DNA from: an uncultured Acidobacteriota bacterium
GTDB taxonomy: Bacteria > Acidobacteriota > JAQAZP01
NCBI GenBank assembly: GCA_963836075.1
Contig: CAWIIB010000001.1
Coordinates: 992,001 to 1,056,000, forward strand
Direction: 5' to 3'
Length of the DNA stretch: 64,000 bases
A model generated the notes under the pieces. The model worked only from the letters and a program-made list of their open reading frames with translations. It was not told where the DNA came from and searched no databases. This document shows positions 1 to 64,000 of this stretch, one piece after another. Made by a program: the position numbers and the translations under genes. Position 1 is the first letter of the stretch. Each line of letters starts with the position of its first letter.

Positions 1-205
1 GCCCTTCCTGCTGAACCAGGGACAGGGCCTCGCGGGTCTGCAGTCCCACCAGGTCCGGCGTCAACACCTCGCGGCCACGGATCACCAGGATCACGGTGAG
101 CCAGGCGCTGAGCATGGTGATCACCAGCAGCCCCCCGGCGACGATCAGCCAACGGAAGAGCCGGGCAAGCCCGTTCCACCACCTGCCGAAGGATCTGGAC
201 GGCAT
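1..205 (-). CDS. PASTA-domain membrane protein, N-terminal part (runs off the window)
   Basis: Hand translation from ATG at 205 (GGAGGAG RBS upstream): MPSRSFGRWW..., a TM helix, then GREVLTPDLVGLQTREALSLVQQEG, a typical PASTA repeat start. Lies downstream of fmt-rsmB. Confidence 0.75.
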   Translation of the reverse strand, partial: MPSRSFGRWWNGLARLFRWLIVAGGLLVITMLSAWLTVILVIRGREVLTPDLVGLQTREALSLVQQEG

Positions 206-311
206 GGCTCTAAACTCCTCCACCCCACAAGGTTGACGCCGACACAAATACGAACCTATGAGTGGATGAATGATAACACTTTTCAGGCTCGATTACCCAA
301 CGGTCCTCCGC

Positions 312-1694
312 TCAAGCCGGGCGAACCATCCGGGCGGCAAAAAATCCGTCGCAACCGTCCCGGTGGGGCAAACTGCGCAGCGTTCCGTCAGGCCCCGCAA
401 GGCAGTGGAGACCCGGCGGCAGATACGGCGCCGCGTTGTCGAGGCGGAACCCGGTCCGGGCGAGGAACCGTTCCACCACCTGCGGCCCCTCCTCCGTTTC
501 CAGGGAGCAGACCGAGTAGACCAGCGTCCCACCCCGGGCCACCAGCCGGGCACACCCGCCGAGAATGTCCAGCTGCTTTTCCGCCAGCTGCGCAGGGGCC
601 CCGGCAGACAGGCGCCAGCGGATCTCGGGGTGCCGCCGCAGGGTCCCGGTGCCCGAACAGGGGGCGTCCACCTGCACGGCCTGAAACGCCCCCCCCCGGG
701 CGGGCGGCGCCGACAGGTCGCAGACCAGCGGCAGCACCCACGGACAGCCCATGCGGCGCACGTTCTCCCCAACCATGGCCAGGCGGTCGCGGTTGATATC
801 CGCGGCCACCACCCGGCCTTGGGACCCGCACATCTCGGCCAACCGGACGGTCTTGGCCCCGGGGGCGGCACAACCGTCCAGGACCCACTCCCCCGGCACC
901 AGACCGGTGAGCAGCGGAATGACCTGGGAAGCCGGATCCTGAACCAGCACCCGGCCCTGGACAAAGGCCCGGGTGTGGCGCAGTGTTCCCGCGGTCACCT
1001 GCCAGGCACCAGGGAACTGGGGGTGCGGTTCGGCTTCGACGCCATCCCCGGAGAGTTGCCGGATGATCTTGTCCTCGCCCTCCCACGGCCGACCCGGTAT
1101 CCGGGGCATCCGAAAAGCCACCGGCGGGCGCGCGGCCGACGCCTCGGCCAGTTGCTCCGCTTCGGCGGCGCCGAAACGGTCCACCCAGCGTTCGGCCAGC
1201 CACGGAGGCAGGGAAAACCGGTGGGCAATATGGTGCTGAGGTCGCCGAGGATCACGCCGCGGCTCAGGATAGTGTCCGCGGTCCCGTGCCGCGGCCCGCA
1301 GCACACCATTGGCGTAAGAGACCGCAGCCGGCCCGCAACTGCGGCCCGCCGCTGCCACGGTTTCGTTGACCGCCGCCCAATCGGGAATCCGGTCCAGGAA
1401 GACCAGCTGGTAGAGTCCCAGGCGCAGACACTGCAGCAGCTCAGGCTGGAGCGTACCCAGGGCCCGCCGGCTGTAGCGGTTGAGCAGGAAATCGAGACGG
1501 CCCCGCCAGCGCAGGGTCCCGCCCACCAGTTCCCGGAGCAGCGCACGGTCGGAGCGTTCGGGAAACCGCTCCCCGGCGCTGCGCAGCAGCAGGTGTGAGA
1601 AACCACCGTCCTCCACCTGTTGCAGGATCGTCGCCGCGCTGCCCCGGACGCTCCGCCGCCGGCCGGCCGCCCGCCGTGGCGCTTCCGCGCTCAC
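312..1694 (-). CDS. rsmB: 16S rRNA m5C967 methyltransferase RsmB/Sun
   Basis: NusB-like N-terminus (LRLGLYQLVFLDRIPDWAAVNETV); motifs VLDGCAAPGAKT, VDAPCSGTG, LVYSVCS; overlaps fmt stop. Confidence 0.95.
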   Translation of the reverse strand: MSAEAPRRAAGRRRSVRGSAATILQQVEDGGFSHLLLRSAGERFPERSDRALLRELVGGTLRWRGRLDFLLNRYSRRALGTLQPELLQCLRLGLYQLVFLDRIPDWAAVNETVAAAGRSCGPAAVSYANGVLRAAARDRGHYPEPRRDPRRPQHHIAHRFSLPPWLAERWVDRFGAAEAEQLAEASAARPPVAFRMPRIPGRPWEGEDKIIRQLSGDGVEAEPHPQFPGAWQVTAGTLRHTRAFVQGRVLVQDPASQVIPLLTGLVPGEWVLDGCAAPGAKTVRLAEMCGSQGRVVAADINRDRLAMVGENVRRMGCPWVLPLVCDLSAPPARGGAFQAVQVDAPCSGTGTLRRHPEIRWRLSAGAPAQLAEKQLDILGGCARLVARGGTLVYSVCSLETEEGPQVVERFLARTGFRLDNAAPYLPPGLHCLAGPDGTLRSLPHRDGCDGFFAARMVRPA

Positions 1695-2680
1695 GGCCCG
1701 GCCGCCGGGGAATCACCGCAAAGCCGCTGGCCTTCATTGACATAACGGCCATTGAGACAGCTGCAGCCGTCCATGGCCGAACGGTTGGCCGGTTGGGCCG
1801 TGAGCAGCTGGAGCACCGTAGCGCCTCCGCAGGCCACCAGGAACCCCTGACGGTGACGTCCCAGAACCTGTCCCGGCACCGCCGCGCTCTCCTGCACCGA
1901 TGCCGGGGGATCATGCCGGTCCAGCGGCTGGGCCGCCAGCACCCTGAGCCGCGCACCGCCGCAAAAGGTGTAGGTTCCCGGCCAGGGATTGAGCGCCCGC
2001 ACCTGGCGGTCGATCTCCGTGGCAGTGCGGTCCCAGCAGATCAGGCCGTCCTCCTTGCGCAGGAGCGGGGCGAGGGTGGCCAGGCTGTCATCCTGGGGCC
2101 GCGGCTCGAGGGTTCCATGCTCCAGCCCATCCAGGGTTTCCAGCAGGAGGTCGCCACCGCGGGCGGCAAGGGTGTGGGAAAGCTCCGGGGCCGTCACCCG
2201 CGGACCCAGCGGGATCCGCTGCTGGAGCAGGATGGCGCCGGTATCCAGGCCGGCGTCGATCATCATGGTGGTCACACCGGTCTCCGGCTCGCCGCGGAGC
2301 AGGGCGTGCTGGATGGGGGCAGCGCCGCGAAGCCGGGGGAGCAACGAGGCGTGGACGTTGATACAGCCCAGCCGGGGGATGGCCAGCAGATCGGGTGGCA
2401 GGATCAGCCCATAGGCCACCACCACCACCGCATCGGGCTCAAGGCCGGCCAGCAGTTCCCCGGCCTGCTGGTTGCGGCGCAGCCTGAGCGGCTGGTGCAC
2501 CGGCAGGCCGGCCTCCACGGCCAGACGCTTCACCGGCCCGAAGGCGACCTTCCGCCGGCGCCCGGAGGGCCTGTCCGGCTGACAGAACACCGCCTGGACC
2601 CGGTGGTCCGATCCGGTCAGCGCCCGGAAGGTGGGGACGGCGAATTCGGGTGTTCCCATAAAGACGATATTCACGGACAT
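1691..2680 (-). CDS. fmt: Methionyl-tRNA formyltransferase
   Basis: IVFMGTPEFA, INVHASLLPRLRGAAPI, DAGLDTG, VRALNPWPG. Start moved to ATG 2680 behind AGGAGG. Confidence 0.96.
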   Translation of the reverse strand: MSVNIVFMGTPEFAVPTFRALTGSDHRVQAVFCQPDRPSGRRRKVAFGPVKRLAVEAGLPVHQPLRLRRNQQAGELLAGLEPDAVVVVAYGLILPPDLLAIPRLGCINVHASLLPRLRGAAPIQHALLRGEPETGVTTMMIDAGLDTGAILLQQRIPLGPRVTAPELSHTLAARGGDLLLETLDGLEHGTLEPRPQDDSLATLAPLLRKEDGLICWDRTATEIDRQVRALNPWPGTYTFCGGARLRVLAAQPLDRHDPPASVQESAAVPGQVLGRHRQGFLVACGGATVLQLLTAQPANRSAMDGCSCLNGRYVNEGQRLCGDSPAAGP

Positions 2681-2912
2681 CCTCCTGAACTGCCCCAATC
2701 CGCGGCGGGCATGTGGACGTTGAGACCTACCACAGGGGTTCTGGCCTGTCAAGAAATCGGGAGCGCGGGGAAATCCCGCCGCCGTCCTTCAAGTGTCCCC
2801 CAAAGTGATCACTCTCCGCGGTATACTGTGCGTGAGGGGAACGCTTTTCGGGAATTGCTCATTTTCGTCTTCAGAAAAAGCTGAAAATACAGCGGTTACA
2901 TGCAGGACAAGG

Positions 2913-2928
2913 TGGCATCGGACTTGCA
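2913..2928 (+). promoter_or_regulatory. sigma54 (-24/-12) promoter
   Basis: TGGCATCGGACTTGCA matches TGGCAY-N5-TTGCW, about 80 nt upstream of the 3011 CDS. Confidence 0.7.
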
Positions 2929-3010
2929 AAACACTTATAATGATGTTGGAGAACTACTGATTAGCAGCGCACCGGAGTAGTGGGCTGTTCACATCCGCGA
3001 GGAGGCCACA

Positions 3011-4951
3011 ATGAAATGCCACGATGCACAGGGCAGACCAGGGAACCTGGCCGAGCACGCTCTTTGGCACAGGGCCGCTCTTTACGTCACCACTGCCATC
3101 ATTCTGCTGGCCCTCTGCTGGCCGGTCCCGGCCCAGGAAGCCACCGCTCCGGAGGCAGCGGTCCAGGACCAGTGGGGAGCGCACTTTGTTCGCACAGCCC
3201 ACGTTGAAGGGCAGGTCACTATCCAGCGGGCCAGCGAGATCCGCAGCGAGGACGCCCTGCTCAACATGCCGGTGATCCCCGGCGATCGGCTGTGGACCGG
3301 TGACGACGGCCGTGCCGAGCTGCAGCTGGCCGACGGCATGCTGCTGCGGATGAACTACTCCACCAAGCTGGACACCGAGGCCCTCGGCGTTCCAGGTGAC
3401 GGAAAAAACGACGTGACCGTGCTGCGGCTCTGGTCCGGATCGGCCATACTCAACGGCGGCGTTTTCGACTCCCCGGACAAGACCCTGCAGATGGACACCC
3501 CGGCCGCCTCGGCTTTTCTGCTGGAAGAGGGATACACCCGCATAGACATCGATACCGACGGGGCCACTTTTGTGTCGGTCTACCGCGGCCTGACCGAAGT
3601 GGTGGCCATGGACAGCTCGGTGCTGGTCCGGGCGGGCCAGCGCACGGTGGTGGGCCCGGGATACGCACCGGCAGAACCGTTCACCTTCAACACCACCGAG
3701 CTGGACGATTTCGGCCACTGGAGCGATGAGCGGGACCAGCTGTACAGCGCCAACTACAGCGAATCGTATGTCGACGAATCCATCGCCCACTACGCCTCCA
3801 ATCTCACTGACTACGGCAACTGGTTCTACGTCTCCTACTACAACTCCTACTGCTGGCGCCCCTACGTGGGCTTCGGCTGGTCGCCCTACTACTACGGCTA
3901 CTGGTCCTGGTATCCGTGGGGCTACTACTGGAACTCCTGGGAGCCGTGGGGCTGGTGCTGCTACCACTACGGCCGCTGGGACTGGTGTCCCGGATACGGC
4001 TGGGCCTGGATCCCCGGAAACCAGTGGTCCGGCGGCTGGGTCAGATGGGGCGTGGGCGACGACTACGTGGGCTGGGCTCCCCTCGACTACGACAACCGCG
4101 CCGCCACGGTGACCTACGACCAGGGCGGCGACCAGGGCCTGACCTCCCGCGAGGGCCGTCCGCTCACCGTGAACAACTCCGACGGGGGACTGCGCAATAT
4201 CGACGCCAACTCCTGGACCTTTGCCAAGCCGGATGCCCTCTCCGCGGCCGGCCGCTCGACCAGCTACCTCGGCTATGACGAGGTGGTGGACCGGCGGCCG
4301 ATGAAGCTGCTCACCAGCCCGCTGGCCGTTTCCCAGAAGGACGCCGGAGACCCCGGGCCGGCCCTGCAGAAGCTTTACCAGTCCAACGAGTTCAGCGGAG
4401 GCACCCCGGAGAAGTCCGGGTCCCCGAACAGCGCGTTCACCACCACCGGGCGGCGCTACGCCATCCCCGGCGGTTCGAATTCCTACAGCAACACCTACCA
4501 GTCCCCCCGCCGCGGCGGTTCCGCCGGGGTGGTCACCAATCCGCCCACTTCCCGGACCGGATCCCGCTACGGCAGCACTTCCGTACCGCCGCGGACCACC
4601 AGGGAGAAATCCTATTCGAAGCAGATCTACAACGGCGTGAAGCAACCGGCCCGGAGCTACAGCAGCCCGGGTACCAGCCGGAGCACATCCTCGATCCCGC
4701 CCCGGCTGAACAGAACGCCGTCGCGGACGGCTGCACCGCCGTCGGGAACCCGGCCTCCGTCCACCAGGAGCACCACCGTTCCGCAGCGAGCGCCGGCCCG
4801 GCCGCCGCAGAGAAGCATCAGCAGGCCGGCGGCTCCGAGCAGACCTTCCGGGAGATCGGTGAGCCGGCCCTCGGCGCCGAGCCGCCCCAGCAGCCCGCCC
4901 TCGCGGCCGTCCGGCTCGTCGGGCCGGTCCTCGAAGGGCAAGAAGGGCTAG
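3011..4951 (+). CDS. Exported FecR-like + DUF6600-like (Trp/Tyr-rich) protein with Pro/Ser/Arg disordered tail
   Basis: Signal peptide (VPA-QE); LNMPVIPGDRLWTGDDGRAELQL FecR-like start; YGNW..WRPY..W.PYYYGYW...EPWGW..YHYGRW block; low-complexity C-terminus; GGAGG RBS. Confidence 0.8.
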   Translation: MKCHDAQGRPGNLAEHALWHRAALYVTTAIILLALCWPVPAQEATAPEAAVQDQWGAHFVRTAHVEGQVTIQRASEIRSEDALLNMPVIPGDRLWTGDDGRAELQLADGMLLRMNYSTKLDTEALGVPGDGKNDVTVLRLWSGSAILNGGVFDSPDKTLQMDTPAASAFLLEEGYTRIDIDTDGATFVSVYRGLTEVVAMDSSVLVRAGQRTVVGPGYAPAEPFTFNTTELDDFGHWSDERDQLYSANYSESYVDESIAHYASNLTDYGNWFYVSYYNSYCWRPYVGFGWSPYYYGYWSWYPWGYYWNSWEPWGWCCYHYGRWDWCPGYGWAWIPGNQWSGGWVRWGVGDDYVGWAPLDYDNRAATVTYDQGGDQGLTSREGRPLTVNNSDGGLRNIDANSWTFAKPDALSAAGRSTSYLGYDEVVDRRPMKLLTSPLAVSQKDAGDPGPALQKLYQSNEFSGGTPEKSGSPNSAFTTTGRRYAIPGGSNSYSNTYQSPRRGGSAGVVTNPPTSRTGSRYGSTSVPPRTTREKSYSKQIYNGVKQPARSYSSPGTSRSTSSIPPRLNRTPSRTAAPPSGTRPPSTRSTTVPQRAPARPPQRSISRPAAPSRPSGRSVSRPSAPSRPSSPPSRPSGSSGRSSKGKKG

Positions 4952-5015
4952 GTAGGCATACTGAGCAGCGCAGTCGATTCCGTGTTTTTTGCACTCAAAC
5001 TCAATGGAGGGTGTC

Positions 5016-5462
5016 ATGAAACAGACGGGAATCCTTCGAATCGTGCTGCCGGTGCTTCTGCTGCCGGCAATGATGGCGGGTTGCACGCTGATGAAAGTCA
5101 CCAGCCTCGGCGAGCAGCCCCCGCCCCATGAACAGCACTGGACAGAGGTTGACGTTTACCAGGATATCGGGGATGTTCCAGAGGCATACCAGGAAATCGC
5201 CGTCCTGGAGATCAGATCGGCATTGACCAAAAAGAAGATGCTCTACGACTGCCGGCGCAGAGCTGCCCGGTTGGGGGCCAACGGGATTGTGCTGCAGCAG
5301 GTGGGCCGTCACGATGAACTGGTCCCGATCTTCACCGGATCCGTGTACATCCCGGTGGTCAGTGAGCAGTGGGATGGTCGAATTCTCGCCATCCGTGTGA
5401 ATCGAGCGCCGGCAGAAGACGTTGTGCGGCTGTCCCGGATGGGGCAGGACGGGATGAGCTGA
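5016..5462 (+). CDS. Small lipoprotein (YbjQ/RcsF-like fold suspected)
   Basis: Lipobox MAG-C; RRRAARLGANGIVL motif; GGAGG RBS. Confidence 0.65.
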   Translation: MKQTGILRIVLPVLLLPAMMAGCTLMKVTSLGEQPPPHEQHWTEVDVYQDIGDVPEAYQEIAVLEIRSALTKKKMLYDCRRRAARLGANGIVLQQVGRHDELVPIFTGSVYIPVVSEQWDGRILAIRVNRAPAEDVVRLSRMGQDGMS

Positions 5463-5579
5463 AACAGTTACGCTGATCGCAATCAGCCCCGGAGCAGGAA
5501 CGACCTGCCGCGGGGCTCTTCCATGTACCGGCCACGCCACTCCCCTGCCACGGCAGGTGGTGACAGTCACCCGCACAGT

Positions 5580-5615
5580 AAAAAAGCCCCGCGAACTGGA
5601 TGTCCGCGGGGCTTT
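5580..5615 (-). terminator. Intrinsic terminator of the 5671-7674 gene
   Basis: AAAGCCCCGCG..CGCGGGGCTTT stem with an A-run on + (U-run on -). A second GC hairpin lies at about 5631-5657. Confidence 0.75.
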
Positions 5616-5670
5616 CGGCAGGTCAAAGGGCCGCGGGCGGCCAAAGCCGCCCGCGGGTTGAGGTCAGCAG

Positions 5671-7674
5671 TTAGTCACAGACAGTGGTGATGCCGCAGGT
5701 GGCGGTCTCAACCCAACCGGCCGGCGCATCGCCTGCCACGTCGCACGGGGTGCAGTCGGAGGCTTCCACGTCGAAGACCATGGTGCAGTTACAGGTGGTG
5801 GGGTAGGCCGGAATGACCTGGCCCCAGCCGAGGAACTGGGTGGCGCCGGCGGCGAGAACCATGTTCCCGGCGCGGATGTTGCTGCGATACACACCGTTGC
5901 ACAGGGTCACACCCACGCTGCCGCAGATCTGACGGAACGTGTCGGTGGTGTTGGTGACATAGACGCGGATCTTGGTGTTCGTGGGCAGCACCAGCGGGTC
6001 CGGGTCGCAGAGCATGGTCACGTCGAAGGTGTCGACGGGAACGGCCGGGGTCACAACCACGTCGAGGGAGAACTCGCCCTGGCCGGTAGACCAGGCATCA
6101 CAGACGATGTAGAAGGTGCCGCCACAGTCGAAGGTGTGGGTGATGTACTCGGGATCACCGGTAAAGCCGGCATCGGCGCCGGCCACACAGGTGCCGACGA
6201 TGTCGCCGCAGTCACCAACAACGTAGAAGCTGGGGTCATACGAGTCGATGGGCGTGTAGACCAGGTCCACGGTGTCGCCGTCGTTGACGGTGATCATGTA
6301 GGCAGCGTCCGGGGCCGCGGAGGCATAGGGGATGCAGCCGTTGCCATCGTAGTCGTTGGCGGCACAGACGGTGGTGCCGTAGAAGAGGCCGCCGCCGGTC
6401 ACGTCGATCGCGGTGTCGCAGGTGTCGTTGGCCACGGGACCGGTTACGGCCACGTCGAGCTGGTATTCGCCGGAACCGCCGCCATAGAAGTCGCAGAAAA
6501 TGTAAAGGTCGCCTTCCTCACCTGGGGCAATCGTGTAGCAAAAGCTCTCGGCGTCGCCGCCCAGGCCTTCGTCTGCGCCGGCAATGGCGGTCACCGAACC
6601 GTCGGTGCAGTCCATGGCGAGGGCCACGGCCGGGTCCTGGCCTTCCAGCGGCGTCATGGTGACGCAAATCTCGCTGCCGGCGCAGGGCACGTTCACGACA
6701 TAGACGTGATCGTTTCCAGTCAGGGTCCAGGCCCACAGATTGTAGCTGGTGAAGGCGTCTGTGCAGTCAGTGGTGCTGGCGGTAAAGCTACCCGGGCCGA
6801 TCATCTCGGCATCGGCACAGGTGTCGGGGCCGTAGCAGCCGGCTGCTTCCTTGAAGGTGAAGCAGATGTCGTTCCAGGTGGCATCAGGCTCACCGGCGGG
6901 AGAATCATCAAAGGATTCATAGAAGTCGAAGGTCCAAACACCGGCCGGGTCACCGGCAACGGCGAAGACCGGGGTGGTCCCGATGAACTGGGCGCCGGGA
7001 GAGTAAGCGGTGCCGGTGCCGAGTTGGATGGTGGCACTGCCCAGCGGACCGGAAATGTCCAATCTCAGCTCGGAACCGTAAGTGCCGGAGGAAATCGTTT
7101 CGGCAAAGCCGTCCCAGTCGATGTCGCCGAGGGTGTATCCCCCGGTCAGGGTGGCGGTGTAGCTGGCGATGCCGGCCGCCGACTGGCTGTCCGCGACAAA
7201 ACAAACCTCTTCACTGGCCGGACCGCCGCCAGTCACCTGAAGGTCGTAGGAACCGCAGCTGCTGCCGTACCCGGCCACCACGATGTAGTACGTGTTGCCG
7301 CCCGTGAGCTCGAGGCCGAAGATGGCCGAAGTGTAGTTGGGATAATAGTCGTCATCACAACCCACAACCACAGCGTCGCTGTTTTCGTAGACAAAAACCT
7401 TGGTGTCGTAGAGCGAGGCGCCCAGGTCGATGTCGATGATCTCGTTTCCAGCGGGTGCATAGGCGTAGACCACGTCCGCGGCGGTCGAGCTGTACGGACA
7501 GGTGAAGACGCCGACTTCGTCGTAGTCGTTGAGGAATGCACAAGTGTCACCGGTGTCCGAGAAGGGAAGCCCCGGAATGGCCACTGCAGTCGCGATATCT
7601 TCGCCACCGACGGCAAAAGCCATACTCGAGAGGGCCAGCATGATCATGCAAAGACAAGCAAAAACCTTACTCAT
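5671..7674 (-). CDS. Secreted acidic Cys-rich multidomain protein (three PPC-like beta-sandwich repeats plus a C-terminal Ig-like domain)
   Basis: Signal peptide (AFA-V); three modules D(T/I)x..A..I...T....(N)DY...D.VY...D...V..DC...GAD; AAGGAG RBS; strong codon bias. Confidence 0.8.
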   Translation of the reverse strand: MSKVFACLCMIMLALSSMAFAVGGEDIATAVAIPGLPFSDTGDTCAFLNDYDEVGVFTCPYSSTAADVVYAYAPAGNEIIDIDLGASLYDTKVFVYENSDAVVVGCDDDYYPNYTSAIFGLELTGGNTYYIVVAGYGSSCGSYDLQVTGGGPASEEVCFVADSQSAAGIASYTATLTGGYTLGDIDWDGFAETISSGTYGSELRLDISGPLGSATIQLGTGTAYSPGAQFIGTTPVFAVAGDPAGVWTFDFYESFDDSPAGEPDATWNDICFTFKEAAGCYGPDTCADAEMIGPGSFTASTTDCTDAFTSYNLWAWTLTGNDHVYVVNVPCAGSEICVTMTPLEGQDPAVALAMDCTDGSVTAIAGADEGLGGDAESFCYTIAPGEEGDLYIFCDFYGGGSGEYQLDVAVTGPVANDTCDTAIDVTGGGLFYGTTVCAANDYDGNGCIPYASAAPDAAYMITVNDGDTVDLVYTPIDSYDPSFYVVGDCGDIVGTCVAGADAGFTGDPEYITHTFDCGGTFYIVCDAWSTGQGEFSLDVVVTPAVPVDTFDVTMLCDPDPLVLPTNTKIRVYVTNTTDTFRQICGSVGVTLCNGVYRSNIRAGNMVLAAGATQFLGWGQVIPAYPTTCNCTMVFDVEASDCTPCDVAGDAPAGWVETATCGITTVCD

Positions 7675-8121
7675 TGCTTACTCCTTGAAACATTGGGAAA
7701 ACTGATTGAAACAGGAACCGAATATGGAACAGGATACATACGCCGCGAGCATGGTGAAGAACGGTGTTCCGTCGCTGAACCAGCGCCGTTTTCACTCCGC
7801 GTAATGCTCAACCTCCTTTTCCTGACCCGCGGACGGAGTGTTGAAGGAAACTCACACAACAAAACAAAGAGACGTAAACGATACGAAACCGCGGCATCAG
7901 CCGCGGCCGATGTATCCGAATATTGGAAACTGTCCGCCGATTTCTCGACGACGCCTGTGCCCGGGGATACTGCTTGCCGAGAGTTCGAACAGGGGCGCGT
8001 GGCCGGTGAGCGTACCGCTTTGCTCCGCGTGCGGGGGTACTGCTGGACTGTTCAACTGGGCAGCAACTACTCTCCCAGATTCGCCCGCCGACACAATTCA
8101 GCGGGAAGTCACCCAGATAAT

Positions 8122-8137
8122 AGCAAGTTTCATACCA
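8122..8137 (-). promoter_or_regulatory. sigma54 (-24/-12) promoter for the 7674 gene
   Basis: Minus strand TGGTATGAAACTTGCT with correct GG-N10-GC spacing; AT-rich DNA upstream. Confidence 0.6.
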
Positions 8138-8422
8138 TATTCGTGGATATTTGCGAAACTGTTTTCCCATGGTTAAGCCAATGATTCTAAACAGCTTAAA
8201 GCCGTCACCATCGTATCGTCCAAATTGTTGATCATTTTTTTCGGGCTATCGGAAAAATAATGCAAAGAGTGTGAAATAAAGTGCTCACTCCTCAATTGTC
8301 ATGCTCCACAGTCCGCGGACCCGGAATCACCATCCCCCACAGGCCTGCCTTGCAGCCAAACCGCCCTTGGGCTATGATTTCTTCTTTCCGGTCACTGCCC
8401 CCAGACCCCGCGGAGCCAACCG

Positions 8423-8902
8423 ATGAACCAGGAAATCTACTGGCAGACCAGGACGGTCACCCTGCTGGAGACCGAGATCGACGACATGACCGGCGAACTG
8501 CTGGGGCACGTGCTGGAAGAGGCCCTGCGCCTTGGCGCCCTGGACCTTCACTACACCGCGGTGCAGATGAAGAAGAACCGGCCCGGCGTCCGGCTCACCC
8601 TGCTCTGCCAGGAACCCGACCAGGACCGCTTTATCGATTTCATCTTCCGGCAGACCACCAGCCTCGGGGTGCGTGTCCGGACGGTGCAGCGGGCGGAACT
8701 GGATCGTGATTCGATCACCGTCCAGCGTTCGGGCCGCAGCTTCGCGATCAAGAGGGGCCTGGGCCCCGGAGGCGAACTGCTCAACGAAGCCCCGGAATTC
8801 GAGGATCTGAAGACGATCTCCCGGGACGAGGGCGGACCGCTGAAGAGACTGTTTCAATGGTGGCACGGCCGGGACCGGGAGGAGGCGCGGGAAGATGAGT
8901 GA
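8423..8902 (+). CDS. larC: LarC C-terminal domain (LarC2-like) stand-alone protein
   Basis: LLETEIDDMTGE, GALD, VQMKKNRPG, QTTSLGVR, PEFED motifs of the LarC C-terminal half. Confidence 0.8.
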   Translation: MNQEIYWQTRTVTLLETEIDDMTGELLGHVLEEALRLGALDLHYTAVQMKKNRPGVRLTLLCQEPDQDRFIDFIFRQTTSLGVRVRTVQRAELDRDSITVQRSGRSFAIKRGLGPGGELLNEAPEFEDLKTISRDEGGPLKRLFQWWHGRDREEAREDE

Positions 8903-10361
8903 GCAGACGGGATACAGCACGGCCTACAGCAACCCACTGGTGGAACGCTACTGCTCGCAGGAGATGAGCCGCATCTTCTCCCCGCACTTCAAGTTCAGCA
9001 CCTGGCGCCGGCTCTGGCTGGCCCTGGCCGAAGCGCAGCACGAGCTGGGGCTCGCGGTCACCTCCGAGCAGGTGGCGGAACTCCGCGCCAGCCTCGAAAA
9101 ACTCGACCCGGCCAGGGCGGCGCAGCTGGAGAAGGAGCTGCGCCACGACGTGATGGCCCAGTTGAAGACCTGGGCCGGCCAGTGCCCGGCCGCGGGAGGA
9201 ATCCTGCACCTCGGGGCCACCAGCGCCTACGTGGGCGACAACACCGAGGCGATCCAGCTCTACGAAGGCCTGCGGCTCACCGAACAGCGGATTCTCCCGG
9301 TGATCGCCGCCCTGCGCCAGTTCGCCGCGCGCACCGCCAGCATTCCCACCCTCGGGTTCACCCACTTCCAGCCGGCCCAGCCCACCACGGTGGGCAAGAG
9401 GGCCTGCCTCTGGCTGCAGGACCTGCTCCTCGATCTGGAGGAGCTCCGCTTCGCCCTCTGCACCGTCAAGCTGCGCGGTGTCAAAGGCACCACCGGCACC
9501 CAGGCCAGCTTCCTGGCCCTCTTTGACGGTGATCACCAGAAGGTGGAGCGCCTTGAGCAACTGGTGGCGGAAAAGATGGGGTTCGCCGACAACGGCTGTT
9601 TCGCCGTTACCGGACAGACCTACCCGCGCAAGCAGGACAGCCGGGTGCTGGGCTCCCTGTCCGCCGTGGCCCAGTCGGCGTCGAAGTTCTCCCACGACAT
9701 GCGGCTGCTGCAGCACCTGGGCGAAGTGCTCGAGCCGTTCGGCTCGAAACAGGTGGGTTCCTCGGCCATGGCCTACAAAAGAAACCCGATGCGCGCCGAG
9801 CGGATCTCCTCGCTGGCCCGGCTGCTGATCACCGCCGCGGTCAACCCCCAGCTCACCGCCGCCACCCAGTGGCTGGAGCGGACCCTCGACGACTCGGCCA
9901 ACCGCCGGGTCTGCATCCCCGAAGCCTTCCTCACCGCCGACGCCCTGCTGCTGCTCTACGGCAGCATGGTCCCCGGGCTGCAGGTCAACGAGAAGGTGAT
10001 CCGCCGCCGTCTGGAACAGGAGCTGCCCTTCCTGGCCACCGAACAGATCCTGATGCAGCTGGTGGCCGCCGGCGGCGACCGCCAGGCGGGCCACGAGCAG
10101 ATCCGCCTCCACTCCATGGAAGTGCACCGGCGACTGCAGGCCGGGGAGAGCAACCGCAACGACCTGCTGGAACGCCTGGCCTCGGACACGGTCTTCAGCC
10201 CCCTGCGTCACAAGTTCCCCACCCTCTCCGACCCGCTGCAGTTCGTGGGTCGGGCGCCCCAACAGGTGGAACGGTTCCTGGCCGAAGAGGTGGACCCGCT
10301 GCTCGCCGGCCAGTCCGCCGACGATCTCTGCGGTCCGGGCGACGACCAGATCCGGGTCTGA
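8895..10361 (+). CDS. purB: Adenylosuccinate lyase
   Basis: RHDVMA, HLGATS, GFTHFQPAQPTTVGKR, GSSAMAYKRNPM signature. Confidence 0.96.
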   Translation: MSEQTGYSTAYSNPLVERYCSQEMSRIFSPHFKFSTWRRLWLALAEAQHELGLAVTSEQVAELRASLEKLDPARAAQLEKELRHDVMAQLKTWAGQCPAAGGILHLGATSAYVGDNTEAIQLYEGLRLTEQRILPVIAALRQFAARTASIPTLGFTHFQPAQPTTVGKRACLWLQDLLLDLEELRFALCTVKLRGVKGTTGTQASFLALFDGDHQKVERLEQLVAEKMGFADNGCFAVTGQTYPRKQDSRVLGSLSAVAQSASKFSHDMRLLQHLGEVLEPFGSKQVGSSAMAYKRNPMRAERISSLARLLITAAVNPQLTAATQWLERTLDDSANRRVCIPEAFLTADALLLLYGSMVPGLQVNEKVIRRRLEQELPFLATEQILMQLVAAGGDRQAGHEQIRLHSMEVHRRLQAGESNRNDLLERLASDTVFSPLRHKFPTLSDPLQFVGRAPQQVERFLAEEVDPLLAGQSADDLCGPGDDQIRV

Positions 10362-10540
10362 GCCCATATGCAAAAATTTCCCCCGTTGCACCGCTTTTTG
10401 GTGCTCCCTGTCAAAAAATCCTTGTTTAACCCGCCATTCAGGTCAAGAAAGTCCAACCGCAGGCCGATATTGAAAGTGAACGAAAGCATCCGGCCGGACC
10501 AGGAGGATTCACTCCGGGCGGCCTGCGGGGGAATAGCGAG

Positions 10541-11845
10541 ATGGATCACAGCCAGCCGTTCACCGATGAAAGCGCTCCGGAAACCACGCTGGAGGGTAAC
10601 CGCCCGGAGTTTATCCCGTCAGCACCGGGTGAGCAGGAGACCACCGACCAGAAGCGCGACCTCAAGGAACGCTACTTCCTGACCCGCAAGGAACTGCGGG
10701 AAAGCCAGCGTCTCCTGGCCCTGCGCGAGGAGGAGCTGAAAAAGCTCCGGCTCAATCAAAGACGCGAGGTGGAGCAGTCCCACGAGCACGAAAACATGCG
10801 GGCCTCCCTGGACCGGCTGCAGTCCCGGGTGGAGGAACTGCAGCGGCAGCTGACCGAATCCCGGAACCAGCTGCGGCAGGCCCGGACCGAAGCAGCGGAA
10901 AAATCGGCGCTGGCCCCGATTCTGGAAAAAGAGACCTCCGAGGTGCGGGAGCAGCTGGAGGTGAGCGAGAACCGGATCAAGGAACTCTCCGACCTTCTGG
11001 AGCAGCGGGAGCGGGAGCTGCAGGAAAAAAACGGCAGCCTCCACGATGTGCACGGGATCCAGGACCGCCTGGACCAGCGGGAGCGGGACCTCCTGGAACG
11101 GGAGGAGGAGCTTCACGAGACCCGGGAGCAGTTGGGTTCGGTGAGGGAGGAGGCGGAAGCCGCCCGGCGCATCGCAGAAAACCTGACCGCTGAACGGGTC
11201 GACATGGCCGCCCGCCTGGAGCAGGCCGAATCATCGCTGCGCGGCACCGCAGAGACCATCTCCATGCTCCAGGAAAAACTGATGGAATCGGGCGAGGAGC
11301 TGATCAAGCAGGAGGAGTCGGTCCGGGACTACCGCTACCTGATGGAAACGCTGAAGCGTGAAAAAGCGGATCAGGAAGCGACATACACCCGGGCGGTGAG
11401 CGAGTTGGAAACACGCCTCGAAGCCTCGAACAAGAAGTGCCAGGAGTTGCTGGAGACCTCCACAGCCCAGCTGCAGGAAATAGAATCCCAGCAGAATCGT
11501 ATCGCCTCGCTGGAGCAGACCCAGGCCCGGGAGATCGACAAGCTGAAAATGGCCCAGGCCAGCGAACTGGGTGAGATGCGGGATTCGGTGCACCGCCTGG
11601 AAACCGATCTGGAGGCGGCCCGGGTACGCACCGGTCACCTGCAGTCGGAAGCGGACGAACTGCGGGCGGAGGTACCTCGTCTGACGGTGCGGCTGGAAGA
11701 ACGGGACCGGGTGGTGGCCGAGACCAGAAGTCTGCTGCTGGACGCCATGTCCCGGCTGGATAGCCTGGATCGACCGCCGGACCTCGATCCGGGCCAGCAG
11801 CAATCGCCGGAGCACGCCGCCGGAGAATTGTGGCCCACCGGTTAG
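10541..11845 (+). CDS. Long coiled-coil protein of unknown function
   Basis: About 380 aa rich in E/L/R/Q with almost no Pro; short disordered ends; no ATPase motif or TM helix. Confidence 0.75.
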   Translation: MDHSQPFTDESAPETTLEGNRPEFIPSAPGEQETTDQKRDLKERYFLTRKELRESQRLLALREEELKKLRLNQRREVEQSHEHENMRASLDRLQSRVEELQRQLTESRNQLRQARTEAAEKSALAPILEKETSEVREQLEVSENRIKELSDLLEQRERELQEKNGSLHDVHGIQDRLDQRERDLLEREEELHETREQLGSVREEAEAARRIAENLTAERVDMAARLEQAESSLRGTAETISMLQEKLMESGEELIKQEESVRDYRYLMETLKREKADQEATYTRAVSELETRLEASNKKCQELLETSTAQLQEIESQQNRIASLEQTQAREIDKLKMAQASELGEMRDSVHRLETDLEAARVRTGHLQSEADELRAEVPRLTVRLEERDRVVAETRSLLLDAMSRLDSLDRPPDLDPGQQQSPEHAAGELWPTG

Positions 11846-11852
11846 TCCGTCC

Positions 11853-13655
11853 TCACGACCGGCGGGTCATCAATCCTGCCTGCCGGTACTGCAGCTGGTG
11901 CAGCCGGAAGTAGATCCCTTTCCGCTCCAGCAGGGAGGCGTGATCGCCGGTCTCCCGCACCCTGCCCCGATGCATGACGATAATCCGGTCCGCGGTCTGG
12001 ATGGTTGAAATCCGGTGGGCGATGATGATCGACGTGCGGCCCCGCAGCAGCACCTCAAGGGCTTTTTGAATCCGCAGTTCCGTTTCCGTGTCGACGCTGG
12101 AGGTGGCCTCGTCGAGCACCAGGATCCGGGGGTCGTAGGCCAGGGCGCGGGCAAAGGAGAGCAGTTGCCGCTGGCCGGTGGAAAGGGTGGCGCCGCGCTC
12201 CACCACCAGGGCCTCGTACCCCCCGGGCAGCCGGGTTATGAAATCGTGAACCCCGACGCTTTTCGCCGCCCGGACCAGGTCTTCGTGCCTGATCCGCTCG
12301 TCCCACAGGCTGATGTTCGACGCCACGTCCCCGGCAAAGAGAAACACGTCCTGCTGCACCACGCCCACCAGGCGGCGCAGCTGGTCCAGCTTCATCCGCC
12401 GCACATCGATGCCGTCGATGGTGATCCGCCCCGATTGCACGTCATAGAACCTGGCCAGCAGGCTGATCAGGGTGGTCTTCCCCGCCCCGGTAGCCCCCAC
12501 CACCGCCACCCGCTGGCCCCGCTTGACTTCGAGGGAGACATCCGTGAGCACCGGCTGCCCCTCCTCGTAATGAAAACTCACCGATTCGAAGCGGACGGCG
12601 TCCCGGAAGCCGTCCAGGGTGTCCGGGGATGACGGCTCCACGATCCGCTCCCTGGTATCCAGCAGGTTGAAGATCCTTTCCGAGGATGCCATGGCCGTCT
12701 GCATGATGTTGTACTTCTCGCTGAGGTCCCGGATGGGCCGGAAAAACTTGTTCGCCGCCAGCAGGAAGGCGAACAGCTCGCCGAAGGTGAACCGGCCGGC
12801 AATGGCTTCCAGACCGCCATACCAGACGATGAGGGCGATGGCCAGCGAGTTGACCACTTCGATGGAGGGGAAGAAGATCGAGTAGTAGAGTACCGACTTG
12901 AGGTTGGACTCGGTGTGCTCCTGGTTTATCTGCTGGAAGTGTTCCAGGTTCCGGCGCTCCCGGCGAAAGAGCTGCACCACCCGCATGCCGGACAGGTTCT
13001 CCTGCACGTAGGCGTTGATCCGGGCCAGCCGGATCCTGATCATGCGGTAGGCCTCGCGGACCTTGCGCTTGAAGAGGAACGAGATGTAGAAGAGTATCGG
13101 CAAGATGGAAAACGTGATCAGGGCCAGCTGCCAGTTGAGGTAGAGCAGGTAACCCATGATGGCGATGATCAGTGTGATGTCACTCACCGCAACCACCAGG
13201 CCGGAGGTGAACATCTCGTTGAGCACCTGGACATCGTTGGTCACCCGGGTCATCAGCCGGCCCACCGGGTTGCGGTCGAAAAAGGCCGGTGAGAAGGTCT
13301 GCAGCCGGGAGAAGACCTCCAGCCGCAGGGTGAAGATGACCCGCTGCCCGGTCAGGCTGGTGAGGTAGATGAAGGCGAAGCGGGCAAAGAAGGAGAGCAG
13401 GAGCAGCAGGGCGTAGATCAGCGCGATGCGGTTCAGCGCCCGCAGGCTGCCCAGGGCGACACAGTCATCGATGGCCTGGCGTCCGAGGTCGATGGTCAGC
13501 ACTTCGAACCAGGTGAGCAGAAACTGCAGCGCCACCGTGATCAGCACCAGGTGGAGGCTGGGCCGCAGGTAGGCCAGCAGCCGCTTCATCAACCGGCCGT
13601 CGAAAGCCTTGCCCAGGAGTTCCTCCTCGTGATACCGCTGTGCCGCGTCGGACAT
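11853..13655 (-). CDS. ABC exporter permease/ATP-binding subunit (MdlB/YheH-like)
   Basis: TM domain; GATGAGKTT; LSTGQRQLL; LDEATSSVD. Confidence 0.93.
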   Translation of the reverse strand: MSDAAQRYHEEELLGKAFDGRLMKRLLAYLRPSLHLVLITVALQFLLTWFEVLTIDLGRQAIDDCVALGSLRALNRIALIYALLLLLSFFARFAFIYLTSLTGQRVIFTLRLEVFSRLQTFSPAFFDRNPVGRLMTRVTNDVQVLNEMFTSGLVVAVSDITLIIAIMGYLLYLNWQLALITFSILPILFYISFLFKRKVREAYRMIRIRLARINAYVQENLSGMRVVQLFRRERRNLEHFQQINQEHTESNLKSVLYYSIFFPSIEVVNSLAIALIVWYGGLEAIAGRFTFGELFAFLLAANKFFRPIRDLSEKYNIMQTAMASSERIFNLLDTRERIVEPSSPDTLDGFRDAVRFESVSFHYEEGQPVLTDVSLEVKRGQRVAVVGATGAGKTTLISLLARFYDVQSGRITIDGIDVRRMKLDQLRRLVGVVQQDVFLFAGDVASNISLWDERIRHEDLVRAAKSVGVHDFITRLPGGYEALVVERGATLSTGQRQLLSFARALAYDPRILVLDEATSSVDTETELRIQKALEVLLRGRTSIIIAHRISTIQTADRIIVMHRGRVRETGDHASLLERKGIYFRLHQLQYRQAGLMTRRS

Positions 13656-13663
13656 ATGGCTCC

Positions 13664-15469
13664 TCAGTCGCTGTGCTCGATCTCCGCCTGCAGCAGCTGC
13701 AGCCGGTACATTTCCGCGTAGACCCCGCCCCGGGCCATCAGTTCGTCGTGGGACCCGCTCTCCTCGATGCCGCCGTCCACCAGCACCACGATGCGGTCCG
13801 CGTCCTTGATGGTGGACAGCCGCTGGGCGATGATCAGGGTGGTGCGCCCCTTCATGAACCGGCGCAGCTGCTGGAGGATCTGCTCCTCGGTGTAGGTGTC
13901 CACGGCGGAGAGCGCATCGTCGAGGATCAGGACCGCCGGGTCCAGCAACACGGCCCGGGCCACCGCCACCCGCTGTTTCTGCCCCCCGGACAGCATCACC
14001 CCCCGCTCACCCACCATGGTCTGGTAGCCCTCGGGGAACCCGTCTACGTCGGTGGATATCTGCGAGACCTCCGCGGCCCGCCGGATGGCCTCCACGCTGC
14101 TCTCCGGGGCGCCGAAGGCGATGTTCGCCTCGATGGTGTCGGAGAAGAGAAACGAGTCCTGGGGCACGTGGCCCACCGCGGCCCGCAGTGTGGCCAGCGG
14201 GTACTGGTCCACCGGCCGGCCGTCCAGCAGCAGCGTGCCCTGATCCGCTTCGAACAGCCGGGGGATCAGGTTGGCCAGGGTGCTCTTGCCGCTGCCCACC
14301 GGCCCCACCACGGCCAGCGTGCTCCCGGCCGGAATCTGCAGGTCGATCCCCCGCAGCACCGGCGTCCCGTTGTAGGCAAAGTTGAGACCGTGAAATTCGA
14401 TCTCCCCGCGCAACCGCCCGTCCCGGGGCAGGTCCAGACCCTGGCTCCCGCTCTGCTGGGGCTCGCTCTCCAGGATCTCGTTGATCCGCGACATCGACGC
14501 CTTGCCCTGCTGGTACAGGCTGACCACCCAGCCCAGCGAAACCATGGGCCAGACCAGAATGCCCAGAATCACGTTGAACGCGATGAAGTCGCCATAGCCC
14601 AGTGAACCGGCCAGGATGCGGCGGCCGCCGTCCCAGAGCACCACCAGGTGGGACCCGATGACCAGTGAAAAAAGGACCGGCATGAACAGGCTCTGGATCC
14701 TGGCCAGGGAGAGGTTCACTTCCATGTTGCGCTGGATCAGGCCGCTGAACCGGGCGATCTCCGACGCTTCACGGCAGTAGGACTTCACCACCCGGATCCC
14801 GGAGAGATTTTCCTGGACCCGCTCGCTGACCATGGAGAAATGCCGCTGGACCCGCTCAGACCGGCGGTGGATTTCCCGGCTCAATATCCGGGTGGCCACG
14901 GCGATGAGGACCAGGGGGACAAAGGTGTAGAGCGTCAGCTGGGGGCTGACGGTGATCATGAAGGAGACGGCAATGACAAAGGTGACCAGAGTGCTGGTGA
15001 GATACATGCAACCGGGTCCCACCAGCATCCGCACGGCGTTAAGGTCATTGGTCATCCGGGCCATCAGGTCGCCGGTTTTCTCCGTCTGGTACCAGGATAA
15101 GGGGAGCCGCTGCAGGTGGGCGAAAATTTCGTTGCGCAGGTCCCGCTCGAAGCGGCGCGAGGCGCCGGTGATGGTGTAGCGCATCAGGAAGCGGAAGACC
15201 CCCTGGAGCAGGGTCACCGCCACGATGGCCGCGGCATAGACGGCCAGGATACGCGGCAGCGAACCGGCAGCGCCGGCCAGACGGATGAGCAGGTCAAAGG
15301 GAAAGGGGTGGTGCCCCCCGTCGTCCAGCGCATCCACGGCATACTTGATGATCAGCGGTACCGTGGGGTAGAGGGCGCTGGTCAGGACGACAAAGACCAG
15401 GCCGCTGAAGATGCTGCGGCGGTAAGCCGGATAGTATTTTTTCAGCCTGGCGAACGGTGACTGGCTCAT
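13664..15469 (-). CDS. ABC exporter permease/ATP-binding subunit (MdlA/YheI-like, degenerate site)
   Basis: GPVGSGKST; LSGGQKQR; LDDALSAVD (non-canonical Walker B) and IAQR in place of the switch His, as in heterodimeric exporters. Confidence 0.93.
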   Translation of the reverse strand: MSQSPFARLKKYYPAYRRSIFSGLVFVVLTSALYPTVPLIIKYAVDALDDGGHHPFPFDLLIRLAGAAGSLPRILAVYAAAIVAVTLLQGVFRFLMRYTITGASRRFERDLRNEIFAHLQRLPLSWYQTEKTGDLMARMTNDLNAVRMLVGPGCMYLTSTLVTFVIAVSFMITVSPQLTLYTFVPLVLIAVATRILSREIHRRSERVQRHFSMVSERVQENLSGIRVVKSYCREASEIARFSGLIQRNMEVNLSLARIQSLFMPVLFSLVIGSHLVVLWDGGRRILAGSLGYGDFIAFNVILGILVWPMVSLGWVVSLYQQGKASMSRINEILESEPQQSGSQGLDLPRDGRLRGEIEFHGLNFAYNGTPVLRGIDLQIPAGSTLAVVGPVGSGKSTLANLIPRLFEADQGTLLLDGRPVDQYPLATLRAAVGHVPQDSFLFSDTIEANIAFGAPESSVEAIRRAAEVSQISTDVDGFPEGYQTMVGERGVMLSGGQKQRVAVARAVLLDPAVLILDDALSAVDTYTEEQILQQLRRFMKGRTTLIIAQRLSTIKDADRIVVLVDGGIEESGSHDELMARGGVYAEMYRLQLLQAEIEHSD

Positions 15470-15513
15470 GTCCTTCCTTCGGTTCGTAAGGAGTATGAGT
15501 ATACCTCATCGCC

Positions 15514-15568
15514 TGTCATCACAAGCCCCCGACCCGTGGCAGCCACGGGTCGGGGGCTTGTGATGACA
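15514..15568. repeat. Perfect 27-bp inverted repeat with 1-nt centre (55-bp palindrome)
   Basis: TGTCATCACAAGCCCCCGACCCGTGGC-A-GCCACGGGTCGGGGGCTTGTGATGACA, checked base by base. Confidence 0.95.
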
Positions 15569-15591
15569 TTTTGGTTTATAATCCGGCTGCC

Positions 15592-16818
15592 ATGACCAAC
15601 AGCGATGACAGACAATGGCGGGGGCCAGCCGCACCGAATGGACGACCCGCCCGGGCGGCCGTGGTGGGCGCCGGGCCGGCGGGGGCCAGGGCCGCGTTCA
15701 GGCTGGCCGAAGCCGGGTGGTCGGTTCTGCTCATGGACCACCGCTACCCCTGGGAAAAGCCGTGCGGCGGCGGCCTCAACGAAAGGGCTCTGGCGCTGCT
15801 GCGCCAGAGCGTGCCCGCTTTGCCCGGGGCACCGGGCGGCCGGACCATCCACCTGGAAACGGCAGGAGGAGGCCGGCTGCAGATGGAGCTGGACACACCT
15901 TTCGCCGTCATCCCGCGGATCGACCTGCAGTGCCTGATGGTGGAACAGGCGGTGCAGGCCGGCGCGACACTGCTCACCAGCAAGTTCACCGGCGCCCGGC
16001 GGGAAGGGGACCACGGTCCCTGGGCCATCCGCACCGCTAGCGGCGTGCTTCGCGCGGAGCAGTTAATCGGGGCGGACGGCGCGCTCAGCGCGGTACGCCG
16101 GGCTGTGGCCGGCCCCGATGCCTGGCGGGACGTCCGGCCCGCCCTGGGCCTGGTCCACGTCTTCTCCCGCCCCGCCCCGCAGCCCGGCGGCATGCGCCTG
16201 GTCTTTACCGACGATCCCATGGGATACATCTGGGAATTTCCCGGTGAAGCCTTCTCCACCGTGGGGATTTCCCTGCCCTTTGACCCCCGCGGCGCGGTGC
16301 AGGCCAGGGAGACGCTGCGCACTCACCTGGTGAAAAGGGGCTGGGTCGGTGAGGGGCCTGGTGACACGGTTCCGCCGCTTCGGGGAGCCATCGCACCCTC
16401 GGCTCACGAGTCCCACTGGCAGCAGGGCCGGATCCAGGGGGACGGCTGGGCCCTGCTGGGTGATGCCGCCGGAATGGTGGACCCGCTGACCGGAGAGGGA
16501 ATCTACCATGCCGTCCGGTCGGCCGACATACTGGCCGAGGCACTGCTGGACGGTGAAACGGACCGTTACACCGCAAAGGTACGCGAGGAGATGGGCCCGG
16601 AACTCTCCCTTGCCGCCCGCTATGTCAACAGTTTCTTCCGGGGCAGCTTCCCGGACCAGATGCTGGCCCTGGCCGACAGGCACAGCGCTATCCGCGATGT
16701 GCTCGGTGACCTGGTGTCCGGCCGTCAGTCCTACCAGGGCTTGAAGCGGACCCTGTTGCGCAGCTGTATCCCCGCGGCGCTGCGCTACCTGGCGCTCAAA
16801 CTGACCCGCCGCTGGTGA
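15592..16818 (+). CDS. Geranylgeranyl-reductase-family FAD-dependent oxidoreductase
   Basis: VVGAGPAG, EKPCGGG, IGADGALS, GYIWEFP, LLGDAAGMVDPLTGEGIY. Confidence 0.88.
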   Translation: MTNSDDRQWRGPAAPNGRPARAAVVGAGPAGARAAFRLAEAGWSVLLMDHRYPWEKPCGGGLNERALALLRQSVPALPGAPGGRTIHLETAGGGRLQMELDTPFAVIPRIDLQCLMVEQAVQAGATLLTSKFTGARREGDHGPWAIRTASGVLRAEQLIGADGALSAVRRAVAGPDAWRDVRPALGLVHVFSRPAPQPGGMRLVFTDDPMGYIWEFPGEAFSTVGISLPFDPRGAVQARETLRTHLVKRGWVGEGPGDTVPPLRGAIAPSAHESHWQQGRIQGDGWALLGDAAGMVDPLTGEGIYHAVRSADILAEALLDGETDRYTAKVREEMGPELSLAARYVNSFFRGSFPDQMLALADRHSAIRDVLGDLVSGRQSYQGLKRTLLRSCIPAALRYLALKLTRRW

Positions 16819-18163
16819 GGGGCGGGGGGGTCCAGGATCTGATCCGTTCCACCAGGCAGCCGTGCAGCGCGTCGATGGCCACCCGCTCCTGCTCCATGCT
16901 GTCCCGGTCACGGACGGTGACCGTCTGGTCGGTGAGGGTGTCCGAATCGACGGTGATGCCAAAGGGCGTTCCGGCCTCGTCCTGCCGCCGGTAACGCCGG
17001 CCCACGGCCCCGCCTTCGTCATAGAACACCGGCATGCCGCGGCCGCTGAGATCGTCCTTGATCCCCCGTGCGATCTCCGGCATCCCGTCCCGTTTGACCA
17101 GCGGGAAGATGGCGGCCTTGATCGGGGCCAGTTTTGGCGAAAGGTGGAGCACCACCCGGGTGTCCTTCTCCAGTTCCTCTTCCTCGTAGGCATCCACCAG
17201 GATGGTCAGCAGGGAACGGTCCACTCCGGCCGAAGTCTCCACAATGTGGGGGATGAAGCGTTCATTGGCCGCCGGGTCGATATAGGTCAGTTTCTTGCCC
17301 GAGTGCTCCTGGTGGCGGCTGAGATCAAAATCGGTGCGGTCGTGTATCCCTTCCAGCTCCTTGCGGCCAAAGGGGAAATCGTACTCGATGTCGAAGGCGG
17401 CCCGGGCGTAGTGGGCCAGATCGTCCGGCCCGTGTTCGTGGAAATGCAGCCGGTCGGCCCGAACCCCCTGGGCCACGTACCAGGCCATCCGCCGTTCCTT
17501 CCAGTATTCCAGCCACTCCGGCCCGGTGTCCGGCTTGATGAAATACTGCATCTCCATCTGCTCGAACTCGCGCATGCGGAAGATGAAATTCCCCGGCGTG
17601 ATCTCGTTGCGGAAGGCCTTGCCGATCTGGGCGATGCCAAAGGGGACCTTCTTCCGCGAGGAGGTCTGGACGTTGAGGAAGTTGACGTAAATCCCCTGGG
17701 CGGTCTCCGGCCGGAGGAAGACCACCGAAGCACTGTCCTCCAGCGGTCCCATGAACGTCTTGAACATCAGGTTGAACTGCCGCTGCTCGGTCATCTCGCC
17801 GCCGCAGACCGGGCAGGAGTCCCCCTCGAAATCGTCATCGCGGAACCGGCGGCGGCACTTCTTGCAATCCACCATCGGGTCGGTGAAACCGTCCACGTGA
17901 CCCGAGGCCTGCCAGATGTCGGGGTGCATCAGCACACTGGAGTCGAGACCCACCACGTCCTCACGCGAGTGAACCATCTCCTTCCACCAGTTCTGCTTGA
18001 TGTTGTTCTTCAGTTCCACGCCCAGCGGCCCGTAATCCCAGCAGCTGTTCAGTCCGCCATAGATCTCGCTGGATTGAAAAATGTAGCCCCGGCGTTTGCA
18101 AAGCGACACCACCTTCTGCATCCGCTCCTCGCCGGGCGCGGCCTGCTGGTTCTTCTTTCCCAT
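16796..18163 (-). CDS. glyQS: Glycine--tRNA ligase (alpha2 type)
   Basis: DYGPLGVELK, LRPETAQG, FRNEITPGNFIFRMREFEQME, GRRYRRQDEAGTP. Confidence 0.97.
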   Translation of the reverse strand: MGKKNQQAAPGEERMQKVVSLCKRRGYIFQSSEIYGGLNSCWDYGPLGVELKNNIKQNWWKEMVHSREDVVGLDSSVLMHPDIWQASGHVDGFTDPMVDCKKCRRRFRDDDFEGDSCPVCGGEMTEQRQFNLMFKTFMGPLEDSASVVFLRPETAQGIYVNFLNVQTSSRKKVPFGIAQIGKAFRNEITPGNFIFRMREFEQMEMQYFIKPDTGPEWLEYWKERRMAWYVAQGVRADRLHFHEHGPDDLAHYARAAFDIEYDFPFGRKELEGIHDRTDFDLSRHQEHSGKKLTYIDPAANERFIPHIVETSAGVDRSLLTILVDAYEEEELEKDTRVVLHLSPKLAPIKAAIFPLVKRDGMPEIARGIKDDLSGRGMPVFYDEGGAVGRRYRRQDEAGTPFGITVDSDTLTDQTVTVRDRDSMEQERVAIDALHGCLVERIRSWTPPPLTSGGSV

Positions 18164-18208
18164 GAAAAAACTCTCCTCAACGGTCTGGCATCTCCCGGAC
18201 ACCCGGGA

Positions 18209-18892
18209 TCAGAGGCTCTCGGCCTTCTTGATCGCCAGGGCCCGGCGGTCGCCGTTCTTCATCGTCACCACCTTGAGCAGACGAAAATCAGCGAGCAGGT
18301 TTTCGATCTCACGGTTCTCGTACAGCTTCACCAGACGGTCGGCGGTGGTTTTCTTCTTCAGATACCGCTCCGTGGTCAGGACGGCCGTCCGCCCGTCCGC
18401 CAGCGGCAGGTTCCGCAGATGGGCGAAGGTGGCGGCCAGAACCCCTCCGGCCTTGAGCACGCGGTACATCCAGGACACCAGCTGGTGGGCATCGTCCGGA
18501 GCAAAGTAGTTGAACAGATAGCGTCCGTACACCCCGTCGAAGTGCTCATCGCCGTACGGCAGGTTCTCCAGTTCGTCCCAACTCCGGCCGGCGGAGTGCC
18601 GTTCACGGGCGTTGAGGAAGATCCGTTTCTCCTGATAGGTGGTTACCAGGTCTTCGGCCGACACCTTGAAACCCTGCTCGGCAAAATAGAGCATCCGGCG
18701 CTTTCCCGTGTGAGTGAAGTCAAGGACCACGGGATTGATCCGTTTCTTCATCTCCACCTCGAAATCGAGGACCAGGGCCGGATCGAAATCGGACACACTC
18801 CCGTCCCCGGAATCAGCCCCGATTTCGGACGCCCCCGACTCGTTCGCGGCCTTGTTTCGCCGCCGGCCGCCACCCAGACGCCAGAATCCCAT
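18209..18892 (-). CDS. Class I SAM-methyltransferase-fold protein, degenerate motif I
   Basis: LPYGDEHFDGV...YRVLKAGGVL matches motifs II/III; motif I reads VLDFTHTG. Start chosen from GGAG and promoter position; ATG 18907 is the alternative. Confidence 0.65.
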   Translation of the reverse strand: MGFWRLGGGRRRNKAANESGASEIGADSGDGSVSDFDPALVLDFEVEMKKRINPVVLDFTHTGKRRMLYFAEQGFKVSAEDLVTTYQEKRIFLNARERHSAGRSWDELENLPYGDEHFDGVYGRYLFNYFAPDDAHQLVSWMYRVLKAGGVLAATFAHLRNLPLADGRTAVLTTERYLKKKTTADRLVKLYENREIENLLADFRLLKVVTMKNGDRRALAIKKAESL

Positions 18893-18983
18893 GTTGATGT
18901 ACTCCATTGACCGCGAACTGCAGCCCCCAAAAAAATCGTGCCGTGTCGGGGGGCCGGAAGTGCAGTGTTCCCGGGAAGGGAGG

Positions 18984-19012
18984 ATAGTATCAGAATCGCC
19001 CGGGCAGTTCAA
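18984..19012 (-). promoter_or_regulatory. sigma70-type promoter for the methyltransferase-glyQS unit
   Basis: TTGAAC-N17-TACTAT with TGn extension on the minus strand. Confidence 0.6.
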
Positions 19013-19038
19013 AAGTGGTGGTCTCAAAAAATAGATCA

Positions 19039-19067
19039 TTGCATTTACGGCATCGTCATGCTATATT
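19039..19067 (+). promoter_or_regulatory. sigma70-type promoter upstream of the hfq leader
   Basis: TTGCAT-N17-TATATT with TGn extension. Confidence 0.6.
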
Positions 19068-19549
19068 TTATTACAAATACATAGAACCTGTTTCAACCTA
19101 ATGAAAAGAATGACGTGAGCGGATTTAACCGTCCCCGCAGGGCTGCGGCATTTCCACAAACTCAGGCAGCTTCTGAAGCTCACATCCAACTGACTGAAAA
19201 ATAACAGGTTTCACGCTTTTCACCGGAAACCGGTGTACGTGCACCGGGATAGTCCAAAAAAGTGATTATCTACAGTCTCCTATCCGACGAAGAGACGGAA
19301 TATAGGCGGCACAAAAGAATCCAGACCGGAACCGAGAACAGCATCCCCGGGGTGAAGCATATCCTGCACCCCGGGCCGACAGCGTGAAGGCAGGCGGTAC
19401 CACCGCCCGGTCATCACCCGCCGGCGACGGCATCAGGCTCCTCGCAACGAGGGTCCGACCCCGGCGGAAAACAAGTCAGCCTCGCGTGAGGGTTCCACTG
19501 CCGGCGGCAGGGTGCAGGGGATGACGAATTGAGGGAGGGGGCACTGATC

Positions 19550-19897
19550 ATGAAACAGAACGAAGTAGCGGCCAACAGGAAGCTGATCCGGCCGAATCTG
19601 GCCGAGTTAAAAGACTCGGTCACCACGATGAACCGGGTCAAGCGGCGCAAACAGGTGCCGCCGGAGCAGACGAACGCGGAAAACTACTACTACATCAAGC
19701 AGATGACCGGAAAAACTCCGATGGTGGTAGTGCTGGAAGACGGGGAGACGCTGCACGGCAGCATCGAGTGGTACGACAAGAACTGTATCAAGCTGAACCG
19801 TGATGACGAACCGAACCTGATGATCATGAAGCGCCACATCAAGTATATGTTCAAGAACGAAGAAGTGGAGAAGGAGGTTGAGCCGATCCACGGATGA
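19550..19897 (+). CDS. hfq: Hfq/LSm-like RNA chaperone with N-terminal extension
   Basis: ENYYYIKQ..KTPMVVVLEDGETLHGSIEWYDKNCIKL (Sm1) and NLMIMKRHIKYM (Sm2, YKHAI-like); GGAGG RBS. Confidence 0.8.
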   Translation: MKQNEVAANRKLIRPNLAELKDSVTTMNRVKRRKQVPPEQTNAENYYYIKQMTGKTPMVVVLEDGETLHGSIEWYDKNCIKLNRDDEPNLMIMKRHIKYMFKNEEVEKEVEPIHG

Positions 19898-19984
19898 TCG
19901 GGGCTCCCGAGCTGAACGCATCACAGGCCCGCACACCCCAGATATCCCCGACAGTCCGAGGCCTGCTCCCGCTCCCCCACTCCC

Positions 19985-21070
19985 TCACGCCGGTCTTGTA
20001 TCCGTCATATCCGTTCCGCAGATTCCCGAGAGACTGATCAGCATCATTTCGCAGACCAGGCGGCGGTTCAGGTTGCGCTCCAACCCTTTCTTCACGGCCG
20101 CAGCCAGCTGGTAGGCCCGGCCCGGATCCACCGGGTCCAGATCCCCGGCCAGTTCCCGCAGTTCATCCACCAGGTCGGGACTGGAGAGCAGTTCCACCGC
20201 TGAGCCGGACTGCAGGAGGATCAGGTCCCGCAGCAATGACCCCAGAAGCTCCGGGATCTCCCGGCCCACCAATTCCCACTGTTTGGCCGAACCGGAGACG
20301 GCCGCGGCCATCTCCATCAGTGTCTGCCTGGGGCCCCACCCCGGCCGGGCAGCGGTCTGCACCATCTCCAGGGCCAGCGCCCGCTGCTCGCGCCAGGTTT
20401 CGAGGTCCAGATCCAGGGCTCTTCCCAGGCTGCCTCCGGATATGGAGGAGAGAAGCCGCGCTTCCACGGGGGGACGGTGAAAACGATCCCTCAGGATCTC
20501 CTCGAGACCGTCCCTGCTGAAACGGCGAAAACGGACCGACTGGCAGCGGGAGCGGATGGTGGACAGCAGGGCGTCGGGCTGGCTGGTCACCAGAATGATC
20601 AGGCAGGTGGGCGGCGGCTCTTCCAGTGTCTTGAGCAGTCCTTGCCGGGCATCAATCTGGATGCGCTCCGGGCGGTCGATGATGAAGGTATTGCCGATGG
20701 CCTCCTGGGGGCAGAGCCGGACCTGGTGGTTGAGCCAGCGGATGGTGCCCCAATCGGGGTTATGCTGATCCCCGATTTTAATGATCCCCGGGTCCTTCCC
20801 CTCGGGCTCGAGGAAGTAGAGATCCGGGTGGTGCTGCCGGTCCCGGGCCTCGTATTGCCGGGCCATGCGCGCACAGGAAGGGCAACTGCCGCCGCAGTCT
20901 CCCGCCCCCGCCAGGCGTTGGGGGCAGGCGCGATACATCGCGAGGCGCAGGGCCATCCGCCGCTTGCCCACCCCTTCGGGCCCGTGGAAGAGCAGGGCGT
21001 GGTGCAGCCGGTCCGCCTCCGCCGATCGAAGGAGGATCTGCTGGATATCCTCATTGCCCAAAATGTTCAT
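19985..21070 (-). CDS. holB: DNA polymerase III delta' subunit
   Basis: HHALLFHGPEGVGK, Zn module C..C.SC, HPDL, LLKTLEEPP, LLSTIRSRCQ. Confidence 0.9.
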   Translation of the reverse strand: MNILGNEDIQQILLRSAEADRLHHALLFHGPEGVGKRRMALRLAMYRACPQRLAGAGDCGGSCPSCARMARQYEARDRQHHPDLYFLEPEGKDPGIIKIGDQHNPDWGTIRWLNHQVRLCPQEAIGNTFIIDRPERIQIDARQGLLKTLEEPPPTCLIILVTSQPDALLSTIRSRCQSVRFRRFSRDGLEEILRDRFHRPPVEARLLSSISGGSLGRALDLDLETWREQRALALEMVQTAARPGWGPRQTLMEMAAAVSGSAKQWELVGREIPELLGSLLRDLILLQSGSAVELLSSPDLVDELRELAGDLDPVDPGRAYQLAAAVKKGLERNLNRRLVCEMMLISLSGICGTDMTDTRPA

Positions 21071-21081
21071 GGTGCGTCCGA

Positions 21082-21783
21082 CTAGCGGCCGAAGGTAAAC
21101 CCGATTCCGAGGTTCATTGCATACTGGTCAAAAAGATGGGCCTCCGCCATGAGGTAGACCCGCTCGCTGATCCCGTAGTCCACACCGGCCACGAAGCCGA
21201 AGGGATCGTCGGAGTCCATCCCCGGCACCTTGCGGTCCCCGGAGAGATCGACGCCGGAAAGCCGGAGCCCGCCGTAGAGCAGGAAGTCCTTGACCCCCTT
21301 GGTGGCGATCACCGAAGCGCCGTAGGCATTGGCGTCCAGGTCGGTTGCCCCCTCACTGCTCTGCAACCGGTCGAAGGACGCGGAGAAGACGATGTTAATC
21401 GAGGGATCGCTCTTCGCGCGAAACAGCGTGAACATCAACCCGGCGCCAAAAACGGGTTCCAGGGACCCGTTGAACCCCTGGCGGTCCAGCCGGAGGTCGG
21501 ACATCCCCAGGCGCCCGAACACCGCAATCCGGGAGGTGATGCCGTAGGTCCCCTTGAGCGCCATGAAGTAGGAACTGAGGTCGTCCTTCTGTCCCCCGTA
21601 CTCCATGTCCCGGTTGAGGTAGCCCAGCTCCAGGGAAAGCGTGAATCCCCGCGCCATGGGGTTGAGTACCGGGTTGCCGCTGCTGCCGGCAAAGGCACTC
21701 CCCGCCCCGGCGGCCAGCAGGGCCACGGCACATGCGGCCCGCAACGCCCAACCGGCAAGCCCCCGTCGCCAGATTCGATTCAT
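21082..21783 (-). CDS. Outer-membrane beta-barrel protein
   Basis: Signal peptide (AFA-G), alternating amphipathic strands, ends LGIGFTFGR. Confidence 0.75.
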   Translation of the reverse strand: MNRIWRRGLAGWALRAACAVALLAAGAGSAFAGSSGNPVLNPMARGFTLSLELGYLNRDMEYGGQKDDLSSYFMALKGTYGITSRIAVFGRLGMSDLRLDRQGFNGSLEPVFGAGLMFTLFRAKSDPSINIVFSASFDRLQSSEGATDLDANAYGASVIATKGVKDFLLYGGLRLSGVDLSGDRKVPGMDSDDPFGFVAGVDYGISERVYLMAEAHLFDQYAMNLGIGFTFGR

Positions 21784-21821
21784 CGTCGCCTCCTCTTCCG
21801 TCATGCCCTGAACAGCGAGTC

Positions 21822-22811
21822 TCACCGGGGAACAGGAAAACGCGGCGGCCCCCCGGCCAGAACGGCGGCCATGTCGTCGATGGCCATCATCCCCATTTTC
21901 ACCCGGGTGGCCGTGCTGGCGCTGCCGATGTGCGGCAGCAGGACCACGTCGTCGCGGCCCAGCAGGCCGGGATGAATCGCCGGTTCATTCTCGAACACGT
22001 CGAGGCCGGCACCGGCCAGCCGGCCCTCTTCCAGCGCTTCCACCAGCGCCCCTTCGTCGATCACCGGCCCCCGGGAACTGTTCACCAGATAGGCCCCGGG
22101 TTTCATCGAAGCAAACGTCTCCCGGGAAAAGAGGTGCCTCGTCTCCCCGGTCAAGGGGAGGTGGATGGAAATCAGGTCGGAACTGACCAGCAGCTGGTGC
22201 AGCGGTACGCGCACCGCGCCGGTCCGCTCCTCCTCTTGCGGCGTCAGCGGCTCGCGGTCGGCATAGACCAGCCGCACCCCGAACCCGGCCAACCGCTTCG
22301 CCACCGCCCGGCCGATCCTCCCCATCCCCACCAGCCCCACCTGCATCCCCTGCAGGTCAGCCCCGAGAAGAAGAGTCGGGCCCCAGCAGGTGTAGCGTCC
22401 CTGGCGGGTGTAACGGTCCGCTTCCACCAGGCGGCGGGTCACGGCCAGGATCAGACCCACGGTCAACTCGGCAGTGGTATCGGTGAGCACTCCCGGGGTG
22501 TGTGTCACCTCGATTGCCCGCGAACGGGCATACCCGACGTCGATGTTGTCGTATCCCACCGCCACGTTGGCAACGCACCTGAGGCGGGGCGCTGCATCGA
22601 TCAGCTGCCGGTCGATCCTCTCGGTGAGCAGGGAGACGATCCCCTCGGCGTCAGCCACGCGGTCCAGCAGCGTCCCGCGGTCGGGGAGATCTTCGGGGGG
22701 AGCGGAGTCCAGCAGGTGAAACCGACGGGCAGCGGTTTCCATCACCGGTGCCGGCAGCAGACGCGTAACCAGCACCCGGGATTGATGGCCGGTCCCCGGC
22801 CCGCTGTTCAC
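21822..22811 (-). CDS. D-glycerate dehydrogenase / glyoxylate reductase (D-2-hydroxyacid dehydrogenase family)
   Basis: VAVGYDNID, GLVGMGRIG, VNSSRGPVIDE, GLDVFENEP, LPHIGSA. Confidence 0.92.
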   Translation of the reverse strand: MNSGPGTGHQSRVLVTRLLPAPVMETAARRFHLLDSAPPEDLPDRGTLLDRVADAEGIVSLLTERIDRQLIDAAPRLRCVANVAVGYDNIDVGYARSRAIEVTHTPGVLTDTTAELTVGLILAVTRRLVEADRYTRQGRYTCWGPTLLLGADLQGMQVGLVGMGRIGRAVAKRLAGFGVRLVYADREPLTPQEEERTGAVRVPLHQLLVSSDLISIHLPLTGETRHLFSRETFASMKPGAYLVNSSRGPVIDEGALVEALEEGRLAGAGLDVFENEPAIHPGLLGRDDVVLLPHIGSASTATRVKMGMMAIDDMAAVLAGGPPRFPVPR

Positions 22812-23104
22812 GGCCCGCCCTCAGCAGAAGCGCCATCCCGCTTCCCGCCGCGGCTGAATATGTCACGGCACTCGGCGGAGCAGAAAAAATGCTCGACGCT
22901 CCCGTCCACCAGGCTCGCCGACCCTTCGCGCGGGACAAAGGTGCCGCAGACCGGGTCGCGAACCATCTCTCCCTTGTGGATCACCTCCCGGTCACCGCCC
23001 CGCACCTCACCCCTCCCCCGCGATGGCAGGAAGATTCTTCGCACCGCACGGTACACCATCAACACCGCGAGAAAGATCAGCAGGAACCGGAAAAGCATCC
23101 CCAA
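22808..23104 (-). CDS. Small membrane protein with YHS/TRASH domain
   Basis: N-terminal TM helix; MVRDPVCGTFV...HFFCSAECRD. Confidence 0.85.
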   Translation of the reverse strand: MGMLFRFLLIFLAVLMVYRAVRRIFLPSRGRGEVRGGDREVIHKGEMVRDPVCGTFVPREGSASLVDGSVEHFFCSAECRDIFSRGGKRDGASAEGGP

Positions 23105-23117
23105 TTTGATTCACCCG

Positions 23118-24608
23118 TCAATAGGCCTTGTCAAAAATCACCCGGCAGGGAGAAGTCTTGCCGCAGACGATGCAGACCCCCTCGCCTTCCCCTTCCCGGC
23201 TGAGCGGTTCGAAGGGGATGCAGCGGATGCTGGCCTTGGTCTCGCTCTGGACCTTCTCCTCGCAGTCAGCCGATCCGCACCAGTGGGCATGGACGAAACC
23301 GCAGGTCTCCTCCATGATCCGCCGCAGTTCCTCGTAGTCGTCCACCAGGTGGGTGTTCTCCTCGCGGAAGGCCAGGGCCTTGCTGAAGATCCCCGCCTGG
23401 ATCTCTTCCAATAACAGGGGAACACGGGTCACCAGATCGCCGTCGGCAATGGGCTGTTTCTCGCCGCTGTCCCGCCGGGCGGCAAAGACCTGTCCCGCCT
23501 CGAGGTCCCGGGGCCCCAGTTCCAGCCGCAGTGGAACACCCTTCAGCTCCCAGTGACTGAACTTGTAGCCCGGCTTGTACTGCTCCCGGAGGTCCACCTC
23601 AACGCGGACTCCGGCATCGCGCAGCGCCTGGCCCAGGGCTTCGGCTTTATCCGCCACCCGGGCCCGCTCGTCGTCACCGCGCCAGATGGGCACGATGACC
23701 ACCTGGACCGGCGCCAGACGCGGCGGAAGCACCAGCCCGCTGTCATCACCGTGGGCCATCACCATCGCCCCGATCAGGCGGGTGCTCACGCCCCAGCTGG
23801 TCTGCCAGACGTGGGCCATCTTTCCTTCCCTGTCCTGGAATTTTACGTCAAAGGCCCTGGCAAAGTTCTGTCCCAGGTCGTGGGAGGTGCCGGCCTGCAG
23901 GGCCCGCCGGTCCTGCATCATCGCCTCCACACAGCAGGTGGACAGCGCCCCGGCGAACTTTTCCCTGTCGGACTTGGTACCCTTGATCACCGGCACCGCC
24001 ATGTAGTCCTCGGCAAACCGGGCGTAGACCTCGAGCATCTTCAGCACGTGGGCCCCGGACTCCTCGTGGGTCTCGTGGGCCGTGTGCCCCTCCTGCCAGA
24101 GGAACTCGGTGGTGCGCAGGAAGAGCCGGGTCCGCATTTCCCAACGGACGATGTTGGCCCACTGGTTGAGCTTCAGCGGCAGGTCGCGGTAGGACATGAT
24201 CCACTTGGAGAACATGGCGTACATGATGGTCTCGGAAGTGGGACGGACCACCAGCGGCTCTTCCAGCTTCTTGCCGCCGCCGTGGGTCACCACCGCGCAC
24301 TCGGGGGCAAAGCCCTCCACGTGCTCGGCTTCCTTCTGCAGAAAGCTCTCCGGGATGAAGAGGGGGAAGTAGGCATTGCGGTGACCGGTCTCGCGGAACA
24401 TGCGGTCCAGCACATCACGCATCTGCTCCCACAGGCCGTAGCCGTCGGGCCGGATCACCATGCAGCCCTTGATCGGCGAGTAGTCGGCCAGCTCGGACTG
24501 CAGCACCACGTCGGTATACCAGCGGGAGTAATCCTCCTCCCGCGGCGTGATCAGTTTGCTCTTTTTCCTGGCGGATCCACCCCCGCCCTGTCCCTTTGCT
24601 GCCGTCAT
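23118..24608 (-). CDS. proS: Proline--tRNA ligase (archaeal/eukaryal type)
   Basis: HVEGFAPE, RPTSET, FLRTTEFLWQEGHT, QAGTSH, SWGVSTR, C-terminal Zn domain ending FDKAY. Confidence 0.97.
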   Translation of the reverse strand: MTAAKGQGGGGSARKKSKLITPREEDYSRWYTDVVLQSELADYSPIKGCMVIRPDGYGLWEQMRDVLDRMFRETGHRNAYFPLFIPESFLQKEAEHVEGFAPECAVVTHGGGKKLEEPLVVRPTSETIMYAMFSKWIMSYRDLPLKLNQWANIVRWEMRTRLFLRTTEFLWQEGHTAHETHEESGAHVLKMLEVYARFAEDYMAVPVIKGTKSDREKFAGALSTCCVEAMMQDRRALQAGTSHDLGQNFARAFDVKFQDREGKMAHVWQTSWGVSTRLIGAMVMAHGDDSGLVLPPRLAPVQVVIVPIWRGDDERARVADKAEALGQALRDAGVRVEVDLREQYKPGYKFSHWELKGVPLRLELGPRDLEAGQVFAARRDSGEKQPIADGDLVTRVPLLLEEIQAGIFSKALAFREENTHLVDDYEELRRIMEETCGFVHAHWCGSADCEEKVQSETKASIRCIPFEPLSREGEGEGVCIVCGKTSPCRVIFDKAY

Positions 24609-24746
24609 CTGTCCACCCACCTCCTGACCGGAAATACGGTCGTCCAGCCCCGCCGCGGAGCCTCAATCCTGGTCACCGGGAAAGCGGCACACCGTACTAC
24701 GCGCCCGAGGCTCTCGTCAAGGAATCAGCAGCACTCACCACCGGCA

Positions 24747-24965
24747 CTAGACGCCGCTGCGGAGCCGTGCGTAGAAGGGTGTGAGACGAGGGGAACGGCC
24801 ACGGGGCCGGCCCCGGGACTGAGGGCCTGCCGGGTCCTCAGAGGTCATCACCACCGGCTCCGGGAACGGTAGCCGGGAAGTCTAGCCAGGAAACTCTTGC
24901 TTACTGTGGGAAACGGGAACAACCTTAGGCCCGGGATGCCAGGCGGCAACCCGGGCCGCTTTTTT
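24747..24965 (+). ncRNA. Candidate structured small RNA (6S-like rod or unknown)
   Basis: Long-range pairings CTAGAC/GTCTAG and CGGAGCCG/CGGCTCCG, internal hairpins, and a plus-strand terminator with no plus-strand CDS upstream. Confidence 0.45.
24928..24965 (+). terminator. Intrinsic terminator, plus polarity
   Basis: GGCCCGGGATGCC-AGGC-GGCAACCCGGGCC followed by GCTTTTTT. Confidence 0.75.
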
Positions 24966-24983
24966 GGGCGTGTGCCGGCAGGA

Positions 24984-25601
24984 TCAGAGCCCGGTCACGG
25001 AAGCGCTGCCGCCGAACCACTGGATGCCGTCCAGCGCGTTGAGGTCAGGATCGAGCAGCGAGTTGTTCTCGAACCCCATGGTGCTGTTGCCGTTGCCCGC
25101 GCCGTTGAAGGTCAGGGTCAGGGCCACGCCGGTGCCGCTCACCCCGCCCACATCGCCGAGGCGAGCCACCCCCACGATCAGCCGGCCGGCCGGGTTTTCG
25201 TCCACCAGCACGCTTATCGACTCCCCGTCCTGGTTGAAGAAAGTGCCCTCGGAAAACATCACATAGCTGAGCACGCTGGGATTGAAGGTCAGGTCGAAGG
25301 CCATGGAGGAGACGTTGTTCACCGACGTCAGCCGGATGTCAAGGTCGAGCCGGTTCCCCGTGGTGGCGTTGAGCTGCAGGCTCACCGTGTTGCTGCCCGG
25401 GTTGCCGTTGGCCGGGGTGAAGGTGATTTCGGGGTCCTGCGGCGGGGGCGGCGGCGGATCGGTGGGACTGCTGTCGCTGCTGCAGCCGGAAAGCCCGAAC
25501 AGGATCAGGGGCAGCAGAAGAGCGATAACCAGCCCCGGAAGCGCGAACCGGCCTGGAAAGCTTTTGCCAGCCCCGTTGCTGGCTGGTATCCTGACATGCA
25601 T
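24984..25601 (-). CDS. Lipoprotein with cohesin-like domain
   Basis: Lipobox LSG-C, poly-Pro linker, SSMAFDLTFNPSVL...EGTFF...GVSGTGVALTLTF cohesin-like pattern; GGAGGT RBS. Confidence 0.75.
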   Translation of the reverse strand: MHVRIPASNGAGKSFPGRFALPGLVIALLLPLILFGLSGCSSDSSPTDPPPPPPQDPEITFTPANGNPGSNTVSLQLNATTGNRLDLDIRLTSVNNVSSMAFDLTFNPSVLSYVMFSEGTFFNQDGESISVLVDENPAGRLIVGVARLGDVGGVSGTGVALTLTFNGAGNGNSTMGFENNSLLDPDLNALDGIQWFGGSASVTGL

Positions 25602-25808
25602 CTGAGAAACACCTCCGTGAACCCGGTCCGCTGGCTCCTCGGGAAACGAGGAGTGAACCCGGACCTGAAACAGGTTGATTTTCGCCGGACGGACGTACGC
25701 TACCATATCGTGTACGTGCCGTAAACCCTGCCGGCGGCCCTGGGCCGGCACGCTAAGTATACCCGATCCGGTACCGGGCCGCCCCACCGGCCATCTGGAG
25801 GATTTGTA

Positions 25809-28193
25809 ATGCCGCATCAAAAATCAGCCTCAGCAAACCTCGGCCCCCGGCACTGCAGCCTCCCGGTTCTTCTGCTGGCCGTGGCACTCCTGCTCCCGCT
25901 CTGCTGCCCGCCGGCGGTTGCCGATGCCACACACGGCAAGACGGCGCGCCGCCGCAACACCGACTGCCAGATGCTGCTCACCGAAAAACGGCTGCTGGGC
26001 TGGGACGTGTCAAAGCCGCGGGCGAAGATACAGCAGGCGAGAACCATCGGCCTCGCCGGAGATCTGTCCCGGGCACTGGGCCTGCTGGAAGAAGCGGAGC
26101 GGGAGCTCCGTTTCATCGACAGCTGGCAGGGCAACCCGAAAGTGATCAGGATCAGGGGGGAAGAACGGCGGCCCAGCGGCAGGGCTGAAGATGGAGCGGA
26201 CACCGGGCTCACCACCGGGCCCCTGGGTCTCGGTTTTGACACCGCCGGCCGCCTGACCCGGGTGACACTTGGCGGTGAGGATCGCCAGTCCCCGGTGAGC
26301 GGCGGTTTCTACATCATGGACGCGGCCACCGGAAAGGTCGCACCGTTCAGCGGCCGGGTCACCCAGACCGGCGGGGGGGTGGATCTGAGCGGAACGATCC
26401 CCGCGGTAAGCGCCAACCTGGAGGCCGGTATCAAGAAGAAGGAAGGGTGGCTGGAAGTGGAAGGGACGCTGAAGGACACCAGCGGCGCCGACCGGGCCAT
26501 GGTCCTCTGCTTCAAGATCCCCCTGCGCCGCGAGGGGCTCCTCTGGTGGGACGATCCTGAACAGGGGATGACCATTCAAAACAAGCCCGTCATTCGGCAG
26601 AATTCAGCCCAGGTGACCCTTGACGACAAGTCCACCCGTCTGGTGTCCATCTATCCCCTGGCCTGCGCCGGCGACCAGCGGGCCGGACTGGCGCTGGCAA
26701 CCGCCATCGACCACCCCACGGCCTTCCGGATCAACTACGATGGCCAGGACCAGAGCATCAACCTCTACTACGACTTCGGGCTGACCTCAAAAACGGCGAA
26801 GTTTCCCGGCGAGGCGCGTTTCCGCTTTGTGATCTACCCGCTGGCGGAGCCGGCCTGGGGGTTTCGCTCTGCCCTCCACACCTACTACCGGATCTTTCCC
26901 GATGCTTTTGCCGACACGGTGAAAGACCCCGGGCTCTGGGGGACCGTGGAAGCCGCCGCCTTGCTGGGCGAGGAATACAAGAAAATGGGCTTCGGCTTCC
27001 TCCAGGGGGAGAACGGGCCCCCGAAGTGGGGCAAGAAACTCGGCCTCTACTCCCTCCGCTATGGCCGGCCCTGGTCGTTCCTGATTCCCGGCGCCACCGG
27101 GACGGCGGAGGGTCAACTGGCCGCACTGACCGCCGATCCGGCGAGACTGAACCCCAATCCCTCACACCGCCTGATCTTCGGGCAGGTGAGCGCTCGGGAA
27201 ATGGTGACCGGCGCCGAACTGTCGGCAATCCACGACCGCGCTGGAAAGCCGGTGAGCGTCACCGACCGCTCCCTGGGCGGGGCAAAGATCATCCTCAACC
27301 CCGATCCGGAGATCGAGGGCGGGCGGGGAGGCAAGAATGCCGCCTGGCTGACTCTGGCCAAGGCCATCTCGCCGGCGGTGGATACCTACAAATCCGCGGG
27401 CCAGCACCGCTGGGGAGTGTTCCTCGACGTGGCCGGCGCCTCGTTGAAACACGAAAACTTCCGCCAGGACCACATGGCCTGGGCCGACTACCCGCTGACC
27501 TTTGACGAGCGTGAGAAACGTCCGGTGATCCTCGGTCTCTCCTCGGCCTGCGAGTATCTGGTCCACCTCCGGGACTGGGCCGGCCGCCGGGGCGGGATGG
27601 TGGCGGTCAACACCTCACCCCACCCCTACAACATGATCTTCCTCGCCCCGTTCTGCGACATGGCCGGGACCGAGCACCTGCCCGGGAGGCGCGAAATGTA
27701 CAACCGGCGGGCCCTGGCCGGCGGGAAGCCGATCGGCTTCCGCACGAAGGAAAGCTGGGATGCGCTGCTGAAAACCGGCCTCTTTTTCGGTTGCTATCCC
27801 TCGCGGAATCCGCCGGGCGCGGTGCGGTCCAGGCTGGATCATCTGGATGGGGTCCGTCCGCAGTTGACCCGCCTGGTGCCGCTGATCAAGGACCTGGACA
27901 ACGCCGGCTGGCAGCCGGTGACCCGGGCCCGCACCGGCCACCGGGACCTGCCGGTGGAGCGCTTCGGAGACTTCGGTGATGGACCGGTCTACCTGACGGT
28001 CTGGAACCGGACCCCGTCGGCCACGGAGGTGGCGCTGAACCTGGATGAGACGGCCAGCCGGTGGTGCGGAGACACTCCGCGGGCATCCGAACTGGCCGGG
28101 GGGCTGAAGGTAGCCACCGCTGCAGGCGTCATCCGGCTCCAGCTGGGCGCGGACCAGGTGGCCGTGATCAAACTGGAGGCCGGAGGTGAATAG
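25809..28193 (+). CDS. Secreted glycoside-hydrolase-like protein of unknown specificity
   Basis: Signal peptide (AVA-D); beta-sandwich region, then barrel-like motifs GVFLD and DMAGTE; C-terminal VERFGD..VYLTVWN. Confidence 0.55.
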   Translation: MPHQKSASANLGPRHCSLPVLLLAVALLLPLCCPPAVADATHGKTARRRNTDCQMLLTEKRLLGWDVSKPRAKIQQARTIGLAGDLSRALGLLEEAERELRFIDSWQGNPKVIRIRGEERRPSGRAEDGADTGLTTGPLGLGFDTAGRLTRVTLGGEDRQSPVSGGFYIMDAATGKVAPFSGRVTQTGGGVDLSGTIPAVSANLEAGIKKKEGWLEVEGTLKDTSGADRAMVLCFKIPLRREGLLWWDDPEQGMTIQNKPVIRQNSAQVTLDDKSTRLVSIYPLACAGDQRAGLALATAIDHPTAFRINYDGQDQSINLYYDFGLTSKTAKFPGEARFRFVIYPLAEPAWGFRSALHTYYRIFPDAFADTVKDPGLWGTVEAAALLGEEYKKMGFGFLQGENGPPKWGKKLGLYSLRYGRPWSFLIPGATGTAEGQLAALTADPARLNPNPSHRLIFGQVSAREMVTGAELSAIHDRAGKPVSVTDRSLGGAKIILNPDPEIEGGRGGKNAAWLTLAKAISPAVDTYKSAGQHRWGVFLDVAGASLKHENFRQDHMAWADYPLTFDEREKRPVILGLSSACEYLVHLRDWAGRRGGMVAVNTSPHPYNMIFLAPFCDMAGTEHLPGRREMYNRRALAGGKPIGFRTKESWDALLKTGLFFGCYPSRNPPGAVRSRLDHLDGVRPQLTRLVPLIKDLDNAGWQPVTRARTGHRDLPVERFGDFGDGPVYLTVWNRTPSATEVALNLDETASRWCGDTPRASELAGGLKVATAAGVIRLQLGADQVAVIKLEAGGE

Positions 28194-28239
28194 GTCCGCA
28201 TGAACTTGTGAGAGGTCTTCCCGCGCGTGAGGGGACAGG

Positions 28240-29940
28240 TCAGTCCCCCTCCTGCAGCTGCGGCCGGCGCAGCTGCGCGCCGCCGGCGATGTAGAGCACG
28301 TCATCCCACCCGGCATGGCTCAGGATCCGCGCCGCCTCGTAGGAACGCAGGCCCTTGGCGCAGACAAGCAGCAGCGGCTTGCCGGCTGGCAGTTCATCCA
28401 GGCGTCCGCGCAGCTCGGTGAAGGGCAGGTGGACCGATTCGGAGAATCCCGGTGAGGCTGACTGCCGTTCCTCGTCCTCCCTGATGTCCACCACCAGCCG
28501 TCCTTCCAGGTCCGCCCCGTCTTCCGCCGTGTGCGGCGGGAGGAAGCCGACGCCGTCCTCCTCGCTGTTCAGCACCAGCGCTCCCAGCTGGTACAGCGGA
28601 TCGATAGCGGAGGCGTACGGCGGGGAGTAAGCGAATTCCAGGTCGAGGAGATCCCGCACCCCTCCCCCGTGCTGCAGCAGGCCGGCCATCACGTCCACCT
28701 CGCGGACCACCTCTCCCAGCCCCACCGCCTGCAGGCCGAGGAGGCGCAGACTCTCCCGCTCGTAGACCAGCTTGAGGTGAATCCCTTTTGAATCGGGATA
28801 GTAAGACGGCCGGTCCTCAAAGGAACCCCAGGCGGACCGGGCATCGATGCCCGCGGCCCGGGCGGCCGCCTCGGTGAGGCCGGTGGAGCAGGCGGTCATT
28901 TCAAAGACCTTGACCACCGCGCTGCCCGTCACCGGGGCCACCCGATCATCCCGCCCGGCAATGCGGTTGCCGATCAGCCGACCGTGCCGGTTGGCCAGCG
29001 ATCCCAGTGGAAGATAGACCGGCCGGCCGCTGAGGTGGTGCGTCAGCTCCACACAGTCTCCGGCAGCGTAAATGTCCGGCCGGCTGGCGGCCATCCCCCG
29101 GTCCACCACCAGGCCGCCGCAGGAGCCGGTTTCCAGCCCGGCGGCGGCAGCGAACTCCACCGCCGGCCGCACGCCCAGGGCGCAGACCGCCGCGTCGGCG
29201 GTGAGCGTCGACCCGGCAAGATCCACCCGTACCGTCTCACCTGTTTCCGACAGTTGCCGCACCGCACAGCCCAGTTTCAACTTCACACCGTTCTCCCGCA
29301 GGTGGGCGTGCACCGGGGCGGCCATCTCGGCGTCGAGCATCCTCGGCAGGACATGCGCCGCCGCTTCCACCAGCGTCACCTCCGCCCCCCACATGGATCC
29401 ATAGGCCTCGGCCGCCTCGCAGCCGATGAAGCCGCCGCCCACCACGATCACCGATCCCACCTGACCCTGCTCCAGCTGGCTGCGCATCCGGCGGACCTCG
29501 TCAATGCTGCGCAGGAAGTGCATCCGGTCCGATGCACCGTCGAATCCCGGCGGGGCGATCGGTTCGCTGCCGCTGGCCACCACCAGCGTGTCATAGGGAA
29601 AGTTCAGGTGTTCGCCGCTGGCGCGGTCCAGGCACCGCACCAGTTTCTCGTCCGGGTCGATGGCCTGCACCTCCACCCCGGTCCTCACTCGCAGCCCTTT
29701 GACGCCGGCGAAGAAATCCGCGTCGCGGAGGGAACCGTAGGGCGTCGATCTCAACTCCGCCGGGCTGCCCACATCCCCGGAGAGGAAGTAGGGCAGGCCA
29801 CAGGCGCTCACCGAAATGCGGTCGGTTTTGTCGAGAACGGTGATCTCCGCCCGGGGCAGCAGACGACCGGTCCGGGCGGCGGCCCGCAGGCCCGCGGCCG
29901 AGGCGCCGATGACCACAATACGCTGTTTCGCTGAACTCAT
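28240..29940 (-). CDS. CoA-disulfide/persulfide reductase with C-terminal rhodanese domain (CoADR-RHD/Npsr-like)
   Basis: IVVIGASAAG, SVSACGLPY active Cys, VGGGFIG, YAAGDC, AYSPPY, rhodanese VCAKGLRSY. Confidence 0.88.
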   Translation of the reverse strand: MSSAKQRIVVIGASAAGLRAAARTGRLLPRAEITVLDKTDRISVSACGLPYFLSGDVGSPAELRSTPYGSLRDADFFAGVKGLRVRTGVEVQAIDPDEKLVRCLDRASGEHLNFPYDTLVVASGSEPIAPPGFDGASDRMHFLRSIDEVRRMRSQLEQGQVGSVIVVGGGFIGCEAAEAYGSMWGAEVTLVEAAAHVLPRMLDAEMAAPVHAHLRENGVKLKLGCAVRQLSETGETVRVDLAGSTLTADAAVCALGVRPAVEFAAAAGLETGSCGGLVVDRGMAASRPDIYAAGDCVELTHHLSGRPVYLPLGSLANRHGRLIGNRIAGRDDRVAPVTGSAVVKVFEMTACSTGLTEAAARAAGIDARSAWGSFEDRPSYYPDSKGIHLKLVYERESLRLLGLQAVGLGEVVREVDVMAGLLQHGGGVRDLLDLEFAYSPPYASAIDPLYQLGALVLNSEEDGVGFLPPHTAEDGADLEGRLVVDIREDEERQSASPGFSESVHLPFTELRGRLDELPAGKPLLLVCAKGLRSYEAARILSHAGWDDVLYIAGGAQLRRPQLQEGD

Positions 29941-29950
29941 GTCTTGCCTT

Positions 29951-30802
29951 TCACGTCCTGAGCTGCTCAGCCGCGGGTTCGGCCGGCTGGCAGGTGGGGC
30001 AGAAAAAGGTGCTGCGTCCCTGCTGCACCATTCGTTTTACCGGGGTCCGGCAACGCCGGCAGGGGTCATTTTCGTGTCCATAGACTTTGAGGAACCGCTG
30101 GAAGCCTCCGGTATCCCCTCGGGAGTCCTGGAAGTCGGAGAAGGTTGTCCCGCAGTGACGGATGGCCCGCTGGAGAATGGCGACGGTGGCGGCGTGCAGC
30201 CTGCGCAGTTCGGCGCCGTCCAGCGACCCGGCCGGTCGGGCCGGGTGAATACGGGCCCGGGCCAGGATCTCCGAGGCATAGATGTTTCCCAGGCCGGTGA
30301 GCCGGTCCTGCCGCAGGAGCCAGGGCTTGATTTCCTGCCGGCTGTGCTCCAGCAGCCCGCGGAGCAACCCACGGGTAAACCGCCGGCCGGTGGGGTCAAC
30401 GCCCGCCGGCTGCAGCTGCTCCTGCGTGCCGGCCAGCCGGATCACCCCGAACCGCCGCGGGTCGACGAAGTCGACCACACCGCCCTCGAGAACCAGCCGG
30501 GCCCGCAGATGCGGCTGGTCCTCCGGCCCCGGCCTGCCGGCACCGGGCTCCCAGAGCAGACGCCCGGTCATCCGCAGGTGCACGGAAAGCCAGAGCCGGG
30601 GACTGCACAGCGTCCGCCGCTCCAGTTCCAGCACCACCTGCTTGCCCAGTCGGAAAACACGGGACACACTGCTGCCGCGAACCCGGCCGGTGGGGAGCGT
30701 ACCCAGCAGGCTGTCCAGGATACGCAACGTGCGCACCGTCCGCCCGGAAATCAGCGGGTCCAGCTGACGGGCCACGGTTTCCACTTCTGGCAGTTCCGGC
30801 AT
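29951..30802 (-). CDS. mutM: Formamidopyrimidine-DNA glycosylase
   Basis: MPELPEVET N-terminus, HLRMTG, DPRRFG, GLGNIYASE, C-terminal Zn finger. Confidence 0.96.
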   Translation of the reverse strand: MPELPEVETVARQLDPLISGRTVRTLRILDSLLGTLPTGRVRGSSVSRVFRLGKQVVLELERRTLCSPRLWLSVHLRMTGRLLWEPGAGRPGPEDQPHLRARLVLEGGVVDFVDPRRFGVIRLAGTQEQLQPAGVDPTGRRFTRGLLRGLLEHSRQEIKPWLLRQDRLTGLGNIYASEILARARIHPARPAGSLDGAELRRLHAATVAILQRAIRHCGTTFSDFQDSRGDTGGFQRFLKVYGHENDPCRRCRTPVKRMVQQGRSTFFCPTCQPAEPAAEQLRT

Positions 30803-30881
30803 CGGTCTCGACCTCCCGAGGAGTAAAAAAAGGATGATAATCCTCACCCCGCCAGATGTCCAGAATGGGCCTGATTTCCCC

Positions 30882-30910
30882 TTGCATTGTGGGTGAATCT
30901 GGCCTATTCT
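30882..30910 (+). promoter_or_regulatory. sigma70-type promoter for PFOR
   Basis: TTGCAT-N17-TATTCT, about 180 nt upstream of the ATG. Confidence 0.55.
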
Positions 30911-31087
30911 GTGCGCTTGCTCAACAACCGCTATCCGAGGCACCGGGTTCTCTGGGGCCAAGGATACGGACAAATTACGTAGTGGCAGTCACTTACAACC
31001 CGGCAACTATCCACGCCGGGCGGCGGGATCGGCCCGCCCGAAGCGTCCCCCGGGGGACGCCGGAAAGAACGCCTAGGGAGAGTTGAA

Positions 31088-34000
31088 ATGGCACGACGGA
31101 AGATTACCATCGACGGCAACGAAGCCACCGCATCCGTGGCCCACCGGATCAATGAGGTCATCGCCATCTACCCAATCACCCCCTCGTCCAACATGGGTGA
31201 GTGGGCCGACGAGTGGGCGGCCAAGGGGATGAAGAATATCTGGGGCAACGTACCCCAGGTGGTGGAAATGCAGTCCGAAGGCGGGGCCTCGGCAGCGGTG
31301 CACGGGTCGCTGCAGGCCGGCGCCCTGACCACCACCTTCACCGCGTCCCAGGGGCTGCTGCTGATGATCCCCACCATGTTCAAGATCGCCGGGGAGTTGA
31401 CTTCCACGGTCTTCCACATCTCGGCCCGGACCATCGCCACTCACGCGCTCTCCATCTTCGGCGACCACTCCGACGTTTACACCGTGCGCCAGACCGGCTG
31501 GGGCATGCTCTCCTCCGGCGGCGTCCAGGAAGCCCACGACATGGCGGCCATCGCCACCATGTGCTCCCTCGAATCGCGCATCCCGTTCCTCCACTTCTTC
31601 GACGGTTTCCGCACCTCCCACGAAGTGAGCAAAATCGAGGAGCTGACCGACGACGATCTGCGCTCACTGATGGACCCGGGAATGATCCGGATGCACAAGG
31701 AGCGGGCCCTCTCCCCGGAACGGCCGAAAGTCAGGGGCACCTCGCAGAACCCCGACGTCTTCTTCCAGGCCCGTGAAACCATCACCCCCTACTACCAAGC
31801 CTGCCCCGGCATCATGCAGGAGATGATGGACCGCTTCGCCGAGCTCACCGGCCGGCAGTACCAGCTGTTCGACTACGTGGGCCACCCCGATGCCGACCGG
31901 GTGGTGGTGGTCATGGGATCGGCCGCCGACACGGTGCACGAGACCGTGGAGTACCTCAACAACCAGGGCGAGAAACTGGGTGTGCTCAAGGTCCGGCTGT
32001 TCCGGCCCTTCGCGCCGCGGCAGCTGCTGTCCGCCCTGCCGGAATCGGTAAAATCAATCGCCGTCCTCGACCGGGCCAAGGAGCCGGGGTCCTCTGGCGA
32101 AGCGCTCTACACCGACCTGCTCACCGCCCTGGCCGAAGGCCGTACCGAAGGCTACTCCCAGTTCGACAAGGATCCCACGATCATCGGCGGACGCTACGGT
32201 CTCTCCTCCAAGGAGTTCGATCCGGCCATGGTCAAGGCGATCTACGACGAGTTGAAGAATGACTCGCCGAAGAACCACTTCACCGTGGGCATCACCGATG
32301 ATGTCTCCAACTCTTCGCTGACCGTGGACCACAGCTTCGACACCGAACCGGACAAAGTGACCCGCGGCGTCTTCTTCGGTCTCGGCTCCGACGGCACGGT
32401 GGGGGCAAACAAGAACTCGATCAAGATCATCGGCGAGGAAACGGACAATTACGCCCAGGGCTATTTTGTCTACGACTCGAAGAAGGCCGGCGCGGTGACC
32501 GTTTCCCACCTCCGCTTCGGCCCGGACCCGATCCGCTCGATCTACCTGATCAAAAAGGCCAACTTCGTCGCCTGCCACACGGAGGTGTTTCTCGAACGCT
32601 ACAACATGCTGGCCTACGCCCAGCCGGGCGCGGTCTTCCTGCTCAACTCGCAGTCGGGGCCGGAGGAGGTGTGGGACACCCTGCCCATGGAGGACCAGCA
32701 GTCGATCATCGACAAGAAGCTGAAGTTCTACACCATCGACGCCTACCAGGTGGCCCGGGAGACCGGCATGGGGGTGCGGATCAACACCATCATGCAGACC
32801 TGCTTCTTCGCCATCTCCGGCGTGCTGCCCCGTGACGAGGCCATTGCCCAGATCAAGAAAGCGATCAAGAAGACCTACGGCAACAAGGGTGAGGAAATCG
32901 TCAAACTCAATTTCAACGCCGTGGACCAGACCCTGGCCCACCTGCACCAGGTGAAGGTGCCCGGGGCGGTGACCTCCACCAAGACCCGGCCGGCACCCGT
33001 TTCCGACGAGGCGCCCGAGTTCGTGCAGAACGTCACCGCCGAGATCATTGCCGGCCGCGGCGACGACCTGCCGGTGAGCGCCTTCCCCGTGGACGGCACC
33101 TGGCCCGTCTCCACCACCCAGTGGGAGAAGCGGAACATCGCCCTGGAGATTCCGGTCTGGGAGTCGGACATCTGCATCCAGTGCAACAAGTGCGCCATGG
33201 TCTGCCCCCATGCCGCCATCCGGCCCAAGGTCTACGACCCGAAGTATCTCGACGGCGCGCCGGCGACATTCAAGGCCGTGGACTACAAGGGCCGTGAATT
33301 CCCGGGGACCAAGTACACCCTGCAGGTGGCCCCCGAGGACTGCACCGGCTGCGAACTCTGCGTCAGGGTCTGTCCGGCCAAGGACAAGAAGGACCCCGAA
33401 CGCCTGGCGATCAACATGGCTGCGCAGCCGCCTCTGCGGGAGAGCGAGCGTGAGAACTACAAGTTCTTCCTCGACCTGCCCGACCCGGACCGCACCAAGG
33501 TCAAGACCGACACCAAGGGGACCCAGTTCTTCCGGCCCCTCTTCGAGTATTCCGGGGCCTGCTCCGGCTGCGGCGAGACACCGTATGTCAAGCTGCTGAC
33601 CCAGCTCTTTGGCGACCGGGCGATCATCGGCAATGCCACCGGCTGCTCCTCGATCTACGGCGGCAACCTGCCCACTACCCCCTACACGGTGAACGCCGAC
33701 GGCCGCGGCCCGGCCTGGAACAACTCCCTGTTTGAAGACACGGCGGAGTTCACCTACGGGTTCCGGCTGGCCGTGGATCAGAACCGGGTGGTGGCCGAGA
33801 ACCTGCTCAAGGGCCTCGGACCCAAGATCGGTCAGATTCTGGTGGATGAGATTCTCACCGCTGACCAGACGAGCGAGTTGACCATCGCCGAACAGCGTTC
33901 GCGGATCGCGGCCCTCATCGACCAGCTGAAATCGTTCGACGACCCCGAAGCCCGGCAGCTCTCCCAGCTGTCTGAATACCTGGTGCGCAAGTCGATCTGG

Positions 34001-34666
34001 GGCGTGGGCGGTGACGGCTGGGCCTACGACATCGGCTACGGTGGACTGGACCACGTGCTGGCCAGCAATCGCGACATGAACCTTCTGGTGCTGGACACCG
34101 AGGTGTATTCCAATACCGGCGGCCAGGCCTCCAAGGCCACGCCCATCGGGGCGATGGCCAAGTTTGCCATGGGCGGCAAAGCCATCGCCAAGAAGGACCT
34201 GGGCATGATGGCCATGAGTTACGGCTACGTCTACGTGGCCCAGGTGGCCATGGGGGCCCGGGACGCCCAGACGGTGAAAGCATTCCTCGAGGCCGAATCC
34301 TACGAGGGGCCGTCACTGATCATCGCCTATTCCCACTGCATCGCCCACGGCTTCAACCTGGCCGACGGACTGGAGCAGCAGAAGCTGGCGGTGAACAGCG
34401 GCTACTGGCCGCTCTACCGCTTCGACCCGCGGCGCACCATCAAGGGTGAAAACCCGCTGCAGCTGGACTCCAAGGCGCCGTCGGTGGATTTCCAGTCTTA
34501 CGCGCTCAACGAGACCCGCTACCGGATGCTGCAGAAGATCAACCCCGAGCGGGCGCGGATGCTGCTGGACCACGCCCAGGGAACCATCAACGCCAAGTTC
34601 CGCAAATACGAGCAGCTGGCCAAAATGAACTTTGGCGACCAGGACGAGGGGGACGGGGAAGCGTAG
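31088..34666 (+). CDS. nifJ: Pyruvate:ferredoxin (flavodoxin) oxidoreductase, single chain
   Basis: IYPITPS, EMQSEGG, two CxxCxxC ferredoxin motifs, GACSGCGE, GGDGWAYDIG. Confidence 0.97.
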   Translation: MARRKITIDGNEATASVAHRINEVIAIYPITPSSNMGEWADEWAAKGMKNIWGNVPQVVEMQSEGGASAAVHGSLQAGALTTTFTASQGLLLMIPTMFKIAGELTSTVFHISARTIATHALSIFGDHSDVYTVRQTGWGMLSSGGVQEAHDMAAIATMCSLESRIPFLHFFDGFRTSHEVSKIEELTDDDLRSLMDPGMIRMHKERALSPERPKVRGTSQNPDVFFQARETITPYYQACPGIMQEMMDRFAELTGRQYQLFDYVGHPDADRVVVVMGSAADTVHETVEYLNNQGEKLGVLKVRLFRPFAPRQLLSALPESVKSIAVLDRAKEPGSSGEALYTDLLTALAEGRTEGYSQFDKDPTIIGGRYGLSSKEFDPAMVKAIYDELKNDSPKNHFTVGITDDVSNSSLTVDHSFDTEPDKVTRGVFFGLGSDGTVGANKNSIKIIGEETDNYAQGYFVYDSKKAGAVTVSHLRFGPDPIRSIYLIKKANFVACHTEVFLERYNMLAYAQPGAVFLLNSQSGPEEVWDTLPMEDQQSIIDKKLKFYTIDAYQVARETGMGVRINTIMQTCFFAISGVLPRDEAIAQIKKAIKKTYGNKGEEIVKLNFNAVDQTLAHLHQVKVPGAVTSTKTRPAPVSDEAPEFVQNVTAEIIAGRGDDLPVSAFPVDGTWPVSTTQWEKRNIALEIPVWESDICIQCNKCAMVCPHAAIRPKVYDPKYLDGAPATFKAVDYKGREFPGTKYTLQVAPEDCTGCELCVRVCPAKDKKDPERLAINMAAQPPLRESERENYKFFLDLPDPDRTKVKTDTKGTQFFRPLFEYSGACSGCGETPYVKLLTQLFGDRAIIGNATGCSSIYGGNLPTTPYTVNADGRGPAWNNSLFEDTAEFTYGFRLAVDQNRVVAENLLKGLGPKIGQILVDEILTADQTSELTIAEQRSRIAALIDQLKSFDDPEARQLSQLSEYLVRKSIWGVGGDGWAYDIGYGGLDHVLASNRDMNLLVLDTEVYSNTGGQASKATPIGAMAKFAMGGKAIAKKDLGMMAMSYGYVYVAQVAMGARDAQTVKAFLEAESYEGPSLIIAYSHCIAHGFNLADGLEQQKLAVNSGYWPLYRFDPRRTIKGENPLQLDSKAPSVDFQSYALNETRYRMLQKINPERARMLLDHAQGTINAKFRKYEQLAKMNFGDQDEGDGEA

Positions 34667-34687
34667 GCCACGTTTCACGGCAATATC

Positions 34688-34725
34688 AAACGGCCGCGGT
34701 GCTCCGGCGCCGCGGCCGTTTTTTT
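34688..34725 (+). terminator. Intrinsic terminator of PFOR
   Basis: AAACGGCCGCGGTGC..GCGCCGCGGCCGTTT stem plus T7. Confidence 0.85.
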
Positions 34726-34741
34726 ATGCAGAAAACCGACC

Positions 34742-35236
34742 TCAGGAAGGGGAGAGCCAAAGGCCGAGGTGGATCAGGGGGACAAGCAGGAGCCGGGACA
34801 GGCGGTGGGAGAGCATACCCAGGCGGCCCAGCCGTCCCGCCAGCGGATTGACCCAGGTCCAGGGACGGCGATGCAGCAGGAGCGTGTGCTCCGGGCCCAG
34901 GATGGCGGTCACCCGGCCGAGCATCATCTCCGAAGGGACCCATGACCAGGCCCGGGAGTTGTCCCCTTTCTGGCAGCAGGGGCGGCTGCCGTCGGCGGCC
35001 GCCCGGGACATCAGCAAGCGGTGAACCACCACCGTCTCGCCCTGGCGCAGGGCAATGATGTCGCCGCAGCGGAGCCGCTCCGGGGAGATCGGCTGAATGG
35101 TGACCCGGTCGCCGGGGGAGGCCACCGGCACCATGCTGCGCCCCTCCAGACGGAGAGTGAACTCCTGCCGGCTGTGCCGCCAGAGGTCCAGCACGGCGGC
35201 GGTCACCGGCAGCCCGGGTGCTCCCTTTTCCCCCAC
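34742..35236 (-). CDS. S24/S26 signal-peptidase-like protein without N-terminal membrane anchor
   Basis: GRSMVP (Ser nucleophile), GD boxes, VVHRL, KGDN, as in S26B/SipW-type enzymes. Confidence 0.82.
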   Translation of the reverse strand: MGEKGAPGLPVTAAVLDLWRHSRQEFTLRLEGRSMVPVASPGDRVTIQPISPERLRCGDIIALRQGETVVVHRLLMSRAAADGSRPCCQKGDNSRAWSWVPSEMMLGRVTAILGPEHTLLLHRRPWTWVNPLAGRLGRLGMLSHRLSRLLLVPLIHLGLWLSPS

Positions 35237-35240
35237 CTGC

Positions 35241-37985
35241 TCACTCCCACGATTTGAGCCGCGAGGCCGGGTCTCCCAGAAGGGTGAACATGCTGACCAT
35301 CACATCGGTGGCGCCCAGAGCATGCGCGGCCACCTTGGCCTCGGTGACAATGACACCGAGACGGTCCTCCCCTTCATCAAAGATCAACGAGAAGATTTCC
35401 GGGGCCAGGAGATCCTGTTCCCAGGTGTAGCTCAGCCCACTGGGCGAGAAGCATCCGAACCCGCCGCCCAGTTCCGCAGTCGCCAGCTCCTCGGCCAGAC
35501 AATAGTAGAACGGATGCGAGAAATAGCCGTTGAGACAGGTCATGGTGAGCACGAAGGTCAGGGCGTCCTCGTTACTCAGCGACGCCACGTCGGCCGAGCG
35601 GAACATATACTCGCCGGCCCAGCCGGTCACCGACCCGTGGCCGTTGTAGTGGACGATGATCTCACCGATGTTGAAGCCCCGGACAATGTCTTCCGTGGCA
35701 TCGTCCACCACGCCGTACTGGGAGAGATACACCCGGCCAGGCACCATCCCATTGGGCAGCATGGCCAGCAGCGTCTCGTTCAGCGACTCGAAGACCGGCT
35801 CGTCGTCAGCGATAAAGAGGGCACGGGCGGGCACCGCTGCCGTCGATTGCTCGTGGGCCAGCAGCCGGGCCACCATGCGCCCGGCCATATCCAGATCGCT
35901 GGCCGGCAGCCGCCCGATACACATCTCCGGCAGGACATCGTCGCCTTCCACACAGACATACCAGTTGTCGTCCGGCGTCAGCCCCAGTTCGCTCAGTGAA
36001 AGGTGCACCGGCACCCGGCTCTGTTTTCCGGTGCCGAAATAGTCGAGGTAATCGGTGTTGGCATCCCCCAGCAGCAGAACGAACTCCGGGGCCGGGGCCG
36101 GCCACTCCCGGTAGGCATGGCCCAGGAAAGCCTGCAGCGCCGCCGGGTCGGCGATCCCGTGGTTGAAGTCGTCGTAGATATCCTCCAGGGCCACCGACAC
36201 GGCGCGGAGCCCCTGGCCCTGGCGATAGCTGACCAGCGGGTCGGCGGCCGCCAGGAACTCCCGCGGCGTGATCAGGATATAGTCAGCACCGTCACCGCCG
36301 GCCCAGAGCCCCGGCGATGTCCAGCCCTCCACCGATGCCGGGGACCGGAAACGGCCCGACGTCAGAGCCTGGTACCGTGCGGGGCCACCGGCGGTCTCTC
36401 TCCATGCCGCCGTGAACCCGCCTCCGGCCTCGCTGATGCCGACGCCCACCACGCGCTTCACGCTCAGATGGGAACTGATATCAAAGACGGCCACCTCCGG
36501 TTCCGAGAAACCGTGGACAGCAATGACCTGGGGGCCGGCCCCGGCAGTGGTGATCCAGAGCTGGTCGTCCATGGCGCGAAGACGTCTGCGGTAGTCCAGC
36601 TCGATCCAGTTGACGTATATGCTGTCCACCGCCGCCCCGGTGTCACCCGGGCAGTTCACGGTGATGGTATTCAACCCCTGGGCCAACAGATCGGAGGTGA
36701 TGGTCATCTCCTGGACAAAAACGTGGTCACCGTCCCAGAACTGGTCCCCCGCCTCGACCCCGTTGACCCGCACCCGGGTGTGATGGTTGGGATGCGGTGC
36801 CGCTGTGGAACGTCCCCGGCAACACACCCGGAGGGTTCCGTCCCACACTCCGGGAGCGAGGTTGGGAATTTCCAGCTGGTAGTCCATGGACGAGGGCGCG
36901 GTGAGCATGTCCCAGAACCAGTAGTCCTCCTCCGGCGCCCCCGGTGCCGCCTCCCACATCCGGTGGTTTTCCTCCACGTGCACGGTTTCAGTGGTGGAGG
37001 TGACCAGTCTGCCGCCGCCGGCGAGCGAACCATTCACCACATCCATCCGCTTACCCGGAGGGCCGTTCCAGTAGAGCCAGTAAACGTTGGTCCCGGTGAA
37101 GCTGCTCTCCATAGCCTGGCCGTAGAAAATGAGGCTCCCCTCGGGCCATGGCACGTCCTTTTCCGGGCCGGCCACCAGAACCGGCACTTCCCTTCCCCGG
37201 TTGAACAGTTTCAACGTGGCCCGGTCAATTGCATCCACCTCGCCGTGGCTCAAACCCGTGGAGAGCAGCGCTGCCACATAGTCAATGGCATGGAGGCCGT
37301 CTTCCTCCACCTCAATGCGCAACGCCCCGTCGCTTCGTGGGCCGGGGAGACCGACCAGTCCACCGGGGGAAGAAATGGCTGAACCCGTGCCTGGCGGAGC
37401 CTCCGGCGACGCCACAGCTCCGACCGCCGGCTGGACAAAGCTGAGCCGGACCAGCAGGCGGGTGGCACAGCGCAGGTTTCCAGCCGATGGATCCCACTGG
37501 AAGGGCTGGAATAGAACCCGGGCCATCCGGGCGCCACGCCGCACAGCCGGTGGGTCCACCGCCACCAGGGCGGCGGGATAGATCCCCGTGCCCCCGATAC
37601 ACCGTTCCGTGCCGCCGCCTTCCGGAGACAGGGTCAGGACGGGGAAGAGCCGCTGCAGCTGGTGGTGCTCGTAGTCCACATCGAGGATCTCGGCACTCAA
37701 TGCGCTTCCCTCGGGGAGCGGAATGGTGCAGCCAAGACGGGGCAATTCGGGCAGGCCGATATCCGAGGTCCTGGCCCAACCGTCCACCACCACCCGCCGG
37801 CATGGTCCGTCCGGCCCCGCGGTCGGCACCAGCCGGTAGGTCGGCAGGTTGAGTTCCAGGGTCATGCCCCGGGAGTCCCGGTCCCGCAGGTCAAGTTCAC
37901 CGGGAAGCGACAGGGCCGGGCCGGGTGTCAGAGCGCCGGCCGGCACCGTGAGCAGAAGCAACAGCAGAGTTAGTCCGTATCTCAT
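35241..37985 (-). CDS. Secreted C25 (gingipain-like) cysteine peptidase with propeptide
   Basis: Signal peptide (AGA-L); G.PELP propeptide; ADYILITP, FVLLLGDA, DNWY, IGRLPA, YNGHGS (His), TMTCLNG (Cys), LLGDPA. Confidence 0.88.
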   Translation of the reverse strand: MRYGLTLLLLLLTVPAGALTPGPALSLPGELDLRDRDSRGMTLELNLPTYRLVPTAGPDGPCRRVVVDGWARTSDIGLPELPRLGCTIPLPEGSALSAEILDVDYEHHQLQRLFPVLTLSPEGGGTERCIGGTGIYPAALVAVDPPAVRRGARMARVLFQPFQWDPSAGNLRCATRLLVRLSFVQPAVGAVASPEAPPGTGSAISSPGGLVGLPGPRSDGALRIEVEEDGLHAIDYVAALLSTGLSHGEVDAIDRATLKLFNRGREVPVLVAGPEKDVPWPEGSLIFYGQAMESSFTGTNVYWLYWNGPPGKRMDVVNGSLAGGGRLVTSTTETVHVEENHRMWEAAPGAPEEDYWFWDMLTAPSSMDYQLEIPNLAPGVWDGTLRVCCRGRSTAAPHPNHHTRVRVNGVEAGDQFWDGDHVFVQEMTITSDLLAQGLNTITVNCPGDTGAAVDSIYVNWIELDYRRRLRAMDDQLWITTAGAGPQVIAVHGFSEPEVAVFDISSHLSVKRVVGVGISEAGGGFTAAWRETAGGPARYQALTSGRFRSPASVEGWTSPGLWAGGDGADYILITPREFLAAADPLVSYRQGQGLRAVSVALEDIYDDFNHGIADPAALQAFLGHAYREWPAPAPEFVLLLGDANTDYLDYFGTGKQSRVPVHLSLSELGLTPDDNWYVCVEGDDVLPEMCIGRLPASDLDMAGRMVARLLAHEQSTAAVPARALFIADDEPVFESLNETLLAMLPNGMVPGRVYLSQYGVVDDATEDIVRGFNIGEIIVHYNGHGSVTGWAGEYMFRSADVASLSNEDALTFVLTMTCLNGYFSHPFYYCLAEELATAELGGGFGCFSPSGLSYTWEQDLLAPEIFSLIFDEGEDRLGVIVTEAKVAAHALGATDVMVSMFTLLGDPASRLKSWE

Positions 37986-39137
37986 GTGGTCTGTTCTTCC
38001 TCTTCGGGCCGGGTGGCGTCGAGCGCCAGTTGCCTGACCAACGGTTCCTGCTCCTCAAAACGGCCCACCGTCAGCCGGAAGCAGGAGATATCGCCAATAT
38101 GCTCGATGAGCTCCTTCATCCGCATAACGGACCCGGTATCCCTGCCCCGCCCGGATGAATCGACCCGTTGTTTTATTCCGGGCAGCAGGCCGAATGCCGC
38201 CTGGTGGACTGGTATGCTCTCCAGCGCCGGTGAACGTGAGAAATCGGGCCGGGCCGTCTCACCCCTGAACACGTTGAGCAGATGGTCCCGGTGTTCCTCC
38301 AGCAGGTCCGCAAGACGGACTGCCAGCCCTTGCCCCAGCGGGTAGTCCAGCCGGAATTCGGCCACATCGGTGAGCGGTCTGGTCACTTCGATTCCGGGGT
38401 GCAGTCGGACCAGGGCATCGAGCAGCGGCTCCCAGCCCGGCTCCCGGGCCCCGATCACCAGCCGGCCCATGGCCCTGGCTTGCGGCCCCGGATCGAGGAT
38501 GAGCAGCAGGGCCGGCGCTGCCGTTGCACCGCCTGTCGTTTCACCAGCAATGGCCGGCAGAGGGATCTTTCCACCCCTCAGCGCCACGCCATCGCTTACC
38601 GACTCCGCCGGCCCTTCTTCAGGAACCACCCAGAGACTGCGCGGAAAGGGGTGAACCCGGCCGGTCCGGCGGTGGACCGGACATATTTCATCGGAATAGA
38701 GGGTGAACCCCGCTTCGGCCAGGGCCAGGGCCATGGTGGTCTTTCCCGTGCCCGGCGGCCCGGCCAGGATCACCGCCCGGCCATGGCGCACCGCCACTGC
38801 CGCGTGGAGCAGCAGGTGATGGTTCAGGCTGTCAAAAAGTGTCTGGGTGACCCACTGCCAGGCATGGTGGACCGGGGTGGGATGTCCGTCGAGGGACTGT
38901 TCCCCGTGACGGTCAGCGCCGCCCGCGGTGCGCGGCGGCCCGGGAGAAGCTGACCCCCGGCCCCTCCGGCCCGTTGAAGCAAGCGCTGATCCGCAGGTCG
39001 GCGTCAACCCCGGACACAGTGGTGCGGAACGACCCGTAATCCCGGTCAAACAGTTCCAGCAGCTGTTCCGAATCGCTGGACAGGTCCAGGTCCGTTCCGA
39101 GAATGCAGTAGCGTGCCTGGTGCCGGTCCCGGATCAC
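37982..39137 (-). CDS. HprK-related P-loop kinase; frameshift near 38900-38960
   Basis: LLHAAVAVRHGRAVILAGPPGTGKTT...YSDE..V..PFPR. The plausible N-terminus starts at GTG 39137, overlapping the rSAM stop (GTGA), in a different frame that ends at 38913. Confidence 0.75.
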
Positions 39138-40534
39138 GACGCCCCCTTTTCCGCAGCGGCGCCGCGAGCGCTCTCCCGATGCAAAATACCGTCGAACGCT
39201 TCCCGGTAGGCCTCCTGGCGGTAAGGACAGAAGTCGTCCCGCTCCCAGATGCTCCCCCGATGGTCCAGAGCCTGGCCCATACAGCCGGCCTGGCACAGGT
39301 TCCGCCAGTGACAGGCGGCGCACTCGGCGATCTCCCGCCGCCGCCGGCTCAGAGCCGAGCAGGCCCCGGCCATGGCGGGGTGCTCCAGGCTGGCGCGGAG
39401 GCCGTCACGCAAAACGTTTCCCAGACGAAATTCATCGCGCATCAACAGGACGCAGGGATAGGCCGAGCCGTCCACGTCGGCCACCAGGGTCCGGCCCACG
39501 GAACACCAGATGCCATCCGGGGCGATGGCCGGGGGGACTTCCAGCAGGAATCCGCTCAGACCGCAGTTGACGCTCACCGCGCAGCCGCCGCCGCGCTGCG
39601 CCGCGGCCACCTGATGGTAGAACGCCTCTTGATCCTCCACCGTCACCCCGGCGCCGATGCTGGCCCAGTTGCCTGCCGCCCGGCCCCGGCGCCCCAGGGG
39701 CAGGAAGCGGACCTGGGGCACCCCCCGATCCTCGGCCAGCCTGATGATCGCCGACAGCTGGTGCACATTCTGCTTCATGATGGTGGTGGAGAGATTGAGC
39801 TGCTCCCCCAGGCCGGCCCGCTGCAGGAGTTCCACGGCGTGCAAAGCGGCGGCGAAACTCCCCGCAGCCCTGATCCGGTCATGGGTCGCCTCGTCGGCCC
39901 CGTCCAGGCTGACCTGGACCAGCGCACCGCTCTCGGCCAGGAAGGCAGCCCACCGGTCATCGATGAGCGAACCGTTGGTCAGCAGTCGGACGCGCATGCT
40001 CCCCGCGGCATGACTGATCAAATCCTTCACCCGGGGGTGCAGCAGGGGCTCGCCGCCGCTAATGGTCACGCTCCGCGCTCCCCCGGCGGCCGCCTCGTCG
40101 ATCAGCCGGCAAGCCGCCTCGAGGGGCATGTCCAGGGTTTCCCGGTCAGCGGCGTGGTAGCAGTGGACACAGGCATAGTTGCAGCGGTGGGTGATGTGCA
40201 GAAAAAGCGATTCCGCCAGCGGGACACGCCGCGGCGGGTCGAGGGCTGGGGAATCGAGAAAGCCGCGGTGGCGGAGCTCGTCGGCCACCCGGTCCACATC
40301 GCGCCGGGCCTCGTCTCCGCCGAGGCCGTAACGCCCGGCCAGCGCGGCGGCCGCGCCCTCGCGGTCCGCTCCGGCGCCGAGAATCCCGGCAATTTCGCGG
40401 GTGGTGGCGTTTACCACCAGCCAGCGGGGATCACAGCGGTGGAGCATGACCAACCGATCCCGGGAGCCTTCGGGCAAAGGGGTGTCGGGGTAAAAAAACC
40501 AGGAAGGTTCCGGTGCTGGGGAATGTCTGTCCAA
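39134..40534 (-). CDS. RRE(PqqD)-fused radical SAM/SPASM maturase
   Basis: N-terminal PqqD-like VVNATTREI...LAGRYGL..DEARRDV..L..RGFL; CNYACVHC; SGGEPLL; SPASM CSVG...GSAYPC...CAACHWRNLCQAGC...C. Confidence 0.92.
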   Translation of the reverse strand: MDRHSPAPEPSWFFYPDTPLPEGSRDRLVMLHRCDPRWLVVNATTREIAGILGAGADREGAAAALAGRYGLGGDEARRDVDRVADELRHRGFLDSPALDPPRRVPLAESLFLHITHRCNYACVHCYHAADRETLDMPLEAACRLIDEAAAGGARSVTISGGEPLLHPRVKDLISHAAGSMRVRLLTNGSLIDDRWAAFLAESGALVQVSLDGADEATHDRIRAAGSFAAALHAVELLQRAGLGEQLNLSTTIMKQNVHQLSAIIRLAEDRGVPQVRFLPLGRRGRAAGNWASIGAGVTVEDQEAFYHQVAAAQRGGGCAVSVNCGLSGFLLEVPPAIAPDGIWCSVGRTLVADVDGSAYPCVLLMRDEFRLGNVLRDGLRASLEHPAMAGACSALSRRRREIAECAACHWRNLCQAGCMGQALDHRGSIWERDDFCPYRQEAYREAFDGILHRESARGAAAEKGAS

Positions 40535-40584
40535 GAGCGATATATCCTGCCCGGGAATTCCATGGACCGCCCCGGCACCACGCC

Positions 40585-40755
40585 CTAGAAGATGGCGCAG
40601 GGTGCGGGGCTGCAGGCATGCGCGGGCCCGGCCTGCTCCAGGATTTCCACGCTGCTGTAACTGGTGATTACCGGTGATTCGTAGCGGATCCGAATTCCGG
40701 AATTTTTCCGGTCGCAGCGGTCCGGCTTCCGCGGTTCAGTTCTCTCCTCAATCAT
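40585..40755 (-). CDS. Putative RiPP precursor peptide (56 aa)
   Basis: MIEERTEPRKPDRCDRKNSGIRIRYESPVITSYSSVEILEQAGPAHACSPAPCAIF; GGGAG RBS; YxxPxI motif; first gene after the promoter and directly upstream of the RRE-rSAM. Confidence 0.8.
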   Translation of the reverse strand: MIEERTEPRKPDRCDRKNSGIRIRYESPVITSYSSVEILEQAGPAHACSPAPCAIF

Positions 40756-40839
40756 CTCCCTCTCCCGGTTACGGCCCCAGGCAGGTGTTGAACCCCTCTC
40801 CACAACATATCTTTTCGGCAGTAATGCGTTTTGACTGAA

Positions 40840-40868
40840 AATTTAACAACAACCCTCCGGGCTGTCAA
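40840..40868 (-). promoter_or_regulatory. sigma70 promoter of the RiPP cassette
   Basis: TTGACA-N17-TAAATT with TGn extension, just downstream of the mdh terminator. Confidence 0.75.
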
Positions 40869-40885
40869 CAACAGCCTGACTCGAC

Positions 40886-40914
40886 AAAAAAACCCCCGCC
40901 AGGCGGCGGGGGTT
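40886..40914 (-). terminator. Intrinsic terminator of mdh
   Basis: AACCCCCGCC..GGCGGGGGTT stem with U7 on the minus strand. Confidence 0.85.
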
Positions 40915-40946
40915 CTTATATTCGACCGGTTGCTGCGAGCGGACGG

Positions 40947-41909
40947 CTACTTGCCCATCGCATCGACTTCGCCACAGGTCTTCTTCACGGCGTTGATCGA
41001 GTGCTTCAGGGCCTTCTTCTCTTCCGGGGTCAGCTTGATCTTGATGATCTTCTCCACGCCGTCCTTGCCGAGGATGGCGGGAACGCCGACAAAGAGCCCC
41101 TTGACGCCGTATTCGCCTTCGAGCAGCGCGCAGACCGGGACGATCTTCTTCTTGTCATACATGATCGCCTCGACCATCTCCAGCGCCGACCAGGCCGGGC
41201 TGACAAAGGCCGAACCGGAGCCGAGCAGGCCGACCACCTCGCCGCCGGCCTTGCGGGTCCGGGCTTCGATGGCCTCGAGCTTCTTGGGGCTGACAAACTG
41301 TTCCACCGGCAGGCCGTAGACCCGGCAGGCGCTGCGGATCGGCACCATGGTGTCGCCATGACCGCCAAGCACCACCGCCTCGATGTTTTCCACCGAGACG
41401 CCGGCTGCTTCGGCTACGAAATACTTGTAGCGGCCCGAGTCGAGCACACCGGCCATACCGATGATCTTGTTCTTCGGACAATTCAGCTTCTTGAACAGGC
41501 GGTAGACGATGGCGTCCAGCGGGTTGGCCACGGAGATGACGAAGGCGTTGGGGCAGTACTTCTTGATCCCCGCGGCCACCTTGTCGGTGATCCCCAGGTT
41601 GATCGCCAGCAGCTCTTCGCGGCTGGGGAAGGTGCCGTCGGGCCGCACGGTGCGCGGCACGCCAGCGGTGTTGATCACGAAGTCGGACCCCTCGAGAACC
41701 TCGAAGGTCTGGCTCGCCTGGAAGTTGACGTCACGGCTGATGGTCGGCATCCCCTCGGCGATGTCGAGGCACTTGCCCTTTGCCAGGTTGGGGGGCTTGG
41801 GATCCACCAGGCCAACGTTGCGCGCGAGACCGCGCGAGACGATTTCCGATACCAGGACGCCGCCGATCTGGCCGCCGCCCACGAGTCCGATCTTGTTGAC
41901 CATCGACAT
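40947..41909 (-). CDS. mdh: Malate dehydrogenase (LDH-like)
   Basis: IGLVGGGQIG, TAGVPR...SREELL, NPLD, GMAGVLDSGR, LGGHGD, GGEVVGLL. Confidence 0.93.
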   Translation of the reverse strand: MSMVNKIGLVGGGQIGGVLVSEIVSRGLARNVGLVDPKPPNLAKGKCLDIAEGMPTISRDVNFQASQTFEVLEGSDFVINTAGVPRTVRPDGTFPSREELLAINLGITDKVAAGIKKYCPNAFVISVANPLDAIVYRLFKKLNCPKNKIIGMAGVLDSGRYKYFVAEAAGVSVENIEAVVLGGHGDTMVPIRSACRVYGLPVEQFVSPKKLEAIEARTRKAGGEVVGLLGSGSAFVSPAWSALEMVEAIMYDKKKIVPVCALLEGEYGVKGLFVGVPAILGKDGVEKIIKIKLTPEEKKALKHSINAVKKTCGEVDAMGK

Positions 41910-42169
41910 TCTCCTTGCTTAGAAAAATACCTTTTGCTCGGGTCCACAACAGGCGGGCAACCACTGTTGCCGCCAGTCTCTCCAAAAATATTCGCCGATA
42001 TTACCACCATGGGACAGGATAGGCCAGTGGAATTCACCGCCGTTGTCCCAATCCGTGAATATTTCTTCATGGCCGGGTGCCGCGGTCCGGTTGACCGGCG
42101 CTGAAGACCATGTTTCAATGAGAAAAATGCTCTTTTCTCACAACCTGGAGGCCTGAATCGCCGCCGGGA

Positions 42170-42589
42170 TCAGTTCCCCAGGTCGACGATGATCCGGTCC
42201 TGGTCCAGCCAGGCGGGCCAGGTCTGCAGCGGCAGGGTGGCCGGACCGTTCAGCACTTTTCCGTCGAGGTCGAAGAAAGACCCGTGGCAGGGGCACTCGA
42301 ACCGCGTGACCGCCCTGCGGTAGGCCACGGTGCACTTCTCGTGGCTGCAGATGGGGCTGACCGCGCTGACCCCATCTTCCGCATGGCGGGCCAGCAGCAC
42401 CTCCCGGCCCTTGAGCCGGATGGTGATCGACCCGCCCACCCGCTTGAGCCGCTTGACCCGGTCCAGCGGGATGGCCACCTTGCCCGCCCGGGCCGCGCGG
42501 CCCGGCCAGACAAAGAGCATCGCCGCCAGCAACGGCAGCAGCCGCTTGAAGAACCCCCGTCGGGAAAATGGAGACCGGCTGTGGTTCAT
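42170..42589 (-). CDS. Tat-exported Rieske [2Fe-2S] protein
   Basis: SRRGFFK Tat motif; CSHEKC and CPCHGSFF boxes; GPATLPL. Confidence 0.9.
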   Translation of the reverse strand: MNHSRSPFSRRGFFKRLLPLLAAMLFVWPGRAARAGKVAIPLDRVKRLKRVGGSITIRLKGREVLLARHAEDGVSAVSPICSHEKCTVAYRRAVTRFECPCHGSFFDLDGKVLNGPATLPLQTWPAWLDQDRIIVDLGN

Positions 42590-42611
42590 CTGCTCAGGCC
42601 GCCGCCTCCGT

Positions 42612-43553
42612 TCATTCGCCCTGTCGCCGGAACCGGAACTCCCGGGTGATGGTGAACCCGAGGATCAGGTCACCGTAATCACGGAAGGTGTTGGTGGCGA
42701 TGCCGGTGGCTCCGAAATACTGGGTATTGGAAATCACCAGGGAAAAGGTGTGCTTGTTGGTGGTGGCCCGGAGAGAGGTGGAGAGCACAGGGTAGCGCTC
42801 ACTGAATCCGCCGACGTTGGCCACAACTTCCGTGTGCCAGGAGAAGCCGGGGGTGAAGCGGATGTCCAGTGTTCCGGGAACGGCCATGGAATAATCCGGG
42901 TCGCCGCGATCCCGGCCCTCATTCCAGGAATCGGAGTGGTAGAGCAGGCCGGTGCCCACCCTGACCCGCCGGCCAAAGGTGCGGTTGATCGCCAGCTGGC
43001 CGAAGAACCCCTGCTTGTCATCGGCCTCCCTTTTGGAGAACCAGGTCATCCCACCGCGAATCGAAACATCGAGAAAGTGCTTCTCCTGTTTCAGCGGCTG
43101 GTATTTGAGATCGAGGTCATAGGTATCGGTCTTGAACTGGTCCTGCGTGCCGTTGATCCGCTGCAGGCCCACGTCCAGGCCATCGAGGATGCCGTAGCGG
43201 GCGGCAAGGCCGATTTTCAGCAGCCCGCTGTCAAAACCGAAGAAGTCGTGAAAGGTATCCCTGGTGAAGGTCTTCCAGGCCCGGTGGTCCAGGACGAAGA
43301 TCAGCGAGCCCCGCCGCGCGGTTCGGGCCAGCAGCACGTTGATCGTCCTCTCGTCCCGCGCCTTGCCTTCATCGTCCCAGGTGGAGAGGCCGTCCACCTC
43401 CTCGATGAAATCGATTTCCTCGATCTCGTCCACGGCCTCTTCGGCAGCACCCTGTTCGTCAGTTCCCACAGCGGCGAACCCGGCACCGCCAGACAGCAGC
43501 ACCGTGAGCCCCAGCAACAGCATAAACAAGCAGTCTGTCCGGAGTTTTCTCAT
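42612..43553 (-). CDS. Outer-membrane beta-barrel (DUF5777-like)
   Basis: Signal peptide; R.IN....T...G.L.F..DHR, DFFGFDSG, HTFSLVISN, LGFTITREF. Confidence 0.7.
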   Translation of the reverse strand: MRKLRTDCLFMLLLGLTVLLSGGAGFAAVGTDEQGAAEEAVDEIEEIDFIEEVDGLSTWDDEGKARDERTINVLLARTARRGSLIFVLDHRAWKTFTRDTFHDFFGFDSGLLKIGLAARYGILDGLDVGLQRINGTQDQFKTDTYDLDLKYQPLKQEKHFLDVSIRGGMTWFSKREADDKQGFFGQLAINRTFGRRVRVGTGLLYHSDSWNEGRDRGDPDYSMAVPGTLDIRFTPGFSWHTEVVANVGGFSERYPVLSTSLRATTNKHTFSLVISNTQYFGATGIATNTFRDYGDLILGFTITREFRFRRQGE

Positions 43554-43695
43554 TTCTGTTCCTCCTCGGCAGCAGGCGGGACCGGAGATCAGCCCTGTAC
43601 ACCTAACGGGGCTCCGGAAATGTTCTTTCCCATACGAAGACCGTAAAGAACGGGCCGCTCCATGTCAAGCTGTCCGCCTCGGGAAAGATTCAGGT

Positions 43696-44298
43696 TCAGG
43701 GGGAATTGTCGGCCGCGGGGCGGAGCGGAACCGTCACCACCGAGGAATAGGCCACCGGTTGGCCGAGGCTCATCGCCGGGTGGAACGTGTAGTCCCCCAG
43801 GGCATCCAGGACCAGGCGGTCCACTTCCCCGTTGCCCGAGGAAGAGACCAGTTTGAGATCGGTGACCAGGCCGTCCTCACCCACCCGGACATAGACCCGC
43901 GGGCGTTCAAGTGGTTCCCCGCGCAGCAGGGCCGCCGGAATCACCGGCCGCTGCCCGCTGATCCGCCGCGGCGGCAGGATTCGCTGCCCGCTGCCGTCGA
44001 GGGACAGAATACCACCGGAGTCATCAGCCGCACCTTCCGGGGCCGGGCCGGCAACACCGGCTTCCGGCCGGTCCGCCGGCGCCGCCGGACCAGCGGCCGG
44101 GGCCCGCTGGTCCACAACGACGGCAGGGGCTGTTTCCAGAAGGGTGCCAGGGGAAATTTGACCGGCCTCATCCGCCCGTTGAAACCACTTGATCGAGAAA
44201 AAGGCGAGCAGGATGATCGCCACCCCGACATAGAGGATCGGCCTGGGGAGACGCTGTCTTCTGCGGTTCTTCAGGTGTTCAAACCGGAACTGGTTCAT
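43696..44298 (-). CDS. TonB C-terminal-domain membrane protein
   Basis: N-terminal TM helix, Pro/Ala linker, VGEDGLV..LVSSSGNGEVD...TFHPAM..GQPV. Confidence 0.8.
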   Translation of the reverse strand: MNQFRFEHLKNRRRQRLPRPILYVGVAIILLAFFSIKWFQRADEAGQISPGTLLETAPAVVVDQRAPAAGPAAPADRPEAGVAGPAPEGAADDSGGILSLDGSGQRILPPRRISGQRPVIPAALLRGEPLERPRVYVRVGEDGLVTDLKLVSSSGNGEVDRLVLDALGDYTFHPAMSLGQPVAYSSVVTVPLRPAADNSP

Positions 44299-44872
44299 CG
44301 GGGCGCCCGGCCAGCTCGTTTTTCAGGTACTGGGTCAGGATGTGGATCAGGATCAGGTGCGCCTCCTCGGAAAGGCCGTAGTTCTTCGGGCTGACCACCA
44401 GGGCCAGGTCGGCCAGACCGGCCAGCTTGCCGCCACCAAAACCGACCAGGCCGAGGGTGGCCGCCCCGTGTGACTTGGCGTACTCGATGCCGCGCAGCAC
44501 GTTGGGTGAATTGCCCGAAGCGCTGATCCCGATGGCCATATCCTGCGGCTCCACCAACCCCCGGAGCTGCTCTTCAAAGATCTCTTCGTAGCTGTAATCG
44601 TTACCCACTGCGGTGAGCACGGCGATGTTCTCGCTGAGGCTGATCGCCCGGAACCTCGGCTTGTCCGGGCTGGCCGTCCCTTTGGCCAGGTCCACGGCAA
44701 AATGCGAGGCGGTGACCGCACTGCCCCCGTTGCCAAAGATATAGATCCGGCCGCCGCGCCCCCGAGCCTCCTGCAGCATACCGGCCGCCTGGGCCACCTG
44801 GTCCCCGGAAATCTCGCCCAGCATCTCCCGCAGGCGCCCCACGTATTCCTCGCAATAGGTTTCTATTCCCAT
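44279..44872 (-). CDS. gmhA: Phosphoheptose isomerase (SIS domain)
   Basis: FGNGGSA..ASHF, TAVGNDY.Y..IF..Q, ISASGNSPN. Confidence 0.85.
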   Translation of the reverse strand: MGIETYCEEYVGRLREMLGEISGDQVAQAAGMLQEARGRGGRIYIFGNGGSAVTASHFAVDLAKGTASPDKPRFRAISLSENIAVLTAVGNDYSYEEIFEEQLRGLVEPQDMAIGISASGNSPNVLRGIEYAKSHGAATLGLVGFGGGKLAGLADLALVVSPKNYGLSEEAHLILIHILTQYLKNELAGRPDEPVPV

Positions 44873-45050
44873 GGCTCCTCTCAACTTGGTTTACACCGGG
44901 GGACCGTGAACCGTCCCCGGACACTGATCCTTTAACCGTTGAAGTATACCCGCTGGAACGGAACACCGTCTACGGTTTCTTCTTGTTCCGCCGGTTAAAA
45001 GAAGATATATTTCCCGGGATGAAACTCCTTTGTCTAACTCGGAGCGAATA

Positions 45051-45954
45051 ATGCGTATTCTGATTTCCGGCTCCGGCGGACTGGTGGGCCGCACCCTCTG
45101 CCGGGGCCTGACCGCCGCCCGGCACCAGATCACCCCCCTGGTTCGGCGGCGGCCCGGGTACACGCCTCCGGCGGAGTCGGTCTGGTGGAATCCCGTGGAC
45201 GGGGAACTGGACCTGGCGGGCCTGGAGGGTCACCAGGCGGTAATCCACCTGGCCGGTGAAAACATCGCCTCGGGCCGCTGGACCGCGGCCCGCAAAAAGA
45301 GGATACGGGAAAGCAGGGTCAGGGGACCGGCCTGCTGGCTGGTGCCCTGGCCCGGCTGGACAGCCCGCCGCACACGCTGATCTCGGCATCGGCCGTGGGA
45401 TATTACGGGAACCGGCCCCCGGAAGATATTCTGACGAGGGGTCACCACCGGGAGCGGGATTCCTCGCCGGGGTCTGCCGGGAGTGGGAAGCGGCGGCGGG
45501 GCCTGCCGCCGACGCCGGGATCAGGGTGGTCAACATCAGGTTCGGCGTGGTGCTCCACCCCGGCGACGGCGCCCTGGCCAGAATGCTGCCGGTGTTTCGC
45601 TGCGGTCTCGGCGGTCCGGTGGGCAACGGCCGGCAAATGATGAGCTGGGTCGCCGCCGACGAGCTGCCGCCGCTGATCTCCCACCTGCTGGAGGAACGGT
45701 CGCTGTCCGGGCCGGTGAACGCCGTGTCGCCCAACCCGGTTTCCAACAGAGCGTTCGGCCAGGCGCTGGGCCGGGTGCTCTCCCGCCCGGCGAAACTGCC
45801 GCTGCCGGCGGTGGCCGCCCGGCTGATGTTCGGCGAGATGGCGCAGGAACTGCTCCTCGGCGGGGCCGCAGTCCTGCCCCGGGCCCTGCTCGACTCCGGC
45901 TACCGCTTTGCCCACCCCGAACTGGAGCAGGCCCTGCGGGCCATGCTCGGCTGA
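45051..45954 (+). pseudogene. TIGR01777/YfcH-family epimerase-like SDR with two 1-nt frameshifts (pseudogene or sequencing error)
   Basis: MRILISGSGGLVG..HLAGENIASGRWT..ESRV (frame 1), LISASAVGYYG (frame 2), GFLAGVCREWE..RFGVVL..GPVNAVSP (frame 3). Breaks at about 45325 and 45433. Confidence 0.85.
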
Positions 45955-45980
45955 GCGCCGGGGGACGGGCAGACCCACCG

Positions 45981-47510
45981 CTACCAGGAAGCTCCCAGTT
46001 CGCCAACCTCGGCCTGCACGGCGTCCAGCACCCGGCATTCCCGCACGGCATCGGACATGTTGTTGTGGTCCGGGAAGAGCGGCCGGTCCTCGCCCAGGTG
46101 ATCCACAACCTCGCGCACGGCGGCGTGGGCCGCACGGGTGCCCCGGCCCGGCCGGTAGTCCCTGAAATCCAGGGCCTGGGCGCCGGCGATCAGCTCGATG
46201 CCGAGAACGCCGTGGGCGTTTTCCAGGATCTGCTTCGTCTTCAGCGCGGTGTTCATCCCCATGCTGACGAAGTCCTCCTGGTCGGCGGCGGCGGGGATCG
46301 ACTGGACGCAGGCCGGCATGGAGAGGGTCCGCTGCTCGACGATCAGCATGCCGGCGGTGTACTGGCTGAGCATGTGGCCGGAAAACATCCCCGCCCCCTC
46401 GGTGAGGAAAGCCGGCAGTCCAGCGCTGAGCGCCGGGTTGAGCAGCCGGTTGAGGCGGCGCTCGGAGAGCACGCTGACCATGGCCACCGAGGCGCCCACC
46501 ATGTCCAGGGGCAGGCTGATCGGCGTGCCCTGGAAGTTGGCGCCGGTGAGCACCGTATCCGTCTCGGGCACGAATATGGGGTTGTCCCCCACGCCGTTCA
46601 GTTCGATCTCGAACTGCTTGCGGGCGTAAGCCAGGTGGTCTCGGGCAGCCCCGATCACCTGGGGTGTGGAGCGCATGCTGTAGGCATCCTGGACCTTGGT
46701 CTTCACCCCCCCCAGCAGGTCGCTCTCCTCGATACAACGGCGGATGTTCGACGCCGAGGTTACCGCTCCCCGGAACCCGCGCAGCTCGTGCAGTTGGGAG
46801 AGATAAGGCTTCATATTGGCCCGCAGCGCCTCGAGGCTCATCGCGGCGGCGATCTCGGCCTGGCGGAGCCAGCGCTCCACATCGTAGATCTCGAGACAGC
46901 CCATACCGGAGATGAGATTGCTGCCGTTGATCACCGCCAGCCCGTCCCGGGCCTCGAGCACCACCGGTTTGATCCCCGCCCGCTCCAATGCAGCCTCGCC
47001 GCTGAGCCGCTGCCCCTCGAAAAACGCCTCACCCTTGCCCATCAGCACCAGGGCCACCTGGCTCATCGGGGCCAGGTCGCCGCAGGCCCCCACACTTCCT
47101 TTTTCGCAGACCATGGGGGTGACCCCGCGGTTGAGCATGTCGCAGATGGTCCGGGTGATCACCGGCCGGCAACCGGAATGGCCGTGGGCATGAACATTGG
47201 CCCGGGCAAACATCGCCGCCCGGACATGCTCCAGCGGCGCCGGCTCACCGATGCCGGCGGAATGGTTGTAGATCAGGTAGCGCTGGAAATCTTTCAACTG
47301 GTCATCGGAGAGCGCCACCTCGGAGAACTCACCGATTCCGGTGTTGACCCCGTACATGACCTCGCCGGCCTCGATCTTTCGCTCGAGCATCGCCCGGCAG
47401 ACCTTGATTCGCTCAACCGCCGCTCCGTCCAGTTCAACTTTTTCGTTGTGGCGGGCCACTGCCACCACGTCTTCGATGGTCAGGCCGCCGCCGGCAATCG
47501 TAATGGCCAT
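45981..47510 (-). CDS. hutH: MIO-dependent aromatic amino acid lyase (histidine ammonia-lyase-like), Ala-Cys-Gly variant
   Basis: YGVNTGIG, GSVGACGDLAP, INGS, VQDAYSMR, DNP, NFQG, QEDFVSMG. Confidence 0.85.
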   Translation of the reverse strand: MAITIAGGGLTIEDVVAVARHNEKVELDGAAVERIKVCRAMLERKIEAGEVMYGVNTGIGEFSEVALSDDQLKDFQRYLIYNHSAGIGEPAPLEHVRAAMFARANVHAHGHSGCRPVITRTICDMLNRGVTPMVCEKGSVGACGDLAPMSQVALVLMGKGEAFFEGQRLSGEAALERAGIKPVVLEARDGLAVINGSNLISGMGCLEIYDVERWLRQAEIAAAMSLEALRANMKPYLSQLHELRGFRGAVTSASNIRRCIEESDLLGGVKTKVQDAYSMRSTPQVIGAARDHLAYARKQFEIELNGVGDNPIFVPETDTVLTGANFQGTPISLPLDMVGASVAMVSVLSERRLNRLLNPALSAGLPAFLTEGAGMFSGHMLSQYTAGMLIVEQRTLSMPACVQSIPAAADQEDFVSMGMNTALKTKQILENAHGVLGIELIAGAQALDFRDYRPGRGTRAAHAAVREVVDHLGEDRPLFPDHNNMSDAVRECRVLDAVQAEVGELGASW

Positions 47511-47722
47511 AACGTTCAGTTCTCCTAAAAGTGGTCGCCCTCTTCAGTGCACGCGGCTGTCAGCGTCTGTCCGGTGGCATCCCCAGCCGCAAAACAGCCC
47601 AATAATAGCGCCGGAAGCCGCGTTCGTCGAGGGGGAAATCCTATCCGGCGGCACTCTGCATGATATACTCGCCGGGATCAACCGGGCCTTTGCCCGCACA
47701 CCAAGCACGGAGGAAATCATCC

Positions 47723-49213
47723 ATGATCCGACTGGCAAAAATCGTCTTCACCGGCTGCCTGTTATTGATGATGATGGTTCCCGCCGCGGCAAAGGACGCC
47801 GCCGGCGAGTTCGACCGCTGGTTCGTCGACCGCACCCTGCGGGTGGACTACTACCACATCGGCAATGCGGAGGAGGAGGCCGTAACCCTCGACCGGTTGT
47901 ATGAACAGGGGACGTGGGCCGGCAGCACTGAGAACCTCCTCGACACCCGCAACAACGGGGCCTTTTACGTCAAGGTGTTCGACGCGGCCACCAACCAGTT
48001 GATCTTCAGCCGCGGATTCGACACCATTTTCCGCGAATACCAGACAACAGCCCCGGCCGCCGCCGGGGTCAGCCGCACCTTTCACGAGAGCTTCCTGATG
48101 CCCCGGCCAAAGAGGCCGTTCCAGTGGACGATGGAACGGCGTGACCGGACCAACCACCTCACACCGGTGTTCAGCACGGTGATCGACCCCAACGAGGTGA
48201 CGGTGGTCCGGGACGCACTGATTCCGGGCGTGTCCACGGCGCTGCACCACGAGGGCGGGCACCCGCACCGCTGCGTGGACTTTCTGCTGGTGGCCGACGG
48301 TTACACCGCGGAGGAGGAGGAGAAGTTTGCCGCAGACTGCCGGCGGATGACCGAAATGCTCTTCCGCTACGAACCCTACAGCTCCGAAAAAACAGCGATC
48401 AACGTGCGCAGCGTTTTCCGGGCCAGCGCGGAAAGCGACGTCAGCAAGCCCCACTTCGGCGAGTACCGCAGCGGTTCGGTGGGCACCAGTTTCTACTCCC
48501 TCGGATCGCCCCGCTACCTGCTCACCGAGGACAACCGGGCCCTGCGCGATGTGGCGGCCCACGCTCCCTATGACGCCCTGTGCATCCTGGTCAACACCGC
48601 CACCTACGGCGGCGGCGGGATATACAACCTCTACGCCACCAACGCCGTGGACAACCAGTGGGCCGAATACCTCTTCATCCACGAAATGGGCCACAGCTTT
48701 GCCGGACTGGCCGACGAATACTACACCTCGTCCACCGCGTACGACGAGGAGGCCTTCTATCCGCCCGGCATCGAACCGCTGGAGCCGAACATCACCCGCC
48801 TGATCGGTGACCCGGTGCCGAAGTGGAACGACGCGGCCGACGCCGGCCAGTACCCCACGCCCTGGGGCAAGGAGGCCTACGACGCCGCCGACCGGGCCTA
48901 CCAGGTGGAACGGGGAAAAATGAACCGCAAAATCGCCGACGCCAAACGTGCGGGCGCGGAAGCCGAACTGATCGCCGGATTGGAGGAGGAGTCGGCGCGC
49001 CTGAGCCGGGAGGCCGCGGCACGGGCCGACGCCATCCTGCGCCAGGACCCGAACTTCGGCAAGGTCGGCGCCTTCGAGGGCGCCGGCTACTGCAGCAGCG
49101 GTGTCTACCGGCCCGAACTGGACTGCATCATGTTTACCAAGGGGAGCAAGCCCTTCTGCCGGGTCTGCCGCGCGGCCATCGAGCGCACCATCCGCCACCA
49201 CACCGGAAGGTAG
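47723..49213 (+). CDS. Secreted M64-family metallopeptidase
   Basis: Signal peptide; TLRVDYYH N-domain; YGGGGIYN; HEMGHSFAGLADEYY; FEGAGY..GVYRP..DCIM...FC.VC. Confidence 0.92.
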   Translation: MIRLAKIVFTGCLLLMMMVPAAAKDAAGEFDRWFVDRTLRVDYYHIGNAEEEAVTLDRLYEQGTWAGSTENLLDTRNNGAFYVKVFDAATNQLIFSRGFDTIFREYQTTAPAAAGVSRTFHESFLMPRPKRPFQWTMERRDRTNHLTPVFSTVIDPNEVTVVRDALIPGVSTALHHEGGHPHRCVDFLLVADGYTAEEEEKFAADCRRMTEMLFRYEPYSSEKTAINVRSVFRASAESDVSKPHFGEYRSGSVGTSFYSLGSPRYLLTEDNRALRDVAAHAPYDALCILVNTATYGGGGIYNLYATNAVDNQWAEYLFIHEMGHSFAGLADEYYTSSTAYDEEAFYPPGIEPLEPNITRLIGDPVPKWNDAADAGQYPTPWGKEAYDAADRAYQVERGKMNRKIADAKRAGAEAELIAGLEEESARLSREAAARADAILRQDPNFGKVGAFEGAGYCSSGVYRPELDCIMFTKGSKPFCRVCRAAIERTIRHHTGR

Positions 49214-49224
49214 CACCAAAATTC

Positions 49225-49274
49225 AAAAAGAAGGGGGACAGACACCCCAAGACGGTTGCCAGTCCCCCTTTTTT
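49225..49274. terminator. Bidirectional terminator / REP-like hairpin
   Basis: AAAAAGAAGGGGGACAGACACC..GGTTGCCAGTCCCCCTTTTTT between convergent genes. Confidence 0.7.
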
Positions 49275-49298
49275 CTGCTCGGGCCTCAAACTGAGGTT

Positions 49299-49868
49299 TT
49301 ACCCGAAAATCGCACTGATCCGCTCGAACACCTCGTCGATGGTCCCGATCCCATCCACGTTGCGCACCACACCCTGCGGGCCGTAATAGTCGAGGCACGG
49401 CTCGCTCTGGTTCTTGTAGGTGTCGATGCGATTCTGGACGATGGAGCTGTCGGCGTCGTCGGCTCGGCCCTCGATGTCCGCCCGCTTGGAGAGCCGGCCG
49501 AAGATCTCCTCCTCGGCAACCGCGATGTTGATCACGTGGTCCAGGGGCAGCCCCAGTTCCTCGAGGATTCCGTTCAGCGCTTCGGCCTGGGGCACGCTGC
49601 GCGGGAACCCGTCAAGCAGGAACCCGGCCTTGACGTCATCCCTGCTCAGACGCTCGCGGACCATGGCGATGGTCACATCGTCGGGCACCAACTGGCCCTT
49701 GTTGGAGTAGGACTGGGCAGTCTGTCCCAGCTCGGTCCCGTTCTTGATGTGGTAGCGGAACATGTCTCCGGTGGAGATGTGGGGGACGTTGAGCAGGTCG
49801 ATCAGTTTTGCCGCCTGGGTGCCCTTGCCGGCTCCCGGAGGTCCGAAGAGTACGATGTTTTTGGCCAT
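49299..49868 (-). CDS. adk: Adenylate kinase, short-LID type
   Basis: GPPGAGKGTQ, HISTGDMFR, GFLLDGFPR, GRADD. Confidence 0.96.
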   Translation of the reverse strand: MAKNIVLFGPPGAGKGTQAAKLIDLLNVPHISTGDMFRYHIKNGTELGQTAQSYSNKGQLVPDDVTIAMVRERLSRDDVKAGFLLDGFPRSVPQAEALNGILEELGLPLDHVINIAVAEEEIFGRLSKRADIEGRADDADSSIVQNRIDTYKNQSEPCLDYYGPQGVVRNVDGIGTIDEVFERISAIFG

Positions 49869-49964
49869 GACATCCTCACTTGTTGGAATAACGGTGCACT
49901 TCTAATCAAACACCTCCCGGGGAGGTGAAAAACCGTCATCACCTGGGAAACCGCCGGGCCCGGA

Positions 49965-51887
49965 TCAGGATACGCCGGCCCCGCTGGGCAGGTCGCCGTC
50001 CACGGTGAGCAGCCGCAGCACCTTGCCCTTTTTCGCCGCCAGTACCATCCCCTGGGAGGGAATGCCACGGATGGTGGCCGGCTGGAGGTTGGCCACCACG
50101 ATCACCAGCCGGCCCACCAGCGCTTCGGGGGTGTAGTGCTCGGCGATTCCGGCCACCAGCTGCCGTTTCTCCCCACCGATCTCCACCTGCAGCTTGAGCA
50201 GCCGGTCGGCGTCCGCAACCGGCTCGGCCTCCAGTACCCGGGCCACCTTCAGCTTTATCCGGGCAAAATCTTCGATGGGGATCAGGGCCACCCCTTCAGC
50301 CCCGGCGCTGTTTTTCCCGGATTTTTTCTGCTCCTTCTTCTTTTCCTTCTCCTCGCGCAGGATCCGCGGGAAGAGCGCCTCCAGCCCGCCGGCCGGGCGG
50401 CCGGGCTCCAGCACGCCCCAGGTCTTCAAGTTCTCCATCTGCGGCTCGATCTCGTCATCGGCAATGCCAATGGCCCGCCGCAGTTCGTTCATCTTCTGCG
50501 GGATTACCGGGTAGAGCAGCCCGGAGACGATCCGCAGGCATTCCAGGGTGGTGTAGATGGTCCTGGCGAAGCCGGCTGAATCGCCGCTCTTCAACATGTT
50601 CCAGGGCGCCTGGTGGTCAAAGTACCTGTTGGCCGCCCGAATCGCGCCGATGGCGCCGGCCAGGCCGCGATCGAGGGCCATGCCCTGGAGGTGGCGCTGC
50701 ATCCCCTCCACCGCCGCCAGACAGTTCTCCCGCAGTTCCTTTTCGGCGGCGCCGGACCCTTCCGCCCTGCGGTCGGGCACCCTGCCGCCCAGATTGCGCT
50801 CCACCATCCGCAGGGCCCGGCTGGCCAGGTTGCCCAGGTCGTTGGCCAGGTCGGCGTTGTAGCGCAGGATGAAGGCCTCCTCCGTGAAACTGGCGTCCCG
50901 GCCCAGGGTCATCTCCGCCATCAGGAAGTAGCGCAGGGCATCCACCCCGTATTTTTCCGCCATCTCCATCGGATCGGTGACGTTGCCCAGGGACTTGGAC
51001 ATCTTTGTCTTGCCGGTGAGCCACCAGCCATGGGCAAAGATGGTCCGCGGCTGCTCCAGCCCGGCGGCGTGGAGCATGGTGGGCCAGTACACGGTGTGCG
51101 TGGTGAGGATGTCCTTGCCGATGAGGTGCATGCTGGCCGGCCACCAGCGGGAAAAACTCTCCTCGTCACTGCCGTAGCCCACGGCACTGATGTAGTTCAC
51201 CAGGGCGTCGAACCAGACGTAACAGACAAAATCATCGTCAAAGGGCAGCGGCACGCCCCAGGGCAGCCGGGTTTTGGGCCTCGAAATGCAGAGGTCGCCC
51301 AGCGGCTGGCGCAGGAAACCGAGGGTCTCGTTGCGGCGGTAGTCGGGCTGGATGAATTCCGGGTGCTCGTTGATGTACTCGATGAGCCAGTCGCGATATT
51401 GGCCCATACGGAAGAAGTAGTTCGACTCGGTGATCTTCTCCACCGGCCGCCCGGTGGGGCTCAGCCCGTCCACCAGCTCGTCCTCGGTGTAGAACGTCTC
51501 GTCGCTGACGCAGTACCACCCCTCGTACTCACCGCGGTAGATCTCCCCCCGGTCGTAGAGATCCTGGAGGATCTTCTGTACCACCGTGGTGTGCCGGGGT
51601 TCGGTGGTCCGGATGAAATCGTCACAGGTGATCCCCAGCCGCTTCCACAACTCCCGGAAACGGACCACGGTGTTGTCGCACTGCTCCTGGGGGGTGATCC
51701 CCAGTTCCCGGGCCGCTTCGAAGACCTTCTGGCCGTGCTCGTCGGTGCCGGTGAGGAAGTGGGTCGGCGTGCCCAGCAGGCGGTGGTAGCGGGCCAGCAC
51801 GTCGGCCAGCAGCGTGGTGTAGGCGTGGCCGATGTGCGGAGTGCCGTTGACATAGTAGATGGGTGTGGTTACGTAGAAGTGGCTCAT
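49965..51887 (-). CDS. metG: Methionine--tRNA ligase with C-terminal tRNA-binding domain
   Basis: YVTTPIYY..PHIGH, GTDEHG, YVWFDAL, KMSKSLGN, Trbp111-like C-terminus. Confidence 0.97.
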   Translation of the reverse strand: MSHFYVTTPIYYVNGTPHIGHAYTTLLADVLARYHRLLGTPTHFLTGTDEHGQKVFEAARELGITPQEQCDNTVVRFRELWKRLGITCDDFIRTTEPRHTTVVQKILQDLYDRGEIYRGEYEGWYCVSDETFYTEDELVDGLSPTGRPVEKITESNYFFRMGQYRDWLIEYINEHPEFIQPDYRRNETLGFLRQPLGDLCISRPKTRLPWGVPLPFDDDFVCYVWFDALVNYISAVGYGSDEESFSRWWPASMHLIGKDILTTHTVYWPTMLHAAGLEQPRTIFAHGWWLTGKTKMSKSLGNVTDPMEMAEKYGVDALRYFLMAEMTLGRDASFTEEAFILRYNADLANDLGNLASRALRMVERNLGGRVPDRRAEGSGAAEKELRENCLAAVEGMQRHLQGMALDRGLAGAIGAIRAANRYFDHQAPWNMLKSGDSAGFARTIYTTLECLRIVSGLLYPVIPQKMNELRRAIGIADDEIEPQMENLKTWGVLEPGRPAGGLEALFPRILREEKEKKKEQKKSGKNSAGAEGVALIPIEDFARIKLKVARVLEAEPVADADRLLKLQVEIGGEKRQLVAGIAEHYTPEALVGRLVIVVANLQPATIRGIPSQGMVLAAKKGKVLRLLTVDGDLPSGAGVS

Positions 51888-54256
51888 GGGGTCTTCTTCT
51901 TTGCCGGGGCCTTTTTCACCTTCTTCTTTTTCTTTGCTCCACCGGCTCGTGCGGTGGTCTTTTTCTTCTTTTCCGGGGTGGCCTCGGCCAGCTCGACACA
52001 GCGCTGGTAGGTCAGGCTTTCCGGGTCCTCGCCCTTGGGTATGCGCACGTTCTTCTTTTCAAACGAGATGTAGGGCCCCCAGCGTCCGTTGAGCACCCGC
52101 ACGTCCTCGTTTTCCTCGAACTGCTTGATCAGCTTCTTGGCATCGGCCTCACGCTTGGCCTCGATCAACCGTATCGCCGTTTCCTGGTCCACGGTGTACG
52201 GATTGTTCTCCTTGCCCAGGGAAACGAACTTGCCGTCATGTCTGATGTAGGGGCCGAAACGGCCGATGGCGGCCACCATCGGTTGGTCCTCGAAAACACC
52301 CACTTCCCGGGGCAGCCGAAAGAGGTCGAGGGCCTGTTCAAACGTGACGTTTTCCAGCAACTGGCCCGGGCCGAGCTTGGCAAACTTCGGCTTGACCTCT
52401 TCGTCGTCGCTGACCAGTTCCACCACCGGACCGTAACGGGCCATGCGGGCCACGATCATCCGGCCGGTTTTGGGATCGTTGCCCAGTTCGCGCACCGGAC
52501 TGGCCTCGGCCCGGTCGACGTTTTCCTCGGTGGCCAGCACCCGGGGGTGGAACTCACCGTAGAAATTGGCAATCATCTCGTTCCAGCTGGTCTCCCCGGC
52601 GGCAATGGCGTCGAACTCCTTTTCCACCGTGGCGGTGAACGACAGGTCGATGACCTTGGGAAAGTGGGCCACCAGAAAATCGTTGACGATCATCGCCATG
52701 TCGGTGGGAAACAGTTTCATCTTCTCCGTGCCGGTCTGCTCGGAGCGCTGTGCCTCGGAGATCACGTCCTGGCAGAGTTCCAGTTCCCGGTATGTGCGTT
52801 CCCGGCCCTCACGCGATTCCTTGACCACGTAGCCGCGCTGCTGGATGGTGGTCAGGGTGGGGGCATAGGTGGACGGCCGTCCGATACCCTTTTCCTCCAG
52901 CGCCTTGACCAGTGAAGCCTCGGTGTAGCGGGGCTGGGGCCGGGTGAACCGCTCGGTGGCCGTCATCCTGTCCAGTGCCAGTTGCTGGCCCACCGCCAGC
53001 GGCGGCAGCATCCCCTTCTGCTCGTCGCTGCCGTTGTCGTCGGTGGAGACCTCGTAGACCTTGAGGAACCCGTCAAAGGCCACCATCTCGCCGCGGGCCA
53101 CCAGGGTCTGCTCCACTCCGGAGACGGCGATGGTGGCCACGGTTTTTTCCAGCCTGGCATCAGCCATCTGGGAGGCGATGGCCCGTTTCCAGATCAACTG
53201 GTAGAGCCGTTTCTCGTCCCGTCCCTTTCCCGCCCCCTCGACGGCGAAATCGGTGGGCCGGATCGCCTCGTGGGCTTCCTGGGCCGATGCCGAGGTGGTC
53301 CGGAATCTCCTGGTCTGGACATATTCCTCGCCGAAACTCTCGCCGATCCGGCCGGCAGCGGAAGCCAGGGCATCCTCGGACAGGACCAGCGAGTCGGTCC
53401 GCATGTAGGTGATGTGTCCCGCTTCATACAGTTTCTGGGCCAGGACCATGGTTTTGGATACGGAAAACCCGAGCTTGCGGCTGGCCTCCTGCTGCAGCGT
53501 GGAGGTGGTGAAGGGAGCGGCGGGCGATTTCTTTGCCGGCTTGCGCTCCAGGTTGTCCACGGTGAAACCGGCGCCCACGCACTGTTCGAGCCAGGACCGC
53601 GCCCCTTCTTCCGATTTCAGCCGGCGGGGATGCTCGGCGGTGAATGTGCGGCCGTCGTCGAGACCGAACAGTGCGGCCACCTTGAAGAACGATTCGGCGG
53701 TGAAGTTGAGGATGTCCCGCTCCCGCTCCACCACCATCCGCACGGCAGCCGACTGGACCCGACCGGCGGAAAGGCCCCGTTTGATCTTCTTCCACAGCAC
53801 CGGGGAGAGTTCAAAGCCCACCAGGCGGTCGAGCACCCGGCGCGCCTGCTGGGCGTTGACCAGCTTCTGGTCGATGGCCCGCGGTTCGTCGAAGGCCCTG
53901 AGAATCGCCGTCTTGGTAATCTCCCGGAACACCACCCGGCGCACCTTCTCCGGGGCAAGCTCAAGCGCCTGCTGGAGGTGCCAGGAGATCGACTCCCCCT
54001 CGCGGTCTTCGTCAGTGGCCAGCCAGATCAGCTCCGCCGACTGGGCATTTTTTTTCAGCTCCCGGACCAGGTCGGCCTTGTCCGCCATGATCTCGTAGGC
54101 CGGCTGGAAGCCGTTGTCCACGTCCACCGAAAGACCTTTTTTCTTCAGGTCGCGCACGTGGCCATAGCTGGATTTCACCGAAAAGCCCTCGCCCAGGTAT
54201 CCTTCCATGGTCTTGGCCTTGGCCGGTGATTCCACGATTACCAGGTTCTTGCTCAT
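51884..54256 (-). CDS. topA: DNA topoisomerase I
   Basis: LVIVESPAKA, ATDEDREGE, SAGRVQS, ITYMRTDS, GIGRPSTY; GRFGPY/GRWGPY C-terminal repeats and Lys-rich tail. Confidence 0.97.
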   Translation of the reverse strand: MSKNLVIVESPAKAKTMEGYLGEGFSVKSSYGHVRDLKKKGLSVDVDNGFQPAYEIMADKADLVRELKKNAQSAELIWLATDEDREGESISWHLQQALELAPEKVRRVVFREITKTAILRAFDEPRAIDQKLVNAQQARRVLDRLVGFELSPVLWKKIKRGLSAGRVQSAAVRMVVERERDILNFTAESFFKVAALFGLDDGRTFTAEHPRRLKSEEGARSWLEQCVGAGFTVDNLERKPAKKSPAAPFTTSTLQQEASRKLGFSVSKTMVLAQKLYEAGHITYMRTDSLVLSEDALASAAGRIGESFGEEYVQTRRFRTTSASAQEAHEAIRPTDFAVEGAGKGRDEKRLYQLIWKRAIASQMADARLEKTVATIAVSGVEQTLVARGEMVAFDGFLKVYEVSTDDNGSDEQKGMLPPLAVGQQLALDRMTATERFTRPQPRYTEASLVKALEEKGIGRPSTYAPTLTTIQQRGYVVKESREGRERTYRELELCQDVISEAQRSEQTGTEKMKLFPTDMAMIVNDFLVAHFPKVIDLSFTATVEKEFDAIAAGETSWNEMIANFYGEFHPRVLATEENVDRAEASPVRELGNDPKTGRMIVARMARYGPVVELVSDDEEVKPKFAKLGPGQLLENVTFEQALDLFRLPREVGVFEDQPMVAAIGRFGPYIRHDGKFVSLGKENNPYTVDQETAIRLIEAKREADAKKLIKQFEENEDVRVLNGRWGPYISFEKKNVRIPKGEDPESLTYQRCVELAEATPEKKKKTTARAGGAKKKKKVKKAPAKKKTP

Positions 54257-54336
54257 TCTTCTCTTTTACAGAATCGCCACCCGGGCAGGGTGGCTCGATT
54301 GCCGTCAAGCGATGATCCGTGCAGATCAGGGACCGT

Positions 54337-54597
54337 CTAGCCCATCTGGTCGGCAGGGATTCCCTTCTCTTCGAGCATGATCGGAATCCCGGAGTCCACT
54401 GCGTAGATCATCCTGGAGTCCTCGGTGATCAACCCTTCTTCCAGGGCCTGCTCCACCGCACTCTGGTCCACGTGAACGACCTGGCCGGCGGCGATGGCCA
54501 CGTTGAGGCGGTCAAGTTCACTGCTCGCCAACCGGCGAACCGGCACCTTGCTCACCGGGCAGCACAGGATCTCCACAAGCTCGTCGTTCAAAGGCAT
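54337..54597 (-). CDS. Trm112-like (YcaR/UPF0434) protein
   Basis: LVEILCCPVSK...YAVDSGIPIML. Confidence 0.85.
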   Translation of the reverse strand: MPLNDELVEILCCPVSKVPVRRLASSELDRLNVAIAAGQVVHVDQSAVEQALEEGLITEDSRMIYAVDSGIPIMLEEKGIPADQMG

Positions 54598-54966
54598 GGT
54601 CACTCCCCCTCTGGTTGCAGAATGCCAATGAAAGTATGTCATTTACACCATCTCGTGGAAAAAAGAAAGGGGAGAGTTTGAATCAGGACGGCAATTTCCA
54701 CATAATTCCCGGCGGCGGACCACTCCTGTCAGCATCCCCGGGCCGTTGACAGCTTTGTTGATTTTTTGCACTTTGGCTTTGACAAACGGGGTGTTTTTCG
54801 CGAAAATAGGCCCGACCGATCTACGTTTCCATATTTACACGAACTTGATTTGTTCCGAAGAGTTAAGCCGAATCTGGTTCATCGCGAGTACTCCACAGGT
54901 TGCGAGTGTCGCGCTGGGTCAAAGTTTTTGTGCATGAGTTGTATAACAACAAAAGGAGATGGCGCT

Positions 54967-56571
54967 ATGAAAAAGTTCTCACTGTTCTGCGGCATGGCCG
55001 TGCTCTGCACGGCGGCCCTGATCGCCTTTGCCGGGGTTGACTGCCTTGCCGGAGATCAGGAAGGCCCGACAAAAATTACCCGGGTTGGCGGAGCGAACGC
55101 TTTCTACAAGGCTCCCGGCGGTCTGACTGCCGAGGCCTTCCAGGCGATGTGCGTGGAGAAAAAGGAAGAGATCACCACCCTGCTCTACGAAGCCGGCTGG
55201 ACCTGGGGACCCGAAGTCTTTTTTGACGCCGTGGCAGACGGGGCGTTCGAGGAATTTATGTTCCCGGTGGGCGGTCAGATGGAATGGATGATGTTCCGCA
55301 AGCACGGCAAACCGGTCCTGGGTTACGATTTCATCTGGGCCGGCAAGGAGCCCCTCGAGGCGTTCAAGGTCACCTTGATGGTTGATGACGAGAAAAACCT
55401 CAAGGACTATGTGTATCAGTTCATCGTCCCCAAGAAATGCGCCAACATCGCCCTCTACGCCCTGGACACCACGCCCTACAAGGTCGACGCCAACGCCGCC
55501 CTCAACGTCGTCCCGGCCAGCGGCTGCGTCTGCACCGACTTCGTCATCGACGCCACCGGGTCAAGGGCTTCGTTGAAGGGTAAAAGCATCCTGACCGGCG
55601 TGATGGCCCAGGTCACCAAGCCCGACGGCACCACCGAAGGTCTCGGCGCCCCGGACAAGGCCGGCAAACACCTCTGGACGGTCAACTACAGGAAGCCGGG
55701 GACTTACAAGCTCAAAGCCGTTACCGTCCTCTCGGGCAGCCTGACCGGCGCCGCGGAGACCCTGGCCACCTTTGAAGTTCTCCCCTGCCCGCCGGAGTGC
55801 GACCTGGGCCTCGACGTTGCCGGTGACTACGACGACGAAGAGAAAGCTGAAATCTTTGGCGAGTTCTACACCGGTGAGGAACTGATCCTCGACGCATCCG
55901 GATCCTCGGCCAAGACCGGCGCCCTGGACAAGGTTACCGTGAAGGTCTATCTCGACGGCGACAAGATCGAAGACCACGACCTGGACGGCGATTTCAAAAA
56001 GACCGTTGTCTATGACACGCAGGGCGAATACAAGTTCGAGGCGGAAGCCTTTGACAACTGCGACCAGGATTCGGACAACGACTGCGATGCCTCCCTGGGC
56101 GTCAACTCGCGCTGGATCCCCTTCGTCTCGATCCTCGGCGGCAAGATGCGCCGCTCGGGCCTCGTGCCGGACGATCCCAACGAAAACGTGGACATCGAAG
56201 GCCACTGCGAACCGCTGGTGGCGCTCAAGGCCGGTGTGGGCTACATGGTCATTCCGCGGAAGTTCTCGATCTCCGGTGCCCTGGGCTACGCCTTCGCCAT
56301 CGACTACTCGGAATTTTCGAGCCTCTTCGCCGACGTCTACTTCAACTATCACAACCGGCCCTGGATGTTTGGCGCCGGCATCGGTTACTGGAATATCGAC
56401 AACAGTGATTACGGTGATTTCACCCTGAACCTCCAGGGCGGCATCGACCTGCCGTGGGAGATCCGGGATGAGCCGATGCAGTTCGTCATCGAGGCCAAGA
56501 GCTTCCTCGACGAGATCAGCGACCTGGGCAACAACTACCTGCTGATGGGCGGGTTTCAGTTCAACTTCTAG
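54967..56571 (+). CDS. Secreted protein: unknown N-domain, two PKD/Ig-like domains, C-terminal outer-membrane beta-barrel
   Basis: AAAGGAG RBS, signal peptide, IDATGS/LDASGS and PGTY/QGEY PKD motifs, amphipathic strands ending GFQFNF. Confidence 0.75.
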   Translation: MKKFSLFCGMAVLCTAALIAFAGVDCLAGDQEGPTKITRVGGANAFYKAPGGLTAEAFQAMCVEKKEEITTLLYEAGWTWGPEVFFDAVADGAFEEFMFPVGGQMEWMMFRKHGKPVLGYDFIWAGKEPLEAFKVTLMVDDEKNLKDYVYQFIVPKKCANIALYALDTTPYKVDANAALNVVPASGCVCTDFVIDATGSRASLKGKSILTGVMAQVTKPDGTTEGLGAPDKAGKHLWTVNYRKPGTYKLKAVTVLSGSLTGAAETLATFEVLPCPPECDLGLDVAGDYDDEEKAEIFGEFYTGEELILDASGSSAKTGALDKVTVKVYLDGDKIEDHDLDGDFKKTVVYDTQGEYKFEAEAFDNCDQDSDNDCDASLGVNSRWIPFVSILGGKMRRSGLVPDDPNENVDIEGHCEPLVALKAGVGYMVIPRKFSISGALGYAFAIDYSEFSSLFADVYFNYHNRPWMFGAGIGYWNIDNSDYGDFTLNLQGGIDLPWEIRDEPMQFVIEAKSFLDEISDLGNNYLLMGGFQFNF

Positions 56572-56600
56572 TTGAGCGGCGGCAATGCCGCCACCGTAAT

Positions 56601-56639
56601 AAAGGCCTTCCGGAATTCAATCCGGAAGGCCTTTTTTTT
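56601..56639 (+). terminator. Intrinsic terminator
   Basis: AAAGGCCTTCCGGA..TCCGGAAGGCCTTT plus T-run. Confidence 0.88.
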
Positions 56640-56987
56640 ACCAATTGAGTTATTGAATTCAATTGCTGCTGCCGGCGAATTTCGTGAAATATAGAATATA
56701 TTCATCACGATTACTGTTTCCGGATTTTTTAAACAGATTGATAGTGTCACAGTTGGCCTTCACCAAATTATATTCATGCAATATAATTGGTTGATTTAAT
56801 TGCTTGACACTAATTCTGTTGACAGTTCATAATTCATTTATAAATGTGGCTGTGAACAATTCGGCATTCAGAAGTTGTAAATTCAGGATACGCCCTTATT
56901 GATCACCGTTGATTAATTCGGATGCCGATAAACCTGGGCCGGGAGCGGAGCAAGACGTGTCGGCCGCCGTGCAATGGAGAACGAATC

Positions 56988-57278
56988 ATGCCGAAACTGA
57001 GCCTCGAAGACAAGATCAGCCGGCTGGCCGCGGAATTCGCCGCCCAGCTGGTGGACGCGGTGAAAAAGAGTTCCCTGGAAGACCTGGTTTCCTTCCAGGG
57101 TGAGAAAAAGAAACCGGGCCCCAAGCCGGGCAAGAAGCGCGGTCGCAAACCGGGCCCCAAACCCGGGAAAAAGCGCGGGCGCAAGCCCGGCCCGAAACCG
57201 GGACGGAAGAAACCGGGGCCCAAGCCGGGAAGCAAGAGAAAAGTGGTGAAGAAGGTCGCGGTGAAAAAAGAGAAATAG
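56988..57278 (+). CDS. Small basic histone-like protein with KPGPKPG/KKRGR repeats
   Basis: GGAG RBS; helical N-terminus, four KPGPKPG units; followed by a terminator. Confidence 0.75.
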   Translation: MPKLSLEDKISRLAAEFAAQLVDAVKKSSLEDLVSFQGEKKKPGPKPGKKRGRKPGPKPGKKRGRKPGPKPGRKKPGPKPGSKRKVVKKVAVKKEK

Positions 57279-57300
57279 ACCCGGTTCGGAACCACGATTA

Positions 57301-57340
57301 AAAAAGAAAAGGGCACCGTTATCCGGTGCCCTTTTTATTG
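57301..57340. terminator. Bidirectional terminator
   Basis: AAAAGGGCACCG-TTATC-CGGTGCCCTTTT between convergent genes. Confidence 0.85.
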
Positions 57341-57361
57341 CTGCGGCAATTGGAATTCCGG

Positions 57362-59989
57362 TCAGGGAACCAGGTTCCCCACTGCCACATTCGCTCCGTA
57401 GCGCACCCGGTCTTCTCCTTCATAGGGCCAGGCGAAGTAATTGATCGAGCTTATCGATTCCAGAGTGCCGCCGTCGTAATTCCAGCCGCGGACGTGGGCC
57501 CCGAACACATTTCCCGGGCCGGCGCCGGTGAGGATCTCGTCGATACCGTCCTGGTCCACGTCTCCGGCCCCCACGTTGACCCCGTATTTCAGGGTGCCAT
57601 AGGCGAAGTAGCTGACTCCGGGGATCGAGGTCAACGTACCGCCGTCGTAGTTCCAGCCACGGACGTGGGGTCCGTACACCGCGCCCGGACCGGGGCCGGT
57701 GATGATCTCGTCGATACCGTCACCGTCGATGTCACCGCAGGCCACGTTGGCGCCCCATTTCGGCGTCCCGTAGGCCATGAAGCTCACCGCGGGTATCGAA
57801 GTGGTCTGGCTGCCGCCGTCGTAGTTCCAGCCGCGCACGTGGGGCCCGAACACCGCGCCCGGCCCGGCGCCGGTGATGATCTCGTCCATACCGTCGCCGT
57901 CGATGTCCCCACAGGCCACGTTGACCCCGTATTTCAGCGTCCCGTAGGCAAAGTAGTTCACCGCGCTGATCGGGTTGTGGCCGTCCTCCTCGTCATATTT
58001 GAAGGCCCGCACCTGGGGCCCGAACATCTGTCCCGGCCCGGGGCCACTCACCGTCTCGGCCACGCCGTCACCGTCGATGTCCCCGCAGGCCACATTGACC
58101 CCGTACTTGTCCACACCGTAGGCATAGACATTGGTCCCCAGCACCAGGTCGCCGTTCAGCTCGTAGGCCCGGATCCGCGGCGGGGCCTCCGGGTCGGGGC
58201 CCGGCCCGCAGACCACCTCGGTGATCCCGTCACCGTCGATATCGCCGGTGGCCACGTTGACCCCGTAGCCGTAGGCGCCGAAGTGGATCCGCTCGGAGAA
58301 CTGCACATCGCTCTCGGCGAGGAAGGTGCGGAAGGTCGGCGGGTTGGTTTCACCGGCTCCGGGGCCCACCACGATAATCGAGGTGTTGGGATCGGCATCC
58401 GGCCAGGCGATGTAGGTGTACCCCTTGGAAGGAAAGTTCATCCCGGGGTTGAGGAACCCGTTGCCCAGGTTGGCCACCACCATCAGCAGCCGCTCGCACT
58501 GGTCCACCTGGTCCACTTCGAACCAGATGGACTGGGTGTCCTGGGGCACGTCGAACCACTCGTAGCTGAAGGCGCCGCCCACCTCGAAGACCTTGATGAT
58601 CCCCAGTTTCCAGACCATGCGGTAGCCGTTGTGCTCCTCATCGCCGGAGAAGAAGATGGTCAGGTCGGTCTCGCTGGTCAGCGCCTCGTCGAAACGGACG
58701 TAGTTGACGCCGAAAAACTGCGGTGCGTTGGGCAGCACGTCCGGGCAGACCGCGGGCAGGGTGGTGTGGCGGTGCTCGGCATCCACCCGCGCCTGGTTGA
58801 ACTCCTGGCCGTGGGTGTAGTGGGCACCGTCGTAAAGCCACTGGCCGCAGAAATAGCGCCACTCCGACAGCTCCATGATCAGATCGTAGATCGTCCAGGC
58901 GCCGCCACCCGGAGCGCCGCCGGGGTCGTAGATGTCGGCGAAGTGCGGCAGGGCGTCGAAGGTGTTGTGATCGTCGCTGCCCGGTTCGTCGCGCATCCAG
59001 TCCCAGACCTCACGGATCACCGTGGAGTCCCACTGGTCCACCCGCTCACAGAAAAACTCGGGCCACATGAAACCGCCATACTGGTACAGACCGATATCAT
59101 CGTTGTCGAACCCGCAGACCGGGCGCCAGGGATCCACCTGGTACCACATGGAGTAACTCCAGGCATCGTCGTCCCACTCGGGGTAGACATGCGGCTCGAC
59201 CCAGACGGCGGTGTTTTCGTAAAACGAGGCGATGGTCTCGTAGGCCATGGCCATCTGGCAGGCGTGGTTGAACTCGTGGCTGCCGGTGGTCTGGACCTCG
59301 TTGTCGGCGGTGAGGCCGCGGCTGTGCACAATGTGCGACGTGCGGTCGTTCCACCAGGTGGAATCCACCTGGGATTCGGGAGACGTATAGCCCAGGACAC
59401 CCGGAGAGGTGCCGCTGAGATAGACGTCATAGTCGTCGCTTCCCTCTACGCCCATGTCTCCGGGCGGCTCGAAGAACCCCATCTGGCCGCACTCCACCTG
59501 CCAGCTGTGTTCATAGGCCTCGAGGGTCTTCTGCGCCCGTGTTTCCTGGCTGGTTTCCTCGTAGTGCACCCGCAGGGGGATTACCGAGGACTGCAGGGTG
59601 TATGAAAAGGACGGCCGGGCCCCGATGGACTTCAGGTCGGGCAGGCCGGCCTTGTCGCCCAGCCACTTGCGGTCGGCCTCGCTCAGCAGGTGGTAGTTGT
59701 CCACGATCTCCTTGATCACCGGTGTGGCGCAGCCCACCGGCACGTCAAAGTGCGCTTTCAACCGGGCTGGGAGAAGGTCCCACTTCTTGAACCAGAGGAT
59801 TTTCAGCCTCAACGACGCGCTGTAGTCGATCTCGCCGTCATCGTGCATTTTGGCGATCAGCTGTGGAACATTCAGCCGGTGCTCCGCCGGCGGTTCCGGC
59901 ACGGCCGGCGCGGCCTGGAGCAGGTGCGGGCCGAGGCATGAAACGGCCAGCACGATACAGAGGATCCATCCCTGCAGATTTCTCTTCAT
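57362..59989 (-). CDS. Secreted HExxH metalloprotease-like protein with C-terminal FG-GAP-like propeller repeats
   Basis: Signal peptide; GCATP propeptide-like motif; SHEFNHACQ...FYENTAVW; repeats YGVNVACGDIDGDG.DEIITG.GPG.VFGPHVRGWNYDG. Confidence 0.82.
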   Translation of the reverse strand: MKRNLQGWILCIVLAVSCLGPHLLQAAPAVPEPPAEHRLNVPQLIAKMHDDGEIDYSASLRLKILWFKKWDLLPARLKAHFDVPVGCATPVIKEIVDNYHLLSEADRKWLGDKAGLPDLKSIGARPSFSYTLQSSVIPLRVHYEETSQETRAQKTLEAYEHSWQVECGQMGFFEPPGDMGVEGSDDYDVYLSGTSPGVLGYTSPESQVDSTWWNDRTSHIVHSRGLTADNEVQTTGSHEFNHACQMAMAYETIASFYENTAVWVEPHVYPEWDDDAWSYSMWYQVDPWRPVCGFDNDDIGLYQYGGFMWPEFFCERVDQWDSTVIREVWDWMRDEPGSDDHNTFDALPHFADIYDPGGAPGGGAWTIYDLIMELSEWRYFCGQWLYDGAHYTHGQEFNQARVDAEHRHTTLPAVCPDVLPNAPQFFGVNYVRFDEALTSETDLTIFFSGDEEHNGYRMVWKLGIIKVFEVGGAFSYEWFDVPQDTQSIWFEVDQVDQCERLLMVVANLGNGFLNPGMNFPSKGYTYIAWPDADPNTSIIVVGPGAGETNPPTFRTFLAESDVQFSERIHFGAYGYGVNVATGDIDGDGITEVVCGPGPDPEAPPRIRAYELNGDLVLGTNVYAYGVDKYGVNVACGDIDGDGVAETVSGPGPGQMFGPQVRAFKYDEEDGHNPISAVNYFAYGTLKYGVNVACGDIDGDGMDEIITGAGPGAVFGPHVRGWNYDGGSQTTSIPAVSFMAYGTPKWGANVACGDIDGDGIDEIITGPGPGAVYGPHVRGWNYDGGTLTSIPGVSYFAYGTLKYGVNVGAGDVDQDGIDEILTGAGPGNVFGAHVRGWNYDGGTLESISSINYFAWPYEGEDRVRYGANVAVGNLVP
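57400..58280 (-). repeat. Intragenic tandem repeats of about 180 bp (FG-GAP-like blades)
   Basis: Five GDxDxDG units spaced about 180 nt apart; the last three are closely similar at DNA level. Confidence 0.85.
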
Positions 59990-60127
59990 CACTTTCTCCT
60001 GTTCAGTTTATTTTGGCAGGCGGGCTCAATTACCGTCACATGAAATTAAATTTTAGCACATCACACAATCAAAACAATAGAATGTTTGCCGCTGTGCGCC
60101 ACGGCCGGATCAGAACCGGAACGGGTA

Positions 60128-61654
60128 TCAACCGTCCTTGCGCTGCTGGCGTTCCTCCCGGCGGTCCAGCCGTTCCAGGCGGTAGACCGCCACCTGCCAA
60201 TGGCCCGATTCGTCCCGCGATTCGGCCTGGCGGTAGTAGTTCCTGGCGGCGTCGAAGTCGGAGGCGTCGGCCTCGATGTCCCCCAGGCGGATCAGGCTCC
60301 AGGCGGCCTGGCCGTTGCGCACCGCTGACCCCAGGCTGAGGTAGTCGCGGAACTGTTCCCGGGCGCTGGCCGCCTCCCCGCGCTGGACAAGCACTTGACC
60401 CAGCAGGTAGGAGAGGAGCCCGCTGTTGCCCTTGATCTCCTTCAGGCGGCGCAACAACTGACCGGCGGAATCCAGGTCGCCGCTGATCCAGTAGCGAAAG
60501 ACCTGGTGCAGGTCGGGGCCGTATCCATCGTCGGCCAGTTTTCCGGGGAGCCTCTTGATCCGCCGCCGGTGGCGGCCGTCCTCGTCCGCCCGTTTCAGCC
60601 GGCGCAGCAGTTCCGAATAGCTCTTCTCGTCGCCGGACAACAGGTAGAGCCGGGCCAGCGAATGAGCGGCCACCGGACGGACCCAGCTGGGACCGCTGCC
60701 GTCCTCCATCACCGTGGTCAGCGCCCGGTAAGCGGAGTCCAGGGCAAAATCTTCCACGTCGGCCTCGGCCCGGATAATCAGAAAGACGTTGCGGTGATAC
60801 TCCAGGTAGGGAGGCACCCCCTGTTGGACCTTCTCATCGGCCTCGTCCAGCAGCAGCCGGGTCTGGTCGAAGGAACCCAGCTTGGCCAGGATCTTGGCGG
60901 TGAGACTGAGGAAAAGCGGGTTTTCGGGATAGTCCCGGCGCAAGGTGCGCAGATGGGTCAGGGCTTCGCGGTGCTGGTTCTCGCCGTTGGAGTAGATGGT
61001 GGCCAACGCCACCCGCGCCATGGTCCCGAAGCGCCGGCTCTGCAGCGCGGCCTTCTCCAGGTATTGCAGTCCCAGTTGGGCATCACCGGGGGGGAAGAAG
61101 AGGATTCGCTGGAGACTGCGCACCAGGGGGGATGAGAGATCGACGTAGTAGAGATAGAGGCCCAGGGAGAAATAGGTGTCGCCGATTTCCGGGCTGGCCA
61201 GCCGCACCTGTTCCAGCATCTTCTTGCCCTCACGGGCATATCGTGCCGCTGAGAGATAGTTGCCCCGGGCCACCTGGACCTGGCTGGCCATGGTGATCAG
61301 GTTGCCCATCAGCGCCTGGTGCTCCGGCGGACAACTCTCCTCCCCGGCGGCGGCGCGGCAGCGGTCGATTCCGCTTTCCACGACGGTGAACAGCTGGTCC
61401 TGGATCGCACCATTGTTGAAGTCCTCGGCCATCAGCCACCAGTACCCCATGGCCAGGTCCGCCTCGTCCTCCAGGCTCCAGCCCGGCTGGTCCCGCCGGG
61501 CCAGGCACTCTTCTATATACTCGCGGGTGAAGCCCCGGTCCAGCAGGTCCCAACGGGCTTCCCGCCGGTCATCAGGCGGACCGGCGGCCCATACTCCCGC
61601 CGCCAGGAGAAAAGCCGTCGTCGCCAGAAGAAGCCGGCCCCACATAGGCACCAT
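60128..61654 (-). CDS. Exported TPR-repeat protein
   Basis: Signal peptide; helical repeats DTYFSLGLY.Y, YPENP, YLLGQV, LIRLGDI..ARNYYRQA. Confidence 0.8.
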   Translation of the reverse strand: MVPMWGRLLLATTAFLLAAGVWAAGPPDDRREARWDLLDRGFTREYIEECLARRDQPGWSLEDEADLAMGYWWLMAEDFNNGAIQDQLFTVVESGIDRCRAAAGEESCPPEHQALMGNLITMASQVQVARGNYLSAARYAREGKKMLEQVRLASPEIGDTYFSLGLYLYYVDLSSPLVRSLQRILFFPPGDAQLGLQYLEKAALQSRRFGTMARVALATIYSNGENQHREALTHLRTLRRDYPENPLFLSLTAKILAKLGSFDQTRLLLDEADEKVQQGVPPYLEYHRNVFLIIRAEADVEDFALDSAYRALTTVMEDGSGPSWVRPVAAHSLARLYLLSGDEKSYSELLRRLKRADEDGRHRRRIKRLPGKLADDGYGPDLHQVFRYWISGDLDSAGQLLRRLKEIKGNSGLLSYLLGQVLVQRGEAASAREQFRDYLSLGSAVRNGQAAWSLIRLGDIEADASDFDAARNYYRQAESRDESGHWQVAVYRLERLDRREERQQRKDG

Positions 61655-61875
61655 TCAGTTCCGCTCCTCGGTGGCCCGGCCGCTTGCCGGGGATACAGGG
61701 TGCATGCCGCAGCCTGCGGCGAACCAGGTGATTATACCCGCTCCCCTCCGGGCTCGCCACAAAATGGCGGCAGCATATTGATCCGGTGGCGTTTATGGAG
61801 TACATTTCAATCTTTCCACGACACACCGGAAATCGGCTCCGGCGCACAGAAATCCACTACCGCAGGAAGGACAAC

Positions 61876-64000
61876 ATGGCTGAAGGGCAGGACAAGACGA
61901 CCCGCAAAAAATTCCCGCCGACATACTGGCTGGTGATTCTCTTCGAGTTCTTCGAACGCGGATCCTACTACGGGATGATGAGTATCCTCTCGGTCTATTT
62001 CACCGATGAGCTCTTTTTCCGCAAGGAGAGCGTGGGGATCATCAAAAGCACCATTCAGCCGCTGCTCTATTTTCTGCCGATCATCAGCGGCGCCCTGGCC
62101 GACCGGTTCGGCTACCGCAAGATGCTCACCCTGGCCTTCACCTTCCTCGGTCTGGGCTACTTTCTCACTGCCCGGGTCACCGACTACGGGCTGGTTTTCC
62201 TCGCCCTGGTGGTGATGGGGGTCGGCGCCGGACTGTTCAAACCGATCATTTCCGGCACCATCGCCCGGGTCACCGACGAGTCAAACTCCACCATGGGCTT
62301 CGGTATCTTCTACTGGACCATCAACCTCGGCGCCTTCCTCTTCCCGCTGATCCTGGTGCCCTGGCTCAAGGGCTACGGCTGGCACTGGGTGATCTACGCC
62401 GCGGCCATCGGCACCGGCGCCATGATAATCCCCACCCTGCTCTTCTACCGCGAACCGGCGCGTCAGGAAACCGATGAGGAGCGGAAGAAGCGGGAAAAGA
62501 AGGAAGCCGCCACACCGCTGCTGCCCACCATCATCACCACCGTGGCCAATGCCTTCGAGATCGTCTACAGCCCGCTGGTGCTGATCTTCCACCGCTTCCG
62601 CGCTTCCGCCGCCGGCATGGCCCTGATGATCGCGGTCCTGCTGGGCTTCCTCGGCTACGCCGTCTGGGATTTCAGCGGCACACGCCAGGCCTCGATCCAA
62701 TTGGACCATGCGCTCGTCTCGGACGGCGAACCGCTGGTGGTGCTGCGGATCAACCGGGACCAGTTGCGCGCCGAGGAATATTCCGTCGACCATCAGCAGC
62801 TGTTGTGGCCCGGGGGCCGCTCCCTGATCCTCGAGACCGCGGACGCCGGTCCGGACGCCGAGCCGGGATTCGATCTGCCCCTGCCGGATGACGAAGACCT
62901 GGTGGTGGGGATCAGCGGTTCCCCTGGCAGTGCAGAGCTGCTGGAGGCTTTGCAGCATTTCCAGCTCACCGGGCTCACCGTTGCGGACCTGGACAACGGT
63001 TTGGCGGCGCTGGCCGGCAACCAGGGAAACCTGGTGCAGATCACGGTGTTCAAGCCGAACCGCTACGAGGACTTCAAGGGCCAGTTGCTGGCCGGTCTGA
63101 CGGCCATCCCCGGCCTGGAAGGACTGAACGGTGACACGCTCGACGAGTGGGTGGCTGCCGGTGATAGCCGGCCCACCGTGGCGGTGTCGATCTCCGGAGA
63201 CAGTGACGTGGCCGCCGAGCGGTCGGCCGACGGGAACTACTCGGTGACCCTGGCCGAGTTGCCCGGCAAGGAATGGCCCGACCGCCGTGATCTGCTCTCC
63301 TCACTGCGATCACAGCCCGGGCTGACCATGCTCTCCGCCGACACCGTCGACCGGCTGCTCAATGATGCGGCGTCCCGACCCTTCTTTTATCTCTTCCTCG
63401 GCGCATTGCTGGCCATGGCCACGGTGATCCTCTTCATCGAGGGGTGGTTCAAGAAAACGTCCATGGGCGGAAAGATCGGCGTGCTCATCGCCATCGGCGT
63501 GGTCATGGTAATCGTCTTCTGGGTGCTGCCCGGACTGACCCTCTTTGCCCGAATTCTTTCCACGGTGATCTTTTCCACCGTGTTGTCGCTGTTGATCATC
63601 AAGCAGGACGATCCCCAGCGGTTCCGGGACCATTTCCGCTTCCTGCTGATGATCTTCATCTACTCCGGGTTCTGGGTGCTCTACTTCCAGATGTTCGACT
63701 CGGTGCTCTGGTATATGAAGGCCTATGTCGACGCCACACCGCTGAACAACATGATGAACGCCATGCTCGGCGGCATCGGCATCACCAACTGGCGTTTCGA
63801 CATCGAACATGTGACGGTGATCAACGCCGGCACCATCATCCTGCTCCAGCTGTTCATCTCCAAGGTGGTCAAGAACACCAAGGCCCTGCCGACCATGATC
63901 TTCGGTATATTCCTGGGGACCGTGGGCATGGCCATCCTGGCCATCAACACCAGTATCTGGACCCTCCTTCTTGGTATCGGGATCTTCTCCATCGGTGAGA
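61876..64000 (+). CDS. POT/PTR-type MFS transporter with large central insertion (runs off the window)
   Basis: Hand translation from ATG 61876: FEFFERGSYYG, GALADRFGYR, GAGLFKP, GFGIFYWTINLGAF ... FWVLYFQMF, INAGTIILLQ. Open to the window end. Confidence 0.88.
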   Translation, partial: MAEGQDKTTRKKFPPTYWLVILFEFFERGSYYGMMSILSVYFTDELFFRKESVGIIKSTIQPLLYFLPIISGALADRFGYRKMLTLAFTFLGLGYFLTARVTDYGLVFLALVVMGVGAGLFKPIISGTIARVTDESNSTMGFGIFYWTINLGAFLFPLILVPWLKGYGWHWVIYAAAIGTGAMIIPTLLFYREPARQETDEERKKREKKEAATPLLPTIITTVANAFEIVYSPLVLIFHRFRASAAGMALMIAVLLGFLGYAVWDFSGTRQASIQLDHALVSDGEPLVVLRINRDQLRAEEYSVDHQQLLWPGGRSLILETADAGPDAEPGFDLPLPDDEDLVVGISGSPGSAELLEALQHFQLTGLTVADLDNGLAALAGNQGNLVQITVFKPNRYEDFKGQLLAGLTAIPGLEGLNGDTLDEWVAAGDSRPTVAVSISGDSDVAAERSADGNYSVTLAELPGKEWPDRRDLLSSLRSQPGLTMLSADTVDRLLNDAASRPFFYLFLGALLAMATVILFIEGWFKKTSMGGKIGVLIAIGVVMVIVFWVLPGLTLFARILSTVIFSTVLSLLIIKQDDPQRFRDHFRFLLMIFIYSGFWVLYFQMFDSVLWYMKAYVDATPLNNMMNAMLGGIGITNWRFDIEHVTVINAGTIILLQLFISKVVKNTKALPTMIFGIFLGTVGMAILAINTSIWTLLLGIGIFSIGE

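What the first reader, a model, noticed from the sequence alone, without database searches (positions are those of the whole stretch)
34742..40868. Self-contained candidate RiPP system: peptide + RRE-rSAM/SPASM + HprK-like kinase + C25 gingipain-like protease + anchorless S26 peptidase
Seen: five co-oriented genes with tight junctions (GTGA and ATGA overlaps, one 4-nt gap, about 50 nt after the peptide gene). They have their own TTGACA-N17-TAAATT promoter, are insulated by the mdh terminator on one side and the convergent PFOR terminator on the other, and sit between two central-metabolism genes. Established: RRE/PqqD domains bind leader peptides, SPASM radical SAM enzymes cross-link peptides, and HprK-like kinases phosphorylate Ser in paeninodin-type lasso peptides. 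Cassettes of rSAM/SPASM + PqqD + HprK-like proteins (for example the SynChlorMet cassette) are known bioinformatically, but I know of no characterised product. Inference: this is a pathway for a small cross-linked, possibly phosphorylated peptide. It has no lasso cyclase, and pairing it with two unrelated protease families is unusual.
Basis: partly seen in the sequence, partly recalled or inferred. Interest (0 to 1): 0.92.

Follow-up and report, generated by a model that had tools for sequence, protein, structure and literature searches.

The report
Radical-SAM phosphopeptide cassette with gingipain-like protease
This is a real, widely conserved but uncharacterised gene set that matures a small cysteine-containing peptide; its core resembles a peptide pathway first described in 2026, with a radical-SAM enzyme and a secreted gingipain-like protease added.

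Summary
The five co-oriented genes are there as described. They are a 56-aa peptide, a PqqD-rSAM-SPASM enzyme, an HprK-like kinase, a secreted C25 protease and an anchorless archaeal-type S26 peptidase.

- **Conservation:** the set recurs in Acidobacteriota and in MAGs titled Deltaproteobacteria.
- **Closest characterised system:** the LPP pathway of Bacillota (Popov 2026), made of an RRE, an HprK-like kinase and an SpI-like leader peptidase. It has no rSAM and no C25.
- **Precursor family:** 467 representatives, all unnamed. The leader is rigid (Y-x-x-P-x-[IV], 18 residues to G-P-A-x-[A/T]). The core is short, mostly C-S-P-x-P-C.
- **rSAM and Cys:** a sister clade lacks both the rSAM and the core Cys. 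This is one event on the kinase tree.
- **Kinase frameshift:** it is probably an assembly error. Contigs from 3 runs carry +2 or -1 at that site, and both restore the frame.
- **New here:** in relatives the peptide gene usually sits directly beside a gene for a secreted protein with an unnamed FN3-like domain. Some genomes hold 7-9 peptide copies; of the copies fetched, many sit beside such a gene. One lineage fuses the two across a membrane helix.

This points to a link between peptide, C25 and surface proteins that nobody has explained. Verdict: a new variant of a known kind, with its chemistry untested.

The parts
40840..40868 (-). sigma-70-like promoter site TTGACA-N17-TAAATT upstream of the peptide gene
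   Evidence: Consensus scan, 10 of 12 matches. This is a pattern match only, and no transcript data exist.
40585..40755 (-). precursor peptide, 56 aa: variable charged N-terminus, conserved leader (Y25-x-x-P28-x-I ... G43-P44-A45-H-A), core C48-S-P-A-P-C53-A-I-F
   Evidence: Homologous ORFs lie next to the rSAM in relatives. Alignment A3 has invariant Y25, G43, P44, A45 and C48. The family has 274 clusters and 467 representatives.
39134..40534 (-). PqqD(RRE)-radical SAM-SPASM enzyme, 466 aa
   Evidence: Pfam finds PqqD, Radical_SAM and SPASM. C118-x3-C122-x2-C125 is invariant. Seven C-terminal cysteines are also invariant: C344, C361, C405, C408, C414, C418 and C436, in 9 of 9 orthologues. No NCBIfam equivalog is reached.
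37982..39137 (-). HprK-like P-loop kinase, read in two frames in this assembly (N part 38913-39137, C part 37982-~38950)
   Evidence: NCBIfam HprK_rel_A scores 63.6 bits. The profile hits HPr kinase 1KO7 at E 9e-7. The model of the same-genus orthologue hits PEPCK and HPr kinase folds. Walker A residues G123, G128 and K129, and D146, are invariant in 10 intact orthologues.
38929..38931 (-). site of the frameshift in the kinase gene
   Evidence: The window has a 10-nt insertion relative to the same-genus locus L017. Near-identical contigs of three runs carry +2 (X1) or -1 (X2, X5) here. Either change restores the frame.
35241..37985 (-). secreted Peptidase_C25 (gingipain/PorU-like) protein, 914 aa, N-terminal signal-like hydrophobic stretch
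   Evidence: Pfam Peptidase_C25 scores E 8e-72 at residues 569-910, with a Propeptide_C25 match as well. PDB hits are PorU 6za2 and RgpB 1cvr/4ief, with GHG and TC aligned. H783 and C817 are invariant in 12 of 12. The N-terminus reads MRYGLTLLLLLLTVPAGA.
34742..35236 (-). anchorless archaeal-type signal-peptidase-I-like (S26) peptidase, 164 aa; probable leader peptidase
   Evidence: sigpep_I_arch scores 35.8 bits and Peptidase_S24 also hits. S34, H72 and D92 are invariant in 13 of 13. The profile's best PDB hits are SEC11C and SEC11A. No 19-residue window exceeds a Kyte-Doolittle score of 1.5.
34688..34721 (.). 15-bp hairpin between the S26 gene and convergent PFOR; terminator-like on both strands
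   Evidence: Terminator scan.

Best explanation
The cassette is an LPP-like ribosomal-peptide maturation pathway with two additions. The steps below are all inferred; none is shown by experiment here.

1. The 56-aa precursor is held through its Y-x-x-P-x-[IV] leader motif by the PqqD/RRE domain fused to the rSAM enzyme. This follows from homology to lasso and LPP RREs.
2. The rSAM/SPASM enzyme modifies the core at the invariant Cys. The most likely product is a thioether or similar cross-link within C-S-P-x-P-C. This rests on the enzyme class and on Cys and rSAM being present or absent together.
3. The HprK-like kinase phosphorylates a Ser or Thr. The best candidate is the Ser/Thr right after the Cys, by analogy with LppK acting on core Ser3.
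4. The cytoplasmic, anchorless SpI-like S26 peptidase removes the leader after G-P-A-x-[A/T]. This is a small -3/-1 signal-peptidase-type site, and the step parallels LppS. The product is a core of about 9-12 residues that starts with Cys.
5. The secreted C25 protease acts outside the cytoplasm. It acts either on the exported peptide or on the secreted FN3-like-domain proteins whose genes are paired with the peptide gene in relatives. Which one is not resolved.
For: **Synteny.** rSAM, kinase and C25 are present in 9 of 9 loci. S26 is present in 7 of 9: one contig ends before it, and one locus lacks it. A peptide lies beside the rSAM in 8 of 9. The ninth genome has 2 peptide genes elsewhere. 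All 9 genomes with an rSAM orthologue, out of 401 sampled, are among the 22 peptide-positive genomes.

**Catalytic residues kept.**
- rSAM cysteines.
- S26 Ser/His/Asp, matching the LppS triad S29/H68/D93 (PMC13381572, section 11).
- C25 His and Cys.
- Kinase Walker A and Asp.

**Peptide logic**, in 244 of the 263 stored family members.
- The Y-to-G distance is always 18.
- The second residue after GPA (the putative -1 site) is A 191, T 49, G 2, S 2.
- The next residue is Cys in 228.
- After that Cys comes S 179 or T 22.
- The tail is mostly 9-12 residues.

**Cys and rSAM.** All 15 rSAM-containing metagenome loci have GPAxxC. None of the 13 peptide rows in rSAM-less, kinase-containing loci has any Cys after GPA.

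**RRE type.** The stand-alone PqqD of relatives is closest to the lasso B1 protein TbiB1 and to the HPr-rel-A PqqD model.

**Experimental basis in LPP.** LPP shows that an RRE, an HprK-like kinase and an SpI-like peptidase phosphorylate and cleave such a precursor.
Against: - No chemistry was tested.
- On the kinase tree the rSAM-less, Cys-less loci form one clade (10 rows, 1 change). The covariation is therefore a single evolutionary event and weak as statistics.
- The window has no discrete RRE, no NTP transferase and no exporter, all of which belong to the LPP core.
- Ser/Thr after the Cys is not universal: 27 of 228 differ. Some rSAM-less cores have no Ser or Thr at all. The kinase's target may therefore lie in the leader (T-Y-T-S-E-E) or be a Tyr.
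- The peptide has no signal sequence, so how it would meet a secreted C25 is unknown.
- The 1:1 pairing of peptide genes with FN3-like cargo genes is not what an ordinary diffusible natural product predicts.
- The kinase is frameshifted in this assembly.
Confidence: 0.6

Rival explanations
1. This is a protein-sorting or ligation system rather than a free natural product. The C25 enzyme is a PorU-like transpeptidase that processes secreted proteins carrying the FN3-like domain. It joins them to the matured peptide, or anchors them through it. The peptide is then a stoichiometric co-substrate or tag, made ready in the cytoplasm by the RRE, kinase, rSAM and S26.
For: **Adjacency.** An FN3-like-domain ORF ends within 700 nt upstream, on the same strand, of 23 of 35 metagenome peptide rows that have at least 900 nt upstream. 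The same holds for 13 of 23 peptide copies fetched from genomes of the G401 phylum sample, four of which are multi-copy. In other cases the peptide gene comes first.

**Multi-copy genomes.** Some genomes hold 7-9 peptide copies. Among the copies fetched, the cores are nearly identical, and many copies sit beside an FN3-like cargo gene. One enzyme cassette was found in each of G437 and G583 among the stretches fetched.

**Fusions.** Natural fusions have the order signal peptide, cargo, FN3-like domain, hydrophobic helix, basic cluster, peptide module (P0195, P0220, P0256; L170-L172). One ORF carries both the FN3-like domain and C25 (L123).

**Co-occurrence.** The FN3-like domain is found in 19 of 22 peptide-positive genomes and in 74 of 379 peptide-negative genomes of the phylum sample.

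**Similarity to PorU.** The C25's best NCBIfam and PDB relative is the T9SS sortase PorU.
Against: - The window's own cassette has no FN3-like gene beside it. The genome's three FN3-like ORFs lie elsewhere.
- The FN3-like domain is also common in genomes without the peptide.
- Its fold is a generic FN3 sandwich with no specific match to T9SS C-terminal domains. No Por_Secre_tail match was found at E<=1.
- PorU membership is not met: 201.9 bits against a cut-off of 420.
- In the fusions the peptide should sit on the cytoplasmic side of the helix, away from a secreted C25.
- Related genomes are not independent observations.
Confidence: 0.2
2. This is an ordinary secreted RiPP, for example an antimicrobial or a signal. 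C25 is merely the extracellular second-step leader or tail-trimming protease, as LanP-type proteases are for lanthipeptides. The FN3-like neighbours are co-regulated bystanders.
For: - C25 has a signal-like N-terminus and an intact catalytic dyad.
- Many precursors have K or R just before the conserved Tyr and in the variable N-terminus.
- An ABC ATPase follows the cassette in L021 and L022.
- From my own knowledge, two-step leader removal is known in other RiPP classes. No call supports this point.
Against: - K/R before the Tyr is not conserved: several precursors have P-A-Y or P-P-Y.
- There is no exporter in the window cassette.
- Bystander status does not explain the natural fusions or the copy-by-copy pairing with FN3-like genes.
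Confidence: 0.12
3. The cassette is decaying and non-functional in this organism, because the kinase gene is frameshifted.
For: The window has a 10-nt insertion relative to the same-genus locus. This leaves a stop at 38913-38915 in the N-terminal frame.
Against: - Contigs from 3 of 3 runs that cover the site differ from the window only by +2 or -1 there. Both changes restore the frame.
- All other four genes are intact with catalytic residues kept.
- The kinases of all 10 relatives examined are intact.
Confidence: 0.05

Closest known systems
LPP (linear polyphosphorylated peptide) pathway of Bacillota: LppA/B/K/S/D/N (Popov et al., Nat Commun 2026, PMC13381572; sections 6, 7, 11, 12 read, term search of main text)
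   Same: - An archaeal-type SpI-like leader peptidase with a Ser/His/Asp triad.
- An HprK-like kinase.
- A lasso-B1-type PqqD RRE.
- A precursor with an N-terminal Y-x-x-P-x-[VI] leader motif and a variable C-terminal core.
- Leader cleavage after a small residue (T-1 in LppA, A/T here).
   Different: - LPP has no radical SAM enzyme and no C25 protease. The main text has 0 mentions of either term or of Acidobacteria.
- The paper describes LPP as restricted to Bacillota.
- Here the RRE is fused to the rSAM.
- No NTP transferase or MsbA-like exporter lies in the cassette.
- The leader is 7 residues longer and ends in G-P-A-x-A.
- The core is about 10 residues with two Cys, against 45 residues in LppA.

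I did not open the paper's supplementary data. They could list non-Bacillota SpI clusters.
SynChlorMet (SCM) cassette and HPr-rel-A system (NCBIfam/TIGRFAM models ScmC/D/E/F, TIGR04352/TIGR04353)
   Same: The combination of an HprK-like protein, PqqD and rSAM/SPASM. The best NCBIfam hits of the kinase and of the relatives' free PqqD are the HPr-rel-A models.
   Different: - All scores are below the curated cut-offs: 63.6 of 200, 27 of 125, 105 of 400 and 100.6 of 400, and 33.2 of 35.
- Neither model set includes a C25 or this peptide family.
- No paper in the searched library names these systems.
Sactipeptide / ranthipeptide maturases (e.g. StsB, PapB families)
   Same: An N-terminal RRE, an rSAM core and a SPASM domain with two auxiliary-cluster cysteine sets. 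They act on a Cys-bearing core.
   Different: - No equivalog is reached: StsB 111 of 625, PapB 79.9 of 340.
- The top partial hit is the mycofactocin maturase (138 of 265).
- The cross-link itself is untested.
T9SS sortase PorU and gingipains (family C25)
   Same: A C25 catalytic domain with the His/Cys dyad and a propeptide-like N-terminal domain. PorU is the best PDB and NCBIfam relative.
   Different: - It is below the PorU cut-off (201.9 of 420).
- No Por_Secre_tail cargo domain was detected.
- It is linked to a cytoplasmic peptide-maturation set, which PorU is not.
Phosphorylated lasso peptides (paeninodin type)
   Same: An HprK-like precursor kinase, a B1-type RRE and a Y/W-x-x-P leader motif. 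This comparison is as described in PMC13381572.
   Different: No lasso cyclase or B2 cysteine protease lies in the cassette.

Membership tests
LPP-type RiPP cluster (Popov 2026) | Archaeal-type SpI-like leader peptidase with Ser/His/Asp triad | tested here: met
   sigpep_I_arch is the best hit. S34, H72 and D92 are invariant in 13 of 13. SEC11A and SEC11C are the best PDB hits.
LPP-type RiPP cluster (Popov 2026) | HprK-like kinase | tested here: met
   HprK_rel_A is the best hit. HPr kinase 1KO7 scores E 9e-7. The fold matches PEPCK and HprK. The gene is frameshifted in this assembly but in frame in the contigs of 3 runs.
LPP-type RiPP cluster (Popov 2026) | Discrete RRE (PqqD) protein | tested here: not met
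   In the window the only PqqD domain is fused to the rSAM. A free PqqD is present in relatives L018, L020, L023 and L024 and in many metagenome loci.
LPP-type RiPP cluster (Popov 2026) | Precursor with conserved N-terminal YxxPxV... leader and variable C-terminus | tested here: met
   Y25-E-S-P28-V-I30 in the window. The Y..P.[ILVFM] motif is found in 244 of 263 family members. The rest of the LPP motif (LxHQxIxFET) is not shared.
LPP-type RiPP cluster (Popov 2026) | NTP transferase (LppN) and MsbA-like exporter (LppD) in the core set | tested here: not met
   None is among the five genes. The flanks are mdh and PFOR.
LPP-type RiPP cluster (Popov 2026) | Polyphosphorylation of a core Ser | not testable with these tools
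   Needs mass spectrometry.
SynChlorMet cassette | Proteins reach ScmC, ScmE/ScmF equivalog cut-offs | tested here: not met
   ScmC 27 of 125, ScmE 105 of 400, ScmF 100.6 of 400.
HPr-rel-A system | Kinase reaches TIGR04352 cut-off | tested here: not met
   63.6 of 200 bits, over 67 residues only.
rSAM/SPASM peptide maturase (sacti/ranthi type) | CxxxCxxC, SPASM cysteines, N-terminal RRE, Cys-bearing substrate beside it | tested here: met
   Membership in a named equivalog family is not met. The thioether itself cannot be tested here.
T9SS PorU sortase | Reaches NF033707 cut-off; cargo with Por_Secre_tail CTD | tested here: not met
   201.9 of 420 bits. No Por_Secre_tail match in 35 FN3-like domains at E<=1. 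The fold is a generic FN3.
Lasso peptide cluster | Asn-synthetase-like cyclase and B2 transglutaminase-like protease | tested here: not met
   Neither domain is present in the five proteins.

The most novel reading that the evidence does not exclude
The peptide is not an end product. It is one half of a new kind of surface-protein processing system. A ribosomal peptide is cross-linked and phosphorylated in the cytoplasm, and it is made in step with each secreted FN3-like-domain protein. A PorU-like C25 transpeptidase then joins the two or exchanges one for the other. On this reading a RiPP pathway would supply the acceptor or tag for protein sorting.
Probability: 0.15. Interest if true: 0.9.

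Novelty: new variant of a known kind. Interest (0 to 1): 0.72.

Why it matters
- **Wider range for the 2026 class.** It extends the kinase/RRE/signal-peptidase peptide class to records titled Acidobacteriota, Deltaproteobacteria and Thermodesulfobacteriota, beyond the Bacillota.
- **A new chemical step.** It adds a radical-SAM step on an N-terminal Cys core.
- **An open question made testable.** A peptide-maturation pathway is tied, gene by gene, to secreted FN3-like-domain proteins and to a gingipain/PorU-like protease. Why this is so is unknown.
- **A tractable experiment.** The precursor family is large (467 representatives), unnamed and very uniform. A single heterologous expression could therefore define the chemistry for the whole family.

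Tried and rejected
- **Complex prediction:** it never ran. The queue was full, and the tool was declared unavailable. No binding test exists.
- **The search for related loci with the 9-row rSAM alignment:** Of its 80 loci only L025-L028 are orthologues; the rest are generic rSAM enzymes.
- **Expression:** no RNA holder is listed for the kinase stretch, so there is no evidence on expression.
- **ESM Atlas lead:** the FN3-like domain resembles the T9SS Por_Secre_tail domain (0.84). Pfam and Foldseek did not confirm this.
- **NiSOD-like reading:** I considered an N-terminal metal hook released by an SodX-like S26 peptidase (TIGR02754 24.4 of 63.25 bits). I dropped it for lack of any test. The Cys spacing also differs from the NiSOD spacing as I recall it (recalled, from no call).
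- **Hidden lasso reading for the rSAM-less cores:** rejected, because no cyclase or B2 protease is present.
- **Literature searches:**
  - Searches found no paper on rSAM + HprK-like + C25 cassettes, SynChlorMet or HPr-rel-A. The only relevant hit was PMC13381572.
  - PMC4289311 appeared in a search listing only and was not read.
- **Own-scan look-ups:** searches by place and by sequence found nothing.

Full report
**1. Observation**

- A 56-aa peptide ORF at 40585-40755.
- A 466-aa protein with PqqD (residues 29-93), Radical_SAM (114-266) and SPASM (347-409) at 39134-40534.
- An HprK-like P-loop protein split over two frames (38913-39137 and 37982-~38950).
- A 914-aa Peptidase_C25 protein (E 8e-72, plus a Propeptide_C25 match) at 35241-37985.
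- A 164-aa S24/S26 peptidase at 34742-35236.

The junctions are as stated. There are 50 nt after the peptide gene. The next two junctions are GTGA and ATGA overlaps. A 4-nt gap precedes the S26 gene. The TTGACA-N17-TAAATT site lies at 40868-40840, and two flanking hairpins are present. mdh and PFOR flank the set.

**2. Conservation**

rSAM orthologues (E<=1e-40) occur in 9 of 401 sampled genomes of the window's phylum, counting the window's own.

*The nine loci.*
- rSAM, kinase and C25 are syntenic in 9 of 9.
- S26 is present in 7 of 9. One contig ends before it, and L020 lacks it.
- A homologous peptide ORF lies beside the rSAM in 8 of 9.
- L020 has tadA upstream instead, but its genome has two peptide genes elsewhere.

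*Taxa.* Source names for peptides on three of these contigs read Acidobacteriota, Acidobacteria and Holophaga sp.. The cassette also occurs in MAGs titled Deltaproteobacteria (L026-L028) and in another Acidobacteriota MAG (L025). Other family peptides are named from Thermodesulfobacteriota and Desulfobacteraceae.

*Frequency.* The peptide profile finds 22 of 401 genomes (18 of 227 genera) in the window's phylum. It finds 14 of 401 in the phylum of L026's genome.

**3. The precursor family**

The profile of 11 precursors (A3) finds 274 clusters at 90% identity. All are 'hypothetical' or unnamed, and none has a Pfam domain. It also finds 467 representatives at 50% identity with E<=1e-3, of which 73 reach 1e-10. 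No NCBIfam or Pfam model hits the window's peptide.

Of the 263 family proteins held, 244 share Y-x-x-P-x-[ILVFM] followed by G-P-A. Within these 244:
- The Y-to-G distance is 18 in every case.
- The second residue after GPA is A 191, T 49, G 2, S 2.
- The next residue is Cys in 228.
- That Cys is followed by S 179 or T 22.
- A second Cys comes five residues later in 143.
- The tail is mostly 9-12 residues long.

The N-terminal ~20 residues are variable and charged. The peptide therefore reads as a variable head, a rigid leader that ends in a signal-peptidase-like A-x-[A/T] site, and a short core (CSPAPCAIF in the window).

**4. The enzymes**

- **rSAM:** C118-x3-C122-x2-C125 and seven C-terminal cysteines are invariant in 9 of 9. 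No NCBIfam equivalog is reached. The best partial hits are the mycofactocin maturase (138 of 265), GeoRSP (118 of 400) and StsB (111 of 625).
- **S26:** S34, H72 and D92 are invariant in 13 of 13. The profile's best solved relatives are SEC11C and SEC11A (E 1.6e-11 and 7.7e-11). There is no hydrophobic anchor.
- **Kinase:** the Walker A residues G123, G128 and K129, and D146, are invariant in 10 intact orthologues. The profile hits HPr kinase 1KO7 at E 9e-7. The AlphaFold model of the same-genus orthologue (pLDDT 82.9) matches PEP carboxykinases (E ~1e-6) and HPr kinases 3tqf and 1knx.
- **C25:** the GHG His783 and Cys817 align with the RgpB and PorU motifs. Both are invariant in 12 of 12. The N-terminus looks like a signal peptide. 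It is one of about 22 C25 paralogues in the genome. It scores 1366 bits against the cassette profile, while the others score at most 157.

**5. The kinase frameshift**

Relative to the same-genus locus, the window has a 10-nt insertion. Contigs from three public runs cover the site and are otherwise nearly identical to the window.
- X1 carries two extra G, after 38929 and after 38931. It has 0 other differences over 193 nt.
- X2 and X5 lack one base at 38931.

Both changes restore the frame. The break is therefore most likely an assembly error or a rare variant. It is not decay.

**6. Closest known system**

A look-up of this scan's own notes pointed to Popov et al. 2026 (PMC13381572). I read sections 6, 7, 11 and 12 and searched the main text.

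The LPP clusters of Bacillota encode the following parts.
- A precursor with a YxxPxVLxHQxIxFET leader.
- A discrete RRE, LppB.
- An HprK-like kinase, LppK, which places several phosphates on core Ser3.
- An archaeal-type SpI-like leader peptidase, LppS (S29/H68/D93). It needs the RRE and cuts after T-1.
- An exporter and an NTP transferase.

The window's S26, kinase, RRE type and leader motif match this core. The free PqqD of relatives is closest to the lasso B1 protein TbiB1 and to the HPr-rel-A PqqD model.

The rSAM and the C25 do not match it. The paper's main text never mentions radical SAM, SPASM, C25, gingipain or Acidobacteria, and it calls LPP restricted to Bacillota. I did not open its supplements.

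Seven literature searches found no paper on the rSAM + HprK-like + C25 combination, SynChlorMet or HPr-rel-A.

**7. rSAM and Cys go together, but only once**

In 49 peptide-centred metagenome loci, scanned with profiles of each part:
- All 15 loci with an rSAM orthologue have GPAxxC.
- None of the 13 peptide rows in loci with a kinase but no rSAM has a Cys after GPA. Their cores look like QAGYIGDADNIVN or QAIYGNAPGPTGLN. L153 is counted twice, and L146 has two peptides.

On a kinase tree of 35 rows, the 10 rSAM-less rows form one clade (support 100/98; one change). That clade is nested among rSAM-containing rows. The pattern fits the rSAM acting on the Cys. It is a single loss event, though, and not repeated independent evidence.

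The rSAM-less clade keeps the peptide, kinase, C25 and S26, and mostly a free PqqD. These parts are therefore the constant core of the wider system.

**8. The unexpected part: FN3-like cargo genes**

Genes for secreted proteins lie next to the cassette in L018, L021, L022 (two copies) and L023. They share an ~100-residue domain (W-x-T-x-x-E ... G-F ... Y-Y-K-L-E-D-V-D ... H-G-P).

*The domain itself.*
- No Pfam or NCBIfam model reaches its cut-off on it.
- Its model (pLDDT 96.5) is a plain FN3 sandwich.
- The proteins carry signal peptides and varied passenger domains: subtilase, C39-like, beta-propeller-like.

*Pairing with the peptide gene.*
- In the metagenome set such an ORF ends within 700 nt upstream, on the same strand, of 23 of 35 peptide rows that have enough upstream sequence.
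- In the second phylum sample four genomes hold 7-9 peptide copies.
- In the stretches fetched from those and related genomes (23 copies), 13 have the domain directly upstream. In others the gene order is reversed.
- Cores are nearly identical among the fetched copies of a genome.
- One copy sits at the enzyme cassette in G437 and in G583.

*Fusions.* One lineage fuses the two. The order is signal peptide, passenger, FN3-like domain, Q-T-x-C-G-V, a hydrophobic helix, an R/K cluster and then the peptide module at the C-terminus (P0195, P0220, P0256; L170-L172). In L136 the FN3-like gene lies inside the operon. In L123 one 1445-aa frame holds both the domain and C25.

*Co-occurrence.* Across the window's phylum sample the domain (E<=1e-10) is in 93 of 401 genomes. 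It is in 19 of the 22 peptide-positive genomes and in 74 of the 379 others. The tally includes one unpublished genome, G151. Related genomes are not independent.

*The window's own genome.* No FN3-like gene is adjacent to the cassette. There are three FN3-like ORFs elsewhere. A second, orphan precursor (…GPAQACSPAPCAIF) lies at C9:1759686-1759919 and is followed by a subtilase/FG-GAP protein.

**9. Reading**

Most likely (0.6) this is an LPP-like peptide-maturation pathway.
- The leader is captured by the RRE.
- The rSAM modifies the core Cys.
- The kinase phosphorylates, probably the Ser after the Cys.
- S26 cuts after G-P-A-x-[A/T].

All four steps are inferred from homology and sequence pattern. 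None is shown.

The role of the secreted C25 is open. The gene pairing and the fusions argue that the peptide, C25 and FN3-like surface proteins work together (0.2 for a sorting or ligation role). However, the fusion topology, the generic fold and the spread of the domain beyond peptide-bearing genomes all leave this unproven.

A complex prediction that might have helped could not be run.

**10. Novelty**

This is a new variant of a known kind. The kinase/RRE/SpI core was described in 2026. The rSAM addition, the C25 link, the very uniform Cys-core precursor family and the FN3-like pairing are not in print in the library searched.

Other agents of this scan have flagged the same wider family in at least five other genomes. 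This agrees with the conservation found here, but it is not independent evidence.

Noticed in passing
own genome, contig C9:1759686-1759919 (+) = L154:10760-10922 (outside the window): A second, orphan copy of the precursor (54 aa, same core CSPAPCAIF). No maturation genes lie nearby. It is followed by an 822-aa subtilase/FG-GAP protein.
   Followed up: partly
own genome, contig C9:2122350-2127300 = L156 (outside the window): A second, different cassette of the same wider kind. It has a 944-aa protein whose C-terminal part is ScmC/HprK-like, a PqqD, an rSAM/SPASM and an archaeal-type SpI-like peptidase. A 72-aa ORF lies upstream and may be its precursor.
   Followed up: partly
own genome, about 22 places on C1, C7, C8, C9: An unusually large set of Peptidase_C25 paralogues, 400-2100 aa open frames. 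All are far from the cassette copy in score: at most 157 bits against 1366.
   Followed up: no
L026:6753-7550 (+): In this MAG the S26 ORF runs in frame into the precursor ORF with no stop between them, giving a 265-aa open frame. The precursor still has its own MMIDER start. It may be a real fusion or two genes that happen to share a frame.
   Followed up: no
L110:3844-6954 (+) and G007:C60:472-813: One open frame in which the FN3-like domain is joined directly to the C-terminal half of the precursor (…ISAF|SSEEILEQVGPAQACSPAPCAIF). It then runs on without a stop into a subtilase. This looks like a deletion or an assembly join in close relatives of the window's organism.
   Followed up: no
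L132:6594-6702 (+): One FN3-like-domain protein ends in an IPTL-CTERM-like sorting signal. Its scores are midcut-by-XrtH 30.4 bits against a cut-off of 45, and IPTL_CTERM 19.7 against 20.5. Other family members end in dockerin-like repeats or short basic tails. The domain is therefore combined with several anchoring devices.
   Followed up: no
window 42170-42589 (-): A 139-aa ORF with a twin-arginine-like N-terminus (SRRGFFKRL) and a Rieske-type C-x-H … C-x-x-H pattern. I saw it only in the ORF list and judged the motif by eye.
   Followed up: no

Follow-up and report, generated by a model that had tools for sequence, protein, structure and literature searches.

Five genes lie together on the minus strand of the window (the whole 64,000-nucleotide stretch of DNA that was analysed), in the order precursor peptide, RRE-radical-SAM/SPASM enzyme, HprK-like kinase, secreted C25 peptidase and SipW/Sec11-type S26 peptidase. 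They are tightly packed, with short gaps or overlaps between them, and lie between terminator-like hairpins, with a promoter-like site at the 5' end. The promoter-like site was located by a consensus scan at 40840..40868 on the minus strand (TTGACA, 17 nt, TAAATT, a TG preceding the second hexamer; 10/12 matches). It lies some 85 nt 5' of the precursor ATG and just after a hairpin (40891-40914), terminator-like in both directions, in which the malate dehydrogenase gene upstream, mdh, ends. At the other end, a terminator-like hairpin of 15 pairs (34688..34721) is common to the end of the operon and to a convergent pyruvate:ferredoxin oxidoreductase gene. No exporter, discrete RRE or NTP transferase was detected in Pfam scans of the operon genes, which are packed too closely for a further PqqD gene to fit between them; the sole RRE is the one at the N-terminus of the radical-SAM enzyme.

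The precursor gene occupies 40585..40755 on the minus strand (ATG at 40755..40753, 56 codons, stop at 40587..40585). Its translation, MIEERTEPRKPDRCDRKNSGIRIRYESPVITSYSSVEILEQAGPAHACSPAPCAIF and then the stop, is the same as in an earlier reading of the locus made from the letters alone (hereafter, the sequence-only reading), and the coordinates given there were exact. Residues 1-47 (40615-40755) constitute the leader and residues 48-56 (40588-40614) the predicted nine-residue core, both on the minus strand. A purine-rich GGAGAGGGAG is found at 40765..40756, immediately 5' of the ATG; a longer frame could open at a GTG at 40803, but the homologues start at the ATG-encoded Met instead. A protein 91% identical to the precursor, also of 56 aa, is recorded in another assembly. 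Among 401 genomes of the phylum, 9 gave matches at E ≤ 1e-3, at 12 places in total, while a looser tally (E ≤ 1; 206/401 genomes) represents noise. The window's own genome harbors a second, unlinked copy (L037) with an identical core. Neither Pfam nor NCBIfam, both of which were scanned, has a model covering the peptide, and a PDB sequence search with the precursor profile yielded nothing meaningful.

Nucleotide differences among the precursor homologues were concentrated at third codon positions. Between L037 and the precursor of a related Acidobacteriota MAG (L001), 24 codons showed 14 synonymous changes and 2 non-synonymous ones, with 2/2/16 nucleotide differences at the first, second and third positions. 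A profile built from 12 homologues and run against 1.84 billion proteins retrieved 449 cluster representatives (E ≤ 1e-3), of which 67 scored ≤ 1e-10. A chance ORF is ruled out by this profile search together with the third-position bias; on these comparative grounds the ORF can be taken as a gene that is translated and under selection, and there is little doubt that it represents the genuine precursor of a five-gene RiPP cassette.

Motif statistics were obtained from the best 149 of the 449 representatives, the window's own protein being left out; nearly all of the best 150 are 36-98 aa long. The family motif, Y-x-x-P-x-(I/V/L) followed by eight residues, one hydrophobic residue, four residues and G, was present in 145/149. 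Its counterpart in the window is Y25-E-S-P-V-I30 (codons at 40666..40683, minus strand), assigned from conservation in homologues to the Y-x-x-P-x-I/V RRE-binding type. In an alignment of 44 homologues Y25 was invariant and P28 nearly so, whereas the first 24 residues showed no invariant column after Met1, in agreement with both the Y-x-x-P-x-I leader and the charged, variable N-terminus that had been proposed. Conservation of the leader and G-P-A motif, which the sequence-only reading had named as a check, was seen in these 145 representatives from the profile search and in 85 true loci obtained by a DNA pattern scan of a genome collection (see below).

The residues preceding the core were strongly conserved among the 145 motif-bearing representatives: G in 145/145, P in 141/145 and Ala at -3 in 140/145, followed by mostly Gln (86) or Leu (26) at -2 and by Ala (104) or Thr (36) at -1, these two together in 140/145. 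The Ala-X-Ala site originally suggested can thus be refined to a candidate G-P-A-x-(A/T) site, which in the window corresponds to G43-P-A-H-A47 followed by C48-S49-P50 (codons at 40606..40629, minus strand; assigned from conservation), with proposed S26 cleavage after A47. A lipoprotein lipobox was considered and discarded (no hydrophobic region, Gln at -2), as was a Sec-type signal peptide for the housekeeping signal peptidase I, the leader being charged or polar throughout with no hydrophobic stretch before A-x-A.

Cores have a median length of 11 residues in the family, and their C-terminal residues are variable; the window precursor ends in Ala-Ile-Phe. Position +1 was Cys in 126/145 representatives and another residue in 19/145, making Cys48 the best conserved core residue and the likely radical-SAM target. 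Ser (88) or Thr (23) occupied position +2 in 111/145, and Pro position +3 in 57/145. A second Cys was present in 91 of the 126 Cys-first cores, most commonly at offset 5 or 6 (Cys four or five apart; 64/126), and 35/126 had a single Cys. The two core cysteines to which the sequence-only reading had drawn attention therefore fare differently: the first is conserved, but the second is frequent and not universal, and a two-Cys cross-link or disulfide cannot define the family, given the single-Cys cores and those without Cys at +1.

The radical-SAM/SPASM maturase (P0002; 39134..40534, minus strand; 466 aa, TTG start uncertain) has an N-terminal PqqD-like RRE. Pfam detected Radical_SAM (9e-25) and SPASM, the latter over its cut-off; the PqqD score of the window protein was 22.1 bits, just below the 23.4 cut-off, with 6/6 orthologues scanned above it. 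The CxxxCxxC motif (C118/C122/C125) and seven SPASM cysteines were invariant in 25 orthologues. Residues 12-89 of the AF2 model (pLDDT 91.3) comprise three strands and three helices in the shape of an RRE; a PDB sequence search with this domain yielded nothing meaningful. Foldseek searches with the whole model placed CteB first (5wgg; 1.2e-19, 451 aligned columns), followed by SkfB, anSME and SuiB. All NCBIfam matches were far below their cut-offs, the best being MftC (138 bits vs 265), so the chemistry is not assignable by homology. Mycofactocin, whose precursor needs a C-terminal Val-Tyr, was discarded on this score and on the Ala-Ile-Phe terminus, and GeoRSP membership on NCBIfam scores far below cut-off.

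With the sactipeptide/ranthipeptide maturases CteB and SkfB (6efn) the enzyme shares the full-length RRE-rSAM-SPASM architecture, a seven-Cys SPASM domain and short Cys-containing cores, and like them it adjoins a Cys-containing precursor. It differs in its identity of 20%, and none of the curated models of this group was reached (StsB, 111.4 vs 625 bits; PapB, 79.9 vs 340; CbpB, 91.5 vs 375). We know of no report of an HprK-like kinase, S26 or C25 partner in sactipeptide/ranthipeptide pathways, and none was found in the literature searched. From the structural models, a Cys-based thioether can be put forward as the radical-SAM product only tentatively, its chances falling somewhat short of even.

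The sequence-only reading had also suggested modelling the peptide on the N-terminal domain of the radical-SAM enzyme. Complex models of the RRE (residues 1-110) with the precursor reached an ipSAE of 0.34 in each of three runs, while the best of three controls gave 0.00; the runs shared at least 86% of their contacts, with a partner pLDDT of at least 49. The mark used for such models is passed by 58/80 solved complexes and 2/110 mismatched pairs, and passes with a score of ≤ 0.60 came from only 7 of those 80 complexes and from both mismatches. The model falls in this low band, and since similar complexes have already been solved the pass may reflect memory. It lends weak support to docking of the leader on this RRE.

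The HprK-like kinase gene (37982..39140, minus strand; N-terminal ~70 residues plus P0003) is split by a frameshift near 38929-38931, with codons 1 to ~70 in one frame and the remainder in another in the window assembly. Contigs from three public runs of three studies (X1, X3 and X9) differ from the window exactly there by frame-restoring indels, one with two additional bases at 38929/38931 and two with one base fewer at 38931; the contigs compared include no single record across the whole stretch. The frameshift probably reflects either a mistake in the assembly or variation between strains. The His, P-loop and Asp of the kinase were invariant in five orthologues. Its best NCBIfam match was TIGR04352 (HprK-related kinase A; 1.5e-17, 63.6 bits vs a cut-off of 200), a score far below the cut-off. 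This is the model of the paeninodin-type lasso tailoring kinases, in which recognition is also leader-dependent. Those kinases act on a C-terminal Ser, and the window operon differs from theirs in having no lasso cyclase or B2 gene.

The C25 gene (35241..37985, minus strand), whose start overlaps the kinase stop, encodes a secreted gingipain/PorU-like cysteine peptidase of 914 aa with a hydrophobic N-terminus, recognised in Pfam by PF01364 (8e-72) and a C25 propeptide. PorU was both its best NCBIfam match (NF033707; 1.3e-59, 202 bits vs a cut-off of 420) and its best PDB sequence match. Its GHG and C-x-NG blocks align to those of gingipain R, which we take to hold the catalytic His and Cys. 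The protein differs from PorU, the type IX secretion sortase, in its score below cut-off and in belonging to hosts other than Bacteroidota. No described counterpart of a C25 peptidase linked to a RiPP-type cassette was found in the literature searched.

The last gene (34742..35236, minus strand; 164 aa) encodes an S26 peptidase of the SipW/Sec11 (ER/archaeal) type, proposed here as the leader peptidase. It matched PF00717 in Pfam, and in NCBIfam TIGR02228 (6.9e-9) followed by the Ni-SOD maturation protease TIGR02754 (3e-5), both below cut-off. S34, H72 and D92 were invariant in 17 orthologues. The AF2 model (pLDDT 89.9) has a clan SF fold with one N-terminal and two C-terminal helices and no N-terminal membrane anchor, and its top Foldseek matches were the LexA C-domain, human SEC11A/C, SipA and SpsB. 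This gene did not figure in the sequence-only reading of the cut site. In one MAG (L055) the S26 frame continues directly into a precursor.

A degenerate DNA pattern for the leader was scanned over a species-representative genome collection, and the genetic context was annotated with our own HMMs and Pfam. The scan yielded 102 stretches, of which 85 contained a true precursor (89 precursor ORFs); the other 17, all four cultured isolates included, were classed as chance matches without a precursor-profile match, although one of them, L055, is a real precursor hidden inside the S26 fusion ORF. By hand count the 85 true loci come from 54 assemblies, every one titled MAG, with no cultured carrier. 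Host labels include Thermodesulfobacteriota/Deltaproteobacteria, Acidobacteriota (Holophagaceae, Aminicenantes), Chloroflexota, Planctomycetota and Myxococcota.

All five genes were found together in L001, L038, L040, L042, L043 and L044, and likewise in L041 up to the contig end. L001 is the closest relative in the genome collection (rSAM 74% identical); its five genes follow mdh, and leader and core are kept. The stored stretches are fixed 8-kb blocks, and context was therefore counted where at least 6 kb of downstream sequence was available, which was the case for 19 precursors. The family radical-SAM gene was near 11 of these, accompanied by the kinase in 10, the C25 gene in 9 and the S26 gene in 7, and 8/19 had no cassette nearby. 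Gene order varied, being S26-precursor-rSAM-kinase-C25 in L108 and precursor-C25-kinase-S26 in L054, and in L070 the cassette genes are divided between both strands. This shuffling between lineages indicates that the linkage is not plain inherited synteny and argues for functional coupling. Neighbours beyond the five genes were inconstant (ABC-2 permeases twice, beta-helix proteins twice, a PF14907 NTP transferase once).

Near-identical orphan copies were also detected: one assembly contains 8 loci and three more contain 6-7 precursors, so that some genomes hold 6 to 8 precursor copies. Two multi-domain proteins, P0095 (383 aa) and P0120 (671 aa), carry at their C-terminus a hydrophobic helix, a basic patch and the full leader/core module; such fusions are 2 among the best 150 of the 449 representatives. 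A third protein, P0132 (182 aa), has the leader/core module at its C-terminus and no Pfam domain.

The closest characterised system is the LPP pathway of Bacillota (linear polyphosphorylated peptides; genes lppA-K-B-S-D-N), described by Popov et al. (Nat Commun 2026, PMC13381572). According to the main text of that paper, the LPP leader consensus is YxxPxVLxHQxIxFETxxS, within the Y-x-x-P-x-I/V motif class of RRE-read leaders; the HprK-like LppK adds several phosphates onto core Ser3; the SipW-like LppS (catalytic S29/H68/D93) takes the leader off after Thr-1, requires the RRE and has poor activity on unphosphorylated peptide; and the clusters also hold a discrete RRE (LppB), an MsbA-like pump and an NTP transferase. 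As far as that account extends, the window operon and LPP have in common a Y-x-x-P-x-V/I leader, an HprK-like kinase with a Ser at the second or third core position (Ser3 in LPP, +2 of the predicted core here), a SipW-like S26 peptidase whose S34/H72/D92 stand at nearly the same positions as S29/H68/D93 of LppS, and a small residue at -1 (Thr in LPP, Ala or Thr in this family).

Measured against the same account, the RRE is discrete in LPP and fused to the radical-SAM/SPASM enzyme here, the radical-SAM and C25 genes are present here and not among the LPP genes described, and the MsbA-like pump and NTP transferase are absent from the window operon; the PF14907 NTP transferase mentioned above adjoins one related cassette, L132. 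The distance from Tyr to the cut is 23 residues here vs 16 in LPP, that is, 7 longer, the remaining consensus differs, the cores are very short and begin with Cys, and the hosts are from phyla other than Bacillota. A term search of the main text of PMC13381572, which did not extend to the supplements, found none of "radical", "SPASM", "C25" and "gingipain". The cassette is, in these terms, an LPP-like RiPP system with added radical-SAM and C25 parts.

The likeness of kinase, peptidase and leader to LPP makes the cut site and kinase target of the sequence-only reading the most economical ones. Cleavage after Ala47 by the operon's own S26 peptidase appears probable on the conservation of the site and on this analogy. 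Ser49 would be the likely kinase target, as had been proposed: the Ser/Thr found at +2 in most representatives parallels the action of LppK on core Ser3, and the odds that Ser49 is indeed phosphorylated may be put at about even. The core of L101 is an exception, having a Tyr and neither Ser nor Thr, yet lying beside kinase and S26 genes, so Ser at +2 may not be a universal kinase target. Taken element by element, the sequence-only reading is supported by the comparison of homologues.

SynChlorMet (ScmC + ScmE/ScmF; TIGR04249-04251), likewise uncharacterised, resembles the cassette in combining an HprK-like protein with a PqqE-like radical-SAM/SPASM enzyme. It differs in having two radical-SAM enzymes where the window cassette has one, and to our knowledge neither C25 nor S26 is named among its components. 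The matches were weak (ScmC 2.7e-6, ScmE 3.9e-30) and all far below cut-off, and SynChlorMet membership was rejected on these scores. A cassette of radical-SAM enzyme, HprK-like kinase, S26 and C25, or its leader, was not described in the literature searched, sequence strings included.

The following course is proposed for the operon. The leader strand around Y25-x-x-P28-x-I30 would dock on the PqqD-like RRE of the radical-SAM/SPASM enzyme, which would modify the core at Cys48 and often at a second Cys (Cys53 in the window), most likely forming an intramolecular thioether, as do its closest structural relatives. The HprK-like kinase would phosphorylate the hydroxyl residue beside Cys48 (Ser49), as a counterpart of LppK on core Ser3. 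The SipW/Sec11-type S26 peptidase (Ser34/His72/Asp92) would cut after Ala47 in G-P-A-H-A to give the nine-residue core, and the secreted C25 PorU-like peptidase would then work, outside the cytoplasm, on the product or together with it. As judged from sequence, the cassette probably cross-links, phosphorylates and trims the precursor to a nine-residue product. The best explanation of the locus is a RiPP operon of five genes working along this course, with the ORF as its precursor (A) gene, and we consider it reasonably likely to be correct.

An unlikely alternative is that the product is an LPP-like, essentially linear phosphopeptide on which the radical-SAM enzyme carries out a formylglycine-like oxidation, an epimerisation or a C-C link and not thioether formation. 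The anaerobic sulfatase-maturating enzyme, which was among the best sequence and fold matches of the radical-SAM protein, acts on a Cys with a Pro two residues later, and the window core starts Cys-Ser-Pro. The chemistry of MftC, the best NCBIfam match, is not thioether formation either, and the single-Cys cores (35/126) point the same way. The Pro, however, is found at +3 in only 57/145 cores, and the top folds, CteB and SkfB, are thioether synthases of identical RRE-rSAM-SPASM architecture.

It is improbable that leader plus core serves as a cytoplasmic tag for sorting or processing by a system around the PorU-like C25 peptidase, and not as a diffusible product, with the free 56-aa peptides as stand-alone forms of a tail also carried by large surface proteins. 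Such a role would accommodate the complete leader/core modules at the ends of P0095 and P0120, the C25 gene in 9 of the 11 long-flank loci with the family radical-SAM gene and the naming of PorU as a sortase-like transpeptidase in NCBIfam NF033707; but only 2/150 of the representatives listed are fusions, most being free peptides of 36-85 aa, often in many copies per genome, and the membrane would separate the peptide from the active site of the secreted C25. Still less probable is a metal-binding peptide, in which the S26 cut would expose the amine of an N-terminal Cys that chelates a metal together with a second thiol. Nickel superoxide dismutase, with its S26-processed N-terminus, chelates its metal in this manner through the Ni-hook, and the second-best NCBIfam match of the S26 peptidase (TIGR02754, below cut-off) and the prevalence of two Cys at offset 5 or 6 are compatible with such a function, which nevertheless leaves the radical-SAM, kinase and C25 proteins without a role and conflicts with the common single-Cys cores. 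The precursor of a lasso peptide and a chance ORF both have a negligible probability: the leader is of the lasso-type Y-x-x-P-x-I form read by a PqqD-type RRE (in a weak complex model) and lasso peptides are known to be tailored by HprK-like kinases (PMC13381572), but the window core has no Asp/Glu, as the sequence-only reading had noted in setting lasso peptides aside, D/E occurs at core positions 7-9 in 17/145 representatives only, Pfam and NCBIfam searches of all the operon genes found no Asn-synthetase-like cyclase or B2 peptidase, and a chance ORF is excluded by the profile search and codon-position bias given above.

If the reading of the locus as a five-gene RiPP operon holds, it would give access to a large untouched RiPP family, for which 449 sequence clusters were found and, in the genome collection, 54 or more MAGs of several phyla. 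The family would bring together three kinds of maturation chemistry not previously reported in combination, namely radical-SAM modification, HprK-type phosphorylation and signal-peptidase-type leader removal. The family is consistently tied to a secreted protease of the gingipain/PorU type. The nine-residue core, the predicted cut site and point variants at C48, S49, C53, Y25 and P28 would provide defined targets. The principle of an SpI-type leader peptidase, first demonstrated in 2026 for the LPPs of Bacillota (main text of PMC13381572), would then reach many other phyla. More speculatively, and with a rather low probability, these peptides could constitute a new RiPP class of short Cys-first peptides, cross-linked by a radical-SAM enzyme and phosphorylated, released by a dedicated cytoplasmic Sec11/SipW-type peptidase and attached or trimmed at the cell surface by a secreted PorU-like C25 transpeptidase; if true, this would represent a peptide-decoration system linking RiPP and sortase-like chemistry in uncultured phyla of anaerobic sediment and soil.

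A second precursor copy (L037 7759-7923, equivalent to G000:C9:1759758-1759922) was detected in the window's own genome, unlinked to the window cassette, with an identical nine-residue core and a different N-terminus. Its neighbours were a 789-aa ORF lacking a Pfam match on one side and an S8 peptidase/FG-GAP protein on the other; an M14 carboxypeptidase lay close by, and no second cassette was found in this genome. Near-identical precursor genes were scattered through some Thermodesulfobacteriota-type MAGs, at 6 to 8 per genome (loci L047, L073, L077, L093, L104, L109, L112, L130, and others), many of them with no cassette gene in the 8-kb block around each; two cores were recurrent in these MAGs, a ten-residue core with two Cys and a seven-residue core with a single Cys.

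In the window assembly, the HprK-like kinase gene (minus strand) is interrupted by a frameshift near 38929-38931, within window 38900-39140; contigs from three other public runs differed by +2 or -1 nt at this point, yielding a single frame. The 794-aa ORF at window 25809-28193 (plus strand) was of coding type (GC3 0.83) and had no Pfam match at E<=1e-3. A DUF5777 membrane beta-barrel protein adjoining a small Rieske protein (window 42170-43553, minus strand) was located near a histidine/aromatic ammonia-lyase (window 45981-47510) and an M64 IgA-peptidase-like protein (window 47660-49213). A TonB-C protein was also observed near this pair.

A PF14907 uncharacterised nucleotidyltransferase (L132 34-1311, minus strand) directly adjoins one related cassette; the linear polyphosphorylated peptide clusters of Bacillota similarly have an uncharacterised NTP transferase among the core genes (PMC13381572).

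In L055, from one Deltaproteobacteria MAG, no stop was present between the S26 peptidase frame and the precursor, resulting in a 251-aa fusion (L055 7007-7762, minus strand); a stop separates the two in the close relative L118, and the joined frame reflects either a genuine gene fusion or a fault in the assembly. Two representatives from the precursor-profile search, P0095 (383 aa) and P0120 (671 aa), are large proteins whose N-terminus is hydrophobic and signal-like; one contains a lamin-tail domain and the other beta-propeller repeats. At the C-terminus of both, a hydrophobic helix and a basic patch precede a complete leader/core module of the precursor family, which is placed as if it were a cytoplasmic tail.
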